Shown here: one piece after another, positions 1 to 64,000 of the stretch
How the letters are laid out: every line of letters starts with the position of its first letter
Position numbering within the stretch: the first letter of the stretch is position 1
Sequence record: OR062943.1
Source: Escherichia phage 241Ecol014PP
Strand: one strand, 5' to 3'
DNA length: 64,000 nucleotides
Notes under the pieces: generated by a model
What the model was told of the DNA's origin: nothing
Seen by the model: the letters and a program-made list of their open reading frames with translations, nothing else
Database searches by the model: none
Program-made: the position numbers and the translations under genes

Positions 1-477
1 TGGTATGGTAGCATTTTTGCGGCCCTGTTTACATTCAGTAATGTATGTATGACCCTTGTTGTGTGGGCGTTTAGACGTCTAGACGGTTGGAAGTCTACAG
101 GTCAATATCTAATCTATTGGCTGCTAACTATATCCCACACAAATAGTAAGAAATATGATTGTTATATGCGTAAACTGTAACTCATGTTATCAATCCCTGT
201 ATGTATCGCCAGTGGTGCGCATAATGGGTATTATGTTAAATTGCCCGTAATGATAACTATTCTCACAATGATAGGTATTCTCATTCACCCCACAAGATAG
301 GTTGCAAATGTTGTGCCACTGTGTGAACGGCCTAGCCTATTAATTTGCCTCACTGCCTTGATATTTGAGAATTGTTATAAGAATGAGAAGTATTCCCATT
401 TCGTCCGCCTGGCAGCACTCCAGTCGCTACGGCTCATGACAAGGCAGAACTGGACCTGTTCAGATATTTCTGGCTGA

Positions 478-1036
478 CTCTTCAGGTCTGTGTGGGAAAA
501 GCCAACCTCTCCGGCGGGGCAGGGGGTCATGACGGGAAAATTGCAGGTCAATTAAAAAATTTACGTGGTGTATGAAGCGCTCTTCAGGTAAGGCATATAT
601 TATGGGATGAAACCCTCTTCAGGCAATGATATTTGTGGGTGTGATATTTGCTGGAAAGCCAGATATGACGGGACTCCCGGCGGGGCAGGGGTAGTACAGA
701 CAGGGAAAATATGAGGATGTAGTTGGGGAAATTGATCAGACAGGTAGAGTATGGAATATGTTACAAGTATGTTAAATATGGAGGTTGAATATCTGTAGGA
801 TTTGTGTGTAAAATCAAAGACTTAAGGGGTGTTGTGGTATTTTCTATAAATAATTCAAGTTTAATAGGCAATATTTGTCTCTATCCGCTTTGTGTGGTAA
901 ACAGATTCAGATTAGATTGGTTTACAAGTGTATACATAATATACAAATTAAAGATACAAGAAACCCCCCTCCCCCTTCGGCTACCATTCACCTTTTCCTC
1001 TGACTGGTACTTAAACACTTATTCAGACTCTTCAGG
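478..1036. repeat. Dispersed 9-bp repeat CTCTTCAGG, 4 copies (478-486, 580-588, 615-623, 1028-1036) in ORF-poor region
   Basis: Direct reading; no ORF longer than 86 aa in 1-1300. Confidence 0.5.
505..715. repeat. Two copies of composite element CCGGCGGGGCAGGGG (511-525, 677-690) with ATGACGGGA (526-536, 663-673) in rearranged order
   Basis: Direct reading of both copies. Confidence 0.5.
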
Positions 1037-1386
1037 TTATCACCCATATATCATATGGCAGTGACTGGTGTCCTCCGGCCCCTCTTTCGTCACCCGTCCG
1101 CTTCGCCATGCTAATGCCATAGCCAATGGTTCGGTTGTTCACCCTGTTCACTCAGGTGTATCTCCATACCCCTTCAAACCGAAGAGAACAGAAAACCCGA
1201 ATTACTCGGTAAAAGAAAAGAGAAGAACTTAATTTTATCAGGATAGGCAAGAATGTCAAGGCATGACTGCTCACTAAACAAGCAAACAGTCATGTGTGGG
1301 AGGTAAGTGATTGTGGTGGTAGGAAATTTAGTTGAAAGATGTGTTATAGGTGCTTCCAGCACTTTAGCCGGGCAGCTAATTGTGTG

Positions 1387-1602
1387 TCAGTCCAGCGGTT
1401 CATCCTCTACTTCACTGAAATCAATATTCATGGTCTCTTCCCAACCATCGATCTCAGCACAAGAGTGGAGTTCTTTAGGGTTTACTCCCAAAGCCTCAGC
1501 AACAGAGTCTATATTTAACACCTCTGGCAGGTATGATTCATCGAATTCAAGGTAAATCAGGCCACGAGTGTTGTCAGCCCCACCAAATATTTCTATCTTC
1601 AT
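1387..1602 (-). CDS. hypothetical small acidic protein
   Basis: ORF track; same strand as adjacent leftward gene block. Confidence 0.4.
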   Translation of the reverse strand: MKIEIFGGADNTRGLIYLEFDESYLPEVLNIDSVAEALGVNPKELHSCAEIDGWEETMNIDFSEVEDEPLD

Positions 1603-1723
1603 AAAATCTCCTCTGGGAATGAGAGTGTGAACAGGGTTTTATACGTTCCAATGCACAAGAATTATACACGTTTGCCTCTTCAGGCCATGCTTTAGCATGA
1701 GGAACCTGTGCGGGCTCGGTGCT

Positions 1724-2137
1724 TCATAGTCTACCACCTCTGAACTCTTCGTGCTCAGGCATAATAGAGAACCAGATATCTACGATGTCTCCCCACGTCA
1801 GGTCATCAGCCTCAGGATCTACCTGGAACGAAGATGGAGAATCTTCAGAATCGAAGTTTTCCTCTTTCACTGGCTCAGCCAAGGGACAGATGGTCACTCC
1901 TTTGGATGTCTCTTCAGATGCATGTGTGTTGATCATGTTCCACCCGTGAGTATTCCGGCAACAGCTGCTATGGACGTAATGATCATCAGGATCACCACCA
2001 AAACCTCTGACAATGTTTTCATTGTGTATCCCATATTCTCCAAATGATGTGTGGACACTATCACGGGAGCGGTAATGTGTCAACAGAAACGCCGCGAGGG
2101 TTTGGTTAAAATCCGAGCGTATGGTGATTTGGGTCAA
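1724..2137 (-). CDS. hypothetical protein
   Basis: ORF track; overlapping plus-strand ORFs judged spurious. Confidence 0.4.
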   Translation of the reverse strand: MTQITIRSDFNQTLAAFLLTHYRSRDSVHTSFGEYGIHNENIVRGFGGDPDDHYVHSSCCRNTHGWNMINTHASEETSKGVTICPLAEPVKEENFDSEDSPSSFQVDPEADDLTWGDIVDIWFSIMPEHEEFRGGRL

Positions 2138-2296
2138 AACGGACGTGCGTTCTCGCTACGCTCGAAAGAGAGATTTGTTTGTAGGAAGCTCTTAAACGCT
2201 CTGTAACGAGATTATTTGTCCAAGGTATGCAATCGTGCACCAGATAAAGAAAAGGACGCCACAGAGCGTCCTAGGTGTCTTAAATTTGATATTTTG

Positions 2297-2608
2297 CTAT
2301 ACCCATGAGGGCTTATCAAGGTTGGAGTAGCTGAAAGGTGTCAAAAGGTGACTGTCAAAATCCCTCAAACTATCCAAATCTTTCTCCTCGTCCTGACACC
2401 ATCTGTGCCTACATTTATTGTTGTAGTGCATAGAATGCATAGCGTTCTGCAATTTAACAGGCACAAGTGATTCAGGAGTAGATAGTATTGTTGGGTATGC
2501 CAGAACCACCTCAAACAGTGGAAACACATCGAAACTAAAGTCTACCTCTGCAGATGTTGATGGCATATAGGAGTATTTAGCCGCCTTTGTAGACATAGTC
2601 CACCTCAC
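2297..2608 (-). CDS. hypothetical protein
   Basis: ORF track; 4-nt overlap with next gene. Confidence 0.4.
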   Translation of the reverse strand: MRWTMSTKAAKYSYMPSTSAEVDFSFDVFPLFEVVLAYPTILSTPESLVPVKLQNAMHSMHYNNKCRHRWCQDEEKDLDSLRDFDSHLLTPFSYSNLDKPSWV

Positions 2609-2931
2609 ACAGGTTTGATAATACCTTTACCGAATAACTCTTCGTATCTAATCTTATCCGGATCCCACTCCTGGATAATTTCGAAGACAATGTCCAACCC
2701 TGGGATAATCACCTCTCCAGTGTCAAGTTTGGCAAGAACAAAACCAGAAGGCTGAATGGTTTCCCAGTTGCGACGATTGGAATAGAAGACCTCGAAAATA
2801 TCACCGACCTCGATCTGTTGATCAAGATGTTCAAGATTCTCTTTCATACGGACGCAGCGTATTTTTCGTGCAGGCCATAGACCGCCTGCATCACGTTCAT
2901 TCAATTCTTTTACAGTGATCGGCATACCCAT
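2605..2931 (-). CDS. hypothetical protein
   Basis: ORF track; tight packing. Confidence 0.45.
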   Translation of the reverse strand: MGMPITVKELNERDAGGLWPARKIRCVRMKENLEHLDQQIEVGDIFEVFYSNRRNWETIQPSGFVLAKLDTGEVIIPGLDIVFEIIQEWDPDKIRYEELFGKGIIKPV

Positions 2932-2987
2932 CTCAAATCTCCTTCATAGATAGTAAAAAAGAGGGGCCCAAGCCCCCCTCTTTGTCA

Positions 2988-3293
2988 TTATTCTACAGAG
3001 CGTTTGAACAGAATGTCTGCCTCAGACATGTGCTCAACCTCTTCTTCGATTTTAGCTCGACGTTTTTCAGCCTCATAGCGAATATCGAACTCGGTAGCCA
3101 CCAGAGATTTGATGAATTTAGGAGAATACAGATGATCCTGCTTCTCAACGAGAATGATATCTTTAATGGCATCTTTCAGATCTTTAATCTGAAGTTGGAG
3201 TTCCACCAGTTCTTCGATTGTTTTGCGAAGGCGATCACGCTCTGCAGTGTCAGAAGGAAGAGAGGTGAACAGTTCAACTTTAGATTTAGCCAT
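2988..3293 (-). CDS. hypothetical coiled-coil protein
   Basis: ORF track; charged heptad-like composition. Confidence 0.45.
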   Translation of the reverse strand: MAKSKVELFTSLPSDTAERDRLRKTIEELVELQLQIKDLKDAIKDIILVEKQDHLYSPKFIKSLVATEFDIRYEAEKRRAKIEEEVEHMSEADILFKRSVE

Positions 3294-3321
3294 AGTAGGA
3301 GTCTCCTTATGTTGTTTTAAA

Positions 3322-3639
3322 TTAACGTTCTACAAAAATACCGTTCAGTTCAATAACCAGGAATTTCTGGTCTTCACTATCGTCTCGTGCCAGCACCTCA
3401 CAGACGTATCGGTCATCTCCATCATCATCGCAGTCAAATACAAGACTGAGGACTTTATCATGATAAACCTTCGCCACTACCGCCTCGTAAGTATTGCCGA
3501 TTGTGAATCCAAGATAATCTCCGATGCATTTGACAACAACATGGTCGCCAGCATTCAAGTCAATCTTCGTCATTACTGCGCTCCTTGGGTAATAATACTG
3601 TATGTAAAACTTTAACCAGAGATGTGAATAACGCCCCAA
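3322..3639 (-). CDS. hypothetical protein
   Basis: ORF track. Confidence 0.45.
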   Translation of the reverse strand: MGRYSHLWLKFYIQYYYPRSAVMTKIDLNAGDHVVVKCIGDYLGFTIGNTYEAVVAKVYHDKVLSLVFDCDDDGDDRYVCEVLARDDSEDQKFLVIELNGIFVER

Positions 3640-3728
3640 AACACACTGATAGCGCTAAAACAGACAAGGCCATCATGAAAGCTTCAGTAAAATCAGTCAT
3701 TCCTCACCTCTTGTCAGTCACTATACTA

Positions 3729-3992
3729 TCATTTATCCTTTCCGTCAAGAACTTTTTTAAATCTTTCAGGGATATCGCCTGTTCTTAGATAGTTCATGAC
3801 CTCGCAAGGTTCCCACTTGAATTTCTTACAGAGCAGGGCGGCTGAGATTGTTTCATTGCGAAAAGAAAGGATATTAATATCCCACTCTGAGAACCCCAAC
3901 TTCCGAAGGGTAGCTATAGAAATCCTCACCGCAACCCAGCAGCAAAAACATGCAACAAACGCCGCTGCTACAACCCCCATCAGGATGTTCAT
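3729..3992 (-). CDS. small membrane protein (hydrophobic N-terminal segments)
   Basis: ORF track; MNILMGVVAAAFVACFCCWVAV hydrophobic stretch. Confidence 0.4.
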   Translation of the reverse strand: MNILMGVVAAAFVACFCCWVAVRISIATLRKLGFSEWDINILSFRNETISAALLCKKFKWEPCEVMNYLRTGDIPERFKKVLDGKDK

Positions 3993-4081
3993 ACAAGCAC
4001 CTTACTGAAATACAAGACACAGTGTTAAGGTTACTGACCAGCAAATAATTAACAGAACTGTTGCAACCTTGGCAAGATTTA

Positions 4082-4369
4082 TCATAGTGCCTCTAAGATT
4101 TCATATCCATCTGGTCGGAATACAAGCCACTCCGTGGCTCCGTTTGGTCGATACGCTTTATACAGAACAACCTGATCTCGGCACATGCACATAGCTACAT
4201 AGTTTTCATCCACACCTGCAGCCTGCATTGCAGCTTCTTCTCCGGCAACTGCTTTGCTTACAACCTCCTTGGTAGGCAGGTGTGCGATCAGCTCGTCACC
4301 ATCATTAATTCCAAAATGGCTGAGCTCCCCATTGGTATCTTTAATCTTAATCTTAACCAGATCTTTCAT
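4082..4369 (-). CDS. hypothetical protein
   Basis: ORF track; adjacent stop/start with next gene. Confidence 0.45.
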   Translation of the reverse strand: MKDLVKIKIKDTNGELSHFGINDGDELIAHLPTKEVVSKAVAGEEAAMQAAGVDENYVAMCMCRDQVVLYKAYRPNGATEWLVFRPDGYEILEAL

Positions 4370-4698
4370 TAGTTTTTCTCCAGGTTCAAAGGCCCTAAGA
4401 TTTCATATGCCAGATTAGAAGTTACCAGAGGATCTTCTGCATCTTTAGTATTATACCACCCGTGAATAACCAGAGTCCCACTTTGCTTCATGTCTAACTG
4501 GAACTGTTCTGCCGTTTCCTCATCCATCTCCAAGAGTTCCATAAGGTATTTGATGTTAGGAAGGTATGCAGCTGTTACAGTCCCCTCTACCAGACCTTCG
4601 GGCCAACCTACATCCGGATGACAAGCAGGAACCAGAGAGGTCAGCTTGATAGTGTATGCTTTTTCTGCACGAGCCTTCAGTAACGGGTCAATCTTCAT
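4369..4698 (-). CDS. hypothetical protein
   Basis: ORF track. Confidence 0.45.
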   Translation of the reverse strand: MKIDPLLKARAEKAYTIKLTSLVPACHPDVGWPEGLVEGTVTAAYLPNIKYLMELLEMDEETAEQFQLDMKQSGTLVIHGWYNTKDAEDPLVTSNLAYEILGPLNLEKN

Positions 4699-5048
4699 TA
4701 TTCGTCCTCCTCTTCGGTGCCTGCTTCCAGTAATAAGTTAAGAATATCTTCTGCACAAGGCTCATAGAACTCTTGGCCTTCATTATCGATGATTTTGTAG
4801 TCATCTCCACGAATAATCAGGGGATCACTCTCAAAATTATCGAGACCTTTAACAACGACAACACGATCGATTGCCATCATTGTAAGAACTTTATCGACAT
4901 TTTCCTCTGCTACACCATACTGCAGCAGAATGTCTTTGGTAGGAGGAACAGCATCCACCACAACTCCGTTGCCAAAACCTTCCGGAAGTTTAGCTAAAAT
5001 ATCTTCCGGAACCACATCCACATCAAAACCGGTAATTTCTACTTTCAT
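4698..5048 (-). CDS. hypothetical acidic protein
   Basis: ORF track. Confidence 0.45.
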   Translation of the reverse strand: MKVEITGFDVDVVPEDILAKLPEGFGNGVVVDAVPPTKDILLQYGVAEENVDKVLTMMAIDRVVVVKGLDNFESDPLIIRGDDYKIIDNEGQEFYEPCAEDILNLLLEAGTEEEDE

Positions 5049-5309
5049 TTACAGCACCTCTTCGTCAACTACTTCATAAAAATGGCCTGGGATTGCAATA
5101 GCGTTCTCACCTTCACCTACAAACACAGTTCCGTCAAGAATCAACATCATAAGAATTTCTGGAATATCCTCTTCCGGAACGTTGCCAAAACCTTTAATCA
5201 GCTCGTAGGTTGGAAGATTTACCTCTAAGATATCACCATCTTTAGAACGGAAATCAACACCGTCCTGAATCTCTGCCGTTTCAAGGTTTTTCAATTTAAT
5301 CTTCATCAA
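5049..5309 (-). CDS. hypothetical protein
   Basis: ORF track. Confidence 0.45.
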   Translation of the reverse strand: MMKIKLKNLETAEIQDGVDFRSKDGDILEVNLPTYELIKGFGNVPEEDIPEILMMLILDGTVFVGEGENAIAIPGHFYEVVDEEVL

Positions 5310-5385
5310 TCAGTCTCCTGTCTTGTTAAGATGAAGGTATTATTTCACACAGGGTTGGTGTTGTCAACACCTGTGTGCAAGAAAA

Positions 5386-5781
5386 TTACTGAAACAGTGC
5401 GGATAAATTACCTTCTGGTGGGAACTTATCTGCCAAAAACGGTGTTAACACAGTAGCCTTCTGAAGATCTGGGGTCCACTCGTTGTTCAGAACATCCCAG
5501 TAGTACGCAATATTGCTGTGTGGGTGCCGCATTACGAACTTTTTCCCTTCGTAGTCATCTGAAACCTCTACAGAAGAAATAACAACAGAATCTTCAAGGG
5601 TTTCTTCATAGAAAGATCCACCTTCAAATTTCCAACGAGATGCAAGAGCCCCTGCCTTGAACGCTGCAGATAACGGACTGTCGGCAAGAACATACATTTC
5701 TTGCACTCTGTCGCTGCGATCTTTGCTTCTTACGTTGTATACAGTATCTGAGCTATACTCAACACGGTATAGGCTTACCAT
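5386..5781 (-). CDS. hypothetical protein, paralog of 7593-8003
   Basis: Shared motif HPHSNIAYYWDVLNNEWTP vs HPDSRVKHYWNARTKTWTP. Confidence 0.5.
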   Translation of the reverse strand: MVSLYRVEYSSDTVYNVRSKDRSDRVQEMYVLADSPLSAAFKAGALASRWKFEGGSFYEETLEDSVVISSVEVSDDYEGKKFVMRHPHSNIAYYWDVLNNEWTPDLQKATVLTPFLADKFPPEGNLSALFQ

Positions 5782-6140
5782 TACCGCACCTCCTCAATAA
5801 CTTCCACATCTGAACCCACCACAAATGCAAAAGGACAGGTTTCATGAAAGACATCCGGATCGCCACCGAGCTTGCTAACAATTTCTCCACCACTAATAAA
5901 TACAAGCTCACCGATATTCATCAGGTTGCTGAAATAGTACCCATAATGATTAAAGAATGCAGCAGGGTCAGGTAGACTAGTAGCCTCAAGCACTACATCG
6001 GTTGAGGTTACTTTCTTATCATAACCTCTCGCCTTTTGAGATGCAAGATCTGCAGAATCCTCAGGAGACCGGAGATGCACAGGAATTGTTTCACCAATAA
6101 AGCGTACTTTCATATTATCACCCAACAACCATAGCTTCAA
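5781..6140 (-). CDS. hypothetical protein
   Basis: ORF track. Confidence 0.45.
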   Translation of the reverse strand: MKLWLLGDNMKVRFIGETIPVHLRSPEDSADLASQKARGYDKKVTSTDVVLEATSLPDPAAFFNHYGYYFSNLMNIGELVFISGGEIVSKLGGDPDVFHETCPFAFVVGSDVEVIEEVR

Positions 6141-6381
6141 AAGGAGTCATGAACGAATAAACGGCATCATCATCTGCTTCAGGGAATGCTCCCAAAGACT
6201 TCATGTCTGAGCCCTTGACAAATACAAGGTTTTGATCAAAAGCTTCTTGGGGGTCAATCCGATACATATTTCGTAGAATATCGCTTACCTCCTCATCAAG
6301 AGGTGAGTATGCTGTGCACGTTTTTCCGATCAAGCTTTGAGAATCAGGGTAGCCACCTGAAGTTTTAAAATAAACAATCAT
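6118..6381 (-). CDS. hypothetical protein
   Basis: ORF track. Confidence 0.4.
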   Translation of the reverse strand: MIVYFKTSGGYPDSQSLIGKTCTAYSPLDEEVSDILRNMYRIDPQEAFDQNLVFVKGSDMKSLGAFPEADDDAVYSFMTPFEAMVVG

Positions 6382-6472
6382 ATAGTATCACCTCTGGTAA
6401 GAGATTGGGATTCCTTTCCCATAAATAATTACAAATCTTCCTTAGCGAGGAAGTATGCTAATCCAAGCAGGA

Positions 6473-6742
6473 TTATTCCTCTACAATCTCATACACATCA
6501 GGAGTTACAATCAACTCTTCTCCGTTACCCGGTGCAACAAACACCACCAAACCTTCAGGTGTGTGCTTTTTAGCCATCTCGATAACATCTTCTCGCAGAG
6601 CTGGCTCCATCAGATCAAAACCTTCACCCAGGGCATCACGAACCACCTTCATATAGTCCACTGGTTGTGCTTCAACAATCATGCCTTCAACCAGTCCACA
6701 GTTTTTGTCTGCCAGCTCAGTTTTGAATAATTTAATTTTCAT
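6473..6742 (-). CDS. hypothetical protein
   Basis: ORF track. Confidence 0.45.
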   Translation of the reverse strand: MKIKLFKTELADKNCGLVEGMIVEAQPVDYMKVVRDALGEGFDLMEPALREDVIEMAKKHTPEGLVVFVAPGNGEELIVTPDVYEIVEE

Positions 6743-6879
6743 TTAGAGGTCTCCTCAATTATTTGATATTAATAGCCGTAACCTAACACATTAACTACAA
6801 CTGCGATTGCAAACATAATTTCAAAGCATGCAATCTCTACATTTGGGACTAATTTCTTAATCACGCCCATTGTAGCACC

Positions 6880-7197
6880 TCATTCTCCAAAGTCAATCTT
6901 TACTTTGCCTTTCCCCTTACCTTTCTTTCCACTACATTTAGCCAACTGACGTGCTGCAACATCTACCATACGGTCAGTTGCCTCGTAAGCATCACTGCCT
7001 TTAGCTTTGGCAATAACTTCTTTTCCAGAATTGTCAAAAATGAACGCCATAACTTCCTGGTGATCATTTTCAACTTTTACACTCACACGTGCATAGTTGG
7101 CAGAGGGGTGCAAACGCTCCAGCTTAGACATTTTGTGAGAAATGAAAGACACCATACCTTCAGTGATTTCTACGTTGCCAGTGATTTCAATTTGCAT
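6880..7197 (-). CDS. hpf: ribosome hibernation promoting factor / RaiA (S30EA) family homolog
   Basis: MQIEITGNVEITEG...KLE...VKVE...ARQLAK matches recalled E. coli HPF (MQLNITGNNVEITEA...ARQLTK); lysine/glycine-rich tail. Confidence 0.65.
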   Translation of the reverse strand: MQIEITGNVEITEGMVSFISHKMSKLERLHPSANYARVSVKVENDHQEVMAFIFDNSGKEVIAKAKGSDAYEATDRMVDVAARQLAKCSGKKGKGKGKVKIDFGE

Positions 7198-7249
7198 AAC
7201 GTGTTCCTTTTAAAGAAGAGAGAATAACAACCATCTCTCTTTGAAAACA

Positions 7250-7278
7250 ATAATACTATAGCTGAAGCGTTGTGTCAA
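7250..7278 (-). promoter_or_regulatory. sigma70-like promoter (minus strand): TTGACA-17-TATTAT upstream of hpf-like gene
   Basis: Reverse complement of 7250-7278 reads TTGACAcaacgcttcagctatagTATTAT. Confidence 0.45.
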
Positions 7279-7284
7279 CAGTTT

Positions 7285-7575
7285 TTACAGGTTGTTGTCA
7301 ATAGTATCTAAAATAGCTACAGCAAGATCTGCCATTTTTCGAACATACTCTGCAAACTCAACAGGATCCTTGATCAAAGAATTCACAGGGTCGTACCCTA
7401 GAGCGTTCAAAATGGCTGCAGCATCTACAACCTTCTCATCATTTGCGAAGATCTCTCCATCAAACTTGTAGGTCCATTTTGAGTCAATCTTGGCAGGGAA
7501 GGATTGGTCAACACTTGTTACACCATCGTCTTTAAACTCTCCTGCGTTATCAATATTCAGAACTAAATCCATCAT
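7285..7575 (-). CDS. hypothetical protein
   Basis: ORF track. Confidence 0.45.
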   Translation of the reverse strand: MMDLVLNIDNAGEFKDDGVTSVDQSFPAKIDSKWTYKFDGEIFANDEKVVDAAAILNALGYDPVNSLIKDPVEFAEYVRKMADLAVAILDTIDNNL

Positions 7576-7592
7576 AGTGGCACCTCACTGTT

Positions 7593-8003
7593 TCAGTTTA
7601 GCTTTTCTTCAACAACCCCATAACTTGGGGCAGAGTCAAGAGCTTTCTGGTTTAAAAGTGGTGTAGCAGAATCTGCAAACGGTGTCCAAGTTTTTGTTCT
7701 GGCATTCCAGTAATGCTTCACTCTAGAATCTGGGTGCACTATAACAAAAACTTTTTCACTTGTCAACACATTAATTTCTTCCACACCTTTGCTGATAATT
7801 TCTCCGTCATATCCTCCGGTCTGGTATCCTTCGTACCAGGTTCTTGCATAGGCATAGCCAGCCTGCCAGCATGCAGCCTCCTCCGAGGTGGAGACTACGT
7901 AGAAGTCTTTCTCAAATTCTGGGATACGCCCTTGCTTTACGCTCCAAGTTCCGCGAATTTTCATTGTAACTTTGAACAGTTTATTTTTCACAACGGTTAC
8001 CAA
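7593..8003 (-). CDS. hypothetical protein, paralog of 5386-5781
   Basis: Shared C-terminal motif with 5386-5781. Confidence 0.5.
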   Translation of the reverse strand: MVTVVKNKLFKVTMKIRGTWSVKQGRIPEFEKDFYVVSTSEEAACWQAGYAYARTWYEGYQTGGYDGEIISKGVEEINVLTSEKVFVIVHPDSRVKHYWNARTKTWTPFADSATPLLNQKALDSAPSYGVVEEKLN

Positions 8004-8258
8004 TCACAGCTCTACAATATCTGCATCTGACCCTGCCCCAAAGGCATAATAGGACTCTTCCCCGAAATAATATTCCGGTGCACCAGCAGCGATCAGGTCT
8101 GATCCCAAGATAAACACCACGTTGTGGCCTACATAACTGTGATGTTGCCGCACAGGATCATCCCACGGCAACCCTTCAAAGTATACCGCAGGAACGACCT
8201 TTCCATTCAGGAAGGATTGTCCCAAGTAGACGTTAGAATCAAGAATTTTAACCTTCAT
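8004..8258 (-). CDS. hypothetical protein, MKVK-LD / DLIAAGA family member 1
   Basis: MKVKILDSNVYLGQ...GSDLIAAGAPE. Confidence 0.5.
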   Translation of the reverse strand: MKVKILDSNVYLGQSFLNGKVVPAVYFEGLPWDDPVRQHHSYVGHNVVFILGSDLIAAGAPEYYFGEESYYAFGAGSDADIVEL

Positions 8259-8475
8259 GATCGTCCTCCACTATCTCTACATCCTCACCTAGGGCAAAGT
8301 TGTAGGTCCACTGACTGTCAAAGCATTCCTGAGATGCACCAGCGGCAATAAGATCTGCCCCTTTTATTTTTAAAAGGTCAGGGTAATATTCGTTAGGGAC
8401 AGCAGTAAACACTTTCCCTACTAAAGGCTCCTGACCAATATAGAAGCTTGAATCTAAAACTTTAACTTTCATCAA
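8248..8475 (-). CDS. hypothetical protein, MKVK-LD / DLIAAGA family member 2 (tandem duplicate)
   Basis: MMKVKVLDSSFYIGQ...GADLIAAGAS. Confidence 0.5.
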   Translation of the reverse strand: MMKVKVLDSSFYIGQEPLVGKVFTAVPNEYYPDLLKIKGADLIAAGASQECFDSQWTYNFALGEDVEIVEDDHEG

Positions 8476-8759
8476 CGGTCTCCATCAGGTGGTTGTGGGA
8501 CGTAAACACTGTTACGAATATCGTCCGCAGTATAGTAATAAGTGTCTCCAACCCTGTCTCGGGCTGCAATGTACTCTGCTATACCAATAAGTGCCATTGA
8601 TTTGGTGGCGTATCTTCCCAACTCGTTAGCTCCCCAGTAGAATTTAGACCAGTAGGGAATAAGACCGAACAAATATACCTTTTGACGAACTTCCCAGTAA
8701 GTGCCTTTTCCGACAAGTTTAAACTCTACTTCACTACTGTTAATCTTTTTCATTATCAA
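8472..8759 (-). CDS. hypothetical protein
   Basis: ORF track. Confidence 0.45.
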   Translation of the reverse strand: MIMKKINSSEVEFKLVGKGTYWEVRQKVYLFGLIPYWSKFYWGANELGRYATKSMALIGIAEYIAARDRVGDTYYYTADDIRNSVYVPQPPDGDR

Positions 8760-9052
8760 TCTCCCTCTACCGTGGTCGGATTGTCAGTAAGAAATTGAGC
8801 ATTGGCTGGAGGCACGCCTGACATTTTCCACACAACCATAAGTTTGTAACCAGGCACTCTATTAAGTGCAGATCGAGTAGAGTTTGTGCACGTATACTTT
8901 CGCTTTCCAAACCCGTTCTCCATCATAATCCAGTACCCAGTATCTTTGTCACCAGGTATCGGTAGACCACCTTCATCAACCCACTGAATGGACCACGGCA
9001 CGATGGCTACAGCTTTATATTTAAACTTTTTAAACCACTCAAAAAGTTTCAT
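8756..9052 (-). CDS. hypothetical protein
   Basis: ORF track. Confidence 0.45.
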   Translation of the reverse strand: MKLFEWFKKFKYKAVAIVPWSIQWVDEGGLPIPGDKDTGYWIMMENGFGKRKYTCTNSTRSALNRVPGYKLMVVWKMSGVPPANAQFLTDNPTTVEGD

Positions 9053-9147
9053 AATTCAGCCTCGCATAGACATAATCACTATAAACAGGCAAACAATGAA
9101 TCCGAATGCCACGCCACCCATAAACGTTAATATTGATGCAATCATAG

Positions 9148-9333
9148 TCAATCAGCCTCGCTTGGCAACTCTTCTACCTTAACATGCCGAAAAGTGTTAC
9201 CGTAATGGTTGATCCATGACATCAGCTCGCTTTCTTGCTCTTCCTCTGGGATGAACTCTCGAATGCTGACAAGTTTTAAGAAAACCCAATCACAATCTGC
9301 ACCCATTCTACCAGACAGGCAATAGTGCTTCAT
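9148..9333 (-). CDS. hypothetical small protein
   Basis: ORF track. Confidence 0.35.
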   Translation of the reverse strand: MKHYCLSGRMGADCDWVFLKLVSIREFIPEEEQESELMSWINHYGNTFRHVKVEELPSEAD

Positions 9334-9351
9334 AAAACCCTCCCACCTGGT

Positions 9352-9546
9352 TTAGAATATTGCTTCTTCCATTGCACCTGAGAGCAACAAAGAGGTGATC
9401 TGGCTAACATTCATCTCAGACTCTACTTCCTCCCCTTTGAAAGGTTCGCGGCAGAATAGGACTGTTTCAGGACTTTTACTTCGAACAATATAATACAAAT
9501 CATTCAATGTGTTGTAGTAATAAGTGTTAAAACGTAAGTTTTTCAT
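9352..9546 (-). CDS. hypothetical small protein
   Basis: ORF track. Confidence 0.35.
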   Translation of the reverse strand: MKNLRFNTYYYNTLNDLYYIVRSKSPETVLFCREPFKGEEVESEMNVSQITSLLLSGAMEEAIF

Positions 9547-9830
9547 TTTCTAGTCCTCTTCTTAGATTTTTGGGGAGAAACGCTTTCTGCAATACGAGAC
9601 AGACGTTCTTCTGAAGCCTTACCTACTCCAGGTTTTTTGAGTGGATTATCTTTATGACCACAATCCAACTGGATATTGGATACCTCTCCAACTTTGTAAG
9701 TCAATTCTAGCAAAAGGTTGTCGTCCTTGTCAAATGTTTTTACGATAAATTTTTTATCGTTCTCCTGAACTTCATATCTGGTACCTGCAGTATACAGCAT
9801 GGTGCCATCAGCATAGGATATCCAGATCAT
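9543..9830 (-). CDS. hypothetical protein with basic C-terminus
   Basis: ORF track. Confidence 0.4.
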   Translation of the reverse strand: MIWISYADGTMLYTAGTRYEVQENDKKFIVKTFDKDDNLLLELTYKVGEVSNIQLDCGHKDNPLKKPGVGKASEERLSRIAESVSPQKSKKRTRK

Positions 9831-10174
9831 TGAGCCTCCTTTTGCTGCAACAGCATTAACTCTTTGTTAGAGATCTTTACTGCTGTTTTTATTGTTCCAT
9901 CTTCACGAAACCACGACCAGAACTCTACAGTGTCACCACTATCAAGTAAAGCATGCCCATGGTAAAAATCTTTGTCCTTAGACAGTTTCTCATCTATATC
10001 TGCATCAACACATTCGTGATCCATAGCATTTTGCCTGAACGCATCGGTTATGCCAATGCACGCCTTGCTCTCAAGACTGGTATATCCGATATCTTTTAAT
10101 TCAGTTTCCCAAGTCCAGTACCCTATAAAAGCTAAAACAGCTACCCACAGTAATAACGTTTTAATCTTTGGCAT
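9827..10174 (-). CDS. hypothetical protein with N-terminal signal/TM segment
   Basis: MPKIKTLLLWVAVLAFIGYWTW hydrophobic N-terminus. Confidence 0.45.
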   Translation of the reverse strand: MPKIKTLLLWVAVLAFIGYWTWETELKDIGYTSLESKACIGITDAFRQNAMDHECVDADIDEKLSKDKDFYHGHALLDSGDTVEFWSWFREDGTIKTAVKISNKELMLLQQKEAQ

Positions 10175-10236
10175 TCTCTCTACCCCTTTCTTAGTTTATT
10201 TCACTATGGCACATCCTTTGTGCCATATCTCAACTA

Positions 10237-10707
10237 CTACTTAAATAGTAGTTCAAAATAGTGCAAAATTAACAGAAGTTGAACTACACCTAGTGCAACG
10301 GCAAGTATGTTAATCTTAGAATCGAAAAACTTCTTAACTTTTACTCTAAAAGGTTCCTTAATGTCCTTTACGATCCTATCTATAGATGACCTCATATCTC
10401 TGATTACCATCCTGAACATTAAAGACGGATGCTCCCCCATCTCTGTAACGGAATCGAAAACATACTCTCTTCGGTCATAAGGGCCGCCAGCTCTGCGTAT
10501 TAACCTCTCCACAGAGACCTCGAACGTCACACCTGTAACGTAATCATCTATAACAAGTCGTGACGGGTCTTTACCTTTACTATCAAGAGGTATCAAAGTT
10601 ATCTTTCCAGATTTTGTTAAAATTTCCCCTTTTTCAAGCAAGGTGTACCAATGCTCTCTGCCAAGACTGTTGAGGCACGTTTTTACATATTTAACAAACA
10701 TCGTCAC
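10237..10707 (-). CDS. hypothetical protein with C-terminal hydrophobic segment
   Basis: ORF track; ILAVALGVVQLLLILHYF tail. Confidence 0.45.
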   Translation of the reverse strand: MTMFVKYVKTCLNSLGREHWYTLLEKGEILTKSGKITLIPLDSKGKDPSRLVIDDYVTGVTFEVSVERLIRRAGGPYDRREYVFDSVTEMGEHPSLMFRMVIRDMRSSIDRIVKDIKEPFRVKVKKFFDSKINILAVALGVVQLLLILHYFELLFK

Positions 10708-10907
10708 CCCTCATCGCACGTCTGATATAACCACTCTATAAAATCTTGATACCATTCGCCCTCTGAGCGCTCCGTGGGCCAATAATCTTCACCCTCTCGT
10801 GCATTAAAATCTGAGTATTCAACTTTCCACTCCTTTACCAGCTCGTGGAGAAGGTTTTCAGCCTGCTCTAAAGATTTATTTTTTACCATTGCTGTCTCCT
10901 TTTTCAA
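10704..10907 (-). CDS. hypothetical small protein
   Basis: ORF track. Confidence 0.4.
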   Translation of the reverse strand: MKKETAMVKNKSLEQAENLLHELVKEWKVEYSDFNAREGEDYWPTERSEGEWYQDFIEWLYQTCDEG

Positions 10908-11108
10908 GATAGTTATACATCAGAACTGCACCACCTAAGATGGCTACCAGTAACAATACCCCAGATAGCATCTCAGTAAACATGGCTTGAAACACTGGAA
11001 GGCCTCCCTAAATTAACGCACCATTTTAAATACATGCTCTTTTCCCATAAAGGTGCCTGGCTAAGATCTGCGTAGAACGCAATCTCTTTAAGAAGAGTAT
11101 AAACAGTT

Positions 11109-11345
11109 TTAGGTGCGGTCTCCATCCCTACCCTCCTTTTTCTCCTTACGGATATTCTTGTAGTAATCAACCAGGCACATTATCACGATGAAGATAACAA
11201 CAGGCCAAAAAGGTGCAGCAGTGATGATGGTGATAAAATCATCAAACTTCACCCTTCGTCTGGACACGATGCATACACCTGTCAAGAATACCGCTGTTAT
11301 AACGGATATTACCAAGTAACCTATTAGCACAACATTTATACTCAT
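11109..11345 (-). CDS. small integral membrane protein (two hydrophobic helices)
   Basis: VVLIGYLVISVITAVFLTGVCIV and AAPFWPVVIFIVIMCLV segments. Confidence 0.4.
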   Translation of the reverse strand: MSINVVLIGYLVISVITAVFLTGVCIVSRRRVKFDDFITIITAAPFWPVVIFIVIMCLVDYYKNIRKEKKEGRDGDRT

Positions 11346-11375
11346 TAGCCCTCCCTTTGTAGGTTAAATTGTATA

Positions 11376-11909
11376 CTACAGATGGTTGCTTATGGTGTCA
11401 AGAAAATTGTCCCGTTCTTTCTTGGAGTTTTCACGGGTGTAGCTGAAAAACATGTCTAGAATAACCTTATTGATATACTCCAGCTCCTCTGTGTTCAGGT
11501 ACTTAGCAGGATCTACAATGACATCCCAAGTCTCATACAGACCGCACTCATGATACCCCCAACGCTGCTCAATTGTCAAGCTGAGCGGCAAATCTTTACC
11601 GTCACAAACAACCTTCCATCTACAAATGTTGGTATCTGGTCGTACCTGTGCACGGTACACCTGCACAAAATCCAATTTGAATTTGAGGTACTCGTCATAC
11701 AATTTAAGCACAAAGCTCTCGATTTGTGGAGACACTTTTGCAGCAAACTGTGCGTATTTGTACTTGCACTGGATGATCTTTCTGCGTTTTGCAGTTAAAT
11801 TTTTTGCCGCCAGTTGTTCTTCAGTGTATCTCCATCTACGATCAACAAACGCAACAGGGTCTTTGTCCCCATAGAGGTCTTCCCAGTTAATCAGAAGCAT
11901 ACTTGTCAC
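11376..11909 (-). CDS. hypothetical protein
   Basis: ORF track; overlapping plus ORFs judged spurious. Confidence 0.5.
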   Translation of the reverse strand: MTSMLLINWEDLYGDKDPVAFVDRRWRYTEEQLAAKNLTAKRRKIIQCKYKYAQFAAKVSPQIESFVLKLYDEYLKFKLDFVQVYRAQVRPDTNICRWKVVCDGKDLPLSLTIEQRWGYHECGLYETWDVIVDPAKYLNTEELEYINKVILDMFFSYTRENSKKERDNFLDTISNHL

Positions 11910-12139
11910 TCCTCCACAACTTCAAGGCCTTTGCCGCCTCGTTCTGGTAGATTACTTAAAGACAGGTAATACGTATAGTCAGAAGAGATCCTGCCAGACT
12001 CTGCACCTGCAGCTAATAAATCTTTTCCCTTAACCATGACAACATTATCGTTTGCAGATAGCCGTTTTGCTTCCACAATTTTACCAACACAGTCAACCAA
12101 GGAAGGGTACCCTAAATCTGTAAGAAATTTAACTTTCAT
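11906..12139 (-). CDS. hypothetical protein, MKVK-LD / DLIAAGA family member 3
   Basis: MKVKFLTDLGY...GKDLLAAGAES. Confidence 0.5.
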   Translation of the reverse strand: MKVKFLTDLGYPSLVDCVGKIVEAKRLSANDNVVMVKGKDLLAAGAESGRISSDYTYYLSLSNLPERGGKGLEVVEE

Positions 12140-12178
12140 GCTACCTCCTGCTTCTACCGTCCCTGGTAAGATAAATTA

Positions 12179-12577
12179 TTACTGAACAGAGCGCGGAGCT
12201 GGGAAGGATAACTCTTCTAAAGAGAAGATTTCATTTCCCACAATCCATGTTGCCGGATCATCTGGGTTGACTGGGTAGATAATCATCACCTCGTCCGTGT
12301 TACATACCCGCTTTTTACCTGTGGAGTTATCAGCAACCAGCATACGCGGTTCTTCAGAAATGCACAGGTAGCCTCCTCGGCCCACTGTTCCTTCCACAGG
12401 GTCTTGTCCTTTGATCACGATGATTATCTTTTCACCTGCGGCAATATTACCTTGCACACTTACCGTTTGACCAACCTTAGACGTACCAATCTGGGTTACT
12501 TCAAACATTACATCCCGAATTACTGTTGCATAATCGCCAGACACTTTCTTACCTTCTTTAGTGATCTCAATCTTCAT
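12179..12577 (-). CDS. hypothetical protein
   Basis: ORF track. Confidence 0.5.
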   Translation of the reverse strand: MKIEITKEGKKVSGDYATVIRDVMFEVTQIGTSKVGQTVSVQGNIAAGEKIIIVIKGQDPVEGTVGRGGYLCISEEPRMLVADNSTGKKRVCNTDEVMIIYPVNPDDPATWIVGNEIFSLEELSFPAPRSVQ

Positions 12578-12813
12578 ACACTAGGCTCCTTAAATGAATC
12601 TATGTAATCAATTAAATCCCAAGCATCCCTATGACCTGTCAGAGGGTATACTTCTCCAAGAGGGATCATAGCAATAAGCCTATCAAAAACCCAGTCTGGA
12701 CGCAACATTTTATGATGATATTCCCACTCACCTTCTACAGATTTTTTCTGAGTGATCAGAATCTCTGTGTAGTGTTTTGCCTGTCTTGAGTAAATTGAAA
12801 ACGACTTATACAT
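12574..12813 (-). CDS. hypothetical protein
   Basis: ORF track. Confidence 0.4.
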   Translation of the reverse strand: MYKSFSIYSRQAKHYTEILITQKKSVEGEWEYHHKMLRPDWVFDRLIAMIPLGEVYPLTGHRDAWDLIDYIDSFKEPSV

Positions 12814-12850
12814 AGATGACCCCCCCTCTTGTTGAAAACAAAATACACCA

Positions 12851-13165
12851 CTACCAAGTCACTGTCAAGTAGGCAACCGTGTTATTTTTCTCCGGAGAGA
12901 TGCCAACAACATCCACCTGCAGACCTCCTGCCCTCAAATCCCCAACGATGTGTGGGAAGTAGTCTGAGAGGTGTGATGGGAGATTTATCGAAAATCCGCA
13001 TCCCAGAAAGCCTGCTAACGCTTTATTTTGTATCTCCCCTACAATCGCATCATAGATAGAGTTAAGCTCGTCAGGAAGCGTTACAGGACGTTTTAGCGCT
13101 AACTGGTGTAATTTGTCCTTAGCACTCATTTTCATTTCAGGTCTACCTCTGGGGGTGCCAACCAC
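12851..13165 (-). CDS. hypothetical protein
   Basis: ORF track. Confidence 0.4.
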   Translation of the reverse strand: MVGTPRGRPEMKMSAKDKLHQLALKRPVTLPDELNSIYDAIVGEIQNKALAGFLGCGFSINLPSHLSDYFPHIVGDLRAGGLQVDVVGISPEKNNTVAYLTVTW

Positions 13166-13665
13166 ATAAATGGCGGCAAGTCTAAACGGTTTTTCTTATC
13201 CCACACAAAATATGCATATGCTTGCCCGTCAGTTCTACCATTTGATTGAAATGATGGACGCTTAGATATTGTGATCACCGTAGTAGGTGCATTATCAAGC
13301 CACCATTCAAATCTAGCTTTGCTTTCCAGAAAATTAAGACGCAAAAGCATAATAACTACGTCAGCATCTTTCAACGCCTTGTCTACAAACTCACGAGCCA
13401 GGCTGTATGGTGGGTTGGTGATAATACAGTCAACATGGTTGTATTCTGTATTCAGATAGTCAACACCTTCTTGTATTTCTCCCCATGCAGATCCTAACGG
13501 CATACGGGAGTAGAACACACCTGAGGCACTATTCCTGCAAGGCTCTAAGTAGGTCCAGTCTTCTGGGAACGGAATAAGGTCATACAGCCCTTCTGCACAC
13601 CACTCCGGTGTCACATACTCATCGTAGGCGTTACGTTGTTCATCAGGTTTTCTAGCACAAGTCAT
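13132..13665 (-). CDS. DNA N6-adenine methyltransferase
   Basis: Motif IV IITNPPYS in translation. Confidence 0.75.
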   Translation of the reverse strand: MTCARKPDEQRNAYDEYVTPEWCAEGLYDLIPFPEDWTYLEPCRNSASGVFYSRMPLGSAWGEIQEGVDYLNTEYNHVDCIITNPPYSLAREFVDKALKDADVVIMLLRLNFLESKARFEWWLDNAPTTVITISKRPSFQSNGRTDGQAYAYFVWDKKNRLDLPPFMWLAPPEVDLK

Positions 13666-13716
13666 GCAAATCTCCAGATCATAAAAGCCCTCCGAAGAGG
13701 GCTTTAGAATTAATGT

Positions 13717-14763
13717 TTAAGCTTCTTCGACAATTCCTGCACCCAGGATTTTTTCATTGAGCTCTTTTGCTGTTTTAATAATATTGTCCACCAGACGCTT
13801 GCGAGTCTTATCTTTCACCTTAACCTCTTCACCGCCGTTCAGAGTAGTCTTCAATTGAGACAGAATATCCTGAAGTTCAACGACAGAGAATCTCTGCAGA
13901 TCTTCTGAAGTAATCTCACTCAGGGCGATCCGGACGGTCTCGCCACTTTCCATCTGCAGATTCAGGAACACAGTGTGAACATCACCTTTCGAACCAACCG
14001 CTTTCGCAGATTCAACAGCATGGACTAACTCATCTAAAGAGGTGCACTGGTGAATCTCCGGAAGACCTGCTTCACCTAACACGCCTTCATCACCTTTTGC
14101 CAGAAGCTTTTTAGGTTTTTGTCCGTTCTGGATGCGTTGTATGTTGCCTTCATCCAGAATAATAGCTCCAGTACGTGCTGCCAGCTCTTCTCCGTCCAAC
14201 CACACTTCGCCACCAGCTGTGATGGATGCGATCTCATCTTCTGTCAGCACTCCACCGTAGTATTTTTCAATCAGGCGTTCAAAACGTTTTTTCCAATAAC
14301 TGACCTGAGTATTCATGTTCACACCGTTACCATAAGTGCCACCTTGATAGTAGTGGAACATAAATTCTGTATCCGGAGCCACAGTGCGTTCTTTGCAACC
14401 CAGCCATAAGATTGTTCCCGCAGAGCAGCACATCCCTTCAGCATGTGCAACAACGCTTGCCTGAGACTCGCGGAATGCCTGCAGATAAGCCATTGCAATG
14501 TGCACGCAACCCCCAGGGCTATTGATGATCACCCGAATGCTTTCTTCCGGCTGAGCCATACGGATCGTCTGCAGACGAGACATATGATCCTGCAGGTCCT
14601 CCAAATCGTCGATATAAAGAACGTGGTCAACAACAGGTGTTGGGTAGCTGTATGTTTCCATAATACCACCCGGCATACCAAACATTTTATTACTCATAGG
14701 TTCGAAACCGTTCTGTTTTTCTTTCATGCCGTGTACCATGGTGCTGCGAGGTGTTAAATTCAT
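13717..14763 (-). CDS. ClpP-like serine protease with ~150-aa C-terminal extension
   Basis: VIINSPGGCVHIAMAYL ... GMCCSAGTILW ... FMFHYY resembles ClpP INSPGG / AASMGA / MIHQP. Confidence 0.65.
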   Translation of the reverse strand: MNLTPRSTMVHGMKEKQNGFEPMSNKMFGMPGGIMETYSYPTPVVDHVLYIDDLEDLQDHMSRLQTIRMAQPEESIRVIINSPGGCVHIAMAYLQAFRESQASVVAHAEGMCCSAGTILWLGCKERTVAPDTEFMFHYYQGGTYGNGVNMNTQVSYWKKRFERLIEKYYGGVLTEDEIASITAGGEVWLDGEELAARTGAIILDEGNIQRIQNGQKPKKLLAKGDEGVLGEAGLPEIHQCTSLDELVHAVESAKAVGSKGDVHTVFLNLQMESGETVRIALSEITSEDLQRFSVVELQDILSQLKTTLNGGEEVKVKDKTRKRLVDNIIKTAKELNEKILGAGIVEEA

Positions 14764-14823
14764 GAGAAATCCTTAATATTGGAAGTTGAAAGCTATTTAT
14801 TTAAACCTGATTCACATTTACCT

Positions 14824-15135
14824 TTATTTAGCAATCACTATGGAATACTTACGATTGTCAGAAGCATCACAACTCAATGATTGCCAGTCTACCACATACC
14901 ACGTATCATTGTCAACAATTACTTTATCGCCTGTTCTGTAGCAAGTGCTGCTTTCAATAATTCGAGACTCGATAAAGAATCTGTGTCGGCGCTCACGTAG
15001 CAACGCTAAGTTAATTATATTACCACCGCTGTCCTTGGTCCACACATTCTTGGATCCTTTATTTGCCAAAATTGTCTCGCCGTTATAGACAAACAGGCAG
15101 TATATTTTATTCAGTTTTTCTTGTATTGTAGCCAT
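14824..15135 (-). CDS. hypothetical protein
   Basis: ORF track. Confidence 0.4.
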   Translation of the reverse strand: MATIQEKLNKIYCLFVYNGETILANKGSKNVWTKDSGGNIINLALLRERRHRFFIESRIIESSTCYRTGDKVIVDNDTWYVVDWQSLSCDASDNRKYSIVIAK

Positions 15136-15163
15136 ACTGTCCTTCTCTCTGTTTTGTCCGATA

Positions 15164-15192
15164 ATAATATCTAAAGCTTACCTATTTGTCAA
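15164..15192 (-). promoter_or_regulatory. sigma70-like promoter (minus strand): TTGACA-17-TATTAT
   Basis: Reverse complement reads TTGACAaataggtaagctttagaTATTAT. Confidence 0.4.
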
Positions 15193-15236
15193 CAACTGTT
15201 TTAGATATTTAAGGGTGGAATAACCACCCTTCTGTA

Positions 15237-16025
15237 TTACTCGGAAACAGGGGTCCAAATATGATTTGCACGATCCTCAATAAGATTGAGTGCGATCTGA
15301 CGACCCAACCCGGAACGAACTACATCGTCTGGACTATCAAAGCTGATCATTCCAACCTCAGGATCTGGATGACGAGTAAAGAAATCCGTCACCCATGCAA
15401 GGCCAGATTTACCAGGGATGTCACGTTGGCTATTATCACCCATAATTACAAGGGTGGCTTGATCAGAGATCCTTGTGATAATTGACAACATTTCTTCAGG
15501 GTTAGTTTGCTGTGCCTCATCAATCAGGACAAAGCATCGCTCATCGAAACTACGACCACGAATGCTTTCAACTTCACAAATCTCGATACGGCTGTTCTGA
15601 CCGTCTCCCAGCATTGCGGCAAAAGCACCTCTACCGACACGTTTGCAAATGGTGTCCATCATGCTGCGAAGGTAAGGCCAAAGCTTTTGCATTGACGTGC
15701 CAGGTTTGTATCCGCTTGATTTTCCGGTCGTGACGTATGGACGTGCAACAACAATCTTATCAATTTCATTCTTACGCAGAAGGTCACCTGCATAGGCAGA
15801 TGCCATGAATGTTTTACCAGACCCAAACACTCCGTTTACAATGATAATTTTACGCGACCCTAGGTAATCAAGATACTTTTGCTGCTTCTTGTTCATTGGA
15901 CGGAGAGTCGGAGCGGTGTGCTCTCGTTCGTCAGCAAATTTCTCAGCAGCTTTACGCAAACGATCAGATTTGCGAGCCTCTCTAGCTTCATCACGCATGC
16001 GTTTTGTTTCTTTAGCTCGACCCAT
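15237..16025 (-). CDS. phoH: PhoH-like ATPase
   Basis: Walker A GVFGSGKT and PhoH-like downstream blocks. Confidence 0.75.
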   Translation of the reverse strand: MGRAKETKRMRDEAREARKSDRLRKAAEKFADEREHTAPTLRPMNKKQQKYLDYLGSRKIIIVNGVFGSGKTFMASAYAGDLLRKNEIDKIVVARPYVTTGKSSGYKPGTSMQKLWPYLRSMMDTICKRVGRGAFAAMLGDGQNSRIEICEVESIRGRSFDERCFVLIDEAQQTNPEEMLSIITRISDQATLVIMGDNSQRDIPGKSGLAWVTDFFTRHPDPEVGMISFDSPDDVVRSGLGRQIALNLIEDRANHIWTPVSE

Positions 16026-16063
16026 GTTGGGACTCCTTTCAGATTGAGATGTGCCAAGTACTT

Positions 16064-16414
16064 TTACTGCAATAGTTTTTCAATAGCCGCTTCCATGCTG
16101 CTTGCAACAGCCTGAACTCGGATATTCATCTCTTCTTGGTGGATCAGCTCCTTAAGCTCTTTAATGGTAAATTCTTTAGAGAAACCTTCCACCATAATCT
16201 TGTGTAAGGCTTCTTGCGTGTCTACTTGCAAGAACTTTTCCAGTTTGTTGGCAGAGGCTTCTAAATCAGCCCGAATACGAGGGTCATCTGTGCGATTCAG
16301 CATTAGGTGTAAGCCATCAAGATTAGTGGAAATAGCGTCTGCATGTTGAGTAACTAACCGTGGCAAAATGAGATCTACAAACTTATTAGCCAAATCGATA
16401 CGTTCTTGTGTCAC
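16064..16414 (-). CDS. hypothetical helical protein
   Basis: ORF track. Confidence 0.45.
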   Translation of the reverse strand: MTQERIDLANKFVDLILPRLVTQHADAISTNLDGLHLMLNRTDDPRIRADLEASANKLEKFLQVDTQEALHKIMVEGFSKEFTIKELKELIHQEEMNIRVQAVASSMEAAIEKLLQ

Positions 16415-16555
16415 TGTTGCACCCCCTCTTCATCCTCATGATGTTTCTTTTCACGCTTGTGTTTTTTCTTAAGCTCAAGCGCAATCTCTTTCTTGTACGC
16501 CTTCTTCAAGGCTTTTTTAGCCATTTGGCACCTCCTCTGCTTTCATTTTACGATA

Positions 16556-16585
16556 ATTATACCTATCTAAACAAATCTTTGTCAA
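16556..16585 (-). promoter_or_regulatory. sigma70-like promoter (minus strand): TTGACA-18-TATAAT
   Basis: Reverse complement reads TTGACAaagatttgtttagataggTATAAT. Confidence 0.45.
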
Positions 16586-16588
16586 CAA

Positions 16589-17062
16589 CTAGTCTACCTG
16601 AACCCAACCGCCTGCTACTTTTTTAAACATTCTTTGGTTATCGCTACCTCGGAACGGTTTCTTGGTTGGTAAATCTTTTACATACTTACCGTCAATGATG
16701 ATATCAGCCAGTTTAAGAACATCACTAGAGATATGGTCAAATGTGAACCCAGTATATACAAGAATAGTTTTCTTGTCACCAAATTTTTCCTTAATTTTCT
16801 CCATCAGGCTAATAATATCTGGCTCATTATAGTATGCTAAGGGTTCTCCACCCAGCAGAGAGATACCGCACACAGACGGGTTATCTAAATCTGACAAGAT
16901 TTTTTGCAAGTCTTCTTCAGTGAACTCTCTCCCCTTATCTTTTGACCAAAATGCCTGATTAAAGCAACCAGGGCAAGCGTGTGGGCACCCAGATACCCAC
17001 AAGGCAGTTCTAATACCGGGCCCTTCGGTGTAAGATATTTCTGTGTATCCGACAATGTTCAT
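16589..17062 (-). CDS. nrdG: anaerobic ribonucleotide reductase activating protein (radical SAM)
   Basis: CPHACPGCFN radical-SAM cysteine cluster; adjacent to nrdD. Confidence 0.85.
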   Translation of the reverse strand: MNIVGYTEISYTEGPGIRTALWVSGCPHACPGCFNQAFWSKDKGREFTEEDLQKILSDLDNPSVCGISLLGGEPLAYYNEPDIISLMEKIKEKFGDKKTILVYTGFTFDHISSDVLKLADIIIDGKYVKDLPTKKPFRGSDNQRMFKKVAGGWVQVD

Positions 17063-17238
17063 AGATACTCCGCATCACATTTAGGGCAATGCCAAATAAA
17101 ATCATCAAGTGCCTTGCACCAACGAAGATTGCAACGACAACCACACTTGCAAATTTTATAAATACCTTTAGACATACTGTACCTCCTAGCTCACTGTGTG
17201 TCAATAATATGCCACATCCTTGTGGCTTTTGTCAAGTA

Positions 17239-18231
17239 TCAGCAACTACAACTTCCATGGTGCTTAACTCGCTCGATAACTTCCGCTTGCTTACCTTTAT
17301 TGTAAGGACGGGAGTTAGGACTGGAAAGGTATCCGGACACACGTCGAATTACACTGATCGTTCCCTCTTCATGGTTTCCACACTCTGGGCATACAAAGCC
17401 TTTAGCTGTTGCACTGAACTCACCAGAGAAACCACACTTGAGACATTTATCCACAGGTTGGTTAATACCAAAATACATAATGTGTTTATATCCGAAATCA
17501 ACAAGAGCTTCCAAAGCATCTAAGTTGTTTTTCAGATTTGGTGTCTCTATGTACCCAATGTTGCCACCAGAAGAGATCATGGCAAAACCTTCTTCATACT
17601 TCCACTTATCAAAAGGCGAACTATTGATCCATACTGGCTGATGGAAACTGTTGGTGAGGTATTCATGCTCATGCTTCAACACCTCCGGATATTCACGATC
17701 CAGGCAGGTTGCAGCTTTATAGCATAAACTCTCAGAAGGGGTGCCGTACAAGCTAAATGCTAGTCTACTTTCCCTCTTGTATCGCTCACAAGCATCTCTC
17801 ATGTGCTGAAGGATTCCAAGAGCTAAAGCCTTGTCACCCTCTCTGCCCAAAATCTGACAGGTTTCATACACACCAATATACCCAATACTGATGGAAGCGT
17901 ACCCGTCATAGAAGAGTTTATCAATACTCTCTTCAGGATCCAAGCGAGCAAGAGCTCCTTCACACCACATGATAGGGTTCTGCCCTGCCTTGGTGCCTTT
18001 CAGACGGTTAACCCTTACAAGGTGAGCTTCATATGCCAAATCCAAATACTCGTCAAGAACGGCAAAGAAATCAACACCTTCCGTCTTAGCTTTTGCCGCA
18101 ATCATTGGCAGGTTAAGGCTAACAACACCCAAGTTGAATCTGCCAAGGTATTTCTCCTCACCTGTTACAGGGTCGCTATATTTCGATAAGAAACTTCTAC
18201 ACATTATGTTCAGGGTGGTTCGCAAGTCCAC
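17239..18231 (-). CDS. nrdD: anaerobic ribonucleoside-triphosphate reductase, C-terminal exon (glycyl radical domain)
   Basis: RRVSGYL glycyl-radical-type motif; CxxC...CxxC Zn ribbon; 5' boundary approximate. Confidence 0.8.
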   Translation of the reverse strand: MDLRTTLNIMCRSFLSKYSDPVTGEEKYLGRFNLGVVSLNLPMIAAKAKTEGVDFFAVLDEYLDLAYEAHLVRVNRLKGTKAGQNPIMWCEGALARLDPEESIDKLFYDGYASISIGYIGVYETCQILGREGDKALALGILQHMRDACERYKRESRLAFSLYGTPSESLCYKAATCLDREYPEVLKHEHEYLTNSFHQPVWINSSPFDKWKYEEGFAMISSGGNIGYIETPNLKNNLDALEALVDFGYKHIMYFGINQPVDKCLKCGFSGEFSATAKGFVCPECGNHEEGTISVIRRVSGYLSSPNSRPYNKGKQAEVIERVKHHGSCSC

Positions 18232-18954
18232 CCCCGCACCTTTAAGTGCTGCTGCATGTTCCCATGCAGATCAGACTATATCTTCACACTTAGTGTGTCT
18301 ACCATTTCGAGTGTCATCGGCTTACACCCTACACCGCTACATTCATCACGGTTAGTCGTTAGGCATTTCGTAACAGAACTCGTAATCATAGTTATTAGGC
18401 GCACCACGTTTCAGGATAGCAGATATTCTTTTTCTATCTATTCCTAAAACATCAGCACAACATCTCAGACTTTTAAAGTGGAAAACCTCACCAGTTAATT
18501 TGTTGGTGGCTTTCACACCGTGGCATCTTGTGTAAAAAGCATAACAGTTGTTGTTGTATCCTTCTTGCGTATTGTCTGGGCAAGCTCCCCACTCAAGGTT
18601 GTATACACTGTTATCTTTCCTGTTGTCCCCTTTGTGCTTAACATAGGGTAAATTGTCTGGATTTGGTAAGAACGCTTCAGCAACAAGTCTGTGAACCCTT
18701 AGGCAAACAGTCTTTTTGTTCTTGCGTATCCTAACAAGACGGTAACCTGTGTTTATCTCTTCCCACGAATGAATAATTCTTTCATTTTCGTAGCGGGTGC
18801 AATAAACATTGCCCATCTCGTCAATTTCATAACCTTCAAAATCACGAATTTGTTTTCTCATTTCAGGACTCCTCTTGGTCAGGAGTTCTGTTACGTTTAG
18901 CACGGGATTGTCCGTTCTGGAGTTTCCCCGTTTAGGTAGATTTTACATGAGCAG
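18232..18954 (-). mobile_element. putative group I intron in nrdD carrying an HNH homing endonuclease ORF (boundaries approximate)
   Basis: On the nrdD sense strand: P-like AAACGGGGAAAC (rc of 18923-18934), Q-like AAUCCCGU (rc of 18902-18909), R-like AACGACUAACC (rc of 18350-18360), S-like GAUAUAGUCUG (rc of 18272-18282). Confidence 0.6.
18352..18861 (-). CDS. HNH homing endonuclease (intron-encoded)
   Basis: HRLVAEAFLPNP...KHKGDNRKDNSVYNLEW; start trimmed to ATG preceded by AGGAG (ORF track extends to 18903 from a GTG). Confidence 0.7.
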   Translation of the reverse strand: MRKQIRDFEGYEIDEMGNVYCTRYENERIIHSWEEINTGYRLVRIRKNKKTVCLRVHRLVAEAFLPNPDNLPYVKHKGDNRKDNSVYNLEWGACPDNTQEGYNNNCYAFYTRCHGVKATNKLTGEVFHFKSLRCCADVLGIDRKRISAILKRGAPNNYDYEFCYEMPND

Positions 18955-19245
18955 TTATAGTTTACCCATGCTCGTTACTTTGCCATCTGTCGAGCCTGTC
19001 ACTTTTCTATTTAGTGGTACAGATACGAAGTCAGGATAGATACGTTCTGCACAGCATTCCAGAGCTAATCGTTTCAAATCATAGTTAGGATCCTCAGGGT
19101 TCATGTTGACACCCTCTTCTAGGAAGAACAGCACTTTAGGGAACACAGGTGTGATACGTTCTTCACCAAGACCCATTTTGTGGACTTTCAAGTAGTTTTT
19201 GGTAATCATTCTACCAAAGACCGAGGTATCCAGTCCTAAACTCAA
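18955..19245 (-). CDS. nrdD: anaerobic ribonucleotide reductase, middle exon (ORF-defined limits)
   Basis: NrdD-like FPKV...PNYDL...LECCAERIYPD; flanked by two intron-like segments. Confidence 0.55.
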   Translation of the reverse strand: MSLGLDTSVFGRMITKNYLKVHKMGLGEERITPVFPKVLFFLEEGVNMNPEDPNYDLKRLALECCAERIYPDFVSVPLNRKVTGSTDGKVTSMGKL

Positions 19246-19517
19246 TGTGATAAAAGGGGTTTGCGGTCCCCACCCTTATGTTTCCACAAGGCCAGACTAT
19301 CTCTTGCCTGAAATCACACCGTGTGATTCTTAATCAGACCTCTGCGTTTCGGAATCTTCCATAATCCCTACACCAAAAGGTTAGTCGTTACAACCGCCTC
19401 ACTCCTTGTGAAGCTAGTCACGGGATTGGCATAGCTTTCGCCTTAGCGTTCCCCGTTAGCCAGCGATCAGCTGACCCCTCGTACTGAGGTTAGCAGAGTT
19501 TTAAAACGGCCAGTTTG
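19246..19517 (-). ncRNA. putative ORF-less group I intron in nrdD (boundaries approximate)
   Basis: Sense-strand P-like AACGGGGAAC (rc 19438-19447), Q-like AAUCCCGU (rc 19410-19417), R-like AACGACUAACC (rc 19369-19379), S-like AGAUAGUCUGG (rc 19292-19306); no ORF. Confidence 0.55.
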
Positions 19518-20381
19518 TTAACCGTTTACCGAGGTTAGTGTGTTGATCTGATAAAGCAACGTCTGCATGCTGTCAAACACGTCTTTATCTGTCATTTGCA
19601 TTGCAACAGTCTCAGCATCTGGCAACCAATGTTCCTGGCAAAATTTAAGGTTCTTCTCATAAGTCGCCTCAGCATACTGTGCCAGATAATGATCAATATG
19701 GCTCATAGTCTGACCCCCATATTGAGCACTAGCTACTGCACTAGAGATTTGGCTAAGGATTGTTGTTGCAACCCCTATTGACTTCGGCTTGCTGACATGG
19801 GCGTTACCAATGTTGAATCCGTTTTCCAACATATCTGGATAATTTACCAAACAACAGTTTGTTAACGGACTGATTAAGTAGTCAAGATCATGCACATGGA
19901 TGAAGCCTTTATTGTGCTCTTCTGAAACACGGTCTGGCAGGATCTGTGTTGATGCAAGGTGTTTGCTAAGAATACCTGCAAGCAGGTCGCGATGAGTGTG
20001 TACATGATTAGTAGGCTTATTTGCGTTTTCTTTTGTAAATTCATCACAAGTTCGATCCAAGAAGCCACTAATATCTGCAAGCAGTTTTCCACCTGCCTCT
20101 CTGTTATTATCTCTTGTCTGTCTATACTGGATGTATTCTCTGGCTGCACATTTTAAACCCATATCCATAAGAGCATCTTCAACAAGGATATGGATATTTT
20201 TTACAGAGATCGTGCACTGGTCGGTTGGCAGATTGTTAGCAACAACTTCATTAACCGCACAAGCGATCCGGTAAGCTTCTTCTTCAGTATGCCCAGACTC
20301 AAGTAAGGCGGACTCTGCCGCCTTGATCACCTTAATTCCGTTATAGAACTCTTCTCTACCGTCCCGTTTTACAACTTTCAC
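19518..20381 (-). CDS. nrdD: anaerobic ribonucleoside-triphosphate reductase, N-terminal exon
   Basis: N-terminal ATP-cone-like start MKVVKRDGREE; 3' boundary approximate. Confidence 0.8.
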   Translation of the reverse strand: MKVVKRDGREEFYNGIKVIKAAESALLESGHTEEEAYRIACAVNEVVANNLPTDQCTISVKNIHILVEDALMDMGLKCAAREYIQYRQTRDNNREAGGKLLADISGFLDRTCDEFTKENANKPTNHVHTHRDLLAGILSKHLASTQILPDRVSEEHNKGFIHVHDLDYLISPLTNCCLVNYPDMLENGFNIGNAHVSKPKSIGVATTILSQISSAVASAQYGGQTMSHIDHYLAQYAEATYEKNLKFCQEHWLPDAETVAMQMTDKDVFDSMQTLLYQINTLTSVNG

Positions 20382-20656
20382 TTTTTCTCTCCAAAACCAT
20401 TCTTAACAAAAGAGATGAAATCGTCGGCACCGCCTATATGGACACTGTCAAGATCGCTTTCTAAGAAGATCTGCGGCAACGTTCGGGGGACGATTGGACT
20501 ACACTTCTCAATAAGCTCTTCTTTTGTGTAGCCCTCGCCAAGTGTCTTATATACAAAAGGCAGACCTTTGCTGATTGCAAATTCTTTTGCTCTGACACAA
20601 TGTGGGCAGTTATCCTTACCGTAAATGATGATGAAAAAAGATTTTTCGCAGCTCAT
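20378..20656 (-). CDS. glutaredoxin-like protein
   Basis: CPHC active site (YGKDNCPHCVRAKEF). Confidence 0.75.
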   Translation of the reverse strand: MSCEKSFFIIIYGKDNCPHCVRAKEFAISKGLPFVYKTLGEGYTKEELIEKCSPIVPRTLPQIFLESDLDSVHIGGADDFISFVKNGFGEKK

Positions 20657-20659
20657 ATA

Positions 20660-21808
20660 TTAAAACTCCCAAATTTCTTCTTCAGCGTCGTTAACAGTTG
20701 TGTTGACGCGGTAGTCAGTGTTCGACATTTCTTGGTTCGCCGTCTGTTGCAATGAAGGTTTCATCCACACCTGCATAAACGGTAGCGGGTCCTTTGTTGG
20801 CGGCACAAAGTCTTTGTCGATGTCGTAGTAATCATAAATCGGTGAGCAGTTATAGTCAACCCATTCTTTAAGCAACGGTGAGTTAAGACCTATAATCGCT
20901 CTTCCTTCGCTGAAAATATAGTCACTCCAACCGTACTCTTTGGTTCGTACTTCATCAAGAATCTCTTTTAACTCCCCTTTTATCTCCAGGAAGCTTTTCT
21001 CCCATGCGGGATCGTTAAGCAAGATATCAATGATGGCAAAATCACCTTTCGAATGTAGCATTTCGTCAAGCATGATTTTTTGAACAAGCTGCGCCACCTG
21101 AACAAAAATACCCTGTTCAGCTACTGCGAAAGTGCATGCAAAACTTGCAATAAACTCAATACTTTCTAGAGCTAAAAGTGCAAAAAGCGCTCTAAGAATG
21201 CATTTCCGCACAATATCTTCTTCAACACTAGAAGGATCCAGGCGGTATTTTGCACCAATAACCTCAAGCTCTTGCATGTATTTGACAATAACGCCGGATC
21301 TGCTCAGAACGTTTTGGTTTTCCTGAATCTCTTCTATAATCTCACGGGCATTGGGGAGGCATTGTCTAACAATCTCTGAGTAAGTTAGTGCGTGAAGAAC
21401 TTCAATCTCTGACTGTTTCATCAATAGAGTGAAAAGCTCACTATTAGTGATGAATGGTGAAAAGAGGCAGATGATCGATCTTGCCGCAACGCTATCAGCC
21501 TCCCATTGCCACATCAAGGTCTGCACCATCACGTCATAAGTTGACTTTGAGCATGTTACAAAATCTGAAATAGATTGCGACAAATCCACTTCATCCTCTG
21601 CCCAATCTTGCTCTTTTTGTTTTTTGTATAGTTCAAACAGTTGTGGATATTTTTTGTTGATAGAGTCGTACATACCCATTTGCTGTCCCAGAAACAGCGG
21701 ATAGTCACCAGTTTTATGAGCGGTGTTCTCAGCATTAAATACAGCCATTATTCTACCTCTAAAATGGGGCCGAAGCCCCTTTAAAATTATAGTGCACAGC
21801 TTTCGCAA
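20660..21808 (-). CDS. nrdB: ribonucleotide reductase class Ia beta subunit
   Basis: Length and position next to nrdA; ferritin-like helical blocks. Confidence 0.85.
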   Translation of the reverse strand: MRKLCTIILKGLRPHFRGRIMAVFNAENTAHKTGDYPLFLGQQMGMYDSINKKYPQLFELYKKQKEQDWAEDEVDLSQSISDFVTCSKSTYDVMVQTLMWQWEADSVAARSIICLFSPFITNSELFTLLMKQSEIEVLHALTYSEIVRQCLPNAREIIEEIQENQNVLSRSGVIVKYMQELEVIGAKYRLDPSSVEEDIVRKCILRALFALLALESIEFIASFACTFAVAEQGIFVQVAQLVQKIMLDEMLHSKGDFAIIDILLNDPAWEKSFLEIKGELKEILDEVRTKEYGWSDYIFSEGRAIIGLNSPLLKEWVDYNCSPIYDYYDIDKDFVPPTKDPLPFMQVWMKPSLQQTANQEMSNTDYRVNTTVNDAEEEIWEF

Positions 21809-24102
21809 TACGGATCTTCAACTGAACTATCTGCAATCAAAGGATAGTTCTTTCTGGTTTCATCTTCAGCCTGTTTCTTGGCATGAAGTTCCTCTGCCAA
21901 GGAGTCACCAGCACCAACCCTAGAGTTTAAATAATACCATGTCTTCATCCCGAATTTAGTGGCACGGATAAGGTACCCTAGCTGCTCCTTCATTGAAATT
22001 TTACCATCTTTCAACTTGGTGTAGTCTATGTATAAATCCGCGCTGATTGCCTGACCTGTGAATTTTTGAATCACAGCATACATATCGATCATGTCGTTAG
22101 TATCAACGTCCCAAGCCGAGGTGTAATACTCTTTCAACTCATCATAGTCAGGAACGATAAACAGCACCTGCCCTTGTGGCGATTTTTTAAAGATAATGTG
22201 TTCACGGACAGGATAAACCCCGTTAGTGGTGTTTGTTGCCAGCGAAGAGCTTTCATTAGGCATATATGCTTCAAGAACGCTATTACGTAGCCCACCATTT
22301 TCAATGATTTCTTTACGTAACCCTTCCCAATCCTGTTTAAGAGAAGGATCTTTCACCACGCTATCGACCTCTTTGTTATAGGTGTCGATTGGTAACCAAC
22401 CTTCTGGATATTTTGTCTTATGCATCCACTCGCAGACACCACGCTCTTTTGCCAACCGTAAACTTGCCTTATGCAAGCTGTAGCTGTGAAGTTCTGCAAG
22501 ATCGTGAACAAGCTGTTTACTTTCAGGAGATCCGTAAGTAACCTTGTGGCTGGCAATAAAATGTGCAACATTGGTAAGGCCAACCCCGATGGATCTGCGT
22601 TTTTTAACAGTACTCTCCATATTTTCATACGGATATGTCATGATCTCCATAACATTGTCAATCATAAGCACCGTGTAGTATGCAACATCCTCATACTCCT
22701 CTGGGGTAACCCTTCCAGCTACAAGAGATGACAGGAAGCACAATGCAACCTCACCATCATCAACATCGTACTTGAAGATATTACGCATATCTGAATAGCC
22801 TTTTGTCGGGAGGGCTATTTCTGCACACAGGTTGCTTGAATAGATCACATCTTTAAAAGGTGTATGTCTATTCATCTCATCTGTCCAGTATACGTACAGC
22901 CTTCCCACCTCAGTACGCTGCGTGATCAGCTCAACAGCAAGATCTCTAGCCCGGATCCATGTTTTAGGAATACTGTCATCTTTAGCGATACGATCAACCT
23001 CTGCATCAAACTCCTCCATAGACATGGTGAAGATGCCCTCATGCAGTTGAGGCGCGTGCTTATAAGAAACAAGCATCCAATCTAAATTCTTAGCCACACG
23101 GTTGATAAACGACCTATTAATACCGATGGAGTAGTCCATGGTGTTGATTCTTTTTGAAGCAACAGTCATAGGGTTTCTCAAGCGGATTAGCTCATCAATC
23201 TGCGGGTCTAGTGCAAGGAATGATACTGTTGCAGAACCGCCACGTGATTGTTGTCTGTTCTCCTTAACCCCAGCGTCAATACCTCGATAATATGGAATCT
23301 TACCCATATGTTTAATAGTGTTACCACGAACACCATCGCCTGCAGATCTTGATGATAAATAGTAGCCGATACCTGCTTGGTTAACCGTCATTGTGTACGC
23401 AACTTCACGTGCCACACCAATAGATTTTGCTGTATCGTCAGCTTTTATTACACAACAAGATGCATACCCTGTCTTACCTGTGCGCAGCCCGTTTAAGTAC
23501 GGTGTCGGGGCATTGATCTTTAAGTCGGACAGATAAGTGTATAATTTTACAACATCGTTGATACGACGTTCTTTCGGCATATTCTTCATGACAGCCATTG
23601 CTATCCCCATAAACATCATCTGGGGAGATTCAAACAAGGTGTCTTTAAGAGTATCCTTGATCCCGTATTTGTCGCGAAACTGTTTAAGGACTGCATAACC
23701 ATAACCGAGATCTTTACTGTGGTCAATAACAGCGCCTAAAGTGTTTAGCTCGGTAAAGCTATAACCCATATCCTCCCAATACCCTTTCTCAACCATGTCA
23801 TTGTAAAATGATGGTAAGGAAGGGATCTTTGTAAACCCTCCAAAAGCCTCTTTATAAATCTGACCAATAAGAACACGACCAGCCATACGGGAATGTGCTT
23901 CGTCTTTACGGCTAACACAGGAGTCTATGATAGCTTGGTTAACTTCTTTGGTTGTACATCCATCATACAGTCGTTTGTATGCATCCAGTGCAATGTGTGA
24001 CCAATTGCCGTTACCGTCGTCACCGAAAATAGCTGCCTTATTTAAACGTTCTGGATCGAATGCCACTTCACATCCGTTGCTTTTAATTACCTTGGTGATC
24101 AA
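21787..24102 (-). CDS. nrdA: ribonucleotide reductase class Ia alpha subunit
   Basis: 771 aa; NLCAEIALPT active-site block; C-terminal Cys pair. Confidence 0.9.
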   Translation of the reverse strand: MITKVIKSNGCEVAFDPERLNKAAIFGDDGNGNWSHIALDAYKRLYDGCTTKEVNQAIIDSCVSRKDEAHSRMAGRVLIGQIYKEAFGGFTKIPSLPSFYNDMVEKGYWEDMGYSFTELNTLGAVIDHSKDLGYGYAVLKQFRDKYGIKDTLKDTLFESPQMMFMGIAMAVMKNMPKERRINDVVKLYTYLSDLKINAPTPYLNGLRTGKTGYASCCVIKADDTAKSIGVAREVAYTMTVNQAGIGYYLSSRSAGDGVRGNTIKHMGKIPYYRGIDAGVKENRQQSRGGSATVSFLALDPQIDELIRLRNPMTVASKRINTMDYSIGINRSFINRVAKNLDWMLVSYKHAPQLHEGIFTMSMEEFDAEVDRIAKDDSIPKTWIRARDLAVELITQRTEVGRLYVYWTDEMNRHTPFKDVIYSSNLCAEIALPTKGYSDMRNIFKYDVDDGEVALCFLSSLVAGRVTPEEYEDVAYYTVLMIDNVMEIMTYPYENMESTVKKRRSIGVGLTNVAHFIASHKVTYGSPESKQLVHDLAELHSYSLHKASLRLAKERGVCEWMHKTKYPEGWLPIDTYNKEVDSVVKDPSLKQDWEGLRKEIIENGGLRNSVLEAYMPNESSSLATNTTNGVYPVREHIIFKKSPQGQVLFIVPDYDELKEYYTSAWDVDTNDMIDMYAVIQKFTGQAISADLYIDYTKLKDGKISMKEQLGYLIRATKFGMKTWYYLNSRVGAGDSLAEELHAKKQAEDETRKNYPLIADSSVEDPYCESCAL

Positions 24103-24407
24103 TTTGCTTCCTCCACTTCATTAACGTATTTATCAAGGCAGGTATCAGTATCTTGCTGGATAAAAGTATCCTCTTCTACAGAGATATTTATAATTTTACC
24201 TGTATACTCGTCATAATAGACATCATCATACATTTTAATATCGTTTGTCAGGCCATTGAACCAAAGCCAACCAACATACTCTGCCCGACTTGCAAAACCA
24301 AGATCCTTCCACTTGGAGCTATGACTCATCTTCACCACCTTAGCTTTCAATACCGAATAATTTTTCCAGGCGATGCAGATCTTCAAAATTGAAAGGTTCA
24401 TCAACAA
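24099..24407 (-). CDS. hypothetical protein
   Basis: ORF track. Confidence 0.4.
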   Translation of the reverse strand: MLMNLSILKICIAWKNYSVLKAKVVKMSHSSKWKDLGFASRAEYVGWLWFNGLTNDIKMYDDVYYDEYTGKIINISVEEDTFIQQDTDTCLDKYVNEVEEAN

Positions 24408-24840
24408 TATGAATATCTTCAGCCTTTTCAGATTGTTTTGTATACTTTCTCACATTAACACGATCCTCTACTGGGATATCATACGGAAGATCTTGAACAA
24501 GCATTGCCTCACCGGGTGCTTTATCTACATCTAAAATATCTACACCGTTATACATTTGCGGGTATCTAAAGTCTGCACGCATGACACCAGCAAATACATC
24601 TGCCTTGCGATAATGTGTTGGCTTATTTTTGCATCGAACGTTTTTTCCACGAAGAACATCAATACTTTTTAAATCAAACCCTACGGCAAAGAGTGCAGCT
24701 CGGAGACCGTTTCGTGTGCGAACGTTAAACCCGGGAACGGTAGAGAGGAAATCCAAAGTAACTGAAATAAATGTCTTTTTAGGAATCATAACATTACTCA
24801 TATCTGTCTCCATTTCTGGCTCACTAACAAAGTGAGCCAT
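24340..24840 (-). CDS. hypothetical protein
   Basis: ORF track; start may be downstream of first Met. Confidence 0.45.
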   Translation of the reverse strand: MAHFVSEPEMETDMSNVMIPKKTFISVTLDFLSTVPGFNVRTRNGLRAALFAVGFDLKSIDVLRGKNVRCKNKPTHYRKADVFAGVMRADFRYPQMYNGVDILDVDKAPGEAMLVQDLPYDIPVEDRVNVRKYTKQSEKAEDIHIVDEPFNFEDLHRLEKLFGIES

Positions 24841-24841
24841 T

Positions 24842-24870
24842 ATTATAGATTATCTAATACTATTAGTCAA
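24842..24870 (-). promoter_or_regulatory. sigma70-like promoter (minus strand): TTGACT-17-TATAAT
   Basis: Reverse complement reads TTGACTaatagtattagataatcTATAAT. Confidence 0.45.
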
Positions 24871-24899
24871 CACAAAAATTACCTATCGCTGTGATAGGA

Positions 24900-25883
24900 T
24901 TAACCTTTCACGAAGTGGTTATTAAGCAGTTGTCTGTGCTGAACCCACCCACAAAAGTTGGCAGACCAGAATTTACCATCACGATCTTGATGGGTTACAC
25001 CTTCCTGCCAAGTACTGATGTCTTGTGTGATTTCACATGAAGACAGGTAGTAGTTTAAACGTTCCATTGCGTTATCGTGATCCATAGGTGTCGCCTGGTG
25101 CTCGTAAGGGCTTGCATGAATACGATCCCCACCAATCAATTTTTTAGCCACACTGTCTGCCTTTTCAAACGTGCTGTCAATATTTCGATAAGATACTTGT
25201 GCACAGCAACTAGCACTGATAGACAGAGCTTCTTTAGTATCGAGAATGCAGAGCTTTCCTTCTGTGTCACGTACAGCGTAGTTAAACTCTCCGTCCAAAT
25301 AAACGTGCTCTACATATGGGGTGTGCCATTGACCCGGTTTAAGGATCTCAGGTGTGCTATTCACAAGAGCTTCCCACATGCAATTAGCCAACATCTGAAT
25401 CGTAGGATCCGCATCGTGCCAGCAACGGAGGTGGAAAAAATTATTCCACTCGGTGCTTGTTACAACTGTTTTCATGCGTTGAAAAGGCTCCACTAAGCGG
25501 TTACATACTTGCTTATGGTAACCAGCAAGGGCGAACTTCTCTGCATGCCAAGCGGCGTTTTTTGCAGCTTCTTTCCAAAATTCTTCAGGAGTTAACTCCA
25601 TGTCAGTGTACTCTACACGGATCTTTTGATCGTGTTCTCCACCATCTTCCATCCCTCGCTTATTTGCACCGAAGCGAACTGGCATTGCCGGATTCTCCAC
25701 AATCTGTTGCAGCATCTTGCCGACAGGAACTGCACGGGAAGACATGGCGTTTCGGCTGAATACTCGATGCGTCATAAGCTCTGAGTGAATAATTCGAGGA
25801 TACTCTAGCTCAAAAGTGGTGATTCGCTTACCTTTCTCGGAAATGCTGTCAGCAATGATCTTTGCAGTGCACAGTTTTAGCAT
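24900..25883 (-). CDS. thyX: flavin-dependent thymidylate synthase
   Basis: ThyX-type signature HR-x7-S-x-R (THRVFSRNAMSSRA). Confidence 0.8.
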   Translation of the reverse strand: MLKLCTAKIIADSISEKGKRITTFELEYPRIIHSELMTHRVFSRNAMSSRAVPVGKMLQQIVENPAMPVRFGANKRGMEDGGEHDQKIRVEYTDMELTPEEFWKEAAKNAAWHAEKFALAGYHKQVCNRLVEPFQRMKTVVTSTEWNNFFHLRCWHDADPTIQMLANCMWEALVNSTPEILKPGQWHTPYVEHVYLDGEFNYAVRDTEGKLCILDTKEALSISASCCAQVSYRNIDSTFEKADSVAKKLIGGDRIHASPYEHQATPMDHDNAMERLNYYLSSCEITQDISTWQEGVTHQDRDGKFWSANFCGWVQHRQLLNNHFVKG

Positions 25884-26083
25884 TATTTAGCTCTCCTTGT
25901 TTTAATTTTGGAAATTTCGTCTGGGTTTATGTTGGCCTTAAATGCAAGGTATCTGTTGAACATATCGGAGCACATGTCTTGGGTGATCCTGGAGGCATAC
26001 ACCAGCTTACCTCCCAGATCATACACCTCTAGCCAGTCACCGTATCTGACTACAGGATCGCCACCTTTAGAACATCTGCCCAT
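25883..26083 (-). CDS. hypothetical small protein
   Basis: ORF track. Confidence 0.4.
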   Translation of the reverse strand: MGRCSKGGDPVVRYGDWLEVYDLGGKLVYASRITQDMCSDMFNRYLAFKANINPDEISKIKTRRAK

Positions 26084-26084
26084 T

Positions 26085-26678
26085 TCAAATACCTTCTAAA
26101 AACTTTCCTATTTTATACCAGCTATTAGCGGTATAGTCAACACTGACCTTTAACTCCTCAAATTGCTCATAAGGAGTATCTTTTAGGATTTTAATAACTT
26201 CAGGTCGTGAAGCGAATTGGTTCAGGTATTCATGCCTGTCGTCAATTATAACATCTACAGCCACATTTCCTTTGAAATGTGTGGCGTAGAAGCCGTGACC
26301 CTGGGTGTGATCGTCCAGATCCATAAAATCACTGGTCCAACGCTTTAAGAACCTTGATTTAGATGCAAGGTGACCTTTCTTGCATACTGAGATAAATGCA
26401 AGCTTGTGACCGCGAGCCACCAAATCTTTCATAACCTCAATAGCCCCCTCTTCAGGCTTAAGAAAGTCGTAGAGGAACGGGTCACTCCAGAAATCAAAAG
26501 GCCCTATGATGTTTTCTTTGGGGCGATCAGGCCAATACTTTGACAGATCGTAATACATTAACCCATTAGAAGGTTTAGTGACTGTCTTACTGGCTGGACC
26601 ATACAAACGCTCCAACCACTCCCACCATGCTGTTCCTGAATCTACCAGTGTCAAATCTACATCAATTCCGATTAACAT
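26085..26678 (-). CDS. HAD-family 5'(3')-deoxyribonucleotidase-like hydrolase
   Basis: DxDxT-type motif GIDVDLTLVD and downstream VIIDD. Confidence 0.55.
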   Translation of the reverse strand: MLIGIDVDLTLVDSGTAWWEWLERLYGPASKTVTKPSNGLMYYDLSKYWPDRPKENIIGPFDFWSDPFLYDFLKPEEGAIEVMKDLVARGHKLAFISVCKKGHLASKSRFLKRWTSDFMDLDDHTQGHGFYATHFKGNVAVDVIIDDRHEYLNQFASRPEVIKILKDTPYEQFEELKVSVDYTANSWYKIGKFLEGI

Positions 26679-27289
26679 TCTTCTTGGGCCTCTTTAGCAT
26701 CAATATACTTGCACACAATCTCCGATGCACACTCCCAAGGTGCACCTTCAGGGTTTACAACATCAAACTCAACCCCTTTTATTCCGTTCTTTTCCAGACT
26801 TAGATAGGTTCTGGAATCATTTCCCCAGTCATATCCGACACGGTGAATACGGAACAACAACAGATCTCCACCTGTGCTGTATGCGTACTCACTAAGGCAT
26901 GCCAGCTCCTCTTTGAATCCACCATCGGAGTAAACAACAACCCCTTTACCTTTAGGGAAATCTTTCTTCAAGGATGTGACTGCGGCCTTACCGAAAGCAT
27001 CTTCACCAAAGATAGGTTTAATCAGATTTTCACTACAATGGATCATCCATTCTCGCGGAGAAACATGCTTGCCGTCTATCATTAAGAAAGGGCAAGGCCC
27101 TTCTTTGTAGTGGCGGTCATAAAGTGCATTCCAGAGTTGAGGAGTTACACCAGCTGCCTTAATTGCCACACTGAAGAGCATCTCCTTAACCTCACGGTGG
27201 TGTGAGTTGGGAATAGCTTCCAACAAGAGATCTGCAATGTGATCCTTACCACTGCTAGGTGGGGCGTTAAGAACAATAATATCCATCAA
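26672..27289 (-). CDS. P-loop kinase, deoxynucleoside monophosphate kinase-like
   Basis: LNAPPSSGKDH resembles recalled T4 dNMP kinase P-loop. Confidence 0.45.
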   Translation of the reverse strand: MMDIIVLNAPPSSGKDHIADLLLEAIPNSHHREVKEMLFSVAIKAAGVTPQLWNALYDRHYKEGPCPFLMIDGKHVSPREWMIHCSENLIKPIFGEDAFGKAAVTSLKKDFPKGKGVVVYSDGGFKEELACLSEYAYSTGGDLLLFRIHRVGYDWGNDSRTYLSLEKNGIKGVEFDVVNPEGAPWECASEIVCKYIDAKEAQEEC

Positions 27290-27489
27290 AAACCTCCGTG
27301 GTATTCTTCAACTGCATCAATAATACTTTTACACTTATCTACCAGCTCGTTAGCCACTACAGCATCGTCTTCCCAAACAGCTTCCTCAATCTGATCAAGC
27401 AATGATCGCATCTTACCCATCATTTCTGGGATAAAGTTTTCTGAAAAGCTGTCTGGAATTGTTAACTTTAGTGTCATTGTGACCCCCAA
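27286..27489 (-). CDS. hypothetical small protein
   Basis: ORF track. Confidence 0.4.
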   Translation of the reverse strand: MGVTMTLKLTIPDSFSENFIPEMMGKMRSLLDQIEEAVWEDDAVVANELVDKCKSIIDAVEEYHGGF

Positions 27490-27504
27490 TCATACTATGC
27501 GTTA

Positions 27505-27963
27505 TTAGAAGTTTGTTTTTACACGTCCCTTTTCATCAACCTCGTTGTTGGCTAGAAGCGTTACAAAGTCTGTGAAACGGACATGAAGAACTCTTTTCTT
27601 ATCAAGGTATCCTAAAGCCACCCCTGAGAAATTTAGCATCAAAGGGGCTAAAGAAGCTCTGGCACTGAAATGCTGTTGCTCTACCCTTCCAACACCCTTA
27701 GTGTAGGATGGGTTAAGATTGTAAGTTCTGAATCCCAGTTTTGTTGGAGCTTTAGAATTAAAAACAACTTTATAGCGTTTCTTACTCAACTTATGCTCCA
27801 GGATAAGCATTCCCTTATCACCCTTGATGAGTTGAAAATCTGTAAAGTGCTCTTTTAAGACAAAAGGTAGTGCCAGCCCCATCGCCTGCCCCCTTTGTAC
27901 CGCTGTCTCACCAAAAGCTTTTGCATCAGCAAGTTCTTTGGTCAAGTCTACGCTTTTGATCAT
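27505..27963 (-). CDS. hypothetical protein
   Basis: ORF track. Confidence 0.45.
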   Translation of the reverse strand: MIKSVDLTKELADAKAFGETAVQRGQAMGLALPFVLKEHFTDFQLIKGDKGMLILEHKLSKKRYKVVFNSKAPTKLGFRTYNLNPSYTKGVGRVEQQHFSARASLAPLMLNFSGVALGYLDKKRVLHVRFTDFVTLLANNEVDEKGRVKTNF

Positions 27964-28774
27964 AACTAGTCTCCAAAATATATTGTAGTTCTTTCTTACC
28001 TATACTCTTCATTCCAGCAGTCTTACCTGCTTCTTCTTGAAAAGAAGAATAGCATTCAGCAAACACTCTGTCAACACCGTCAACTAAAGATTTTATGAAA
28101 TATGTCGATTCTTCAGATTTTGGGTCATCATCACCCAATACTTTTCCAGCATTATACCCAACACGTCTTACACAGAAGTCGTAGTCATCTGGAGTGCTAA
28201 AAGAAAATAACTTATTCTCCCCAATCTCTACAGGATCCCTATTGCACTCCTTTTTCTCCCAAATTTGGAAAACACATGGCACGTCATAAGGTTTGCCATT
28301 AAGTAGAAACGAGTTCTTAGGGCACCTTTCACTGTAGACAAGGTGCATCGACATGTCCAGTTTGTTTGCAAAAAATATTTTTTCAAATGTCCGTGGCAAG
28401 ATGAAGGCTATAGCCCCTCCAAGCTCTAGCAATGATGCACAATGGTTAAAGAATTTGCAAGCTAAAGATGAATTCTTGCCAAATGGTGGGTTACCTATGA
28501 AGACATCTGCCTTGGGATACACCTCCAAGAAGTTTGCCTGAATGCACGGTGTTGGTCCTTCAAATTCAGGATCTGGTACTAAATCGTACGACAGTATCTC
28601 TGAAAATAGTTTTGAAAAAGAACCCCTTCCAGCAGAAGGCTCAACGTATGCACAATTTCCATACTTATCTTTTACTTTACCAACAAGATATTCTGCATAC
28701 TCAGGGTTTGTGTAATATTTGTCGTTGGACTCTTTCTTGCTCAAAGTGCCTCCAAAAGGAAAAGGGAGGCGCAA
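27926..28774 (-). CDS. DNA N6-adenine methyltransferase (second copy, different family)
   Basis: Motif IV FIGNPPFG. Confidence 0.7.
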   Translation of the reverse strand: MRLPFPFGGTLSKKESNDKYYTNPEYAEYLVGKVKDKYGNCAYVEPSAGRGSFSKLFSEILSYDLVPDPEFEGPTPCIQANFLEVYPKADVFIGNPPFGKNSSLACKFFNHCASLLELGGAIAFILPRTFEKIFFANKLDMSMHLVYSERCPKNSFLLNGKPYDVPCVFQIWEKKECNRDPVEIGENKLFSFSTPDDYDFCVRRVGYNAGKVLGDDDPKSEESTYFIKSLVDGVDRVFAECYSSFQEEAGKTAGMKSIGKKELQYILETSYDQKRRLDQRTC

Positions 28775-28789
28775 GCCTCCCTATAATTG

Positions 28790-29779
28790 TTAGATTATCT
28801 GAATCAGGGTGTTTTTCATTTCTTCTCTGGTACGGATGTTGTTACGATCACGAACAACAGATCCACAACCTTCGCAGCGGTATGTTTTAAATGCACTCAA
28901 TTGAGTATACGATAAAGCTTCTTCCTCGTGAAGGTGTTCTCCACCACAGCGTGGGCAACGAACTTTTGGCTCCTCGTCCTGGTAGTACAATGACATGTTG
29001 GGGTGCTGCTTAGCAAACGGGCGAGCCAGCAAATACAGGCCTTCCAGAGATAGGATATCACCAACATTGTACTCCCGCATCTGTTTAAACGCCTCAAGAT
29101 CACCGTGAACACACTTGATCCACATTTCAAATGTGTGGTCAATCAGTTTCTGTCTGGCAAGTTGGAAGTATTTGCATGCATACTCCAAAGTGTTTGCATT
29201 CAAACGGAATGCCTTCTTGATCATTTTAAGGGTGTCAACCTCTTTGTATGGGCTTGTTGGCGGCAACCCGTGAAATGCAAATCGTTGGTTGGCCCACCCA
29301 CAGTCAAAACCTGAATTGTGGGCTACTGCGACATCACATTTATCCAGATAATACCACAAGTCCTGAATCAATTCGAGGTCATTGTGAATATCCTCATCCC
29401 ACATTTTGTAATCGGGAAGAGCGCAGTCAACCACACTAGGACTGTCTAACCACTTACCTGCGAAAGTTAGCATATAGGGCATAATTTCAATACCGCAGGT
29501 TTGAATGTTGGTCTTATAGTGCCCAAAGAACCAGCCGTTTGTTGGTGATGTCTCTGTATCATACACCCAAACTTTAGCACCTTTGTGTTCTTCAAGGAAG
29601 CGCTCCGTTGCCTCCCCTACAATCTCTGACATATTCTCTTGTGCACGTTTAAGCTGTAGTCGGATCCAGCTCTCACGTGACTCACGGCCTAAAAATTCAC
29701 GGGCAATTTGTCTATTAGTGTATCCCTGTTGCTTTAGTGTTAAAATTTGCTCAAGAGTTAACTTTGTCATCATCGTCAA
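28790..29779 (-). CDS. DEDD-type 3'-5' exonuclease with N-terminal HTH and C-terminal zinc finger
   Basis: VWVYDTETSP and VAVAHNSGFDCGW exo motifs; CPRCGG...CEGCG. Confidence 0.6.
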   Translation of the reverse strand: MTMMTKLTLEQILTLKQQGYTNRQIAREFLGRESRESWIRLQLKRAQENMSEIVGEATERFLEEHKGAKVWVYDTETSPTNGWFFGHYKTNIQTCGIEIMPYMLTFAGKWLDSPSVVDCALPDYKMWDEDIHNDLELIQDLWYYLDKCDVAVAHNSGFDCGWANQRFAFHGLPPTSPYKEVDTLKMIKKAFRLNANTLEYACKYFQLARQKLIDHTFEMWIKCVHGDLEAFKQMREYNVGDILSLEGLYLLARPFAKQHPNMSLYYQDEEPKVRCPRCGGEHLHEEEALSYTQLSAFKTYRCEGCGSVVRDRNNIRTREEMKNTLIQII

Positions 29780-29785
29780 GATTCC

Positions 29786-30007
29786 TTAGTAAAACTGAAG
29801 AATGTCTTTTAAAGCGAAGTCACGATATTCGCCCTTGTCTACATCAAAGGCACGCATCAACCACTGCTCTTCTTTATGATACTCTGTAGAGCCAAACCAT
29901 AAATTAGGCTCAGTAACGCAGCGATCTGCAACAACACCTTTCCAGTTACGGTATTTCATCCTGATCAGAACTGAATCGCAAGGATTGAATACCTTTTTCA
30001 TCCCCAT
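29786..30007 (-). CDS. hypothetical small protein
   Basis: ORF track. Confidence 0.4.
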   Translation of the reverse strand: MGMKKVFNPCDSVLIRMKYRNWKGVVADRCVTEPNLWFGSTEYHKEEQWLMRAFDVDKGEYRDFALKDILQFY

Positions 30008-30551
30008 AGAAATCTCTCTCCTCAGTTTTCTTTATAAACTCCTGCATGTAGAACTCAATAGCCTCATGCTTGGTGCACTCTGGATTAATGACAAGATTGA
30101 GATCTGATTCTGCTCGTGCAATGATCGTAGCTTTAGAGCATCTCCTCAAGAACTTTGTCATATCATCTCTGTAGTTTTTGTGGAGCGGGAAGTCGCTGTA
30201 GTCTTTCTCCAGATAGTCAGCCATCCGGCGCAACGCCTCTGATAAACTGCAATCTGTATACTCGTTACAGTATTTCATCCAGTATTTAAGCACATATCCC
30301 TCAAAGGTATTAGTACATTGGGACAAAACACCCCTGCAACGACCAGTCAGATGATCATGATCTAAACAAGGCTTACGAAGTGGCTCGCACAAGATCGGAT
30401 CAAGACCATCCTGCTCCTCTGACAATTCTTTTCGAAAGTTGGCTATGTCCTTAGAATCTTTTAGCCACCCGTTATGAACGGGAGCTTTGACAGCTTTCTT
30501 TCTTATTTTACGCTTTGCGATAATCCCTCCAGATGCGCCCTGCCTATCCAA
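29946..30551 (-). CDS. endonuclease VII-family nuclease (junction resolvase-like)
   Basis: CLDHDHLTGRCRGVLSQCTN matches Endo VII DHDH-TG-RG-LC-CN motif. Confidence 0.65.
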   Translation of the reverse strand: MDRQGASGGIIAKRKIRKKAVKAPVHNGWLKDSKDIANFRKELSEEQDGLDPILCEPLRKPCLDHDHLTGRCRGVLSQCTNTFEGYVLKYWMKYCNEYTDCSLSEALRRMADYLEKDYSDFPLHKNYRDDMTKFLRRCSKATIIARAESDLNLVINPECTKHEAIEFYMQEFIKKTEERDFYGDEKGIQSLRFSSDQDEIP

Positions 30552-31132
30552 TAAGCATCTGCGAGATCGGCCTTGCCTTGTACCAAATTGATCCCATCTA
30601 GGAACCCAGGTTCAGATACTTCGCAGGCCTTAACCATTAACTTTTTATCCATCGTAACAGGTTTCTTCACAGTATGCTCTTTACCTGTCTTTTTGTCAAG
30701 CTTTTTCTTCTCCTCAAAAGCAAGTTCTTCAGGAAGATGACTACGAGCAAACTTTTTGGCAGTTGTTGGTGTCACTGTGTGAACCTTAAACAGGCCGTCA
30801 TTTTCACAATCAGCTAAAGCATCCCAAAGCATAACTTCGAGACCGTAAAACAACCCAGCCAGTTCACGTGTGGCATCCCCGCGTGATCCAAAGGAAAGCC
30901 CTTCCATAACTACGGTGTCAACGTGGTGCGTGTGGATATAATATCTGACCTGTTTGCAGATCCAGTCAATACGCTCAGCAGCTGTTGCAAAAGAAACCGT
31001 CCCTGGTTTCTTCTCTTTTGCAGATGAGCTTTGAGTTCGTAGCACAACCTTATGAACAGGCTTTCCATCGTCCCATACAACGCAAGCTGTGTGTGTCAAC
31101 GACTGGTCTATGGATAATAGACGCTCTCTCAT
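30503..31132 (-). CDS. RuvC-like Holliday junction resolvase
   Basis: LSIDQS ... VMEGLSFG ... DLADAYWIGRA acidic triad pattern. Confidence 0.5.
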   Translation of the reverse strand: MRERLLSIDQSLTHTACVVWDDGKPVHKVVLRTQSSSAKEKKPGTVSFATAAERIDWICKQVRYYIHTHHVDTVVMEGLSFGSRGDATRELAGLFYGLEVMLWDALADCENDGLFKVHTVTPTTAKKFARSHLPEELAFEEKKKLDKKTGKEHTVKKPVTMDKKLMVKACEVSEPGFLDGINLVQGKADLADAYWIGRAHLEGLSQSVK

Positions 31133-31464
31133 GCTTCCTTATCCTCCTCTCCTTCATCAGGAGCATAAGCCTTATCTTTGAACAAGACGAGAGAGCAAAG
31201 CTTAACATCGGTTTCCACACTGGTGAACATGCATAACCGCTCGCCCTCAATCAGCTCACAATCCTCTTTTAAAACAGCAGACCATACACGGTCATCTGCG
31301 TAATCATCCGTGTACAGGATGTAGGAAATGGTGTCATCTTCATACAACCGCCACATACCTGTGGCAACAACGAATGTGTTTTTTGTTTTAAGTGTCCCTG
31401 TTGTATGATCATCCTCAAAAACAGCTTCCATAATTGCGTTATCTACAGCATTTTTAGTCATCAA
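31129..31464 (-). CDS. hypothetical protein
   Basis: ORF track. Confidence 0.45.
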   Translation of the reverse strand: MMTKNAVDNAIMEAVFEDDHTTGTLKTKNTFVVATGMWRLYEDDTISYILYTDDYADDRVWSAVLKEDCELIEGERLCMFTSVETDVKLCSLVLFKDKAYAPDEGEEDKEA

Positions 31465-32600
31465 ATTGCTCCAACATTTCTAAGAACGTTAACAAGTTTT
31501 GTTTGATCATTGAATGTTCGCTTCATATACAAACAGTCAAAAATTATACTCATCCATTGGCCTACGGAAATTCTGCGATCAATACCATTGAAGTCAGTAT
31601 ACTTAACAACACCTTTCGGGAACCACTTCTTGTACTGATCAATAATAGCCACCCACATCTCCTTTGGAGTGCTGCACTGAGACAGTAGGTAGAATGCTGA
31701 GGCATCCCCGAACTTACCCTTACCGATAAGTCCTTGATACGGCTTGATGTTGTCAGCAGAGTCACCACACAGCATTTGGTATCCGAAGAACAGCATTCCG
31801 TAACCACCAACCTCTCCATTAGGCTTCATGAAGATGTTCCCCATACCGTTATCGATCAGCATAGGGGTTTCTCTTACAAAATCTCCCTTATCGTTTCGCA
31901 TGGGATCGAACACAAGCCCCGGTAGTGTTCTTTGGTCCTTATCAATAGAGATAATAAACTTGTTGAACTTACCTGTTTTTTGGTAGTGGTTCCAACCTTC
32001 AAATTGTTGGATAGCTAACCAGTCGTCAGCCTCGATACCGTTGATCACTTGAGCATTATACTGCTTTTGGAGATACTGTCTTGCATCTCCAAGCAGCAGT
32101 GGTCGAAGAGTATTGTTACGGTTGGCTTTATATCTTTCCGGCATGGGAAGATCTAGTCTGAAATTACCTGTGCCTCCAAGTACCCCCACGCACCGATCTT
32201 CCGGAATACCGAGATAATTAAGGACTGCATTAGCTTTACACTTAATTGTGTGCAAGCAGTTCTCTACAGGATCAGGGGTTTGGATATCCAAGACATCGAA
32301 ATCTTCGCGTGTCCACGGAATAAACTCCTTGCCAGCCTTTTTACATGCAGCTTCACGGTTGGTATTCTCAGCTTTTAACCAACCACCAACGGTGTTCTTC
32401 TGCCGCCCCCAGAACTCTGTTCGTGTTTTAAACATCTTCTTACGTCCGGAGGCTTTGTGTGTTACCTCAATTGTCCTTTTTTCACAACTTGCTGCAGCTT
32501 GGTATGCAACCTGATCGAAGTCATAATAAACTATAGCGTCAGGTTCAAGAAGATCAGCCAGACAATCTATGGACTCAATAAGTGGATATTCTCTACTCAA
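31461..32600 (-). CDS. RNase H / flap endonuclease (5'-3' exonuclease family)
   Basis: IISIDKD and GDSADNIKPYQGLIGKGKFG resemble recalled T4 RNase H blocks. Confidence 0.55.
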   Translation of the reverse strand: MSREYPLIESIDCLADLLEPDAIVYYDFDQVAYQAAASCEKRTIEVTHKASGRKKMFKTRTEFWGRQKNTVGGWLKAENTNREAACKKAGKEFIPWTREDFDVLDIQTPDPVENCLHTIKCKANAVLNYLGIPEDRCVGVLGGTGNFRLDLPMPERYKANRNNTLRPLLLGDARQYLQKQYNAQVINGIEADDWLAIQQFEGWNHYQKTGKFNKFIISIDKDQRTLPGLVFDPMRNDKGDFVRETPMLIDNGMGNIFMKPNGEVGGYGMLFFGYQMLCGDSADNIKPYQGLIGKGKFGDASAFYLLSQCSTPKEMWVAIIDQYKKWFPKGVVKYTDFNGIDRRISVGQWMSIIFDCLYMKRTFNDQTKLVNVLRNVGAI

Positions 32601-32901
32601 AGACCCTCCTGTTAGTTACTCTGCAAGATGGTTGGATGCTGTAATGAAATGCATCATCACTTTCTGCAATAAGTGACTCAACATCCCAATACTTTTCAAA
32701 AAGGAACGGATTAGACCCCCAGTGGTGGGTTATTTTCATCAAGGAGTCTGGTATCAGATAGCCACAGATCTTAATTACATCGCCAGGTTGAATTGTGTTT
32801 TCATGAAGGTTGCTTGCCTTCTTCAGAATCATACCTTTGTGATTCTCATTTGCATACAACTGGACGATATCTTTATCTTCAACAATAAAAATTTTAAGCA
32901 T
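32593..32901 (-). CDS. hypothetical protein
   Basis: ORF track. Confidence 0.45.
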   Translation of the reverse strand: MLKIFIVEDKDIVQLYANENHKGMILKKASNLHENTIQPGDVIKICGYLIPDSLMKITHHWGSNPFLFEKYWDVESLIAESDDAFHYSIQPSCRVTNRRVFE

Positions 32902-32960
32902 ACCTAGTTCTCCTAGTTAATAAATAGTTAACTGATAATATCAGATCAGAGACTCATTTG

Positions 32961-33254
32961 TCAAGACTTTTTAGTCTTTCTTGGAGAGCTTTTTGTTGAT
33001 CTTTTTCTTTTGTGGTAAATTCCAAGTGCAGCATTTTCTTGGGCACACGTTTTAACGGTTTTTAGATCAGAGCTTTCAGCTTTAGGTAGATTAAGCTCCC
33101 ACCAACCCAACCAGTAAAGCTCTGATTCCGACAACTGCTCAGATTCAGACTTCCGATACAAGGCTTGCATACCTCTGATGATATCGTCCAGAGGTGTATC
33201 GAATACAAAAGCTGTCTTATCAAATTTCTCTTTTGCAGGTTTCTTAGCCATCAA
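32961..33254 (-). CDS. hypothetical basic protein
   Basis: ORF track. Confidence 0.4.
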   Translation of the reverse strand: MMAKKPAKEKFDKTAFVFDTPLDDIIRGMQALYRKSESEQLSESELYWLGWWELNLPKAESSDLKTVKTCAQENAALGIYHKRKRSTKSSPRKTKKS

Positions 33255-33708
33255 GGTAACCCTCTATCCACGAAAAGTCAGTCTTCCATTCTGGAACTTT
33301 ACTAAGCTCACGCCACTCTGCAAAGCAGTCTCGGTAATAGGCCTCTGCCATACCCTTGGTGATCTTATTCACCTTAGCCAACTGATTAACTGCTTGAGCA
33401 TACTTTCCACGGATATTTGCTAACCCAGGATGCACCGATGTGTGACAATCTGGGCACAACGCTATCAGTCCGACAAGCCGGATCACTCCCTCTTCGAAAG
33501 TGTAAAGTTCATGACACTCCACTGGATGTTTGCTGCCTTTACCTCCGCACACCTCACAAGTGTAGTTTGCTTCTCTGTAGCACTTCTTGCGGATCTTATC
33601 CCACTCACTCTTCTTCACAGCGTTCCGGAGGTTATTATACCAAGCTGTTTCTGGGATCAGTTGCACAATAAGCCTGCGTTCAGACTTCATTAAACGTCCG
33701 TCTTCCAC
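33244..33708 (-). CDS. HNH-like zinc-binding nuclease domain protein
   Basis: CEVCGG...HPVECHELY...ALCPDCHTSVH. Confidence 0.45.
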   Translation of the reverse strand: MEDGRLMKSERRLIVQLIPETAWYNNLRNAVKKSEWDKIRKKCYREANYTCEVCGGKGSKHPVECHELYTFEEGVIRLVGLIALCPDCHTSVHPGLANIRGKYAQAVNQLAKVNKITKGMAEAYYRDCFAEWRELSKVPEWKTDFSWIEGYLDG

Positions 33709-33717
33709 GTATTCTCC

Positions 33718-33924
33718 TCATTCAAAGAAATGGGTGCGAGGACAAGATCCCGCCTCGCCTTGTTTCACAAGCTCGTAGAGCTCACCTTGGCTTGTCTCAT
33801 AAAGGCAAATACGTTTACCATTGTCCCGATATACATCGACAAGATACGCTGTTTCACCTGCAAACACGACACCACAGGCCAGACATGCTGCCATGAACAA
33901 AATTGCCAACAGAAAATCTTTCAT
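33718..33924 (-). CDS. small secreted or lipoprotein-like protein
   Basis: N-terminal hydrophobic segment with Cys (LFMAACLACGVVFA). Confidence 0.4.
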   Translation of the reverse strand: MKDFLLAILFMAACLACGVVFAGETAYLVDVYRDNGKRICLYETSQGELYELVKQGEAGSCPRTHFFE

Positions 33925-33987
33925 GGTTAAACCCTCCTAAACATTTTATGAGGTAAAAATACCACGTCCGTGTGGTTATGTCAATGA

Positions 33988-34749
33988 TCAATCCTCAACA
34001 CAAGGTCTTGGATAGCCTCTGGATAACTTCCACTCAGTTAGTGACATTCCTCCGTAGAGACAGTTTACTTCCCAAGACTTTCTTGCACAAACTGCCTCCC
34101 ACCAGGGGTTTAGCCACTTCCTGTCGTTGAAGCACCTTAAGTTTCTTCCTTTGTTATCTCGTGCCCTCCAACAGGTATCTTTCTTAGACCAATCAATACC
34201 TGGCAGGATATTATTCTTGTGCGGGTTTGGAACTATCTTTAAAGCCTCTTCCGGGTTGGCTATTGACCATTCAACCCTAGACTTAGCCTCTTCGAAAGTG
34301 TCAAAATCTCCCAACCTAACATTTACCCTATTTATCCTTCTACTTGCCCTCCACTTACCCTCTCTTTTCAGCCATACCACACCAGTCACTGTAGAGGTGT
34401 TATTGCTTTGCACATTTTCCAAGGCTCTCTTACAGTAGTTATCCCAAGGCTTCAACATTTGAAGGTTTTCTATCTTGTCTACAGGCACTCCGTTAGTAGA
34501 ATTTTTCTTAGAGATAATATGATCAATATGCCAAGTATCTGTGACACATCCGTAAAACATGTCAAAAATTTCCCTATGTCTGCCACGTTTAACATTTGTC
34601 AGCTTATTGTACACTTGGAAATATCCAGTCTTTTTGTTGTAGTGTCCAGCCCTATTTCCATTCCTACTGCAGCCAGGTTTCCAAAAGATTAGATCACCAT
34701 CCTTGTACCAATAAGGGTAGTGATCATTAAAAAAGAAATGTATCGTCAT
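33988..34749 (-). CDS. free-standing HNH homing endonuclease with AP2-like DNA-binding domain
   Basis: HIDHIISKKNSTNG...NLQML and GVVWLKREGKWRASRRINRVNVRLGDFDTFEEA. Confidence 0.7.
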   Translation of the reverse strand: MTIHFFFNDHYPYWYKDGDLIFWKPGCSRNGNRAGHYNKKTGYFQVYNKLTNVKRGRHREIFDMFYGCVTDTWHIDHIISKKNSTNGVPVDKIENLQMLKPWDNYCKRALENVQSNNTSTVTGVVWLKREGKWRASRRINRVNVRLGDFDTFEEAKSRVEWSIANPEEALKIVPNPHKNNILPGIDWSKKDTCWRARDNKGRNLRCFNDRKWLNPWWEAVCARKSWEVNCLYGGMSLTEWKLSRGYPRPCVED

Positions 34750-34803
34750 ATCTCAACACACCTCTGGTGTAGCAAGGTAGGAGAGTGGCCTACCTTTTAA
34801 GCA

Positions 34804-35301
34804 TTAATCCAGAACAACACCTCCAAACTCTACAAATTTCTTAAGCAACTTGTCAATGGTTTTTGGATTTTGGTCGTACTGGTTGTAGGGGAACGAAGCC
34901 CAAATATTTGAGGTCTTACGTATAGCAGATTTAATATGACCGTTATCTATATCTTCAAGTGCTTTACGTTCCCTGATCAACTGGATCGCCCACTTATCCT
35001 GACTGTCTGGTCCAAAATCCGGCAACTTAAGCTGTTTTTTGTAGTGTTCCCAGTATTTGACAAGAAATTGATATTTACCGCAGGCTGTAGTTCTTTGCCC
35101 TTTTGAGTTAAACACTTTACCAGGGCGACCGTTTGCAAAAGGGTGCGTAGAAAAATCTGTAAAGATTTCAGGTTTTCCGTCCATCCCGTATGCTACAACA
35201 TCGTATCCTCCACATTTGGTGGCAGGGTGGGTTGTTGTTCCCTCTGCCCAGCCAATAAGATCCAAGAAAGCTTTTCGTTGAACATTTTTATCAAGTTTCA
35301 T
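34804..35301 (-). CDS. endolysin, lambda R-type lytic transglycosylase
   Basis: QRKAFLD...GYDV...FTD...HP...YQ...SNIWAS...GG blocks align with recalled lambda R. Confidence 0.85.
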   Translation of the reverse strand: MKLDKNVQRKAFLDLIGWAEGTTTHPATKCGGYDVVAYGMDGKPEIFTDFSTHPFANGRPGKVFNSKGQRTTACGKYQFLVKYWEHYKKQLKLPDFGPDSQDKWAIQLIRERKALEDIDNGHIKSAIRKTSNIWASFPYNQYDQNPKTIDKLLKKFVEFGGVVLD

Positions 35302-35425
35302 TTTTCATACTCTCCAGTTTACTCATAACTAACCCGATCAACAACACTGCGTGGTGTGGTTATGTAGGTGCCAATTGAAAAACCATCATTCAATTGGCTA
35401 CCGTTACCTACTAGACCACCCTACA

Positions 35426-36709
35426 TCATTCCAGAACCTCCCAAGTATCTGGGTTAACATTTCGGACGCAGATACCGACAGGGAATTGGTAGTTGTTGTC
35501 TTCTGTCCTTGCTTGATATTTGAAGGTGACAAACTTGCCGATCATTTCCTGCATCCTGTCATAGCTACGCTCCTCGTGCGTGCCTTTCATCTTCATTTTA
35601 ACAACAACACCCTCCTTGTCAACACAGATAAGAACACCTTCATCATTCTTATCTTTCTCAACGTCAATAACTTTCACCTCTGCGTCGTTGAACTTTTTCC
35701 ATTTCAATGCTTCAGATGTTCGCTGACCATACTCATACTTACCACAGAAGTTACGCATAATGGTACCTTCATATCCTTCAGACATAAATATACCAACAGA
35801 CTCTTCGCACCGATCAACTGTATATGCAAGCTCTGCATCAACAACCTTAATATGATCAAGCATCAAAGAAGAAATAGCACCATTTGCCTCCATAAGATCC
35901 TTACAGCGCCCAGACTCTGTTTCAGGATCCCACCACACCTTATCGCTAGGGATATCGAAAATATGATACTCTAAGTCGTAGCTGCAGTACCCTCCGTAAC
36001 GCAAATCATCACGAACAGGCTCAACATCAACAGGAATGTCCATCTTATTGAAGTTTTTGTATGTTGCTAAACCTGCCTTAATCGCAGCCTGACGGCGTTT
36101 TTTATCTGCCTCATAGTCTTTATCGATCTCGGCCTGAATCTCTTCCTGTGTGCGCCACCGTTTAGCAAGAGACACTATTTTCTGCAAAGGAAGACCATGA
36201 ATGTATAGTTCCCCATCAAGTTGTTTAATCCCAGTGGTAGAATGGAAAGAACGAAGTTGCTCTAAAAGCTTTCCTTGAATAGGGTAGGACTTATTACCAC
36301 GGGAAATAAATTTAGGCTCACCATTTTGGAAAACAACAAGCAGACGAAGGCCATCTAACTTACGCAAGATCCAGCAAGGTAATTTAAGTGCCTTGCCACG
36401 CTTCAGGTAGTCATGCACCAGCATGGGTAAAAGGTCAACACCCTGCTCGCAATCTTCCATGTTTTCAACATACCCCAGACGGACTTGTTTTTCCCACTTA
36501 CTGATCGCTTCCAGCTCGGCCTGTTGCTCAGCTGTAGTTTCATTGGTACGACCCACGTTCTTAGGTGTGCAGATCGTCTCTTTGTATTGCAGTTTACCAT
36601 CAAGCTTGCCAAACTCTACGATAACCTTATCACCATCCGTGAATACTTTCCACTGTTGGTAGCTGCCATCTTTGTTCAGTGCGTACAGTGTTGTTTTGAT
36701 TTGATGCAT
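35426..36709 (-). CDS. ATP-dependent DNA ligase
   Basis: Adenylation motif I KLDGLR within WILRKLDGLRLLVV. Confidence 0.7.
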   Translation of the reverse strand: MHQIKTTLYALNKDGSYQQWKVFTDGDKVIVEFGKLDGKLQYKETICTPKNVGRTNETTAEQQAELEAISKWEKQVRLGYVENMEDCEQGVDLLPMLVHDYLKRGKALKLPCWILRKLDGLRLLVVFQNGEPKFISRGNKSYPIQGKLLEQLRSFHSTTGIKQLDGELYIHGLPLQKIVSLAKRWRTQEEIQAEIDKDYEADKKRRQAAIKAGLATYKNFNKMDIPVDVEPVRDDLRYGGYCSYDLEYHIFDIPSDKVWWDPETESGRCKDLMEANGAISSLMLDHIKVVDAELAYTVDRCEESVGIFMSEGYEGTIMRNFCGKYEYGQRTSEALKWKKFNDAEVKVIDVEKDKNDEGVLICVDKEGVVVKMKMKGTHEERSYDRMQEMIGKFVTFKYQARTEDNNYQFPVGICVRNVNPDTWEVLE

Positions 36710-36978
36710 TACTCTACCTCTTCCTTAAAAATTTTAAACATCTCTTCTTTACTCATTACCAACCAGTCCCCCATAAAATCAACAAGCCAATCACCCTGGT
36801 ACAAGACTAGGTTACCAAACGGCTCTACAAGCTCACACATACGACGAAGATCTCTGGTCCGAACAGGTGACGATGTAAACACACCTGTATCAATCCACCG
36901 TTGCAGATCAGATACTGATGAAGAGCTTCCGTCAAACTGGTGTGCTTCTACAGGTTTAGCAAGATTAAATAACGGCAT
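36709..36978 (-). CDS. hypothetical protein
   Basis: ORF track. Confidence 0.4.
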   Translation of the reverse strand: MPLFNLAKPVEAHQFDGSSSSVSDLQRWIDTGVFTSSPVRTRDLRRMCELVEPFGNLVLYQGDWLVDFMGDWLVMSKEEMFKIFKEEVE

Positions 36979-37303
36979 TGCAGTCCTCCTTATCTAATAG
37001 GTCTTTTATCGGGTAAACAAGCAGGTGTGGATCGTAATAATTTATAGTTTTATTCTGCCACACTATGAACTTAATTACAACTAAATTTACCACATCTTTA
37101 TCTCCATGTAGTCCAACACACAGATTTGTCCATATTTTGTGGTTGAATACTTTGCTGTCGATGTAGATTTTAGTGTCAAACTTATCCTCTATCCTGCCTA
37201 TGAGTTTAACCAACTCTTTCATCTGATCCCCAAACACAGCATCGTTTTCAAGATCTCTAGAGTGCTTGTACATAACTATCTGCCTCACTTGCATACTTTC
37301 CAC
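36965..37303 (-). CDS. hypothetical protein
   Basis: ORF track. Confidence 0.45.
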   Translation of the reverse strand: MESMQVRQIVMYKHSRDLENDAVFGDQMKELVKLIGRIEDKFDTKIYIDSKVFNHKIWTNLCVGLHGDKDVVNLVVIKFIVWQNKTINYYDPHLLVYPIKDLLDKEDCNAVI

Positions 37304-37336
37304 AACAAGTAAAGCCGGGTAATCCCGGCTATGTTG

Positions 37337-38050
37337 TTAAATATACTCTGTTACATCCTTGAAGCTAGAAGGCTTCATGATCTTACCTTTACTGTCAAGA
37401 AATATGATAACTTTATTACCGTTGTAGAATTCTTCCTTAGCAACAAAACCTTCATATCTACCATCAAAGCGTCGCTCAAGATCTTTAATCTCCAACTCGA
37501 TGAGTTGTTCAGCAGGCATATCTGCACTGGCACCGTGTGAATACCGTAGATGGTTGACCCGTGCAAACTTGCTGTCATTAGATTTGAGAACCTTACGCAT
37601 CATCCCGCACACATCGCCGCGAAGCTGGAACAGCAAAGCTGTTGACAACTCTGCTAAGCGGTAAGCGGATGCTCTTTGCTTAGAGGTGTTTTTCGCAGCG
37701 ATCAGTGTATCATAGAACTCACCGATCTTGAACTTAAGACCTCGCGGATTATCAAACAGGTTTGACCACTTTTCGTGATTATCATTAACAAGATAAGCGG
37801 CATAACTTGTGACAACGTGAAGATCGCAGGCCTCTTTTAGCAGGTGATCTCCACCATCACCTTTCTCCAGCTCTTCCAAAACTTCATTGAACTCTTCCTC
37901 AATGAAGCTAAGCTGTAATTCGAATGGTGTGTATGATTTTTTCACTTTAGCTGCCACACGGTTCCAGTTTTCCACCCAGTTGGCAGACCAAAAGTAGTTT
38001 TCAGGCTGAGACAGTTTTTCCAGGTTGTCGATCAGTTTAGTATTCAGCAT
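37337..38050 (-). CDS. MazG-like nucleotide pyrophosphohydrolase (tentative)
   Basis: Acidic helix EEEFNEVLEELEKGDGGDHLLKEACDL resembles MazG EExxE...D. Confidence 0.4.
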   Translation of the reverse strand: MLNTKLIDNLEKLSQPENYFWSANWVENWNRVAAKVKKSYTPFELQLSFIEEEFNEVLEELEKGDGGDHLLKEACDLHVVTSYAAYLVNDNHEKWSNLFDNPRGLKFKIGEFYDTLIAAKNTSKQRASAYRLAELSTALLFQLRGDVCGMMRKVLKSNDSKFARVNHLRYSHGASADMPAEQLIELEIKDLERRFDGRYEGFVAKEEFYNGNKVIIFLDSKGKIMKPSSFKDVTEYI

Positions 38051-38063
38051 TAAAGGTCTCCTT

Positions 38064-38825
38064 TTAAAGTTCCATAAAGTTTTCTACGGTCTCAATGAAT
38101 GTTTTATCAGAGAAAGCGTCAACCGCCCCGTTAAACCAAACTGGGATGCCGCGATCCTCATACTGGTAAATATCACTACGTGAAATTCCATTCTCCTCTA
38201 GATGCTGTGAGTCGTATTTGTTAACGATCAGCAGTTTGGTTCCCTTATTGCAGGCAGGGAATAGTTCCCAGTTAAAATTGATAACTGTGTTGGAACAACC
38301 TACAAGGATAACCATATCATTGCTCGTGAGAGAAGTCAACAGGTCATACATGTCTGTATACTTCGGAGCTACTTCTCCGAAGAACACCACATTAGGCTTA
38401 ACCCAGATATACTTTCCTGGATCTACCTCAGAGTATCCAATGTCCTTAATGACGTTACTTCCTTCATCGTCCTCATAGACTATTTCTGGCAAATACCCGT
38501 GGACATGTAGAATATCTTCATGTTTTACACCAGCACGCTCCAGCAAATCATCTACATTGGTGGTAAGATTGATCACACGGCCAGGCCAGCGGGAATACCA
38601 CTCAGCGATCCGGAGATGCGCAAGGTTAGGATCAACACTGCCCAGAGCTACACGGCGTGCATTGTAAAAGTCATGCACCTTATAGTAGTTCTTGGCAAAG
38701 GTGTGGATGTTGCACACCTCATCGATGCTGAAATTCTCCCACATTGCAGTGCTACCAGATCGGAAAGTGGGAATACCAGATTCAGCGCTCAAACCAGCAC
38801 CGGAGATAATAATCAGTCGTCGCAT
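38064..38825 (-). CDS. Sir2-family NAD-dependent protein
   Basis: GAGLSAESGIPTFR and HVHGYL match sirtuin GAGISAESGI-TFR and H-HG blocks; no Zn-ribbon Cys seen. Confidence 0.7.
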   Translation of the reverse strand: MRRLIIISGAGLSAESGIPTFRSGSTAMWENFSIDEVCNIHTFAKNYYKVHDFYNARRVALGSVDPNLAHLRIAEWYSRWPGRVINLTTNVDDLLERAGVKHEDILHVHGYLPEIVYEDDEGSNVIKDIGYSEVDPGKYIWVKPNVVFFGEVAPKYTDMYDLLTSLTSNDMVILVGCSNTVINFNWELFPACNKGTKLLIVNKYDSQHLEENGISRSDIYQYEDRGIPVWFNGAVDAFSDKTFIETVENFMEL

Positions 38826-38833
38826 AAGTGTCC

Positions 38834-39214
38834 TCAGTAGATGTTTTGTTTAATCTCTATTCCAAACTTTTTAAACGAGTCAGCTGCAAGCATGAATTTA
38901 CGAGCCGCTGATGGATTAGAAGTGTGCACGAAAATCTTCACGTTGTCAACTACAGGAGGCTTACCAAATACAAATTTTTCCTCTAACATGCAGAAACAGT
39001 CGTACCCTTCTAAGACTTCTCCTAAATCGCTGTCAAAATGCCACTCAGAAACGCGCCTGTAGAGCTTTCTATTATCGTTAATAAAATCCATGAACTCAGA
39101 AGAGTTCTTCAGCCAAAGAGCATTTTGGATTCCGTAATTTGACGGATCTCTCAAGTCATCCAGCCACACAATCAACTTCTTCATTGCATATAGTCCTCGT
39201 TGTGAAAATAGCAA
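38834..39214 (-). CDS. hypothetical protein in RNA-repair neighbourhood
   Basis: ORF track; real start may be internal Met (MKKLIVWLDD). Confidence 0.45.
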   Translation of the reverse strand: MLFSQRGLYAMKKLIVWLDDLRDPSNYGIQNALWLKNSSEFMDFINDNRKLYRRVSEWHFDSDLGEVLEGYDCFCMLEEKFVFGKPPVVDNVKIFVHTSNPSAARKFMLAADSFKKFGIEIKQNIY

Positions 39215-40116
39215 TCAAGTATCTCACGGCGTTCCTGCTCCAGGAGGCAGTTCCACACATCTTCTGTGTAATTGCTACGAATGAAGTTTACCATGCCGTA
39301 AAACTCTTCGTCAATACGTTTAAAGATATCATCATCCCAAATCTTCCAAGCTTTACCCCTCATTACGGCCTTCCGTGCCAAATAGTATGGAGACTTGATC
39401 TTCAGCTGCAGGTCATAAGGGTAGTAAGGCTTACGGATCATATACCCTTCGCCCCTTGTTTCTGCGGCTAATTCTTTTGCATAGCTGAACGGGATTTCAC
39501 GCACAGTGAGAGGACGTTTTGCACCAAGGTATTTGGCAATCCCATCTAAAGCTGCTTCTGGTAGCATTATTCCAGAATCATTATATCTGCAACCTATCAA
39601 ATATGCGCCATGGTCTTCTTGAACAATATGCGGATCTGAAGGGTGACAAATTTCAAACATGAATGTCATGTTTTCATTGCCCATAACCTTCTTGATAAGA
39701 TCTAAATTACCACATTGCTCTTGGATGGTTTCCTTTGCAAGGTTACAATATGGAGAATCAAGAGACCCGGTTGTTGAGAACAATAGGTCACCTTTATGAG
39801 ATGATACCACACCAAGGAATCCGTTCTTTTTCTCTACCGCAGTCACAAGCTTATTGTCAGGCAGGTTGGTGGAGTTTTCTCCCAAGTTAAACACTTTTGT
39901 GAAGGGCCATGCCACAACATTTCCTTCATTACCTACAACAATGCCTCGGCACTCCAGTAAACGAGGGGACAAATACCATAAATTGTTGTAAAATACTTTT
40001 CTAGCATATTTATAGATCTTTAACCCCAGATCTGGGTAATACCTACTGGTTACAAGACCTTTGTCAACTAGGTCGTCTGCATTAAAATACTTCATCATAC
40101 GTTCCTCATTTGTCAT
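39181..40116 (-). CDS. nucleotidyltransferase, RNA ligase-like (KxNG lysine motif)
   Basis: VEKKNGFLGVVS motif I-like; divergent from polynucleotide kinase gene. Confidence 0.5.
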   Translation of the reverse strand: MTNEERMMKYFNADDLVDKGLVTSRYYPDLGLKIYKYARKVFYNNLWYLSPRLLECRGIVVGNEGNVVAWPFTKVFNLGENSTNLPDNKLVTAVEKKNGFLGVVSSHKGDLLFSTTGSLDSPYCNLAKETIQEQCGNLDLIKKVMGNENMTFMFEICHPSDPHIVQEDHGAYLIGCRYNDSGIMLPEAALDGIAKYLGAKRPLTVREIPFSYAKELAAETRGEGYMIRKPYYPYDLQLKIKSPYYLARKAVMRGKAWKIWDDDIFKRIDEEFYGMVNFIRSNYTEDVWNCLLEQERREILDCYFHNEDYMQ

Positions 40117-40159
40117 TTTGTCAGTCTATCCTGCCACACAAATAACCTAGTGTCAACAC

Positions 40160-40188
40160 TTGAAATTAACAAAACAGTTAGGTATACT
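40160..40188 (+). promoter_or_regulatory. sigma70-like promoter TTGAAA-17-TATACT upstream of pnk
   Basis: Direct reading in divergent intergenic region. Confidence 0.4.
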
Positions 40189-40216
40189 ATCGTTGAAATT
40201 AAAACGGAGGGTCACT

Positions 40217-40627
40217 ATGTCTAAAATGCTATATATCGTGCGTGGTCTACCAGGGTCTGGCAAATCAACACTGGCAAATGCGCTATCTTTAGAGGGTCTG
40301 TATCCACATTTTGAGAACGACATGTTCTGGTATGACGATGACGGCAATTACAACTGGGATGCAAGTAAAGTAACACTCGCAGCGAAATGGTGCAAAGATA
40401 ACGTAGAAGATATGATGCGTATGGGATACGACCGTATCGTGGTAAGTAATACGTTTACAAAAGAAAAACATGTGCAGGAATATGTTGACATGGCAATCAG
40501 TCATGGGTATAGTTATACCGTGATCGTGGTTGAAAACCGCCACGGTAATAAAAGCATTCATGATGTTCCAGACAAGGTTGTGGATCGTATGGAACGCCAG
40601 CTTAAAAACTGCATTAAACTTAAATGA
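40217..40627 (+). CDS. pnk: polynucleotide 5'-kinase (P-loop)
   Basis: LYIVRGLPGSGKSTLA Walker A; start trimmed to ATG after GGAGGG. Confidence 0.7.
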   Translation: MSKMLYIVRGLPGSGKSTLANALSLEGLYPHFENDMFWYDDDGNYNWDASKVTLAAKWCKDNVEDMMRMGYDRIVVSNTFTKEKHVQEYVDMAISHGYSYTVIVVENRHGNKSIHDVPDKVVDRMERQLKNCIKLK

Positions 40628-40634
40628 GGAATGT

Positions 40635-41189
40635 ATGAAATACTTTGTAACAAGCGACACACACTTTCTCCACCAGCGGGTCATGGAGTTTGATTCATGT
40701 CAAAAACACAGATCTCAGTATGATCACAATCTTGACAGTATGAATGCGGGAATCATCGCCGAATGGAACTCTGTTGTGTCACCTGCAGACACTGTGTTCC
40801 ACTTGGGAGATATTGCGTGCACTAATGATAAGAATATCAACAACTTACTTCCAGATATTCTAAATATGTTGAACGGACATATTATTCTTGTTCGTGGCAA
40901 CCATGACACAAGGACGACTGTCAGAATTATGAAAGAGTTCGGTCATGAGGTTGTAGATTATTACGAGCTTCGCCACAACAAGAATTTGATCTGTATGAGC
41001 CATTACCAGTTTGCAAAGTGGAACAGAAAGCCTCACGGATCAGTCCAACTGTTCGGTCATGCTCACGGAACCACACAACAGTTGTTTGGCAGACAGTTTG
41101 ATGTCGGTTGGGATGTGTGGGGGAGACTCTTACCATTAGAAGAGGCATACCGTATTGCAATGAGTTTTGCTATTGACAGCGGGGAGTAA
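40635..41189 (+). CDS. calcineurin-like metallophosphoesterase
   Basis: SDTHF, GDI, GNHD metallophosphatase motifs; start trimmed to ATG after GAGGAA. Confidence 0.7.
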   Translation: MKYFVTSDTHFLHQRVMEFDSCQKHRSQYDHNLDSMNAGIIAEWNSVVSPADTVFHLGDIACTNDKNINNLLPDILNMLNGHIILVRGNHDTRTTVRIMKEFGHEVVDYYELRHNKNLICMSHYQFAKWNRKPHGSVQLFGHAHGTTQQLFGRQFDVGWDVWGRLLPLEEAYRIAMSFAIDSGE

Positions 41190-41236
41190 TCCCTGCTATT
41201 TTAAAGAAAATTGCCACACAAGGAGAATCAGGAGAT

Positions 41237-41587
41237 ATGAAAGATGGGGATAAGCTGCTATATCTTAAAGTCCCCCTTGAAATACTATCTATGTCAAAAG
41301 TTTTGAATGACACAACTGGGGAGGTTGTTGTTCTTGACTTGTATGACAAGATCGTATACTGCTACCTGCACAACTGGTATAAGCTTGGAGGAAGTTCACG
41401 CTTCACACCCAGCACAAGGAAAATTGCAGCAGATGTTGGAATAAAGAAAACAAAAGCAGCAGCGTGCGTTAAAACTTTAGAATGTGCGGGAGTGGTTGAA
41501 ATATCCACACAAGGGAGAGGTAAAAGATGCACATTTTCCAAAGTTTTGCCACCAGAAGAAGTTATTCGAATGTCAACAACTGGTTAG
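41237..41587 (+). CDS. putative DNA-binding (HTH) protein, candidate origin/iteron-binding protein
   Basis: Small basic ORF immediately upstream of iteron array. Confidence 0.45.
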   Translation: MKDGDKLLYLKVPLEILSMSKVLNDTTGEVVVLDLYDKIVYCYLHNWYKLGGSSRFTPSTRKIAADVGIKKTKAAACVKTLECAGVVEISTQGRGKRCTFSKVLPPEEVIRMSTTG

Positions 41588-41661
41588 ACCAGTAAAAACT
41601 TAAATATCTGTACTATAAGGATTCGTATGTTTTATGTTCGCTCTGGAACAGAGGTTAGTAA

Positions 41662-41745
41662 CTGTCCGTGATACGGACACTACTGTCCGTCACGCGGACA
41701 CATCTGTCCGTAATACGGACACTAACTGTCCGTGATACGGACACA
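41662..41745. repeat. Four tandem palindromic iterons TGTCCGT-NNNN-ACGGACA at 21-22 bp spacing (cores 41663-41679, 41684-41700, 41705-41721, 41727-41743)
   Basis: Direct reading; each unit is an inverted repeat. Confidence 0.85.
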
Positions 41746-41880
41746 TAAAGAATATAACTAAAATAACTAAATAATAAAAAACAAAAGATCTAGTACTTAT
41801 GGTACTAAGTACATATACTTAACTTATGTAGAATATATTAGATCCTAAGTACTATGTTTTAAATTTATTACTTACTATGG
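41746..41880. promoter_or_regulatory. AT-rich tract with AGTACTTA/TAAGTACT inverted repeats; candidate DNA-unwinding element
   Basis: Direct reading; sits between iterons and GC-rich island. Confidence 0.5.
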
Positions 41881-42140
41881 GTAGTGTCGGCCCTTCATTG
41901 GCACTCGCCTACGAGGGGCGAGATGCCGGGCCTCCCTGGTGCACACAATAACAGAAGTGCATACATGCAGGTCTGTTAACATGTGTGGGAGCGAAGCGAT
42001 AGCGCAGGCCAAAGTCCGAGCACTGATGTGGACCACCGACGAAAGCTTGCCAGCGCCGGAAGGAGTCGGTTGAGAGTCTCCCGCGCGAGCTTGGATGAAG
42101 TTTATGTGTGGAAACGGACAAGAAGGCCCCTAAATCGCTC
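41881..42140. ncRNA. GC-rich non-coding island with multiple stem-loops; candidate structured RNA or origin-associated element
   Basis: Local GC far above flanks; hairpin CTCGCC-tacgag-GGCGAG at 41905-41922; AAGCTTGC (42044-51) / GCGAGCTT (42086-93) long-range complement. Confidence 0.35.
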
Positions 42141-42247
42141 CACAGCTATATAAACTATATCAGGTAAGGCAATCGCACCAGTTTGATAGAAAAGCTCGTT
42201 ACAAAGCGATACAGTGAGTTTTTCTATAACTTGAAGAGGAGGCAGCT

Positions 42248-42826
42248 ATGAGTCCACGCAAAGATGACCGTGAAAAGATTGCAAAACGTTATCAGAATGA
42301 AGAACAGATGGAGAAAACTTTCAAGTGGAAGCCAGGTTTCCAGCGTAATCATTCTAACGCTCGTGATCGTAAGCATCCGGATAAGTGGTTAACACCGCCA
42401 AATGATGGCATTCAGGTTGGTGATGAGAAGGAGCTGTCACCAGGAAAAGATGGCAACTACATTCGCACTAAGGAAGCAGGTCCAAAGGATGACAGCTATC
42501 TTGTAGATAAGGTTCTTGACGGTATTGATGCAGGTGTTGACACTATGCGAAACCTTTTTCTTGGTTGGTATCGTACAGGGTTTTTCGACATCAAGGCTAT
42601 TCGTCGTGTTTGTGATATTAAAAAGTCTGCCTATGATGATGACTCTCTACATCGCACTCTGAGACAATACTCAGAGAGATACGGTCATCCAGTTATCACT
42701 CTTGACGATATTAACGAAGTGATGTATCATGCAGAGGTTGTTGCAGGTAGATTCGGTGATGCATATCTCGGTATTCTTTCTGCAAAAGATGAGGTAATGT
42801 TAAATAAAATTTACTATGAACGCTGA
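42248..42826 (+). CDS. hypothetical protein
   Basis: ORF track; RBS GAGGAGG upstream. Confidence 0.5.
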   Translation: MSPRKDDREKIAKRYQNEEQMEKTFKWKPGFQRNHSNARDRKHPDKWLTPPNDGIQVGDEKELSPGKDGNYIRTKEAGPKDDSYLVDKVLDGIDAGVDTMRNLFLGWYRTGFFDIKAIRRVCDIKKSAYDDDSLHRTLRQYSERYGHPVITLDDINEVMYHAEVVAGRFGDAYLGILSAKDEVMLNKIYYER

Positions 42827-42836
42827 GGAGCGCTTA

Positions 42837-43025
42837 ATGAACAATCCGGTAGCAAAGAACTGTAATAAGTTCAACAAGTCTGCAATTCACACTGACAGGA
42901 AAAAGAGCTGGTCTCCTGACATTGACGAGGAGCTTGAGAGTTACTTTGAAGACCTGGTCACTAATGCAGATGAGGTTGCGATTAAAGAATACGCAGACAG
43001 GAAGGATAAGGCCGGAATCTGTTGA
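42837..43025 (+). CDS. hypothetical small protein
   Basis: Start trimmed to ATG after GAGGAG. Confidence 0.4.
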   Translation: MNNPVAKNCNKFNKSAIHTDRKKSWSPDIDEELESYFEDLVTNADEVAIKEYADRKDKAGIC

Positions 43026-43101
43026 CAAAAATAGTGTTACCTGATAAGATCTGCAATATGATGTGATACAATTTTAACTTACGAGGTCTACAGGTAATGC
43101 T

Positions 43102-43344
43102 ATGTTTAAGGTTAAGCTCGTTTTTCGTTCCATGAATGAGGATTATTTAGAAGATGAAGGTGAATTTCGTGCACTGGATGATGCAATAGATTTTGCCAAC
43201 GACTTAGCTTGTATGAATACAGGTTATGGGCTATGCTGTTGGGATGGTGGTGTTCAGATCGGTGATAGCAAGATCTTCTACTTCTACCCTGAGCCTGATA
43301 ACAAACAAATTAAGTATGTTTTATTTATTTGTGCTTTACAATGA
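43102..43344 (+). CDS. hypothetical small protein
   Basis: ORF track. Confidence 0.4.
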   Translation: MFKVKLVFRSMNEDYLEDEGEFRALDDAIDFANDLACMNTGYGLCCWDGGVQIGDSKIFYFYPEPDNKQIKYVLFICALQ

Positions 43345-43633
43345 GGTTGTTTTCGTGTATCATGATGAATATCCAATTTAAAGATGAATTTGATGGCTTT
43401 ATCTCCGGATGCTTTGAAACAGGGTTCGGAGAAGACTGAGTTCCCCTTAGAGGGCTTGATAGTGCACCACACTTAAAATGGTAGGGGCAGCCAGCACATG
43501 ACGATGTGACCCCAGCCAACCTGTAACAAGGTCGAGCCGAAGCGCGGGTAATAGGCCTCTGGTAACCCACTTGTTGGGTCTTGCTGGTCCAGGACGCTGG
43601 ACAAGTCGCAGGGAATACCACCCTGCGGCGAAC

Positions 43634-43662
43634 TTGACAATCAGTATTTGCTATGATAAAAT
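43634..43662 (+). promoter_or_regulatory. sigma70-like promoter TTGACA-17-TAAAAT (TGn extended -10), followed by palindrome TATCACGTGATA (43668-43679)
   Basis: Direct reading. Confidence 0.55.
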
Positions 43663-43690
43663 CCACCTATCACGTGATAATGGAGGAAAC

Positions 43691-44029
43691 ATGGCGGATA
43701 CAACTAAAAAGCGTCGCCGTAGAGGCAGACCTCTGAAAGAGGAGTCCAACGCCATTCAGCTAGAGAAGAACATCCTTGATATGAAGGAATCTTTTATAGC
43801 GATGGTTCCAGAAGCTCACAAAGTTTTAAGAGAGCTGATGTTGGACCCGAAAACCAAACAAAATATTCGTCAAAGCATTGCAGAGTATGTTCTTGATAAG
43901 GCAGACCGAATGCAGGAAGAATATGATGAGATGTTTGGTGAAGAGGAAGAGGTGGTAGTAGAAGAGGCTGAAAAACCAGCACCTTTTATGCCATTTACTA
44001 CAGAAATACAGCCTGTTAGCAATAGCTAA
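43691..44029 (+). CDS. small DNA-binding protein; possible terminase small subunit (tentative)
   Basis: Basic N-terminus KKRRRRGRPLK; start trimmed to ATG after GGAGGAAAC. Confidence 0.4.
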   Translation: MADTTKKRRRRGRPLKEESNAIQLEKNILDMKESFIAMVPEAHKVLRELMLDPKTKQNIRQSIAEYVLDKADRMQEEYDEMFGEEEEVVVEEAEKPAPFMPFTTEIQPVSNS

Positions 44030-44038
44030 AATATTTTC

Positions 44039-44067
44039 TTGACAAACTTTGCTTAACAGTGTAATAT
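44039..44067 (+). promoter_or_regulatory. sigma70-like promoter TTGACA-17-TAATAT upstream of tRNA cluster
   Basis: Direct reading. Confidence 0.5.
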
Positions 44068-44125
44068 TGTAAACATGGTCTCCCACCTTTTCTGGCGGCT
44101 AAGGTGTAAAAGAAAGCCACCCAGT

Positions 44126-44200
44126 GCCCTGTTAGCTTAGTGGATAAAGCAGCGGCCTTCTAAGCCGTTGACACTGGTTCGAGTCCAGTACGGGGTGCCA
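44126..44200 (+). tRNA. tRNA-Arg (anticodon TCT), CCA encoded
   Basis: Manual cloverleaf: acceptor GCCCTGT/ACGGGGT (two G-U), D GCTT/AAGC, anticodon loop CTTCTAA. Confidence 0.75.
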
Positions 44201-44330
44201 AGTTCTTTTTAATGTAGCTTACTTTAGCAGAGTAAATCTTCGGCAAGTGGCGGTAACCACTTTACCGATACCTCATAGTTAGTGGTGAGAACACTAGCTA
44301 TTTTAAAAAGAATTTAAATATTAGTATTTA

Positions 44331-44418
44331 GGTGAGTTAATTCCGTAGGGGTAGCGGGGCAGACTGTAAATCTGTTATCATTGCGATTCGGGTGGTTCGA
44401 CTCCATCACTCACCACCA
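44331..44418 (+). tRNA. tRNA-Tyr (anticodon GTA), class II, CCA encoded
   Basis: Acceptor GGTGAGT/ACTCACC; anticodon arm GCAGA-CTGTAAA-TCTGT as in recalled E. coli tRNA-Tyr. Confidence 0.8.
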
Positions 44419-44532
44419 AATTTATATTTTTAAATGCATAAATCATACAGATAATGGCATTGATATTTATCGTCGTTTATACTAGTCACTAACTGCTCGA
44501 AAATCAGTGTCATTATCAGTATTGTTTATAAA

Positions 44533-44623
44533 AGAGGGTAGGGAGCAATGGTGCTCAAGCGGTCTTGAAAACCGTCCCGTTGAGGATGACTCGATGATGG
44601 TTCGATTCCATTATCCTCTGCCA
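44533..44623 (+). tRNA. tRNA-Ser (anticodon TGA), class II, CCA encoded
   Basis: Acceptor AGAGGGT/ATCCTCT; anticodon loop CTTGAAA; long variable arm. Confidence 0.7.
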
Positions 44624-44721
44624 TATTGTTGACCTTGTAATTAAGCGAAAGCCGGAAGCAGAACCGGATTATCAAATGTTACAGTCGTCATCGCCGACTA
44701 GCAACATGGTCAACATACTGA

Positions 44722-44820
44722 GCTAGGTAAGCCCTTTGGCAAGGGCGAGGATTTTTAATCCTGAAAATAGACGAGGTAGTCGTTGAATACATAGGTGGTT
44801 CGATTCCACCGCCTAGCACC
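44722..44820 (+). tRNA. atypical ~97-nt tRNA-like element; anticodon unassigned (possibly TTT)
   Basis: Perfect acceptor GCTAGGT/GCCTAGC and T-arm GGTGG-TTCGATT-CCACC, but 65 nt between acceptor and T-arm. Confidence 0.4.
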
Positions 44821-44825
44821 TTTTT

Positions 44826-44901
44826 GCTGATGTAGCACAATTGGTAGTGCAATTGATTTGTAATCAATAGGTTGCAGGTTCAAGTCCTGCCATCAGCACC
44901 A
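44826..44901 (+). tRNA. tRNA-Thr (anticodon TGT), CCA encoded
   Basis: Full canonical 76-nt cloverleaf; anticodon loop TTTGTAA. Confidence 0.85.
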
Positions 44902-44902
44902 T

Positions 44903-44977
44903 GGCCCTGTAGCTGGAAGGTTCAAGCAAGCGACTCATAATCGCCAGACGGTGGTTCAATTCCACCCAGGGCCACCA
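44903..44977 (+). tRNA. tRNA-Met or tRNA-Ile2 (anticodon CAT), elongator type, CCA encoded
   Basis: Acceptor GGCCCTG/CAGGGCC paired at 1-72; anticodon loop CTCATAA. Confidence 0.8.
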
Positions 44978-44988
44978 AATAATAAATA

Positions 44989-45411
44989 CTCCGCGTAGCT
45001 CAGCTTGGTAGAGATAATCAAAGATGCACAAATGCAGTCGTTGTGGGGAAGAAGATCCATGTAAATTTTATGGTCATAAAAAGACTATATGTGGGAAATG
45101 TCACAATGAGTACACCATGAATCTTGGGAGGCAGAAACGACAGTATGCTGTAGACAAGTTAGGCGGTAAATGTATCAATTGTGGGTTCGATAAATGGATT
45201 GTTTCTTTAGATATTCACCATTTAGACCCTAAAATTAAAGACTCTAAATTTGCTCAAATGAGAGGTTGGAGTCTGCAAAGAATTGATAATGAAATTAAAA
45301 ACTGTGTATTACTTTGTAGAAATTGTCATGCTGCCGTACATGCAGGACTTTTAGAACTACCATAACTTTGGGATCAGGAGGTCGAGTGTTCGAATCACTC
45401 CGTGGAGACCA
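44989..45411 (+). tRNA. class II tRNA gene interrupted in the anticodon loop by an HNH endonuclease ORF (halves 44989-45027 and 45363-45411; anticodon GCT/Ser if loop is AUGC+UAA)
   Basis: 5' half CTCCGCG-TA-GCTCAGCTTGGTAGAG..CAAAG; 3' half CTTTG-GGATCAGGAGGTC-GAGTGTTCGAATCACTC-CGTGGAG-A-CCA; acceptor 7/7, anticodon stem 5/5. Confidence 0.5.
45024..45365 (+). CDS. HNH endonuclease located inside the split tRNA gene
   Basis: CINCG...LDIHHLDP...N...LLCRNCHAAVH; ATG at 45024 directly after anticodon-stem strand, TAA at 45363-45365 directly before its complement. Confidence 0.75.
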   Translation: MHKCSRCGEEDPCKFYGHKKTICGKCHNEYTMNLGRQKRQYAVDKLGGKCINCGFDKWIVSLDIHHLDPKIKDSKFAQMRGWSLQRIDNEIKNCVLLCRNCHAAVHAGLLELP

Positions 45412-45457
45412 CTTTCAGTTATACTTTAAACATATACAAACAAAAGGAACCTTTAAA

Positions 45458-45727
45458 ATGTATACACTTAAAATTGTAGAGCGTGTAAATCCAACCCATA
45501 CCGTAGATTTTCGTGACGATTTCAATCCTCTGGCTGTAAATCTTCGAGAGTCATATCATGAACTCAGCTGCGATGCAGTGGTGGTCTTTTTTGAAGACAA
45601 CTCTGAAGGGGCGGTAGCTTGTGTTGTTGATAGTGAGCAGAAGTTTTATATTTACAGAGATGTAGATGCATACTTGATGAATGAAAATGCAGTTACTGTT
45701 AGAATCATCCACCGAGTGCCTCGATAA
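45458..45727 (+). CDS. hypothetical protein
   Basis: Start trimmed to ATG after AAAAGGAAC; ORF track start at 45323 overlaps tRNA half. Confidence 0.45.
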   Translation: MYTLKIVERVNPTHTVDFRDDFNPLAVNLRESYHELSCDAVVVFFEDNSEGAVACVVDSEQKFYIYRDVDAYLMNENAVTVRIIHRVPR

Positions 45728-45783
45728 GTATTAGTCTCCTTTTAGTTAGTTTCGATCTATTTAGGTTACTCAATTTTAACCCG

Positions 45784-45816
45784 CCCCGTTAGCTGTATAG
45801 CTGCGGGGTTTTTTTC
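45784..45816 (+). terminator. rho-independent terminator (CCCCG...CGGGG stem, T7 run)
   Basis: Direct reading. Confidence 0.65.
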
Positions 45817-45833
45817 GTTTCTGGAGCCTTAAA

Positions 45834-46232
45834 ATGATTTCAGTTTTAACATGGCTGAGCAGGTATAGAGGGATCATAAAAGGTTTAGTTTTTGCAGCTG
45901 CGATAGGTACAGCTTATCTTGGGGCCGTGTATTGGTTTAACTCTAAGCTTAATGATGCCTACCAAGAAGGTGTGTCAGCAACAGAGTTAAAGTGGGAACG
46001 GATCCTTGATCAGCAACAAAAGCAGGCCGACAAAATTAAAATGGGCCACGCAGAGGAGGTTAAAAACCTTGAAAAATCCCTTTCTGACCTGCAGGATAAA
46101 TTAAATATGGCTGAGAAGGCAGGTAAAGAAAAGCAGATTATTTACCTCCAATCACCTGAGGGTAAGAAGTCAACACTCCCTGATCAGCTTATAGATATTT
46201 ATAATGAGAGTATTAATCAGGAGGGTCGATGA
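45834..46232 (+). CDS. i-spanin-like protein (N-terminal TM, coiled coil)
   Basis: GLVFAAAIGTAYLGAVYWF TM then charged coiled-coil region. Confidence 0.55.
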   Translation: MISVLTWLSRYRGIIKGLVFAAAIGTAYLGAVYWFNSKLNDAYQEGVSATELKWERILDQQQKQADKIKMGHAEEVKNLEKSLSDLQDKLNMAEKAGKEKQIIYLQSPEGKKSTLPDQLIDIYNESINQEGR

Positions 46233-46516
46233 GAGTTGCTGCACTGTTTATTGTGTGCTTGTTATTGTGTGGGTGTGCAACCAGCGTTGAGAGAGAATAC
46301 AAGATTGACCCTCCAGATGTAGGAAGGTTGATTGTTAAACCCCCGGAAGGTGCCATGAAACCACCTGCTAAAGCTATACCTTTAAAGAAAGGTGCGCCAG
46401 ATGCGGTGAATTCTGGCATTATGAGGGATAATAATCTGTCTTGTAGCAATGATAGAGCTAAATTGATCATTTTGCAAGACTATATTAGAACACTGTTTCC
46501 AAAGGAGAGAGGTTAA
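46229..46516 (+). CDS. o-spanin-like outer-membrane lipoprotein (proline-rich)
   Basis: Signal peptide with LLCGC lipobox-like Cys; KPPEGAMKPPAKAIP. Confidence 0.55.
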   Translation: MRVAALFIVCLLLCGCATSVEREYKIDPPDVGRLIVKPPEGAMKPPAKAIPLKKGAPDAVNSGIMRDNNLSCSNDRAKLIILQDYIRTLFPKERG

Positions 46517-46944
46517 TGTCTAAGATTTACGGACCGTGTTCTGAAAAGCAGAAGATGATCCTAGAAAACGATGCAGATATTTTGGTAATCGGCGGTGCCG
46601 CAGGGTCTGGCAAGTCGTTCCTCTTGCAGTTGATGCCACTTAAAATTATTGATGACCCCCACAGCTCTGTGGTTATGTTCCGAAGAACAACCCCACAGTT
46701 GGAAGGTGAGGGTGGACTATGGCCTAAAGCAGTAGCTATTTATAGTGATCTGCCTGAAAACATTAAGCCAAAGTTCAGAGAGAAGGATCATAAGTTCATT
46801 TTCCCACGATTTGATCCGAGAACTGGCAAGTGGGATAGAAGCAAAAAGGGAGCTGTTGTAAAATACTGCCACATGGAGTATGTACAAGATAAGCTTAACC
46901 ATCAAGGGCTTGAGTACACCATGGTTTGCTTCGATGAGGGTTAA
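46516..46944 (+). CDS. terL: terminase large subunit, exon 1 (ATPase: Walker A and B)
   Basis: Walker A GGAAGSGKS; ends right after Walker B VCFDEG. Confidence 0.8.
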   Translation: MSKIYGPCSEKQKMILENDADILVIGGAAGSGKSFLLQLMPLKIIDDPHSSVVMFRRTTPQLEGEGGLWPKAVAIYSDLPENIKPKFREKDHKFIFPRFDPRTGKWDRSKKGAVVKYCHMEYVQDKLNHQGLEYTMVCFDEG

Positions 46945-47857
46945 TTTGTAGCTCTCGTAAAACCTCCCTAATTGCGGGGAAATCTTTATTATTGACACCA
47001 CCAACCTGTCATGGTAACATGATAGAGGCTTCGAAGAGAGATCGAAGGTATGGTAACAGTGTGTTAATTTAGATAATCCGCAGCGAAGCGTCCGAGAGGA
47101 TGAACGTTCAACGACTAGTCGAAAGACGTAGAATCAAGCGATTCGAAACGGGAGGGTGAATGTGTAATACTAAAAAATGTATGGATTGCCAAAGAGTTCT
47201 ACCTATTGATGATTTCTTTTTATCATCTAAGAGCAAGGATGGATACTCAGGTACATGCAAGGAATGCTATATGTACTACAGGAAGGGTGGATCTCGTAAA
47301 AACAAAAATATGGTTAAGAGAGATGACGCAGCATTGTTTATTCAAGACTTGCTGGAGAAAGGTGAACTTTTTGAATGCAAATCTTGTCATGAAAGTATGC
47401 TAGCTGATAGTTTTTACACAAAACGTGACTATGGTAAAGTATATCTGGTTACGAACAGGTGTAAGATGTGTGAAAAGTTTTATCAGATTGAGAAGAAATT
47501 TCACATAACAAAAGATGAATACTATCGTCTACTCTCAGATCAAGATCATAAGTGTGCCATTTGTAGAATATCCCTTGATGAGTATAGGACGCAAGGGTAC
47601 AGAGATTTCTTTTGTGTTGATCATGACCATAAAACTGGTGCTGTAAGAGGGTTGCTTTGTGATAAATGCAACAGAGCTTTAGGTTTCTTCCAAGAAGATG
47701 AGGAAACTATTCTTAGAGCGGCAGAGTATTTACACATTCATAAGATATAGTCTGGTCTGCATGGAGACATGCAGCTGCCTGAAAATGGCGGGGCAAGACT
47801 AGCGACCTTGCCCGAACATAAACGACACAATTCGAATGGGAGCAGATAGACTATCTG
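46945..47857 (+). mobile_element. putative group I intron in terL carrying an Endo VII-family endonuclease ORF (boundaries approximate)
   Basis: P AATTGCGGGGAAA (46970-46982), Q AATCCGCAGC (47066-47075), R GTTCAACGACTAGTC (47106-47120); internal TTGACA-17-TAACAT (46992-47020). Confidence 0.65.
47160..47750 (+). CDS. Endonuclease VII-family homing endonuclease (intron ORF)
   Basis: CVDHDHKTGAVRGLLCDKCNRALG; N-terminal Cys-rich zinc-finger-like repeats. Confidence 0.7.
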   Translation: MCNTKKCMDCQRVLPIDDFFLSSKSKDGYSGTCKECYMYYRKGGSRKNKNMVKRDDAALFIQDLLEKGELFECKSCHESMLADSFYTKRDYGKVYLVTNRCKMCEKFYQIEKKFHITKDEYYRLLSDQDHKCAICRISLDEYRTQGYRDFFCVDHDHKTGAVRGLLCDKCNRALGFFQEDEETILRAAEYLHIHKI

Positions 47858-48946
47858 ATGTCTCGTCTGCGATCTCAGTCAAAGTATCCATCAAGAATGG
47901 TTATCAGCTGTAACCCCGATTCAGAACACATGCTTGCCAAACTGGTTAGATGGTGGTTGGACGATGAAGGGTATCCAGATCCGGAGAAATGCGGTAAGAA
48001 AAGATATTTTATCCGACGCGACGGTGAATTTATCTGGGGAGACTCTAAAGAAGAGTTGATAGAGAAATACACCACGGTTAACGGACTGGGTGTGGAGATC
48101 AAGCCGAGACCGTTGTCATTCTCGTTTATAGGCGCAACAATATTCGATAATCCTGTCTGCTTAAGAGACAACCCAGAATACCTTGCTTTCCTTGAAGGTC
48201 TGCCGGAACTGGAAAAAGCTCAGCTTCTTCATGGTAACTGGTTTGCAAAGCCTGAGGGTGCAAACTATTTTCAAAGATCTTTCCTTCGTGATGCCGATAG
48301 AGTACCCCTTGGATCAGTATCTTGTAGGGCATGGGATAAGGCAGGAACCGAGAGAACTTCCGGTAATAAATTTCCTGACTTTACCGCCAGTGTTAAGGTA
48401 AGTAAAGATAGCGACGGCTTTTATTACCTGTCCGGTGATTATTGTCCTGAGAACGTGGATGACGGGAGGTATTCCACAGGTCTGGAAGGTAAGTTCTGTA
48501 AAAAGGCTGGTGAACGAGATGTGATCATCAGGAAACAGGCGCAGTTTGATGGTGACGATTGTATAATCGTATTCTCTGTGGACCCAGGTCAGGCAGGTAA
48601 GAGTGAGTTCTTAACCTCCTCCAGATCCTTACTCGCCGAAGGGTTTAGGGTTGAAGAAGACCCAATGCCTTCCAACAAATCTAAACTGACAAGATTCTCA
48701 CCTTTTGCCAATCTTGCCCAACAAGGAATGGTGAGGATTGTAAAATCCAGTTTCCATCCTGATACTCTGGAAGCATTTCTGACTGAACTTGAAAAATTCA
48801 ACGGGGAAAGATCAACATTTAACAGAAAAGACGACTGGGCCGACTGTGTAGCTTCTGCGATTAATTTCCTGGAGAAAGAGGAGGTAGCACTTCCTTGTGT
48901 GATTCCATCAATCTCATCACCTTCTATGTTCAAGCGTTTTATCTAA
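47858..48946 (+). CDS. terL: terminase large subunit, exon 2 (nuclease domain)
   Basis: VISCNP coupling-motif-like block and C-terminal DDWADCVA; 5' boundary approximate. Confidence 0.8.
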   Translation: MSRLRSQSKYPSRMVISCNPDSEHMLAKLVRWWLDDEGYPDPEKCGKKRYFIRRDGEFIWGDSKEELIEKYTTVNGLGVEIKPRPLSFSFIGATIFDNPVCLRDNPEYLAFLEGLPELEKAQLLHGNWFAKPEGANYFQRSFLRDADRVPLGSVSCRAWDKAGTERTSGNKFPDFTASVKVSKDSDGFYYLSGDYCPENVDDGRYSTGLEGKFCKKAGERDVIIRKQAQFDGDDCIIVFSVDPGQAGKSEFLTSSRSLLAEGFRVEEDPMPSNKSKLTRFSPFANLAQQGMVRIVKSSFHPDTLEAFLTELEKFNGERSTFNRKDDWADCVASAINFLEKEEVALPCVIPSISSPSMFKRFI

Positions 48947-48995
48947 GTGTTGCCAATCTTAATTAGATGTGGTAGAATAGAGTAATCGGAGATAC

Positions 48996-49024
48996 TAGCC
49001 CTCTAACACGAGGGCTATTTTGTT
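48996..49024 (+). terminator. rho-independent terminator (TAGCCCTC/GAGGGCTA stem, T run)
   Basis: Direct reading. Confidence 0.65.
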
Positions 49025-49048
49025 ATACTGTTTTGAGGGGTAAAGCTT

Positions 49049-50605
49049 GTGTCCAAAAAGAACCGCAGGAAACACAACGCCACAGCCAAAACTGTGAATA
49101 AATCTGGGAACGCAGGCGCACCAACTCATAATGTTCGTATGAGTGAGATCGGTTCTGGCGCACTTTCCCAAATTATGGCAGAATCGCAATCTATGATGGT
49201 TGAGGAATTGCGTTGGCCTCAGCTGATTGCCACAGTGGAGACTATGAAATGTGATTCCACAGTTGCTACTGCCTTAGATACAAAGTATGTTTTCATCACG
49301 AAAGCATTCAATGATTTTAAGATCCTTTATAATGTTAAAAGTGAAGACTCTAAGAAAGCTGCCGAGCTTATAGAGTATTCTTTGCGTAATTTGGCAAACC
49401 AACAAACCCTTCGGGATATTGCAAGAAGCGCAGCTACCTTTAACGAGTATGGTTTTTCACTGTTTGAGAAAGTATACCGCAGGGAGAAAGAAGGTAAATA
49501 TGCCGGGATGCTTCTTATTGATAAAATTGCATTCCGACCTCAGGCCAGTTTGTCCAGATCAGAGCCGTTTGTCTTTGACAAGAATAGTAGAACACTGACA
49601 GGTATTTATCAGTCACCTAATGCATTTCTAAACACTCAGAATGCACGCTGGGCTGGACCTCTTGCTGCAATGCCTTCAAAAGGCTTTAATGAGCCTGAAA
49701 TTTTCATCCCTGCTAAAAAGCTTATGCTCATGACCCTGTCAGGAACAGAATCTAACCCTGCAGGTGTGTCACCGATGATAGGTTGCTACAGATCTTTCCG
49801 TGAGAAAGTTCTGATTGAAAACCTTGAGGTTGTTGGCTGTTCCAAAGACCTTGGTGGTGTGCTTGAGCTGAAAATTCCTTCCAATATTTTGAACAAGGCC
49901 AGCATTGACCCGAATTCAATGGAAGGGAGAATGGTTGCAGACCTTATGCTTGACGCAGCAAACGCCCATAGTGGTGAGCAAAGTTTCTTTATACTTCCGT
50001 CTGATAGAGATAAGTCTGGTAAAGAGCTTTACTCCATGACCCTGAAGGGGGTTGACGGTATGGGTAAGCAGTATTCCACTAAAGATTTGATTGATGCCCG
50101 TAAGAAGGCGATTCTTGACCGTTTCGGTGCTGGCTTTATTAACCTCGGTAACGATAACGTCGGATCTTTCTCTCTGTCTGAGTCAAAACAGTCTATCCAT
50201 GGTCATTTTGTTCAGCGTGATATAGATATTATCACTGAGGCCTTCAATAAAGATCTTATCCCACAGCTTCTGGCATTGAATGGTATCATCCTTGAAGATG
50301 ATGATATGCCTAAACTGAAACCTGGTCTGATCGAAGAAGTGGACATGGAGAGCTTCTCCAAGTTTGTCCAGAGGATCGGTGCTGTAGGTTACTTGCCAAA
50401 AACTCCTGCAGTAATTAATAAGATTCTTGAAGTAGGCGGGTTTGATGAAAGATTTGACGAGGACATGGATCAGGAAGAGCTGATGAAGCTCTTGGGCCAG
50501 GACATTAGTAGGGCTGGTGATGGAATGGCTGCAGGATCCACTGGCAACGGCACTTCTAAGATGTCATCGACCAGAGATAATTCCATATCCAACATGGAAA
50601 ATTAA
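49049..50605 (+). CDS. portal protein (putative; GTG start)
   Basis: 518-aa ORF immediately after terL; RBS GAGGGG. Confidence 0.55.
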   Translation: MSKKNRRKHNATAKTVNKSGNAGAPTHNVRMSEIGSGALSQIMAESQSMMVEELRWPQLIATVETMKCDSTVATALDTKYVFITKAFNDFKILYNVKSEDSKKAAELIEYSLRNLANQQTLRDIARSAATFNEYGFSLFEKVYRREKEGKYAGMLLIDKIAFRPQASLSRSEPFVFDKNSRTLTGIYQSPNAFLNTQNARWAGPLAAMPSKGFNEPEIFIPAKKLMLMTLSGTESNPAGVSPMIGCYRSFREKVLIENLEVVGCSKDLGGVLELKIPSNILNKASIDPNSMEGRMVADLMLDAANAHSGEQSFFILPSDRDKSGKELYSMTLKGVDGMGKQYSTKDLIDARKKAILDRFGAGFINLGNDNVGSFSLSESKQSIHGHFVQRDIDIITEAFNKDLIPQLLALNGIILEDDDMPKLKPGLIEEVDMESFSKFVQRIGAVGYLPKTPAVINKILEVGGFDERFDEDMDQEELMKLLGQDISRAGDGMAAGSTGNGTSKMSSTRDNSISNMEN

Positions 50606-50624
50606 AAATTATCAACACAGGGGG

Positions 50625-50653
50625 TTGCAAAACCTCCTTTGGCGTGATAAAAT
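50625..50653 (+). promoter_or_regulatory. late-type promoter TTGCAA-17-TAAAAT (TGn)
   Basis: Direct reading. Confidence 0.45.
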
Positions 50654-50672
50654 AATCCACATGGGGAATAAG

Positions 50673-51092
50673 ATGCCACAGGAAGAAATGATTTCCTACG
50701 AAATCATCTACGAACCTGACACTAAAGATGCTCACGGTGAGTGGATGAGTAAAGACACCATCAAAAAGGCTAAAGATAACTGGGACGCAGCATACGCCGC
50801 AGGCCTAGTTTCTGAAAACCTTTTTCACTTGACCTCTACAGATGCTTTCACTATTGAAAAGACGTGGATTCAAGAAGAGTTTGATGTTGTAGTAATTGGC
50901 ACTGAGCAGGTCATCAAGGCTGGCTCTTGGGTTGCTAAAGTTAAATACAATAATCCTGAATTATGGGAAGCTAAGAAGGCTGGCATTGTTGGTGGCCTAA
51001 GCATTCAGGCAACAGGTAATGTTGATGAAGAGACTGGTGAAATTACCAACGTAAACTTCGGGATCAGTGTTGTAGAAGAGGGCAATGAATAA
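50673..51092 (+). CDS. head morphogenesis protein (function unknown)
   Basis: Start trimmed to ATG after GGGGAA; position between portal and scaffold. Confidence 0.45.
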   Translation: MPQEEMISYEIIYEPDTKDAHGEWMSKDTIKKAKDNWDAAYAAGLVSENLFHLTSTDAFTIEKTWIQEEFDVVVIGTEQVIKAGSWVAKVKYNNPELWEAKKAGIVGGLSIQATGNVDEETGEITNVNFGISVVEEGNE

Positions 51093-52069
51093 TGTCTGAA
51101 AAAACGATTACTATTAAAGAGAAGGGGATTGCCCTGTGCCATAAGGCGCAAGGCTATAGCGCTAACAACAGACCTGTATCTCTTTTGATGAAGAGTGATC
51201 TTAAGCCTGAGCAGTTAACAGACGATATTGTTAAGGCACTTCGCCAAGTTACTGTGGAGCTTAGTTTTGAAGAATACCTGCGTCGTTTCTTCGATATGTG
51301 GTATGATGATGCTAAAGCACTTGCACACATGCTCGGTTTTGAGATTGAAGAGGAGGCTTGGGCTAAAGAGCATCCTGATTGGGAATGGGCGCAAGCTGAC
51401 GCAGAGTCTTGTATTGCATGGCTGGAAGAGCGTTGTGATAACGTGACCATTCATAAAGCTGCAAAAGAAGGTAAACAGCTTAGCGTGGTAGATCAGTACA
51501 GCCTGTTAAAAACACAACAGATTTTTGAACAAGTAACCGCTGATCTCTTCGATAAAGAAGGGAACCTGATCAAGGCGGTACAGGAACCCGCTGAGGTGGA
51601 TAAAACTGCCGAGGTGGATGATGTTGCAAAATCCGCAAATACCGAGGAGAATCCGGTGGACGTAACCAAAACTAAAGAGTATCTGGATCTGCTGAAGCAA
51701 GTAGAAGAGCTGAAAGCAACCCAGAGTAAAGCTGAAGAAATCATCAAGGCCCAGGTTGAAGTTGAAAAAGCTAAAATGCTGACTAAGGCTCAAGCTTTAA
51801 GCTTTGTTGGTGAAGAAGATCATGCAACCCTGGTTGACTTCATGCTGGAAAAAGCTAACGAACCTATCGTAGCTATGCTGGAGAAAGCTCAAGCAAAAAT
51901 TGAAGAGCTGGAAGCAGAGGTGCATAAAACCAAAGAAGAGTTTGCCACCACTGAACATGGTAATGATGGCGAACCTGTTGTGGATGATATTGCGAAATCC
52001 GCAGAAGAAATTCTTGCTGAAAACGTTGCAAAAGCACTTGCTCGTGCACGTGCAGAATCTGCCAAATAA
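51092..52069 (+). CDS. scaffolding protein (putative)
   Basis: E/K/A-rich coiled-coil composition; immediately upstream of decoration and capsid genes. Confidence 0.55.
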   Translation: MSEKTITIKEKGIALCHKAQGYSANNRPVSLLMKSDLKPEQLTDDIVKALRQVTVELSFEEYLRRFFDMWYDDAKALAHMLGFEIEEEAWAKEHPDWEWAQADAESCIAWLEERCDNVTIHKAAKEGKQLSVVDQYSLLKTQQIFEQVTADLFDKEGNLIKAVQEPAEVDKTAEVDDVAKSANTEENPVDVTKTKEYLDLLKQVEELKATQSKAEEIIKAQVEVEKAKMLTKAQALSFVGEEDHATLVDFMLEKANEPIVAMLEKAQAKIEELEAEVHKTKEEFATTEHGNDGEPVVDDIAKSAEEILAENVAKALARARAESAK

Positions 52070-52089
52070 GACATTAACGGGGGAAATAA

Positions 52090-52479
52090 ATGATTACCGC
52101 TCAATATTCTGATATCGTGCTCGGCAAAGTTGATTCTAGCGATGCTGGCTACAATTTTAAAGAGATGGAAATTACACTGACAGAGCACCATCATGCTGGT
52201 ACTGTTGTAACAAAAACTGGCACTATCGCTAACGATGATGGCTCAGACGTTTATGGTGTTCTTGTAGACCGAGCTCTGGTAAAAGATGCAGGAAAAGTTC
52301 ATCTCGCTGAGCCTCTGCAAACAGGTCAGAAATATAAACTGGTTGTTGCAGTTCACGGTGTTACCTTTGCAAAAGATAAGCTGCTAGGGTCTAACGGTGA
52401 AGCAGCTAAGCAGGCTGTTCTTGAAAAGCTGGAAGCTCTGGGTAACAAAGTTCACGTCCAGACTCTTGGTGAAGAGTAA
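52090..52479 (+). CDS. head decoration protein (putative)
   Basis: 129-aa ORF immediately upstream of major capsid gene. Confidence 0.45.
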   Translation: MITAQYSDIVLGKVDSSDAGYNFKEMEITLTEHHHAGTVVTKTGTIANDDGSDVYGVLVDRALVKDAGKVHLAEPLQTGQKYKLVVAVHGVTFAKDKLLGSNGEAAKQAVLEKLEALGNKVHVQTLGEE

Positions 52480-52527
52480 GCCCTAAATTGTTCGGGAAAA
52501 TATTTAAGTTTTACTTTGGAGAAATAA

Positions 52528-53535
52528 ATGATTACTCGTAAAGATGAATTTGGCATTGTTGATTTAGGTGCTACTCTGGACCTTGTTCCGCGTCAATTCC
52601 GACTGATTACTGGTATGGATCTGTTCGAAACCCGTCTCGGAACCTCAACAATTGCTCAGATTGAGCGTGTTGATGAAGTTGTAACCGACATTCCGGCACG
52701 CCGTCGTGGTGGTGAGCGTAACTACGTTGGTAGTGAACGTGCTCAGGTTAAAAACCTGAACATCCCGTTCTTCCCTCTGGACAAAGGCATCACCGCAGCA
52801 GATGTTCAGAACTTCCGTCGTTACTTCACCCCTGATGCTCCGAAAACTGTTCAGGACGTAGTAACCCGCGTTGTTCGCCGTATCCGTGTTTCTCATGAAG
52901 CACTGCGTGAGAAAGCGCTGTTCCAGGCTATTCTGGGTAAATCCTATGCACCTGGTGACACAACCTGTCAGTATGACTACTACACTCTGTGGGGTGTGTC
53001 TCAGAAGTCTGTTGAGATTGACCCTGCAAAAGCAGATCAGGATCCGATGGAGGTTCTGGAAGAAGCTCGTCTGCACATCGCGCTGCAAGCTGGCGATAAC
53101 GCAGCTGGCTATCGTATTGTAGCCCTGTGCTCACCAGAGTTCTTCAGTGCTATTACCCATCACCCTCTGGTAGAACTGGCATACACCTATTACGGCTCTG
53201 CTCAGGAACCTCTGCGTCGCCGTCTGGGTGCTGGCGGTCAAGACAGCGTATACCGTGTGTTTGAGCATAAAGGTATCACCTTTATCGAAGATATCTCTGG
53301 CAATATTCCTAAGAAAGAAGCTCGCATTCTGCCGATGGGTATTGATCAGATGTTCCAGCTGCACTTTGCTCCGGCAGACGATGTTAACGAAGCAAACACT
53401 CCAGCACAGGAACTGTACATGTGGTATAAACACTCTGCATACCTGCGTGAAGAGAAGATTGAATCTGAAACTTCCATGCTGGCAGTTAACACCCGCCCAG
53501 AGCTGGTTGTTAAAGTAACTCTGAAAAGTGAATAA
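52528..53535 (+). CDS. major capsid protein (putative)
   Basis: Codon usage visibly shifted toward CTG/CGT/GGT; strong RBS GGAGAAA; terminator follows. Confidence 0.7.
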   Translation: MITRKDEFGIVDLGATLDLVPRQFRLITGMDLFETRLGTSTIAQIERVDEVVTDIPARRRGGERNYVGSERAQVKNLNIPFFPLDKGITAADVQNFRRYFTPDAPKTVQDVVTRVVRRIRVSHEALREKALFQAILGKSYAPGDTTCQYDYYTLWGVSQKSVEIDPAKADQDPMEVLEEARLHIALQAGDNAAGYRIVALCSPEFFSAITHHPLVELAYTYYGSAQEPLRRRLGAGGQDSVYRVFEHKGITFIEDISGNIPKKEARILPMGIDQMFQLHFAPADDVNEANTPAQELYMWYKHSAYLREEKIESETSMLAVNTRPELVVKVTLKSE

Positions 53536-53559
53536 TCACTAAGGTGATTCATCCCATAT

Positions 53560-53591
53560 GGGGAGGGGGTTCTCCCCTCCCCTTTTTATTT
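53560..53591 (+). terminator. rho-independent terminator (GGGGAGGGGG-TTCT-CCCCTCCCC, T run)
   Basis: Direct reading. Confidence 0.7.
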
Positions 53592-53615
53592 ATTAGGGTT
53601 TACCAGGAGTGTCCC

Positions 53616-54461
53616 GTGAAGAGAGCTGTATATCCAGTTGAGTATGATCCTCTATTAAGAGTTTTCAACAATCAGTTAAGTTTTTATCAATTTTTAGCAC
53701 AATATAATCCAGAAATCAATGTTGGTTTATCAGCCCTGCTGCCACCAACAGAATTCGTTATCGGCAGTGTTCACTATCCATGTAGAACGATTGTAGACTT
53801 CTTCGAGAAGATTGCAAAACATACAGGCCTGCCAATTGATACTGGTATTTCAACTATCCGTATGGGTGTTATTCTTCTGTTCTTCACAGAGAACCTTGAT
53901 GAAAGCACTTTAACACTGCAAAGCGGGGATGTCAATATCACACTCACCCCGTCAGTGTTTAAAGAGGTAGATGCGGCTTTCCAAGTTTCCGTGGCAGAGG
54001 GCCATCTATGGGACCCTGTAGGGATGCCTAAAAAAGTGACCATAAACGATGAGCAATGCAGCATTGTTTATGAAGAAGATACCCAAACTTTCACCATTGA
54101 GTGGCCTAAGAAACGTTCTCAGGTTGTAAATCTTGGACTGGTCTCTACGATAGCTCCACCGCCTGAACCAGAGCCGGAGCCGCCTGTAGGTCCTACTGAA
54201 CCTGGTGGTGGTGAAGAATCCCAAGGCCCGACTGTACCTGAGGAAGGCACTGAGCAGGATCCTGAACAGGCACAAGAATCAAGATCTTCTCGTAGTGATG
54301 TTGATGCCATACTACAGCAGGCCGCAGCTCTTAACAACGAAGATGACAAAAGTGGTTCAAAAGATGCACTCCAAACCTTCGCCAAAGAGTACGGTGTTAC
54401 CTTAAGTAAGGCAAAAACTTTCCAAAATATGATGAAAGATTTTGAGGCTGCACTGGCATAA
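53616..54461 (+). CDS. structural protein with Pro/Glu-rich linker (GTG start)
   Basis: Start trimmed to GTG after AGGAG; PPPEPEPEPPVGPTEPGGGEE linker. Confidence 0.45.
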   Translation: MKRAVYPVEYDPLLRVFNNQLSFYQFLAQYNPEINVGLSALLPPTEFVIGSVHYPCRTIVDFFEKIAKHTGLPIDTGISTIRMGVILLFFTENLDESTLTLQSGDVNITLTPSVFKEVDAAFQVSVAEGHLWDPVGMPKKVTINDEQCSIVYEEDTQTFTIEWPKKRSQVVNLGLVSTIAPPPEPEPEPPVGPTEPGGGEESQGPTVPEEGTEQDPEQAQESRSSRSDVDAILQQAAALNNEDDKSGSKDALQTFAKEYGVTLSKAKTFQNMMKDFEAALA

Positions 54462-54470
54462 TTTTGTTAA

Positions 54471-54505
54471 GGCCCCTTCCAAATCAGGAATGGGGCTTTA
54501 TTTTT
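54471..54505 (+). terminator. rho-independent terminator (GCCCC...GGGGC, T run)
   Basis: Direct reading. Confidence 0.55.
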
Positions 54506-54520
54506 ACGAGGTATTTTCAA

Positions 54521-55141
54521 ATGGCATGGTATGAAGATGAAGAGATTATCCCGTCCCCGCCTAACCATGATGGTGTAGTTGATACCCCAGAAGAACCACC
54601 AAAAGAAGATCCTATACCTCCGGAACCTGATCCAGACCAACCTCTTATTAATATTATGAGGTTGTTGCTTGGCAATGTTGATGAGGAAACCCTCCCTGAC
54701 GAGGTAATTAAAACATTCCTTGACATGGAGAAGCTGAAACTAAATTATCCGGCAGACCCTGATAAGCTACCTCTACTTAAGTACAATGTGCTTGTGCAGC
54801 TTGTGCGGTGGCTGATGATGCAGGAAGTGTCCAGCGGTAATGCAAGTATAACTTCCCGTCTGGAAAAAATAGGTGATGAGACCATAGAGATTCGTGGTGG
54901 ATCTGCCTACGCCCAATGGAAAGATTTCCTTGATTGGCTGCTGGCACACCCTGACTATGTAGATTCTGAACTGGATGCTTACAGCAGAATGATTATCATT
55001 GGTGGTGTTCGTGTAGACGAAGGAATTCGGGTTAAATTTAATGAAAACAGCAACGGACCGTTTGATGTCCAGGGGATTACACCTATCAGTGGTCTAAATA
55101 ACCAACCTCCTCGCCACCCAAGACGCAAACGCAGTTTTTAA
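54521..55141 (+). CDS. head-tail connector/adaptor candidate
   Basis: Start trimmed to ATG downstream of terminator. Confidence 0.45.
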   Translation: MAWYEDEEIIPSPPNHDGVVDTPEEPPKEDPIPPEPDPDQPLINIMRLLLGNVDEETLPDEVIKTFLDMEKLKLNYPADPDKLPLLKYNVLVQLVRWLMMQEVSSGNASITSRLEKIGDETIEIRGGSAYAQWKDFLDWLLAHPDYVDSELDAYSRMIIIGGVRVDEGIRVKFNENSNGPFDVQGITPISGLNNQPPRHPRRKRSF

Positions 55142-55147
55142 AAATTG

Positions 55148-55176
55148 TTGCTTTTGATGTATCTTTGTGGTAAAAT
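55148..55176 (+). promoter_or_regulatory. late-type promoter TTGCTT-17-TAAAAT (TGGTAAAATACA)
   Basis: Direct reading; same TGGTAAAATACA block as at 58689. Confidence 0.4.
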
Positions 55177-55194
55177 ACATTAGTGAGGGATATA

Positions 55195-55659
55195 ATGCTA
55201 AAGGTTAAATGTCAAACAAGGTTCAACCTAAAGCGCTTAGATCGCTTCTACAAAGACCTTGTGAGACTTGAAAGTAAAACAATAACCTACGGCTTTTATG
55301 ACGAACCTCACTCGTCAGGCTTAAATATGGCAACATTGGCAGCCATTCACAACTTCGGTTGGAACGGGCTGCCTGTTCGCAATTTCATGGAGACAGCCTT
55401 TGCATTTCATAGTACTCAACTGCAGACCTTGACAGAAAAATTGTTGAGAGCTATGGCCAGAGGATCAAGTGCAGAGGCCATTCTTAAGCAGATGGGGGAC
55501 ACAGGGGCCAAAGCTATCCAGTTTGTTATTGAGGCTGGACAGTTTAGTAATCCTACTGTCAGTGAGCAGTGGGCACAAGAGAAAGGCTTCAACGAGGCTA
55601 TGCGGCATTACGATGTGCTGCTTGAATCTGCAACCTTTAAAATTGGACAGCAAAAATAA
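55195..55659 (+). CDS. virion morphogenesis protein (unknown)
   Basis: Start trimmed to ATG after GAGGGA. Confidence 0.45.
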   Translation: MLKVKCQTRFNLKRLDRFYKDLVRLESKTITYGFYDEPHSSGLNMATLAAIHNFGWNGLPVRNFMETAFAFHSTQLQTLTEKLLRAMARGSSAEAILKQMGDTGAKAIQFVIEAGQFSNPTVSEQWAQEKGFNEAMRHYDVLLESATFKIGQQK

Positions 55660-55668
55660 GGGGGTTGA

Positions 55669-56094
55669 GTGGCAGCAGGTTATAAGCTGATAGGAAAGAA
55701 CAGACTAATACCTCGTAAAACATTCAAAGGTCGCCACAGAGTGTATAACAAAACAGTTGGTGGCCCTTTTGCCAACGAGGGGTTAGAACTTGAGTATGAA
55801 GAGTTTGATGTCTTAGAGTGTGTTGTGCAGCCGTTGACAGGAAGGGCAGCTAAAGATTACTCCTCTCAAATAAACCCTGAAGGTGACAGACAGTACGAGG
55901 CTTTTACAGTTTACTCCTCAACCAAGTTGTATAGTCCGGATGAAGGAACATATGCAATGGCTGATCAAATTCAACTTCCTGACATCCGTGGTGACTTGAA
56001 ATGGTTTACCGTTTTAAAATGCGATGCATATGTTACCTCTGGTGGTGGGAGATATAGATTTTTTGTGGTAGAAGAGCCTGAAGGAGAAGACTGA
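55669..56094 (+). CDS. virion morphogenesis protein (unknown; GTG start)
   Basis: ORF track; RBS AAGGGGG. Confidence 0.45.
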   Translation: MAAGYKLIGKNRLIPRKTFKGRHRVYNKTVGGPFANEGLELEYEEFDVLECVVQPLTGRAAKDYSSQINPEGDRQYEAFTVYSSTKLYSPDEGTYAMADQIQLPDIRGDLKWFTVLKCDAYVTSGGGRYRFFVVEEPEGED

Positions 56095-56645
56095 TGGAAG
56101 CTTTCGAAAAAGTTTTTTCTGATCTTGAAACAACCATTGCTAAGCTCGTCAAGGTTGCCACAGGAAGAACTGTAGTTCTGGCAGAAAGCTCTACCATACC
56201 GAAGCCGGAAGGTGAGTTTGTACTTTTACAAACCTTGGCGATCAATCCCACCACTTGGGAAGATAATGAGTTTCAAGATGCGGAGGGTAATGCTTGTGTC
56301 ACCCACAGTTACACTGTTACCTATCTGCTAACAGCTTATCGTGGCAGGGCATATGCTGCACTTAGCAGAGTATTGCAAGCAATAAACCTTCCAATGTTTT
56401 ATGACAAGTATTTCCCTCTGGGATCGTGCTTTGCCTACTCTAACAATTCAACAATCTCACCTCAAAGAGTGCCGTTGAATAAGCAGACGTATGAAAATAG
56501 AGCCACTGTGATGCTGACATTTAACGTAAGGTTTGTTGAAACAGACATTGGGGCTTTTGAGGATCTTCAGGGAATTAAGGCTGAAATAACCACACACTTC
56601 CCTTCACCCAATTCTGGTAAAGCGGTTACAGACAGTGGTCAGTAA
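56094..56645 (+). CDS. virion morphogenesis protein (unknown)
   Basis: ORF track; ATGA overlap with previous gene. Confidence 0.45.
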   Translation: MEAFEKVFSDLETTIAKLVKVATGRTVVLAESSTIPKPEGEFVLLQTLAINPTTWEDNEFQDAEGNACVTHSYTVTYLLTAYRGRAYAALSRVLQAINLPMFYDKYFPLGSCFAYSNNSTISPQRVPLNKQTYENRATVMLTFNVRFVETDIGAFEDLQGIKAEITTHFPSPNSGKAVTDSGQ

Positions 56646-56659
56646 TCGTTATAATTGTG

Positions 56660-56676
56660 TAGTGTAATGATTACAC
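56660..56676. promoter_or_regulatory. 17-bp palindrome AGTGTAATGATTACACT upstream of putative sheath gene
   Basis: Direct reading. Confidence 0.35.
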
Positions 56677-56717
56677 TGCGTGTTTGATATCCGTGCACAG
56701 ATATTAAGAGGAAACAA

Positions 56718-58094
56718 ATGCCATATTTAGATAAAGTGGTAGATGTTACAGTTAACCTCGGAACCCAGCCTATTGACACTGTAGGTTTCGAAACTCCCCT
56801 GTTCATCGCTATCCACAACAACTTTACTGAGCGAGCTCGCGTATATGCAGAGCTGGATCAGATGGTGGAAGATGGTTTCGCACAAGGCTCTGCAGCGTAT
56901 GAGTTTGCAGCAAAAGCTTTTGGTGGTGTATTCCCTCCACAATACGTTATGATCGGCAGACAGGCCAAAGAAAAGACCACTGTAGATTTTAAAGGTATTG
57001 CTGCCGCAGCTGATACTGATGTCGTAATGACTATTGCAAAAGGTAGCTACAATACCTCTTTGATAGTCCCTATCTCTGGTGGAACAGCTGCAACTCAGAT
57101 TGCAGAATCAATGAAGACTAAAATCGAAGCAGATGATAACTTGGACGATATCACTGTAGAGGCTGCTGATGGTGTTATCACCATCACTGGTGACTGTACT
57201 GTTGGTTACCATACTGGTAACTATACAATCAAAAATATCGCCAATGCTGAAAAACCTTCTACAGTAGTTGATAAGATCAATGCTGAGCGTGACAATTGGT
57301 ACTTCCTGTGCCATGAAGACCACACCGACATTGAAGCATGTGCTAAGTGGGCTCAGGCTAACTACAAGCTGCATGTCTACTCTACTGCAGAAGATGTGAC
57401 TGGTAAAGATAATAACATCGCCACCAAACTGAAAGCTGCACAATATGACAGTGTCGGCATGTACGATCCTCGCGCAGATAAGGACTTCCCGGAGGGTGGT
57501 ATCATAGGTGCTATGGCATCCAACGATCCGTCTTACGGCGACAGCTTGCACTTAAAACAGATGCCAGGTGTGATTGCACCGTCTCTGACTTTAACTCAGC
57601 GTATGGCTATTTGGGAAAACCACGTTAACTTCTACAGAATGATTAACGGTGTTGGCGCTTTCTGGGAAGGTAAGTGTGCTTCAGGTCAGTATGCAGACGC
57701 TATTCGTTTTGCACACTGGATCAAGTTCAGATCTGAAGAATCTATGTTTGGGTACATGCATCGTCGCTCCAACATGGGTTTAAGCATGAAGATGTCTGAT
57801 GATGATCTTCCGGTTATCAAGTCTGTCCTGATGAACAACCCAATCAACACTGGCATTAAGAATGGTGCGATCCTGACAGGTTTTGACGAAGACAACAATG
57901 TGTTCTACGACCCGATCATCACAGTTCCTAAACGTGCAGAGATTCCAACCAATCAGTTGGCTGCTCGTGTTCTGGAAGGTGTGAAAGTAGAACTGGTGTA
58001 TAACAACGCCCTGCACTTCGTTCGTATCCGGATCAACGTCCTTCTGGACAAAGTTGGTTCTAAATCCACCAATGCTGTTGCAATGACTGAATAA
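56718..58094 (+). CDS. tail sheath protein (putative)
   Basis: 458-aa ORF followed by 157-aa tube-like ORF, chaperone and tape measure. Confidence 0.5.
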   Translation: MPYLDKVVDVTVNLGTQPIDTVGFETPLFIAIHNNFTERARVYAELDQMVEDGFAQGSAAYEFAAKAFGGVFPPQYVMIGRQAKEKTTVDFKGIAAAADTDVVMTIAKGSYNTSLIVPISGGTAATQIAESMKTKIEADDNLDDITVEAADGVITITGDCTVGYHTGNYTIKNIANAEKPSTVVDKINAERDNWYFLCHEDHTDIEACAKWAQANYKLHVYSTAEDVTGKDNNIATKLKAAQYDSVGMYDPRADKDFPEGGIIGAMASNDPSYGDSLHLKQMPGVIAPSLTLTQRMAIWENHVNFYRMINGVGAFWEGKCASGQYADAIRFAHWIKFRSEESMFGYMHRRSNMGLSMKMSDDDLPVIKSVLMNNPINTGIKNGAILTGFDEDNNVFYDPIITVPKRAEIPTNQLAARVLEGVKVELVYNNALHFVRIRINVLLDKVGSKSTNAVAMTE

Positions 58095-58104
58095 GGAAGA
58101 CTAG

Positions 58105-58578
58105 ATGGAAACTCAAATTTTAACTCCTTATGCTTATGATCCTAAAAAGGTCAAACTGTATCTGATGCAGCAGCGTGTCACTGGCTTCGCTGCTGACACC
58201 AAGATCGTTGTTTCAAGAAACGAAGACAACATCTACCCTCACGTTGGTGTGGATGGCGAAATGTCTGCTGCCCTGTCTCGTAACCAATCTGGTGTTATGA
58301 CTGTATCTTTGCAGAACACTTCTGTATGGAACGCTTACCTTTCTGACTGGCAGAAACAGGCATCGATTACTGGCCTGGTATTCTTCCCGGTTCTGCTGGA
58401 AGGTAGCCAGGGCCCTGGTATTTCCACAATTGGTTGGATCCAGAAACAGCCTGACCTGACTTACGGAACCGAAGTAGGTCAGCTGGACTGGGATATCGGT
58501 ATTCTGGATGCATGGCTCAACCGTGATAACATCACTGGTGCTCTTACTGGCCTCGCAGGTCTTGCAGGTATTATCTAA
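58105..58578 (+). CDS. tail tube protein (putative)
   Basis: Size and position. Confidence 0.5.
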   Translation: METQILTPYAYDPKKVKLYLMQQRVTGFAADTKIVVSRNEDNIYPHVGVDGEMSAALSRNQSGVMTVSLQNTSVWNAYLSDWQKQASITGLVFFPVLLEGSQGPGISTIGWIQKQPDLTYGTEVGQLDWDIGILDAWLNRDNITGALTGLAGLAGII

Positions 58579-58596
58579 GGGCACACTTTAGCATAA

Positions 58597-58627
58597 GCCT
58601 CACCTTCGGGTGGGGCTTTTTGCTTTT
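58597..58627 (+). terminator. rho-independent terminator (GCCTCACC-TTCG-GGTGGGGC, T run)
   Basis: Direct reading. Confidence 0.65.
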
Positions 58628-58668
58628 ATGGTTTTGACACACGTTCTTGAATTGCTTGAAAGGTTAAA

Positions 58669-58697
58669 TTGACAATGCACCATAATCATGGTAAAAT
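58669..58697 (+). promoter_or_regulatory. late-type promoter TTGACA-17-TAAAAT (TGGTAAAATACA)
   Basis: Direct reading. Confidence 0.5.
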
Positions 58698-58740
58698 ACA
58701 CAAATATGGTGCACAACATGACTAATAAGGATGCTATAAA

Positions 58741-59214
58741 ATGGCTATAAACTTTAGACCTACAACAGAGATTGATTTAGCAGGGCACAACTTTGTGATC
58801 ACCCACTGGGGACCGATGAAAGCAATGAAGAACATGCCTAAAATCGGTAAGATTGTGGCTGTCCCGCTAGGTGCTATCGGTGGATCTATTATCTCAGGCG
58901 GTCAGAACATGGCAGAGGTTCTTCCTACTGCTCTGGCTTACCTGTTCCAAGAACTTGATGATAACTCTATCGAAGAGTTATTTAAAATTTTGTTCGAAGA
59001 TATTACCGTAGATGGTGTGGATAAGCTTAACCCGGATGTTGTGTTTGCAGGGCATCTGCTGGAGATGATTAAGCTGGCAGGTAAGGTTCTGGAGGTTAAC
59101 TACGGCTGTTTTTTCACACAAGACGGTTTAGGAAGCCTTCTGGAGATGTTACAGCAGATGGGTATGATTCAGCAGGTGAACAACCTGGATCAGACTCCGG
59201 AAGAGCAGGAATAA
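58741..59214 (+). CDS. tail assembly chaperone (zero-frame product)
   Basis: Immediately upstream of tape measure gene; contains slippery heptamer T_TTT_TTC at 59109-59115. Confidence 0.65.
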   Translation: MAINFRPTTEIDLAGHNFVITHWGPMKAMKNMPKIGKIVAVPLGAIGGSIISGGQNMAEVLPTALAYLFQELDDNSIEELFKILFEDITVDGVDKLNPDVVFAGHLLEMIKLAGKVLEVNYGCFFTQDGLGSLLEMLQQMGMIQQVNNLDQTPEEQE

Positions 59215-59474
59215 GCAAGGTTGTTGTGAGGGCCAGTGAGTGGGCAGCCAAGAACAGTTCACTCAACTGGTTCGACTTTCTTTGGTGCAGGGTGCTCAAG
59301 AATTTCAAAGGGGAAAATTTTGAATCGCTAAATCTTGCAGATATGGCGTATTTCCTGAAGCTCTGTGAGTATCTTGATATCGAAGAATTCCTAGATACCG
59401 TCCAAAACAGGGAAATGGAGCGGGAGCAGAAGGCTGCCGCAGCTGCTGCGAAAGCTAAGCGCAGGAGAGGATAA
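59115..59474 (+). CDS. -1 frame extension of tail assembly chaperone (frameshift product 58741..59114 + 59115..59474)
   Basis: -1 frame is closed by TAA at 59097-59099 and open from 59100 to 59474. Confidence 0.55.
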   Translation, partial: HTRRFRKPSGDVTADGYDSAGEQPGSDSGRAGISKVVVRASEWAAKNSSLNWFDFLWCRVLKNFKGENFESLNLADMAYFLKLCEYLDIEEFLDTVQNREMEREQKAAAAAAKAKRRRG

Positions 59475-59478
59475 TCTA

Positions 59479-59517
59479 AGGGCCGGATTCCTTTTCTGGG
59501 ATCTGGCCCTTTTTATT
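59479..59517 (+). terminator. terminator-like hairpin (AGGGCC...GGCCCT, T run)
   Basis: Direct reading. Confidence 0.45.
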
Positions 59518-59528
59518 ATGAGGAAACC

Positions 59529-61865
59529 ATGGCTACAAACAAAATAGTTGCCACAACAGTCAACAAGATTGGCTTTGAGATAGAGAACTCCTCCTACAAA
59601 AAAGCTGTAGAGAAAATTCGCAGTATTGGGAGGGAGTTCAGGAAACTTGGCGAGGATTTTAACTCAGCCAACCCCATGAGTAGATGGCAGGCGGTAGCTG
59701 TTAAAACCCAGCAGACAATGCAGCGGGTTGCCAGACAGCAATCTCAGGCAAATGCTAAACTGCACAGAGAGAGCGTAGCACAGGCCAAGAAAGAGGCTGC
59801 AGTAAGGGCTGCAATAGAACGTAGGGAGAATGCGAGACGTAAACAAGCTGTAGGTAATCTTACCGCTAAAAATCCAGAAATGGCTAGGATGCGTAAGTTC
59901 TACCAGCAGCAAGCTAAAGAGGCCAAAAAGGCTGCCAAATCTGCACCAGTGTCTTACGGCGGTTATAAGCCACCTAAGGCAAGAGTTCTGGCTAATACTA
60001 AAGCTTTCAAATATATCCCCGGTAACCCTAATATGGGTGGTGTGGCTTCCGACCCTAATCTTGTGAAAGCTCAGACAGCTGCTATGAATCGTTATCATAG
60101 ACAGCTAAGAAGGGACGGTAAAGCTGGTATGGATAATAGGCTTATGTCGGATCGTGAGGCAAGAAGAACCCACCTCTACAACTCCGCGATAAGACTTTCT
60201 GCCAAGTATGGTGCCGGATTCCGTGGAAGCTTGCCAGGATACTCAGAGTTAGAGTCCAGGTTTGCTCGCGGGGAGATGAAAAAGTCAACCTTTAACGCCC
60301 ACCTGTCAGCGCTGCAGTCTGGATTTAAAAGTGCCACCAGCCAAACGCTTACACTAGGCGATGCCATGAGAGACTTACGTAGATCTGTTATTAATGCAAC
60401 AGCTGCGTATACAGCTTTTTCTGGATTTGCTGCGGTTAACAGATCCGGTCACATGATGGAGGGGGCAAGTGCTGCTCTTACTGCTGTTACTGGAGATCCA
60501 AACAAAGCCAACAGTGAGGTTGCGTTTGTCCAGCAAGAGGCTATGCGTCTTGGTTTTGATCTCAAATCTGGTCTTCAAGGTTACGCCCAAATGTCGGTAA
60601 ACGCCAAAAACCAGATGACAAACCAGGAAGTGCATGAGCTGTTTTCTGCATACTCCCAGTATGCTGCTGCTTATGGTGCCGATGAGGTAAAATACCAGCG
60701 CGGTATTATGGCAATCCAACAGATGCTCGGGAAGGGACAAGTAATGTCCGAAGAGCTGAAGCAACAACTTGCTGAAGCATTGCCTGGTGCATATGAACCT
60801 TTTATCAAGGCCACCAAAGAGGCTTTTGGTCTTTCTGAACTCTCCATGGATCAGTTCATGGACATGATGAAGAAAGGTGAGGTTAAAACAGCCAAGATCA
60901 TGAAGTATGTGGCTAAGTACATGAACGAGGCATCTGCAGCTGGTTATGAAAGAATGCAGAAGTCTAACGTGCTGGCAGAAAACAGACTGAAAACCTTCAT
61001 CGAACTGACTCGTCAGAAACTGTTCACCCGTTGGTCTGACGAACTAACAGAGTTCTATTATACACTAATCCGCACTGGTGAGACTCTGCAATTTGTGTGG
61101 GATGCCTCTGGTGATTTTGTTAGCGGGTTTGTGAGAGGCCTTAACTGGGTAGTTGGTGAACTAAACAATACTATAGTTAAGATCCGCATGTTTTTCCTTG
61201 AATGGGGGATTAAATGGGGATTCATAACAGCTAAGACGAAGGAATATTCTGAAGAGCTTCATGACACCTTTAGCTATGCTAAATGGGCAGGGTTTGCTGC
61301 TGCCATCATGCTGGTCGTCAACGCCCTAACAAAAGGTTTTGTCATGGCATCTATGCTTGTAAAAACCTTTAAATTCCTTAATTCTCTAAGAGGTGCAGCT
61401 GGAGCAGCAGGTGCAGCTACTGCAGAAGGATCTGGTGGTGGTGGCGCGGCAGGAAAAGGTGGAGGTGGCCTCAAGACACCTGGTGGTAAAGTTGGTCTGC
61501 TTGGCAAGCTGGGCATTATCGGTACAATATTAAGCGCCGGGGAATTATTTAATGACCGTTTCAACCCACTGAGTGAAAGAAATCAGCAACTGGATACTAT
61601 CAGCGATATGATTCGCAAAGATATCATATCGGGAGGTAACGGGTTTGTTAATCCTTTGGACACCTTACCGGGCGGGACTCTTCCGTTGCCGGGTGGCCCT
61701 GGTTTTGCTTCTCAATTAAGAACTATGGAAATGCTACCTTTAGAGATCAGTGATGGGAAAATCACGATTTCAATAGATGAGGGTGAGTTTAACAAAATAT
61801 TTGATGCAAAACTTGAGTGGGAGAACAATAAAGATATCAACTTCATGTCTACCGACCTTTGGTAA
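59529..61865 (+). CDS. tail tape measure protein
   Basis: 778 aa; coiled-coil N-terminus; Gly-rich GAAGAAGAATAEGSGGGGAAGKGGGG; follows chaperone. Confidence 0.8.
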   Translation: MATNKIVATTVNKIGFEIENSSYKKAVEKIRSIGREFRKLGEDFNSANPMSRWQAVAVKTQQTMQRVARQQSQANAKLHRESVAQAKKEAAVRAAIERRENARRKQAVGNLTAKNPEMARMRKFYQQQAKEAKKAAKSAPVSYGGYKPPKARVLANTKAFKYIPGNPNMGGVASDPNLVKAQTAAMNRYHRQLRRDGKAGMDNRLMSDREARRTHLYNSAIRLSAKYGAGFRGSLPGYSELESRFARGEMKKSTFNAHLSALQSGFKSATSQTLTLGDAMRDLRRSVINATAAYTAFSGFAAVNRSGHMMEGASAALTAVTGDPNKANSEVAFVQQEAMRLGFDLKSGLQGYAQMSVNAKNQMTNQEVHELFSAYSQYAAAYGADEVKYQRGIMAIQQMLGKGQVMSEELKQQLAEALPGAYEPFIKATKEAFGLSELSMDQFMDMMKKGEVKTAKIMKYVAKYMNEASAAGYERMQKSNVLAENRLKTFIELTRQKLFTRWSDELTEFYYTLIRTGETLQFVWDASGDFVSGFVRGLNWVVGELNNTIVKIRMFFLEWGIKWGFITAKTKEYSEELHDTFSYAKWAGFAAAIMLVVNALTKGFVMASMLVKTFKFLNSLRGAAGAAGAATAEGSGGGGAAGKGGGGLKTPGGKVGLLGKLGIIGTILSAGELFNDRFNPLSERNQQLDTISDMIRKDIISGGNGFVNPLDTLPGGTLPLPGGPGFASQLRTMEMLPLEISDGKITISIDEGEFNKIFDAKLEWENNKDINFMSTDLW

Positions 61866-61876
61866 TAAACTGTGCA

Positions 61877-61901
61877 GGGGGGCTCCGGCCCCCTTTATTT
61901 T
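61877..61901 (+). terminator. rho-independent terminator (GGGGGC-TCCG-GCCCCC, T run)
   Basis: Direct reading. Confidence 0.7.
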
Positions 61902-61970
61902 ATCGGTGTTGTAAAAACGGCTATTTTATGATACAATATCTAGATGGTATCGGAGTGTCCTGGAGAGGTT

Positions 61971-62855
61971 ATGCCAAGCAATATAGTTGATGAAAAAGAC
62001 CTGTACAAGCCTCAAGAGGTTAAATCTCCAAAGGCTGAAAAGGCAGAGCAGCAAACTGAAAGCGATGTAAAGTACACTATGTTTGTCAGCGGTCTTAACT
62101 ATGGCGGTCGCAATACGGAGATGAAGGGTAAAAACTTTACTAACGATCTTGCCATTATCTTCGATCAGGTTGAGAATTACTCTTTCAAACATTCTGTTGA
62201 TAAGACTGGGTTTGCGGTGGAAGATAAATCTACCCTGTCAGACCACGCTGTAATTAAAGATGGTGTATTTTCTTTTACTGGTAGGGTAAATACATCCCCA
62301 CACATAATTTATGAGCAAAACTACATTGATAGGAATACTGACTCTAAAAACCCTGCAGCATCTATGCGACCAGGCGCTGCATTGGAGGCTTTGACTGAGA
62401 TTATCAATAAGCGACAGTTGGTTTCTTTGGTTACCGAGGAGAGACTTCTTGAGAACTACATCATAACCAGTCTTTCTGCCAACAAGTCTGTTGGTGAAGG
62501 CGCTGCAATGGTGTTTGATGTAGAGCTTACAGAGTTCCGCACATTCTACTTGAATAAGGTTGTTAATGCAACTGTATACAGCAATCCTAAGAAAGTAGGC
62601 AAAACCCAGCAAAAAGGTGCTGTCAACGACTGTAAGAATGGCAGTAACGTGGGTAACAAGAGGGACACAGGAGCATTCGCAGACACTGCATCCACAAACG
62701 CTGCAGAGGAGTGGCAGCCATACAAATCTATGATGTGGACAGATGAAAACGGTGTTACCCAATCGGCTGCGGATTGGTATTATCAGGAATATGGAAGACC
62801 TTCTACCATAGTCCCCTCTGAGCAGGGAAACTACAACAAAGTTAACGGGAAATAA
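61971..62855 (+). CDS. tail/baseplate protein (unknown)
   Basis: Start trimmed to ATG after GGAGAGG. Confidence 0.5.
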   Translation: MPSNIVDEKDLYKPQEVKSPKAEKAEQQTESDVKYTMFVSGLNYGGRNTEMKGKNFTNDLAIIFDQVENYSFKHSVDKTGFAVEDKSTLSDHAVIKDGVFSFTGRVNTSPHIIYEQNYIDRNTDSKNPAASMRPGAALEALTEIINKRQLVSLVTEERLLENYIITSLSANKSVGEGAAMVFDVELTEFRTFYLNKVVNATVYSNPKKVGKTQQKGAVNDCKNGSNVGNKRDTGAFADTASTNAAEEWQPYKSMMWTDENGVTQSAADWYYQEYGRPSTIVPSEQGNYNKVNGK

Positions 62856-62867
62856 GGAGAGCGTATA

Positions 62868-63248
62868 ATGGAGCTTAAAGATTGGTGCATAATCACCTTT
62901 GTGTGGGACATTGACGGCTTTCCTGATCAAACCATGCGTGTTGTTTTAGACAATGAAACGTATGAAATGCGTATGCAATGGAATGAGAGGGATGAGTCCT
63001 GGTGGTTATCTCTTGGTCCAGTAGGTGACAGCCCTTTAGTAACCAGAAAAGTAACAGCTTGTCAAGATATTTTAGACGGACTGCATTACCGAGATGATTT
63101 ACCGAAAGGTAGACTGATGGCGCTGTCGTTTAAAGACGATCAATATTGGGGCAGGGTTGGAAGATATAACCTTGGGGCGAGATCTGAGCTACAACTTGTA
63201 TACGGCACCCCGGTTGATCTTTACAAGGAACAGCAAGGGTTAGAATAA
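62868..63248 (+). CDS. tail/baseplate protein (unknown)
   Basis: ORF track; RBS AAGGAGA. Confidence 0.5.
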   Translation: MELKDWCIITFVWDIDGFPDQTMRVVLDNETYEMRMQWNERDESWWLSLGPVGDSPLVTRKVTACQDILDGLHYRDDLPKGRLMALSFKDDQYWGRVGRYNLGARSELQLVYGTPVDLYKEQQGLE

Positions 63249-64000
63249 TGGCAGAGTACAGACGTAGAACATGGCGATTATTGTTTGGTCGTCCTGTAGA
63301 ACATGGCGGTAAATCAAAAACCAATATCCCAAAATCTGTTGAAAAGAAAGGGGAGAGTGATTCCGGAGTTTATGAAGTTAGCTCGGACACTGGTGCTGCC
63401 AATATAGAGTTTGACATACAAAAGGACAATACCAAAGAGCCAAACAAAGGTTATGTGACAGTTTACAACCTGTCTGACGATACAGTTAACTATCTGGATA
63501 TGCATCAGGCTGATGCCCTTGCAGTTATGTTTGAAGCTGGCTATGATAATGAGAACCAGTTAATATTCTCCGGAACTGTGGAGTTTGTTGAAGACAGATG
63601 GGAAGGTCCGACCAGAAAAACTAAGTTCATCTTCGGGGATGGCACTGAGAACATCATTAAGTGCCAAAGCACCAGATCTTATCAGAAAGGCACACCTCTG
63701 AACTCTGTGCTTAATGACCTGCTGAAGGATATGAACTTGCCAAAAGGTAGGGTTGTTGGTTTTGGAAACCAGACTTTGCAATACTCTATGGCTTTCTCTG
63801 GAAACACTGCAGAGAACCTCCGCAGGTTTGCAAGGCTGACCAACTCCACATTTAGCGTTCAGGATGGGGCTTTGTATTGGACTAAGGTTGGAAAAAGGTT
63901 CAAAGACTCTGTGTTTGAAATAAGTGCAGAGTCTGGGATGCACGGATCTCCCACCCCTAAAAACCCAGAACCTGCTAAAAAACGAAAAGCTAAAGCTGCT
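63248..64000 (+). CDS. tail/baseplate protein, 5' partial (runs off window end)
   Basis: ATG at 63248 overlaps upstream stop (TAATG); frame read by hand to 64000 without stop; absent from ORF track. Confidence 0.5.
   Translation, partial: MAEYRRRTWRLLFGRPVEHGGKSKTNIPKSVEKKGESDSGVYEVSSDTGAANIEFDIQKDNTKEPNKGYVTVYNLSDDTVNYLDMHQADALAVMFEAGYDNENQLIFSGTVEFVEDRWEGPTRKTKFIFGDGTENIIKCQSTRSYQKGTPLNSVLNDLLKDMNLPKGRVVGFGNQTLQYSMAFSGNTAENLRRFARLTNSTFSVQDGALYWTKVGKRFKDSVFEISAESGMHGSPTPKNPEPAKKRKAKAA

Follow-up and report, generated by a model that had tools for sequence, protein, structure and literature searches.

What occupies the first 1.3 kb of the sequenced DNA of Escherichia phage 241Ecol014PP (record OR062943.1)? 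The stretch analysed here, referred to as the window, comprises 64,000 nucleotides of one strand, read 5' to 3'. Its left end is poor in open reading frames (ORFs) and carries dispersed short repeats. The initial annotation, made from the letters, left a choice between a genome terminus or packaging region, a regulatory array and a small RNA (sRNA) locus. The region is probably the genome-end, or concatemer-junction, region of a Vequintavirus. The sections below set out the repeat that defines this end, the short motif that accompanies it and the conserved block nearby.

A gene-free gap between convergent gene blocks

Over window positions 1-1400, blastn finds 90-99% identity to upwards of 100 Vequintavirus genomes in GenBank. 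Judged by sequence similarity, the source of the window is a Vequintavirus, that is, an rV5-like E. coli myophage of ~137 kb. Positions 1-1386 form the right-hand 1.39 kb of an ORF-free gap that has convergent gene blocks on either side. Its full extent, ~2.5 kb, is deduced from phage pangalan, in which the last rightward gene stops ~1.1 kb short of window position 1. The first leftward gene of pangalan is the counterpart of the gene that closes the leftward block in the window, and the region does lie beyond that gene, as initially proposed:

1387-1602, minus strand: last gene of the leftward block, encoding a hypothetical protein of 71 aa (phrog_12108, E = 2e-52); annotated in relatives.

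No ORF in 1-1300 is longer than one of 86 aa (804-1064, plus strand), exactly the limit first reported, and a check of related genomes did not turn up ordinary coding sequence here. The gap has been depicted before. The map in the rV5 paper has a grey "non-coding" box without ORFs at this place, the gene order given there makes genes 163 and 164 a convergent pair, a skew change is noted at the box, and no terminators were found. The same paper calls the genome circularly permuted, a description that counts against a terminal-repeat reading.

It is very improbable that coding sequence, whether decayed or unannotated, accounts for the region and that its repeats are functionless, even though short hypothetical ORFs are annotated here in several GenBank records. 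None of the nine ORFs in 49-1362 matches PHROGs or passes the Pfam threshold, whereas the adjoining 71-aa gene does match PHROGs. Non-triplet indels break both the 86-aa ORF (net -22 bp) and a 62-aa ORF (2-bp indel), and in a 39-aa ORF four of five changes are non-synonymous, with codons read from the alignment. Decay would also be unlikely to leave 340 bp near-invariant or to keep a 9-mer between genera, two features described below. Small genes were rejected on the grounds of these search results and frameshifting indels; in addition, an 18-aa ORF has lost its ATG in A112b.

The direct terminal repeat

Two laboratories have independently published terminal repeats for relatives of this phage. 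In HdK5 and EdH4 a 458-bp repeat was set from abrupt PacBio read ends; in Gotham a 459-bp repeat was set from a region of twofold Illumina coverage, and the Gotham record annotates a repeat_region at both ends. The window was aligned with both ends of Gotham and HdK5, with the record ends of YN3 and Aya, and with pangalan. In Gotham and in HdK5, both copies of the direct terminal repeat (DTR) match window 1-409 and go no further than 409; the YN3 and Aya records end at the same left DTR boundary. The sequence is 94-97% identical to that of the published repeats and of the rV5 non-coding box, with the same boundaries and the same place between convergent blocks. The first 49 bp of the repeat, GACAAGTTTTTC... 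(starting GACAAG...), lie just left of window position 1, and the right end in window orientation is ...CGTCCGCC, position 409. Since 49 + 409 = 458, window 1-409 corresponds to DTR positions 50-458, with its boundary at 409^410 (the caret marks the boundary here and below). By homology with these relatives, window 1-409 is most of a 458-bp DTR. Unlike in HdK5, EdH4 and Gotham, one copy only is seen here, minus its first 49 bp, and its ends are placed by homology. The features of the repeat are as follows:

1-409, no strand assigned: DTR positions 50-458, from base-for-base alignment, repeat_region annotation and the published 458/459-bp repeats.
402-417, minus strand: DTR boundary A, a predicted terminase cut site, TGCCA^GGCGGACG, with the cut between 410 and 409.
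215-241, no strand assigned: central DTR island GTGCGCATAATGGGTATTATGTTAAAT, invariant in the genus and conserved over three genera.
249-283, plus strand: tandem pair AATGATA(A/G)(C/G)TATTCTCA within the DTR; one more copy follows at 382-398.

On the plus strand boundary A reads ...CGTCCGCC^TGGCAGC at 409^410, which is the end of both the Gotham and the HdK5 DTR copies. Among 14 related genomes, 15.6% of the columns in the DTR are variable. Column identity over window 208-257, which spans the central island, is 0.997. The tandem pair emerges as a repeat family from a repeat search and is entered as a repeat_region in pangalan and nomo; AATGAGAA..ATT motifs are found in the DTR of phage KPP-1 too.

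Comparison with the ends of related phages, which had been proposed as a check, places the boundary at 409^410, the same as that of the HdK5, EdH4 and Gotham DTRs. The terminus reading holds for the region's left third, because window 1-409 is equivalent to DTR positions 50-458. It fails for the features from which it had been argued: the repeats cited (478-691) and the C-rich run (964) adjoin the DTR in unique sequence, and of the three repeat types only one is conserved.

The terminus throughout the subfamily

KPP-1, a Mydovirus, has a 514-bp DTR of T7 type according to PhageTerm. This repeat sits in an ORF-poor gap with convergent blocks on both sides. Mydo, PVP-SE1, 4MG and GAP31 have the same layout of convergent blocks with an internal DTR; the gap, KPP-1 included, measures 1.8-2.5 kb. 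Used as a blastn query, the KPP-1 DTR retrieves Mydovirus and Seunavirus genomes, and it aligns to the reverse complement of the Vequintavirus DTR over three conserved islands. (i) The first, at boundary A, is TG(C/T)(C/T)A^G(A/G)CGGAC; it marks the start of the KPP-1 DTR and recurs in Mydo, PVP-SE1, 4MG and GAP31. (ii) The second is the central island ATTTAACATAAnACnCnTTATnCGCAC (window 215-241), common to KPP-1, Mydo, PVP-SE1, 4MG and GAP31. (iii) The third, at boundary B, is CTTGACAA(A/G)GAG...TTGT. On the strength of these alignments, the terminus region is homologous throughout the subfamily. Synteny with a DsbA-like gene failed as a locator of the region in the other genera because gene order differs there, and the published KPP-1 DTR coordinates served instead.

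An oriented nine-base box beside one boundary

Four copies of the 9-mer CTCTTCAGG had been reported. These are found at 478, 580, 615 and 1028, all on the plus strand, and a fifth stands at 1676 on the same strand. The whole window contains seven copies against 0.63 expected, a count that none of 100 shuffles reaches. The two distant copies (17929 and 26448) read CCT-GAA-GAG on the coding strand within the leftward coding block, which leaves a real cluster of five copies in 1.2 kb:

478-486, plus strand: box 1, which reads CCTGAAGAG on the minus strand toward the DTR, ~70-77 bp from boundary A; in 13 of 14 genomes.
580-588, plus strand: box 2; in 13 of 14 genomes.
615-623, plus strand: box 3, overlapping a weak promoter-like sequence TTGCCT-16-CATAAT (626-599, minus strand); in 14 of 14 genomes.
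1028-1036, plus strand: box 4, in the invariant block; in 14 of 14 genomes.
1676-1684, plus strand: box 5, 9 nt upstream of the extended -10 TGTATAAT (minus strand), intergenic before the 71-aa gene.

Box 4 is CCTGAAAAG in one metagenomic relative. The three boxes within 410-960 hold 2 variable columns in 27, versus 201 in 524 for the background (14 genomes; Fisher p = 4e-4). The arrangement extends beyond the genus. In five of six genomes, drawn from three genera, CCTGAAGNG flanks the DTR on the side of boundary A with its orientation unchanged. Distances from boundary A are 77, 179, 214 and 628 bp in pangalan, 63 and 309 bp in 4MG, 63 and 386 bp in GAP31, and 173, 501, 525 and 553 bp in PVP-SE1; Mydo has a box at 316 bp, and KPP-1 has the one-mismatch form CCTGAAGTG at 317 bp. 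Over the three genera, 14 boxes fall in 3.1 kb of flank versus 14 in 73 kb of other strand-sequence, an enrichment for which Poisson statistics overstate independence because the genomes compared are related. Near the predicted cut site there is a reiterated short motif that is conserved among relatives, the sequence pattern sought in a terminase-binding array.

The box is most likely a protein-binding site, putatively serving packaging or transcription. Its ligand may be a packaging initiator (small terminase) or a regulator of terminus promoters and terminators; these two possibilities carry about the same weight, each clearly short of an even chance. Its surroundings in other genomes bear on the choice. 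A strong terminator, GGGAGCC-TGAAGA-GGCTCC followed by a T-run, has the box as its loop in KPP-1, Mydo, 4MG and GAP31, and in KPP-1, 4MG and GAP31 the box returns ~52 bp later inside a good promoter, TTGACC-TGAAG(A/T)G-...-TATACT. Other genera also have it in a hairpin immediately 3' of the last gene, and a conserved ~85-nt terminator-plus-promoter cassette with the box stands between small genes in Mydovirus and Seunavirus. A transcriptional role is favoured over a packaging role because of this location in terminator loops and promoter spacers. The boxes can thus be viewed, tentatively, as transcription elements, either terminator-promoter cassettes or the operator of a regulator, that would control read-through into the genome end. 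Within the window, the copy at 1684 precedes TGTATAAT by 9 nt, the copy at 623 precedes CATAAT by 10 nt, and all copies are co-directed with the gene block. The copies at 486, 588 and 1036, however, show no credible -10 element or stem, the box is missing from the other 13 strong promoters in the window, and in all three genera it clusters solely beside one DTR boundary.

The box cluster can be compared with several known systems. Like the R sites of lambda cosB, pacL/pacR of SPP1 and the hexamers of P1 pac, it consists of copies of a short asymmetric motif oriented toward the cut site and located within a few hundred bp of it. It differs from these arrays in its looser spacing (77-628 bp), in that binding is putative, and in the placement of sister-genus copies in terminators and promoters. 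The cassettes that hold the box presumably resemble the mobile promoter/stem-loop cassettes (PeSLs) of T4-type phages. The likeness lies in the terminator-plus-promoter cassette of Mydovirus and Seunavirus; the difference is that most copies in the window are without stem and -10.

A literature search for the 9-mer returned unrelated papers only. A scan of IMG/VR for two CTCTTCAGG copies 15-45 nt apart was uninformative, with at least 120 unrelated contigs; coding repeats are the likely source of these matches, since the 9-mer reads Pro-Glu-Glu.

A near-invariant block with its own promoter

Conservation changes abruptly at the right-hand side of the region, in an element that the initial annotation does not mention. 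Among the 14 genomes, variable columns make up 5.6% of 961-1300, compared with 36.8% of 410-960, the most variable part of the region, and 19.9% of the adjoining 71-aa coding sequence; no other stretch in the first 3.5 kb has so few. The block is kept in L142, a metagenomic relative with flanks 89% identical, where similarity ends exactly at the minus-strand G-run. ORFs within the block yield no PHROG match and none passes the Pfam threshold. Its elements and its AT-rich neighbour are the following:

961-1300, minus strand: near-invariant block without a conserved ORF; candidate non-coding transcript or cis-acting DNA element.
1232-1259, minus strand: near-consensus sigma-70 promoter TTGACA-16-TGaTAAAAT, with 11 of 12 matches and an extended -10, directed toward the DTR.
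1262-1294, no strand assigned: perfect 8-bp palindrome CATGACTG-N17-CAGTCATG, directly upstream of the -35 and invariant in relatives.
1197-1209, minus strand: weak hairpin CCGAGTAATTCGG then GTTTTCTGTT, ~15-30 nt past the predicted start; invariant.
964-975, plus strand: C-run CCCCCCTCCCCC (minus strand GGGGGAGGGGGG), where the invariant block has its sharp distal limit; one base away from its first placement at ~965-976.
811-960, no strand assigned: AT-rich stretch, GC 25-35%, hypervariable and with indels at ~870-960.

The promoter at 1259-1232 is invariant in all 14 genomes. Sites of such strength number 14 in the 64 kb, versus 1.7 in shuffles, and all 14 are co-oriented with the local genes, direction being judged from strand skew. 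In the 30 nt after each site, several of the others show a ribosome-binding sequence; this one has a predicted start near 1225 followed by a CU-rich tract, UUCUUCUCUUUUCUUUU. No conserved ORF lies downstream, the situation expected for a non-coding RNA gene with a promoter of its own. The -10 is identical to that of rV5 promoter P074. The rV5 authors searched for promoters upstream of genes only, and a site matching 1259-1232 is unlisted. After the hairpin, which has five pairs, the predicted transcript continues for ~230 nt as G-rich RNA that includes box 4 and ends in GGGGGAGGGGGG (964-975). This hairpin is the only signal for a 3' end; there is no clear terminator, and L142 is without the U-rich tail.

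The sRNA locus named among the original options finds its candidate here. The block would encode a trans-acting sRNA, either the full ~265 nt or ~40 nt ending at hairpin 1209-1197, with a CU-rich 5' end able to pair with ribosome-binding sites rich in purines. The orphan near-consensus promoter, the CU-rich leader and the hairpin with U-rich tail that follow it, and extreme conservation without an ORF all fit such a gene. Several results make it doubtful nonetheless. The hairpin is weak, with one G-U among its pairs. Whole-block RNA folding is unexceptional (z = -1.07), not stabler than shuffles on either strand. Rfam at gathering and permissive thresholds gives nothing in 1-2400 and only tRNAs at 44 kb. 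The sole complementarity found matches 11 nt at 1141-1151 to 1627-1637 in the 5'UTR of the 71-aa gene; relatives do not preserve it, and this gene was rejected as a target.

Homologues of 410-1300 or 940-1310 were sought by blastn in phages outside the genus and in E. coli genomes, with none found in either. Searches with nhmmer against pieces of KPP-1, PVP-SE1 and 4MG produced a marginal DTR match only, and exact-word scans of IMG/VR and metagenomes recovered close relatives only. Covariation analysis is impossible because the block hardly varies and these close relatives are the only ones found.

Less likely still is that 961-1300 acts as a replication origin primed by transcription, of the R-loop type. 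The G5AG6 run of the RNA would hybridize persistently on the C-run, beside an unwinding region formed by the AT-rich stretch 811-960. T4 oriF and oriG, ColE1 and the primary origin of T7 are the systems to which such an origin would be likened, and the C-run presumably resembles mitochondrial CSB II. As sequence features go, a promoter ~265 bp from the G-run followed by a stretch of 25-35% GC is the expected order, local GC skew flips sign at the right edge of the AT-rich stretch (~930-960), and conservation breaks off precisely at the G-run, with the AT-rich part varying freely. Against this, the rV5 authors found that skew changes merely track transcription direction, the comparable C-run of Mydovirus and Seunavirus has the other strand with respect to the DTR, and iterons and palindromes of a more origin-like character are found across the DTR, outside the window.

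A model for the genome end

The preferred reading, a genome-end region flanked by candidate cis-acting elements, can be set in the T7-type scheme, in which each concatemer junction has one DTR, terminase makes its cuts at defined sites and packaging duplicates the repeat. Applied to this phage, the scheme would run as follows. (i) Replication would yield concatemers with one repeat copy per junction, as in the T7-type scheme assigned to KPP-1. (ii) Terminase would recognize signals at the junction and cut both boundaries, and the repeat would be duplicated to give two copies per packaged genome. (iii) One physical end, placed by homology, lies 49 bp left of the window, and the other repeat boundary is at 409^410. 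(iv) Same-strand CCTGAAGAG boxes may recruit a phage protein on the boundary-A side. (v) The strong orphan promoter 1259-1232, of host type (early type), would drive a leftward non-coding RNA of 961-1300 toward the junction. (vi) The gap would absorb convergent transcription. The gap is probably gene-free because it holds cis-acting junction DNA and because two gene blocks converge there. Precedent for an RNA polymerase at such a site comes from T7, in which pausing of the enzyme at the concatemer junction has been linked to the start of packaging.

The resemblance to the T7 concatemer junction includes a short exact terminal repeat, short repeats on the same strand outside it and a promoter that fires in the direction of the junction. 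The terminal repeat of T7 is flanked by the short-repeat arrays SRL and SRR and by pacB. Differences are also evident: there is no sequence similarity, the present phage is a 137-kb myovirus that uses host sigma-70 polymerase, its repeat is 458 rather than 160 bp long, and the packaging role of the elements described here is putative. Two bolder readings go further: CCTGAAGAG would be a packaging box recognized throughout the Vequintavirinae, and the 340-bp block would be a new promoter-driven non-coding RNA or R-loop element whose transcription toward the junction is needed for genome maturation or replication. These are unlikely; were the second true, the block would be the host-polymerase counterpart of the T7 junction-pausing mechanism.

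Relation to published work and practical use

The non-coding block and the 458-bp repeat have both been reported for the genus before, and the core answer thus extends known biology to one more genome. In the literature searched, there appears to be no description of the subfamily-wide boundary motifs, the oriented 9-mer box or the promoter-led block. These new elements would be ordinary in kind, as candidate cis elements flanking a terminus.

Most of the ~120 deposited rV5-like genomes have been opened at arbitrary points, with the region left blank or filled with spurious small ORFs. The true ends (458-bp DTR, GACAAG... and ...CGTCCGCC) give a shared start point and correct the "circularly permuted" description. 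Phages of this type find application in therapy cocktails and in the control of E. coli O157, and terminus and packaging signals matter for engineering, for judging transduction risk and for quality control of assemblies. The 9-mer and the promoter-led block are cheap, concrete targets in a search for the packaging signal, a non-coding RNA or an origin in the subfamily.

Repeats of the variable flank

Two other repeats had been reported, each present twice and in shuffled order. Both are as described: CCGGCGGGGCAGGGG starts at 511 and 677, ATGACGGGA at 529 and 665, with the order swapped. Together they make up one module, repeated with its halves exchanged:

511-537, plus strand: module copy 1, CCGGCGGGGCAGGGG then ATGACGGGA; altered or deleted in most relatives.
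665-691, plus strand: module copy 2, ATGACGGGA then CCGGCGGGGCAGGGG; the 9-mer in 14 of 14 genomes, the 15-mer exact in 9 of 14.

A 19-bp deletion has removed the first ATGACGGGA from 9 of the 14 genomes, and the first 15-mer is altered in most, so the duplication of the module is lineage-specific and does not constitute a required array. Closer to the repeat, a further variable element is found:

410-470, no strand assigned: hypervariable stretch just outside the DTR, with a 33-34-bp tandem duplication of GGCAGCACTCCAGT... in some relatives.

Sequences flanking the terminal repeat

By homology with close relatives, the 458-bp direct terminal repeat (DTR) of 241Ecol014PP ends at window 409|410 (boundary A). 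Directly outside this edge, a 33–34-bp tandem duplication of GGCAGCACTCCAGTCGCTAC... adjoins the repeat in six of the 14 aligned Vequintavirus genomes (Gotham, nomo, S127, A112b, LL12 and Aya), at the equivalent of window 410–445. The unit is present only once, unduplicated, at window 410–445 itself. The other flank lies left of the window and was read in the relative pangalan (L001), where a repeat set of origin-like appearance occupies 3550–3930, some 70–450 bp left of window position 1.

Repeats in the boundary B flank of pangalan
L001 3550–3930, AAGGCAACTAT / ATAGTTGCC, four sites whose orientation alternates
L001 3550–3930, perfect 18-bp inverted repeat GACATAATATAAAAGCAG
L001 3550–3930 region, direct repeat of 20 bp, ATGCAAACGAATGGCATGGC, at a spacing of 231 bp
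L001, following the other repeats and immediately outside boundary B, (G)TGTAAAC in several copies, roughly five

Mydovirus and Seunavirus likewise conserve TGTAAACA, but in the flank of boundary A.

In related genera, a terminator-plus-promoter cassette of approximately 85 nt, AAGGGAGCCTGAAGAGGCTCCTTTTCTTTT ... CTTGACCTGAAG(A/T)GTC..GTCGATTATACT, is near-identical among KPP-1, 4MG and GAP31, and its terminator half is identical in Mydo. KPP-1, 4MG and GAP31 represent two genera, whose DsbA-like protein homologues are only about 57–60% identical to that of 241Ecol014PP.

Cassette positions in the entries covering KPP-1, Mydo, 4MG and GAP31
L019, 1990–2075
L147, from 1309
L145, 864–950
L146, 907–990

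Promoter orientation and the edges of the gap

Window 1–64000 contains 14 near-consensus sigma-70 promoters, each matching 11 or more of 12 consensus positions, and every one points the same way as the genes around it. The 11 that lie before 36 kb are minus-strand sites, and the three beyond 40 kb are plus-strand sites. The GC-skew minimum of the window coincides with this point of promoter divergence, near 40 kb. In pangalan, a 12-nt tract, TCTTCTCTTTTC, follows the rightward-block terminator (L001 2950–2961), and just after the orphan promoter, a near-consensus site pointing toward the DTR, stands the exact inverse of this tract (L001 5215–5226, window ~1215–1226). The 2.5-kb gap thus has the same CU-rich tract on the transcribed strand at each of its outer edges. 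Roughly 0.2 such pairs would be expected by chance, so that the pairing alone is not significant.

Database records and tRNA calls

Approximately 19 GenBank records (MG0656xx, ‘Campylobacter phage ...’, UNVERIFIED), labelled as Campylobacter jejuni phages, are 90–98% identical to this region of an E. coli Vequintavirus and carry a Vequintavirus classification. Probably their hosts were misassigned or the preparations were mixed.

ARAGORN and Rfam disagree on the tRNA cluster at window 44126–44977.

tRNA calls in the cluster
44126–44977, ARAGORN: Arg, Ser, Thr and Met
44722–44820, ARAGORN: ‘tRNA-???’, 99 nt with a 4-base anticodon
44331–44415, Rfam: tRNA

The Ser and ‘tRNA-???’ calls of ARAGORN have no Rfam counterpart.

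Follow-up and report, generated by a model that had tools for sequence, protein, structure and literature searches.

The window, a 64,000-nucleotide stretch of the genome of Escherichia phage 241Ecol014PP (OR062943.1), belongs to a Vequintavirus (an rV5-like coliphage) with 97% identity to phage MaxTheCat. Twelve of 17 consecutive genes in it are paralogues, which fall into three families of small proteins, A with five members, B with two, and C with five (Table 1; genes are called by their lower coordinate). The open reading frames named in a first-pass annotation of this DNA were all present on the minus strand at the same coordinates, and they match annotated coding sequences of related phages. 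Gene order in the array is kept across the whole genus, and synteny holds in relatives down to 30-60% amino acid identity. The products are mostly acidic and soluble, with a pI of 4.0-4.8 in 10 of the 12 (the exceptions are 11906, at 5.4, and 7593, at 7.8), and no membrane or periplasmic signal was found in the A, B or C proteins.

Table 1. Members of the three families and other features of the array, in order of position
Feature	Coordinates	Strand	Support
Orthologue (99% aa) of bas54_0140, about 1.5 kb from the families, without sequence kinship to A, B or C	2297..2596	-	Published anti-defence gene
Family C member, 95 aa	4082..4369	-	Leave-one-out E 5e-6
Family C member, 109 aa, least supported in single-sequence tests	4369..4698	-	Leave-one-out E 0.05
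Family C member, 116 aa, with an acidic tail at the C-terminus	4698..5048	-	Leave-one-out E 3e-5
Family C member, 85 aa, opens an operon of four translationally coupled genes	5049..5306	-	Leave-one-out E 0.002
Near-consensus sigma-70 promoter (TTGACA-17-TGnAATAAT) before the family C operon	5339..5367	-	Annotated P150 in rV5
Family B member, 131 aa, closes A-A-B cassette no. 1	5386..5781	-	phrog_7379 E 2e-66; Smith-Waterman z 16 with 7593
Family A member, 110 aa, long loop insertion (LPDP...)	5781..6113	-	Core HMM, Smith-Waterman, hhalign
Family A member, 87 aa, helical loop insertion	6118..6381	-	Core HMM, phrog_5009, hhalign
Family C member, 89 aa, dispersed copy	6473..6742	-	Leave-one-out E 4e-4
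HPF/RaiA homologue (ribosome hibernation factor), non-family neighbour between the two cassettes	6880..7197	-	Pfam PF02482 E 9e-13, above gathering score
Near-consensus sigma-70 promoter (TTGACA-17-TATTAT) before the HPF gene and downstream genes	7250..7278	-	Annotated P144 in rV5
Family B member, closes cassette no. 2; 123 aa if begun at ATG 7964, 132-136 aa with an upstream GTG or TTG	7593..7964	-	phrog_7379 E 1e-73
Family A member, 84 aa, LPxxDP loop insertion, 11-nt overlap with 8248	8004..8258	-	phrog_5009 E 6e-32
Family A member, 74 aa, MKVKVLDS..., first gene of A-A-B cassette no. 2	8248..8472	-	phrog_5009 E 8e-38
Family A member, 77 aa, dispersed copy	11906..12139	-	phrog_5009 E 4e-36; Smith-Waterman z 15.7 with 8248

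Four of the A genes and both B genes are arranged as two A-A-B cassettes, 8248-8004-7593 and 6118-5781-5386, an arrangement which suggests that at least one of the duplications was segmental. Genes 6118, 5781, and 5386 form one operon, with a 4-nt gap followed by a TAATG overlap of the 5781 stop with the 5386 start; further TAATG stop-start overlaps occur in the array. Genes 8004 and 8248 are indeed tandem and overlapping, as had been reported, and the sequence they share is ATGAAGGTTAA. For 7593, GTG 7991 or ATG 7964 is more likely to be the start than TTG 8003. The genes for PhoH, ClpP, and nucleotide metabolism lie in the same transcription unit as the array. Near-consensus sigma-70 promoters occupy intergenic gaps, and of the 17 best, 16 are on the coding strand; these host-type promoters would, we infer, give early expression of the array. 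The literature gave no time-resolved transcriptome for these genes.

Extent of the three families

To assess similarity, we compared Smith-Waterman scores with those of 300 shuffles and corrected the Gumbel P values for 351 pairs. The pairs proposed as paralogues in the first-pass annotation stood 15-22 standard deviations above the shuffled controls, from which they had to be distinguishable if the likeness was real: 8004/8248 gave a score of 129 (z 22.4, corrected P 1e-10), 5386/7593 a score of 111 (z 16.1, corrected P 1.5e-7), and 8248/11906 a score of 92 (z 15.7, corrected P 6.5e-7). The similarity of 8004 to 11906 was lower (z 7.2, corrected P 0.02). By BLASTP the reported pairs were 42%, 28%, and 34% identical over nearly their full length. 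The motifs by which these genes had been recognized are likewise real. MKVK..LD and G.DL(I/L)AAGA in 8004, 8248, and 11906 are conserved columns of a wider family, and the HP.S...YW...W block common to 5386 and 7593 is retained in a relative 39% identical, although the final TP is absent there.

Family A extends beyond these three core genes. Genes 6118-6381 and 5781-6113, which had not been named earlier, also belong to it as judged by profile and pairwise comparison. An HMM of the three core genes, searched against 657 open reading frames, matched 6118 at E 9e-6 and 5781 at E 3e-4; 6118 also matched phrog_5009 (E 1e-4) and the 8004 profile (hhalign, 93%), and 5781 resembled 8004 (Smith-Waterman P 2e-5; hhalign 94%) and 8248 (hhalign 84%). 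Overall, hhalign comparisons of 8004 or 8248 with 5781 or 6118 gave 78-94%. In the PHROG profile search 5781 matched its own phrog_13661 and not phrog_5009.

Family C was recovered by leave-one-out HMM searches, in which the omitted member ranked first in all five cases among about 650 open reading frames (E 5e-6 to 0.05). Profile comparison gave 94% for 4698/4369 (94.4%), 93.5% for 4698/5049, and 55% for 4698/4082; the weakest link by this method was 6473, with 13-17% to 5049 and 4082. When all 351 profile-profile pairs were ranked, 12 of the best 13 lay within family A or within family C. On the question of a single superfamily of A and C, hhalign gave 14% (A4 versus A3) and 53% (insertion-bearing A versus C), and with per-gene profiles at most 2.2% among the 40 best listed.

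Structure prediction, which the first-pass annotation had recommended, gave for family A a confident model (pLDDT 92) of a five-strand SH3-like beta-barrel that can be superposed on SH3, KOW or PsaE domains. It was matched (TM 0.81) by the BFVD model of an 87-aa protein of Shigella phage CM1, taken as the orthologue of 6118. Sequence identity of A to SH3-like barrels (SH3, KOW/Spt5, PsaE, and the integrase C-terminal domain) is 4-25%, and SH3, KOW or PsaE sequence profiles did not match A; the likeness is one of fold class only and, therefore, no ligand or function can be transferred from it. The family C model (5049, AF2; pLDDT 81) is a small alpha/beta domain with the same strand order as the A model, and its search of BFVD did not retrieve the best-scoring A-family models.

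The first-pass annotation had also pointed to shared MK(V/I)(K/E)(I/V) starts among neighbouring genes. The N-terminus M-K-[VI]-[KER]-[IVLF] is in fact enriched, since 7 of the region's 25 genes have it against 1 of the 85 in the rest of the window (Fisher P 1e-4), but it is no independent signal: because six of the seven carriers belong to family A or C, these N-termini mostly represent the shared first beta-strand of the two families, that is, paralogy.

Part of this grouping was already known. PHROGs unites the three core A genes (phrog_5009) and the two B genes (phrog_7379), and proteins of the window match its entries end to end at about E 1e-32 to 1e-75, all with "unknown function". Since PHROGs divides A over three families (the core in phrog_5009, the genes with insertions in phrog_13920 and phrog_13661) and C over five (phrog_12359, 12155, 12457, 12794, and 11868), it contains neither the ten-gene extent of A and C nor the cassette structure. 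What is new here is the widening of A to five members, the recognition of C as a third family, and the two A-A-B cassettes. Searches of Pfam, NCBIfam, PADLOC, and PDB sequences gave no significant match of the members to a curated family, and they revealed no signature of an enzyme or known family. Among the matches listed, both B copies were found in Vequintavirus records only; B is an orphan family limited to this phage lineage. Homologues of 11906 with 41-50% identity were found by tblastn in mEp021-like temperate phages. Distant A homologues lie in an early-left operon beside int, NinX, and MT-A70 genes in Morganella and other prophages and, in mEp021, between Q and the lysis genes.

The members are genes under purifying selection

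The suggestion that these families are under diversifying selection was not borne out. Gene-wide dN/dS was computed in five within-genus comparisons; with the three most diverged genomes it ranged from 0.02 to 0.2 for all 12 members, showing purifying selection and giving no sign of positive selection. Reference genes (ClpP, PhoH, and a methyltransferase) gave 0.01-0.07. The members evolve fast in a relative sense only, in that they diverge faster than their neighbours in distant syntenic relatives (median amino acid identity 49% versus 67%, P 0.005). Gene duplication accounts for the common MKVK starts as well as for what looked like an arsenal, and positive selection is not required. The chance that the similarities reflect coincidence or composition, or that the open reading frames are not genes, is vanishingly small. 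The open reading frames are small and domain databases assign them no function, but z values of 15-22 against shuffles, dN/dS far below 1, conserved synteny, the confident A model, and the transposon-insertion phenotypes described below all speak against it, and we rejected it on the basis of the shuffle z-scores, dN/dS, and synteny. The paralogous expansions are genuine, and they occupy a non-structural arm, rich in sigma-70 promoters, of a lytic phage.

Host-specific phenotypes and possible function

Orthologues 95-100% identical in amino acid sequence are present in phage Bas54, for which HIDEN-SEQ Tn-seq tables are available (bioRxiv 10.1101/2025.11.20.689424). All 12 were scored there as non-essential or intermediate on K-12, so that the dispensability on a laboratory host expected of anti-defence genes holds for every member through its orthologue. 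On a uropathogenic isolate, inferred and not certain because resampling sheets CFE303 and CFE311 are identical, strong depletion was recorded for bas54_0150, the orthologue of B gene 5386 (log2FC -6.77), bas54_0151 (-6.17), bas54_0152 (-7.16), and bas54_0157, the orthologue of B gene 7593 (-2.14), q being reported as 0 for each (bioRxiv 10.1101/2025.11.20.689424). The strongly depleted set on this isolate consists of both B copies and A genes 5781 and 6118, and neighbours were near 0. Core A genes 8004, 8248, and 11906 and the four clustered C genes had no phenotype on the strains tested in the Bas54 screen, and the depletion of C gene 6473 (log2FC -2.78) was not significant. The main text of that study does not discuss the orthologues of the members. 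It does describe bas54_0140, which was validated against DS-28 by knockout and plaque assay, and it took strong conditional depletion on one strain as the sign of bona fide anti-defence genes (bioRxiv 10.1101/2025.11.20.689424). Like the orthologues of 5386, 5781, 6118, and 7593, bas54_0140 is small, lies in the same array, is non-essential on K-12, and was depleted in the same comparison; unlike them it is matched to a defence system, and its sequence resembles none of the three families.

Since all members can be spared on the laboratory strain while four are important on the clinical one, they are candidate host-specific counter-defence or takeover factors. The earlier proposal of a host-takeover or anti-defence arsenal holds to the extent that these are accessory genes, that four show a host-specific phenotype, and that a validated anti-defence gene lies nearby; the members themselves are matched to no defence system or host target.

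We propose that the region forms the distal, accessory end of a long leftward transcription unit, which host-type sigma-70 promoters divide into short operons. Local duplication and later divergence would have given rise there to three families of single-domain proteins that are small, soluble, and for the most part acidic. These would act as stoichiometric binders, a reading we adopt because no family has a catalytic signature and the predicted A fold is a typical protein- or nucleic-acid-binding module. Host factors that differ from strain to strain, in all probability defence systems, would be what they neutralise or redirect, with each paralogue having its own target or partner, and the B proteins, perhaps with upstream A partners, would be the best counter-defence candidates. 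We lean, by a little more than an even chance, toward the general form of this proposal, in which the duplicated families are host-specific accessory binder proteins, probably directed against strain-variable host factors. A more specific form is offered tentatively: the A-A-B cassette may be a new multi-protein counter-defence module in which B, aided by SH3-like A partners, neutralises a defence system of uropathogenic E. coli as yet matched to no phage inhibitor, and the duplicate cassette and the remaining A and C copies would differ in specificity and be aimed at further targets.

The depletion of 5781 and 6118 bears directly on this cassette reading. Since 5781 and 5386 are translationally coupled, it could be a polar effect on 5386, in which case B alone would matter (5386, and 7593 more weakly) and A and C would be expendable passengers that now have another role or none at all. 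We regard this as possible but doubtful. The single operon, with a promoter only downstream of 5386, and the neutrality of the core A and four clustered C genes fit such an effect; however, insertions in bas54_0158 and bas54_0159, upstream of bas54_0157, were neutral, a result that speaks against polarity as a general effect, and little of it is reported by the authors (bioRxiv 10.1101/2025.11.20.689424). Moreover, bas54_0151 and bas54_0152 had a lower insertion saturation on K-12 than bas54_0150 and, therefore, some effect of their own, and purifying selection acts on every A and C gene. The reduced saturation of bas54_0151-0153 on K-12 (0.69-0.73, scored "Intermediate"; bioRxiv 10.1101/2025.11.20.689424) hints in turn at a mild general role. 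It would fit a view of the members as general modulators of host takeover or physiology, tuning translation, transcription or metabolism beside the HPF homologue, so that the phenotype on the isolate would reflect physiology and not immunity. The position of the HPF/RaiA gene and the PhoH, ClpP, and nucleotide-metabolism genes of the unit are in keeping with this, but the HPF gene had no phenotype, strong depletion on one strain is the very signature by which the screen found anti-defence genes, and temperate phages carry the distant A homologues in moron or accessory slots; we consider it rather unlikely.

Those same slots in temperate phages and prophages could point to competition between phages (superinfection exclusion or action against satellites) instead of the overcoming of chromosomal immunity, and clinical isolates differ mainly in prophages and satellites. 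We think this quite improbable, as the A, B, and C proteins are soluble, mostly acidic, and lack membrane or periplasmic signals, and the Tn-seq phenotype reflects a need for productive infection, not protection of the infected cell. The moron slots of temperate phages, and the anti-defence or accessory islands of lytic ones (e.g., bioRxiv 10.1101/2023.04.06.535777), likewise contain rows of small genes that are dispensable, diverge fast, and have promoters of their own, and the distant A homologues sit in slots of the moron type, with recombination genes and int, or Q and lysis genes, on either side; the present array differs in consisting mostly of three internally duplicated families and in its conserved, genus-wide order.

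Phages of the rV5 type are common candidates for therapy and biocontrol, and about two thirds of their genes are without function. In this one, an 8-kb run of "hypothetical proteins" has become three defined families, with a confident fold model for A and a usable one for C. Genes 5386, 7593, 5781, and 6118 make a short list for which public Tn-seq data already show a host-specific requirement yet to be pursued. If the members inhibit strain-specific immunity, they would bear on host range in clinical E. coli and could lead to the matching defence systems; if the cassette reading is true, its targets could expose new inhibitors and new defence systems. Recombination between tandem paralogues is ongoing, and in some relatives the tandem A copies have been merged by it into one chimeric gene.

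Three families of small proteins

The 8.5-kb region from 4082 to 12577 was 97% identical to Escherichia phage MaxTheCat, APECc02, and approximately 120 other Vequintavirus (rV5-like) records, and lies where the minus strand is coding, from approximately 40 kb down to approximately 1.4 kb of the window. Its approximately 30 small minus-strand genes, named here by start coordinate, were all annotated "hypothetical" except for a homologue of the ribosome hibernation factor. We carried out all-against-all BLASTP and Smith-Waterman comparisons with shuffled controls and a correction for 351 pairs. The paralogy proposed in the first-pass annotation for 8004, 8248 and 11906, and for 5386 and 7593, proved to be genuine, since the scores of the three pairs 8004/8248 (42% identity, z 22), 5386/7593 (28% identity across 112 aa, z 16), and 8248/11906 (34% identity, z 15.7) lay far above those of the shuffles and passed the correction by at least six orders of magnitude; 8004 and 8248 were indeed tandem and overlapping, by 11 nt. 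PHROGs already places the three genes of this first group (family A) in phrog_5009 and the other two (family B) in phrog_7379, both of unknown function, so the bare paralogy was known implicitly; databases already contain both the sequences and these two groupings, and islands of accessory genes are a familiar type of feature. No mention of the paralogy occurs in the rV5 genome paper, and the family proteins matched nothing when Pfam, NCBIfam, PADLOC, and PDB were searched by sequence.

Family A is larger than first reported. A profile built from the three named genes alone picked 6118 (E 9e-6) and 5781 (E 3e-4) among 657 window ORFs, and hhalign with profiles of divergent orthologues linked 8004 and 8248 to 5781 and 6118 at 78-94% probability, giving five genes. 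The AlphaFold2 model of the family, built from a 23-sequence alignment (pLDDT 92, pTM 0.79), has five strands and one short helix, and the loop that joins strands 2 and 3 carries the insertions of 8004, 5781, and 6118. An 87-aa protein of Shigella phage CM1, which we took as the 6118 orthologue, has a BFVD model that superposed on the family model with a TM of 0.81. Only 43 relatives at E<=1e-3 emerged when 1.8 billion representatives were searched exhaustively with a profile. Most of these are stand-alone proteins of 65-87 aa, one has three tandem copies, and a few carry the domain N-terminally in longer proteins whose remaining parts are without known function; the partners in P0049, P0034, P0040, and P0043, examined as clues to function, were all of this kind. 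In temperate phages the distant members occupy accessory slots, one of them between recombination genes and int, adjoining NinX and an MT-A70 methylase (Morganella and other prophages), and another between Q and the lysis genes (mEp021).

Family B has two members only, and both copies were present, at 95-99% amino acid identity, in the Vequintavirus records examined. Outside Vequintavirus, a word-indexed search, a viral-contig scan, and tblastn at E<=10, covering phage records, metagenome proteins, and viral contigs, found no homologue, and the similarity to a Listeria phage A118 protein noted in the rV5 record was not reproduced. Divergent syntenic relatives carried an orthologue of 5386 (39-40% identical), while the position of 7593 was taken by an unrelated gene of 96-106 aa. 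In protein P0013, 7593 is fused to the C-terminus of 7285.

Family C comprises the consecutive genes 5049, 4698, 4369, and 4082, together with 6473, which have in common the pattern MKIKL... / G..G...A.LP / helical stretch / ...YEI(V/L)E. When each member was left out in turn it ranked first among approximately 650 ORFs (E 5e-6 to 0.05), and profile-profile comparison linked 4698 with 4369, 5049, and 4082 at 55-94% and 6473 weakly; across all 351 gene pairs, 12 of the 13 best such comparisons fell within A or within C. PHROGs splits these five genes into five separate families. The AlphaFold2 model of 5049 (pLDDT 81) has the strand order of family A with two helices inserted. A tblastn search of the phage collection found no distant homologue, and the only lead to one came from Foldseek, an 86-aa Vibrio phage Vc1 protein. 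Uniting A and C as one superfamily found no firm support in sequence (hhalign 14-53%, per-gene profiles approximately 2% or less) or in structure, the C model having retrieved the Vc1 protein and not the A-family models. Two further candidates were rejected: 12179-12577 (MKIEIT...), suggested by a 39-nt repeat in common with 4369, because it ranked 35th in the leave-one-out profile, and 1387-1602 (MKIEIFGG), which matched no family. The MK(V/I)(K/E)(I/V) N-termini noted earlier among neighbouring small ORFs occurred in 7 of 25 genes of the region versus 1 of 85 elsewhere, an enrichment with P 1e-4. Six of these seven genes are members of A or C, and the pattern is thus mostly their shared first strand.

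Organization and divergence of the array

Twelve of 17 consecutive genes are members of the three families, 11 in the run from 8248 to 4082 plus 11906. The order along transcription is 8248 (A), 8004 (A), 7593 (B), 7285, the hibernation factor gene, a 33-aa ORF, 6473 (C), 6118 (A), 5781 (A), and 5386 (B), followed by a promoter and then 5049, 4698, 4369, and 4082. The run thus contains two A-A-B cassettes, and an LPxxDP loop insertion is common to the second A gene of each, as would be consistent with a segmental duplication. On this point the score matrix was ambiguous: 8004 has 8248 as its nearest relative, yet has its loop insertion in common with 5781; recombination between 8004 and 8248 could account for their closeness. 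Genes 5781 and 5386, and all four clustered C genes, are joined by TAATG stop-start overlaps or abut directly. Near-consensus sigma-70 promoters occupy intergenic gaps, 16 of the 17 best matches being on the coding strand, and two coincide with P144 and P150 annotated in rV5; we infer early expression of the array. Promoters of the region lie at 5339-5367, 7250-7278, and 12840-12868. The hibernation factor gene has its own near-consensus sigma-70 promoter.

Gene content is plastic across relatives. Recombination between the tandem paralogues is indicated by a 133-kb relative (L009, 3001-3213) in which a single 70-aa chimeric gene replaces the pair 8004-8475. Its N-terminal two thirds are those of 8248 (nt 1-145) and its C-terminal third that of 8004 (nt 142-213), the crossover falling within the DLIAAGA-coding stretch that the two genes share, pointing to an unequal exchange. 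Phage Bas54 (MaxBurger, L020) is without window 8756-10707, six genes being missing between the orthologues of 8472-8753 and 10704-10889, and contig L010 has a different deletion within that stretch. In the more distant Logan contigs L025-L028 (30-90% amino acid identity) the gene order of the entire array is preserved, and a Phage_P22_Y8K6 gene is additionally present, separating the 5386-like gene from the family C cluster.

Relative to the three most diverged Vequintavirus genomes, dN/dS was 0.02-0.2 for every family member and 0.01-0.07 for the comparison genes ClpP, PhoH, and a methyltransferase. The family members are real genes under purifying selection, and the diversifying selection suggested earlier found no gene-wide support. 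In distant syntenic relatives, family members had a median amino acid identity of 49% versus 67% for other array genes (P 0.005). Only 4698 lay inside the range seen for 2297, the validated anti-defence gene (34-44%); 5386 was close, at 39-40%.

Transposon insertion phenotypes and possible roles

The HIDEN-SEQ preprint describes a saturated transposon library of Bas54 (bioRxiv 10.1101/2025.11.20.689424), whose proteins were 95-100% identical to those of the window. In K-12, all twelve orthologues were non-essential, or intermediate for 0151-0153. The top-ranking genes in the resampling table were bas54_0063 and bas54_0140, both validated against the DS-28 system of isolate CFE311; bas54_0140 is needed to overcome this predicted defence system (bioRxiv 10.1101/2025.11.20.689424). 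Its orthologue in the window is unrelated to families A, B, and C. Four family genes were strongly depleted of insertions in the same table, with q reported as 0 for all four, and are not discussed in the main text of the preprint; bas54 0146-0149, 0158, 0159, and 0166 were neutral (bioRxiv 10.1101/2025.11.20.689424). In the stored copy of Extended Data Table 8, sheets S6 and S7 (K-12 versus CFE303 and K-12 versus CFE311) hold identical numbers, one being probably a pasted duplicate, and so the strain showing the depletion is one that we infer. The hibernation factor orthologue was non-essential and neutral.

Genes in and near the array and transposon insertion changes for their Bas54 orthologues
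Gene	Coordinates	Strand	Family	Bas54 orthologue	log2FC	Remarks
2297	2297-2596	-		bas54_0140		99% aa identity; phrog_12072; 1.5 kb beyond the region
5386	5386-5781	-	B	bas54_0150	-6.77	
5781	5781-6113	-	A	bas54_0151	-6.17	
6118	6118-6381	-	A	bas54_0152	-7.16	
6880	6880-7197	-				ribosome hibernation factor homologue (HPF/RaiA); Pfam PF02482, E 9e-13
7593	7593-8003	-	B	bas54_0157	-2.14	
8004	8004-8258	-	A			
8248	8248-8475	-	A			
11906	11906-12139	-	A			

The best reading of these results is that the array is accessory and transcribed by host RNAP, and that it expanded as three small-protein scaffolds were duplicated and diverged. That both B copies, and perhaps the A genes beside them, are required in a host-specific way, near a validated anti-defence gene, fits counter-defence best. 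Depletion through polarity is a live alternative, and is possible for 6118, 5781, and 5386, since these form one coupled operon; against it, insertions upstream of 0157 were neutral. A role in host takeover that is not immune is likewise live. The proteins are soluble, 10 of the 12 are acidic (pI 4.0-4.8), none has an enzymatic signature, and family A has a classic binding-module fold; for these reasons stoichiometric binding of host factors would be the likeliest mode of action. The anti-defence or takeover arsenal envisaged in the first-pass annotation is therefore plausible, with transposon data behind four genes, although its diversifying-selection part was not shown. What is new is the full membership of the families (five A, five C), the predicted fold of family A, the arrangement in cassettes, the chimera formed by recombination, and the link from family genes to unexploited transposon phenotypes, which makes these genes directly testable candidates.

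Neighbouring features

Annotation of 10237-10707 (minus strand) differs between records: virion structural protein, HNH homing endonuclease, or hypothetical. Its rV5 orthologue, gp133, is annotated as a possible virion protein and was predominant in virion mass spectrometry, yet the gene is located in the accessory array; among the region's proteins, the text of the rV5 paper names only gp133 among virion proteins, and a structural role for the array's small proteins was rejected. Eighteen GenBank records (MG0656xx) whose labels name Campylobacter jejuni phages match the present E. coli Vequintavirus region, with approximately 95-97% identity among the eight matches listed, and the host label looks doubtful. 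A tRNA cluster (Arg, Ser, Thr, Met) lies at 44126-44977 (plus strand), where one ARAGORN prediction, at 44722-44820, is odd in having a four-base anticodon and Rfam added a tRNA at 44331-44415 missing from the ARAGORN output. Between 2988-3293 and 2605-2931, a strong GC-rich hairpin with flanking T-runs (2958-2983, both strands) is terminator-like in both directions. Window 1-1386 is the edge of an approximately 2-kb non-coding region typical of rV5-like phages, which in Bas54 tolerated zero transposon insertions, suggesting an essential non-coding function.

Follow-up and report, generated by a model that had tools for sequence, protein, structure and literature searches.

Positions 6437 to 7278 of a 64,000-nucleotide stretch of DNA from Escherichia phage 241Ecol014PP (sequence record OR062943.1; the whole stretch is referred to here as the window) hold a short gene related to the ribosome hibernation factor HPF, a promoter of its own, two further ORFs and a hairpin, all on the minus strand. 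The features are as follows.

7250..7278, minus strand: sigma70-type promoter (P144 of phage rV5), with the -35 hexamer TTGACA at 7278-7273, a 17-nt spacer and the -10 hexamer TATTAT at 7255-7250
7198..7249, minus strand: post -10 spacer and predicted 5' untranslated leader, with a presumed transcription start
6880-7197, minus strand: hpf-like gene, counterpart of rV5 ORF144, with an ATG start and a product of 105 aa, MQIEITGNVEITEGMVSFISHKMSKLERLHPSANYARVSVKVENDHQEVMAFIFDNSGKEVIAKAKGSDAYEATDRMVDVAARQLAKCSGKKGKGKGKVKIDFGE
6925..7197, minus strand: S30AE / HPF domain, residues 1-91, from Pfam, TIGR00741, PDB matches, AlphaFold and Foldseek
6883..6924, minus strand: Lys/Gly-rich tail, residues 92-105 (KGKGKGKVKIDFGE), predicted to be disordered
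6880..6882, minus strand: stop codon TGA of the hpf-like gene, from the sequence and the ORF list
6473..6870, minus strand: two co-oriented ORFs downstream of hpf, possibly on the same transcript
6769-6870, minus strand: ORF for a 33-aa hydrophobic peptide (phrog_15151; 'putative membrane protein' in some records)
6473-6742, minus strand: 89-aa ORF (phrog_11868, function not assigned in PHROG)
6453-6437, minus strand: terminator-like hairpin (CTTCCTCGCTAAGGAAG then ATTTGTAATT), 20 nt past the 89-aa ORF

By sequence comparison, the 105-aa product is a phage-encoded homolog of the S30AE (HPF/RaiA) family with its own near-consensus sigma70-type promoter, which is what the first-pass annotation had claimed. 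In Pfam, residues 3-91 match PF02482 (Ribosomal_S30AE) at 49.2 bits, above the curated cut-off of 23.7 (E 9.4e-13), and the match spans 86 of the 88 profile positions. The NCBIfam model of the HPF/YfiA family, TIGR00741, gives 46.5 bits against a cut-off of 40.9; the family cut-offs are passed in both collections, and the predicted fold agrees. Among all PDB chain sequences, the best matches are E. coli HPF (2rql, 4v8h, 6h4n; E ~4e-12). The HMMER alignment with E. coli HPF runs end to end, residues 1-91 against 1-91, and it contains each of the blocks that the first-pass annotation had matched to HPF (MQ.ITG(N)NVEITE, KLE, (L/V)KVE and ARQL.K). Pairwise identity is 40% with E. coli HPF and 21% with E. 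coli YfiA. The Lys/Gly-rich tail noticed at the first reading is likewise present, as KKGKGKGKVK.

The gene, its promoter and its identity were already known from GenBank record DQ832317, from a genome paper in 2013 (Kropinski et al. 2013, PMC3606486) and from a functional paper in 2019 (Mizuno et al. 2019, Nat Commun 10:752, PMC6375957). The present analysis adds selection estimates, record counts, a divergent syntenic ortholog, the variation of the tail and the conservation of the promoter. Record DQ832317, from rV5, lists the gene as ORF144 (ABI79209, 'sigma 54 modulation factor') and the promoter as 'Sigma70-type promoter; P144'; the window has the same gene, with a protein 99% identical and with position, neighbors and P144 shared. 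A single residue separates the two proteins (S89 in the window, G89 in rV5), and there are small differences in the loop of the 5' leader. Other records name the gene hpf, ribosome hibernation factor or RaiA. In four records (OR062525, OR062530, MT884008 and MT884010), hpf is annotated as 'ATP-dependent protease La type I'.

Over the 2.5 kb that surround the gene, the window is about 97% identical to more than 100 Vequintavirus phages in GenBank, including rV5, FV3, FFH2, Murica, V18 and the rV5-like phages of the BASEL collection. This surrounding 2.5-kb region was matched in 120 records, and tblastn found the protein in 118 phage records, in 117 of them at an identity of at least 91%; hpf is therefore a core gene of the genus Vequintavirus. 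For 18 of the records, which are labeled 'Campylobacter phage' (MG0656xx), the host label is doubtful because they are about 97% identical to the rV5-like region of E. coli phages. In the same phage collection, tblastn at E <=1e-5 gave no match in phages of other genera, and the HPF of Cronobacter phage GAP32, which is also a phage S30AE protein, was not retrieved at this threshold. A weak profile match (E 9e-7) connects the protein to the S30AE proteins of phrog_8990, whereas the window gene sits in a separate group, phrog_12469. Vequintavirus phages are widely used for biocontrol of E. coli O157 and are present in the BASEL collection; hpf is a core and strongly constrained gene of this genus.

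This constraint is seen in the rates of substitution. Among 12 phage copies compared pairwise by the Nei-Gojobori method, dN/dS is 0.03-0.15, with dS up to 0.84, and the hpf-like gene is under strong purifying selection. Phage copies of ribosome-associated proteins have been reported to be under purifying selection before (Mizuno et al. 2019, PMC6375957). It could be supposed that hpf is a decaying passenger gene, or moron, without function, given that the Murica copy is truncated to 99 aa and that the length of the tail varies. However, the low dN/dS and the retention of the gene in 118 records and in a divergent relative, promoter included, speak against this idea, which the selection analysis effectively refutes and which is now barely credible.

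The divergent relative is a syntenic ortholog of 103 aa (P0004) with 65% identity to the window protein. The contigs that carry it are of phage size (about 125-137 kb), and only patches of them align with Vequintavirus; the ortholog gene is preceded by the same AAAAACTGTTGACA -35 region and followed by the ortholog of the 89-aa neighbor. Synonymous sites are saturated between the window lineage and this lineage, and still the proteins are 65% identical. A scan of IMG/VR yielded only two further loci, and a word-indexed protein search only five clusters, all of phage type. An exhaustive search of 1.8 billion representatives with HMMER found the nearest cellular proteins at only 30-45% identity, with E 2e-7 or weaker. 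Because the nearest cellular relatives are so distant, the phage lineage appears to be old and divergent rather than a recent pick-up; a recent capture from E. coli was considered and is ruled out by the ~40% identity to E. coli HPF together with these weak cellular E values. Its sequence places the origin of the gene in the short HPF lineage of the S30AE family; the gene is found in essentially all members of the genus. The second-best match of the representative search, a 1160-aa repeat protein (P0006), was discarded as spurious, because its score adds up eight weak, partial alignments to residues 35-81 of a repeat unit.

The predicted structure leads to the same family. An AlphaFold2 model from a 27-sequence input has a mean pLDDT of 82, with values of 80-93 over residues 1-90; the input alignment itself included HPFs, and the fold is a prediction. 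The model has strands at residues 2-7, 33-43, 46-55 and 60-67 and helices at 13-29 and 70-90, giving the order beta-alpha-beta-beta-beta-alpha. When this model was compared with the PDB by Foldseek, all 36 significant matches were S30AE-family ribosome-associated factors (HPF, YfiA/RaiA/protein Y and relatives). The top matches, V. cholerae HPF (4hei) and ribosome-bound E. coli HPF (6h4n_x), have target-normalised TM-scores of 0.90-0.93 and rmsd values of 1.0-1.1 A, those for the superposition on 6h4n_x being 0.90 and 1.1 A. Of the 36 positions with at least 60% consensus among cellular homologs, 24 keep the family consensus in the phage protein. The residues retained include T12 and G58 as well as K22, K25, D69, Y71, D75, R83, Q84 and K87, which are conserved from short HPF; the basic residues of helices 1 and 2 are among the family-conserved residues that are kept. 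The changes from consensus in the phage clade include K80 to V (T in P0004), M70 to A and K89 to S.

Within the family, the protein is nearest, by sequence, to the short HPF subfamily. Like the short HPF (YhbH) of E. coli and V. cholerae (2rql, 4v8h, 6h4n, 4hei), it has one S30AE domain, equal in length and in the order of its secondary structure; the identity is about 40% and the predicted rmsd about 1 A. The short HPF equivalog model, NF007780, gives 56.1 bits, below its cut-off of 125, yet it is the best-scoring subfamily; the YfiA / RaiA equivalog, NF007654, gives 18.1 bits against a cut-off of 158. Whereas short HPFs have about 95 aa and nothing beyond helix 2, the phage protein has 105 aa and a tail of 14-15 residues. 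It also differs from short HPF in the changes at K80, M70 and K89, and its gene lies outside an rpoN operon, in a block of small phage ORFs with its own sigma70 promoter. The C-terminal dimerisation domain that follows a linker in long HPF (Firmicutes, Thermus and others) is absent: the protein stops at residue 105, Pfam finds no second domain, and residues 92-105 are predicted to be disordered. The fold is shared with E. coli YfiA / RaiA (protein Y), which likewise extends at its C terminus past helix 2, and RefSeq calls the phage protein 'ribosome-associated translation inhibitor RaiA'. However, because the RaiA equivalog score is 18 bits against 158 and the identity with YfiA is 21%, this product name is a family-level label only.

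The tail deserves separate consideration. It is 10 residues longer than in short HPF, and AlphaFold2 gives it a pLDDT below 50 throughout residues 92-105. Residues 91-105 carry a net charge of +4, and mostly because of this the predicted pI is 8.7, versus 6.5 for E. coli HPF. The YfiA tail, in contrast, is acidic (-4), and the two tail sequences are unrelated; the phage extension is thus not of the YfiA type. Among the relatives, indels of GK repeats change the length of the tail (proteins of 103-106 aa), in Murica it is cut back to leave a protein of 99 aa, and in P0004 a different tail, likewise basic, stands in its place. The tail is therefore basic in every phage copy compared, though its sequence varies.

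The promoter matches the consensus at 11 of 12 positions, in agreement with the TTGACA-17-TATTAT element on the coding strand that had been proposed. The -35 box and the adjacent upstream AAAAACTG are invariant across 12 relatives, including the divergent locus L005, whose protein is 65% identical. The window has 14 promoter-like sites with at least 11 of 12 matches, while composition-preserving block shuffles give 1.8 +/- 1.4, with a maximum of 6, and the match at P144 is more than chance. Each of the 14 sites is on the strand that carries the tRNA genes and all inspected ORFs of that part of the window. Eleven of them lie on the minus strand, at 1.2-35.6 kb, and three on the plus strand, at 40.5-58.7 kb; thus, the direction of transcription would switch between about 36 and 40 kb. 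In rV5, 33 sigma70-like promoters have been predicted, spread over the entire genome, and it has been suggested that the host polymerase is perhaps not reprogrammed as it is in T4 (Kropinski et al. 2013, PMC3606486). A search of the literature found no transcriptome for the rV5-like phage group, and the early expression supposed in the first-pass annotation is suggested by the type of promoter alone.

Translation of hpf would start from a Shine-Dalgarno sequence, AAGGA, at 7209-7205, 7 nt ahead of the ATG. A hairpin in the leader, at 7241-7216 on the minus strand, is formed by purine/pyrimidine tracts (AAGAGAGA...TCTCTCTT) and was considered as a regulatory element. It was rejected: at -9.3 kcal/mol (z -0.6 to -0.8) it is no better than shuffles, it has A-C mismatches in two natural variants (YN3/Mangalyan and nomo/Murica/V18), and it is missing from L005. 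Between rV5 and the window, its stem differs by GGG/CCC versus AGA/TCT, a change that looks compensatory. An Rfam search of positions 6400-7400 gave no match. Another promoter-like site, at 6896-6869 inside the 3' end of hpf, was also rejected; it cannot serve the 33-aa ORF because its -10 hexamer overlaps the ATG of that ORF.

Downstream of hpf, the 89-aa gene is kept at the same position in L005 with 58% identity; no 33-aa ORF is called at the corresponding position there, where the gap from hpf to the 89-aa gene is only 83 nt. In records of pangalan and nomo and in APECc02-derived records, the 89-aa ORF is itself labeled 'sigma 54 modulation factor', but a second gene of this kind was rejected. 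Since the ORF has no Pfam S30AE match and no BLASTP similarity to the hpf product, the label looks mis-propagated. The 33-aa ORF, too, lacks an S30AE signal, and PHROG and Pfam assign no function to any gene neighboring hpf. As judged from its position, the terminator-like hairpin at 6453-6437 could be the end of a P144-hpf-orf33-orf89 transcript; it is kept only in near-identical relatives and is absent from L004 and L005.

While the identity, the distribution and the selection of the hpf-like gene are settled, its action has to be argued from the protein and from one published experiment. In the explanation that fits best, and about which confidence and doubt are evenly balanced, the protein is transcribed from P144 and occupies the decoding channel of the 30S subunit as HPF and RaiA do, thereby parking idle ribosomes. 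Unmodified host sigma70 RNA polymerase would transcribe hpf from its own promoter. The product, to judge by its conserved residues and modeled fold, would bind at the site used by HPF and YfiA/RaiA, as by the other S30AE domains characterised so far, namely the tRNA/mRNA channel that separates the head of the 30S subunit from its body, and once bound it would hold non-translating ribosomes in a parked, reversible state. In YfiA, the C-terminal tail reportedly clashes with RMF (Polikanov et al. 2012). By analogy, the disordered Lys/Gly tail may, besides adding non-specific affinity for rRNA, extend towards the RMF site and fill or cover it. This would leave an inactive 70S ribosome, independent of RMF, rather than a 100S dimer. 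The phage might benefit because the host ribosome pool would be controlled or preserved while it infects the cell, for instance when the host grows slowly or starves.

The experiment that bears on this model was performed with the rV5 protein. Mizuno et al. (2019, PMC6375957) listed the S30AE/HPF proteins of rV5, FV3, FFH2, JES-2013 and others and placed them among gammaproteobacterial HPFs. When rV5 HPF was expressed from pBAD24 in E. coli NM522, its peptides, including the C-terminal VKIDFGE, were recovered in crude extract, but 70S and 100S ribosomes, spun down through a 500 mM NH4Cl cushion from uninfected cells at an OD600 of 1, yielded none (PMC6375957). Phage bS21 and bL12, unlike rV5 HPF, were found in purified ribosomes, and the 100S peak was unchanged on expression of rV5 HPF in cells harvested at an OD600 of 1 (PMC6375957), a further difference from short HPF, which turns RMF-induced 90S dimers into 100S. 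The authors listed growth phase, stripping by salt and a genuine loss of binding as possible reasons (PMC6375957). The literature search found no later functional work on an HPF of rV5-like phages; the hpf of rV5 phages has since been mentioned as an auxiliary gene 'as already described' (Mathieu et al. 2020, PMC6969025).

How much weight should be given to this negative result? High-salt washes commonly strip cellular hibernation factors from ribosomes. The conditions of the published experiment could not have detected salt-labile binding, and because it combined a 500 mM NH4Cl wash with uninfected cells at the end of exponential growth, the negative is weak evidence. It does, nevertheless, lower the models in which the protein binds the ribosome. 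In addition, cultures that expressed rV5 HPF from the overnight pre-culture on still reached an OD600 of 1 (PMC6375957), and this growth argues against strong inhibition of translation in growing cells.

The presence of the protein in the extract, together with its failure to appear in the salt-washed ribosome fractions (PMC6375957), would also be expected if the S30AE fold had been kept while the ribosome channel was abandoned, the basic two-helix face and the tail now binding another RNA or a host or phage protein. The divergence of the lineage, which falls under the HPF and RaiA equivalog cut-offs and whose nearest homologs in the 1.8-billion-protein library reach only E 2e-7 or weaker, would agree with such an exaptation, as would the shift in pI from 6.5 to 8.7. 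On the other hand, the most-conserved S30AE residues are retained, the modeled structure deviates from ribosome-bound HPF by about 1 A, and the negative experiment used the 500 mM NH4Cl wash (PMC6375957); an abandonment of the ribosome is judged rather unlikely.

The same authors had proposed that a viral HPF might compete with its cellular homologs and so prevent ribosome dimerisation (Mizuno et al. 2019, PMC6375957). In this version, weak or transient binding in competition with host HPF, YfiA and RMF would prevent or dissolve 100S ribosomes and free them for phage mRNAs. Loss of the well-conserved K80, M70 and K89 would fit weaker binding, as would absence from salt-washed ribosomes (PMC6375957), and the C-terminal extension could clash with RMF like the YfiA tail. 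However, 100S ribosomes were not decreased on expression (PMC6375957), and a basic tail of +4 should raise, not lower, the affinity for rRNA. Furthermore, because any S30AE domain in the decoding channel blocks the binding of tRNA and mRNA, occupation alone does not release translation. An anti-hibernation role is judged unlikely.

Parking of idle ribosomes through occupation of the 30S channel is instead favored by the family scores, the fold, the residues kept, dN/dS, the distribution, the syntenic ortholog, the basic tail and the accumulation of the full-length protein in E. coli. The points against it are the lack of peptides in salt-washed ribosomes, the unchanged 100S peak, the changes at K80, M70 and K89, an HPF score below the equivalog level and a cellular identity of only 30-45%. 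The unchanged 100S peak would, however, also fit an RMF-independent inactive 70S ribosome.

Cellular hibernation factors are also reported to protect ribosomes from ribonucleases. An overlapping explanation is that the phage protein occupies the decoding center of idle ribosomes as a shield, guarding 16S rRNA or the A-site mRNA from host RNases and from the nucleases of abortive-infection systems or toxins. A conserved core gene that is under strong selection in a lytic phage and is driven by a host-type promoter would suit this purpose. However, the neighboring genes have no assigned function, and protection as the main role is given a slim chance. A broader form of the idea, somewhat easier to entertain and still distinctly doubtful, is a functionally distinct, RMF-independent hibernation factor expressed from a host-type promoter, whose basic tail substitutes for RMF or blocks its site and which shields idle ribosomes from nucleases and defense toxins or acts in starved cells. 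If so, the gene would be a viral counter-defense or ribosome-preservation device and not a simple copy of the host HPF. Phage copies of ribosome hibernation factors are a recognized curiosity and hint at lytic phages manipulating the idle ribosomes of the host.

Elsewhere in the window, a tRNA cluster lies at 44126-44977 on the plus strand, where ARAGORN calls Arg(tct), Ser(tga), Thr(tgt) and Met(cat), as well as an odd 99-nt 'tRNA-???' with a 4-base anticodon at 44722-44820. Rfam calls neither the Ser gene nor the odd 99-nt one; it does call an extra tRNA, at 44331-44415, that ARAGORN missed.
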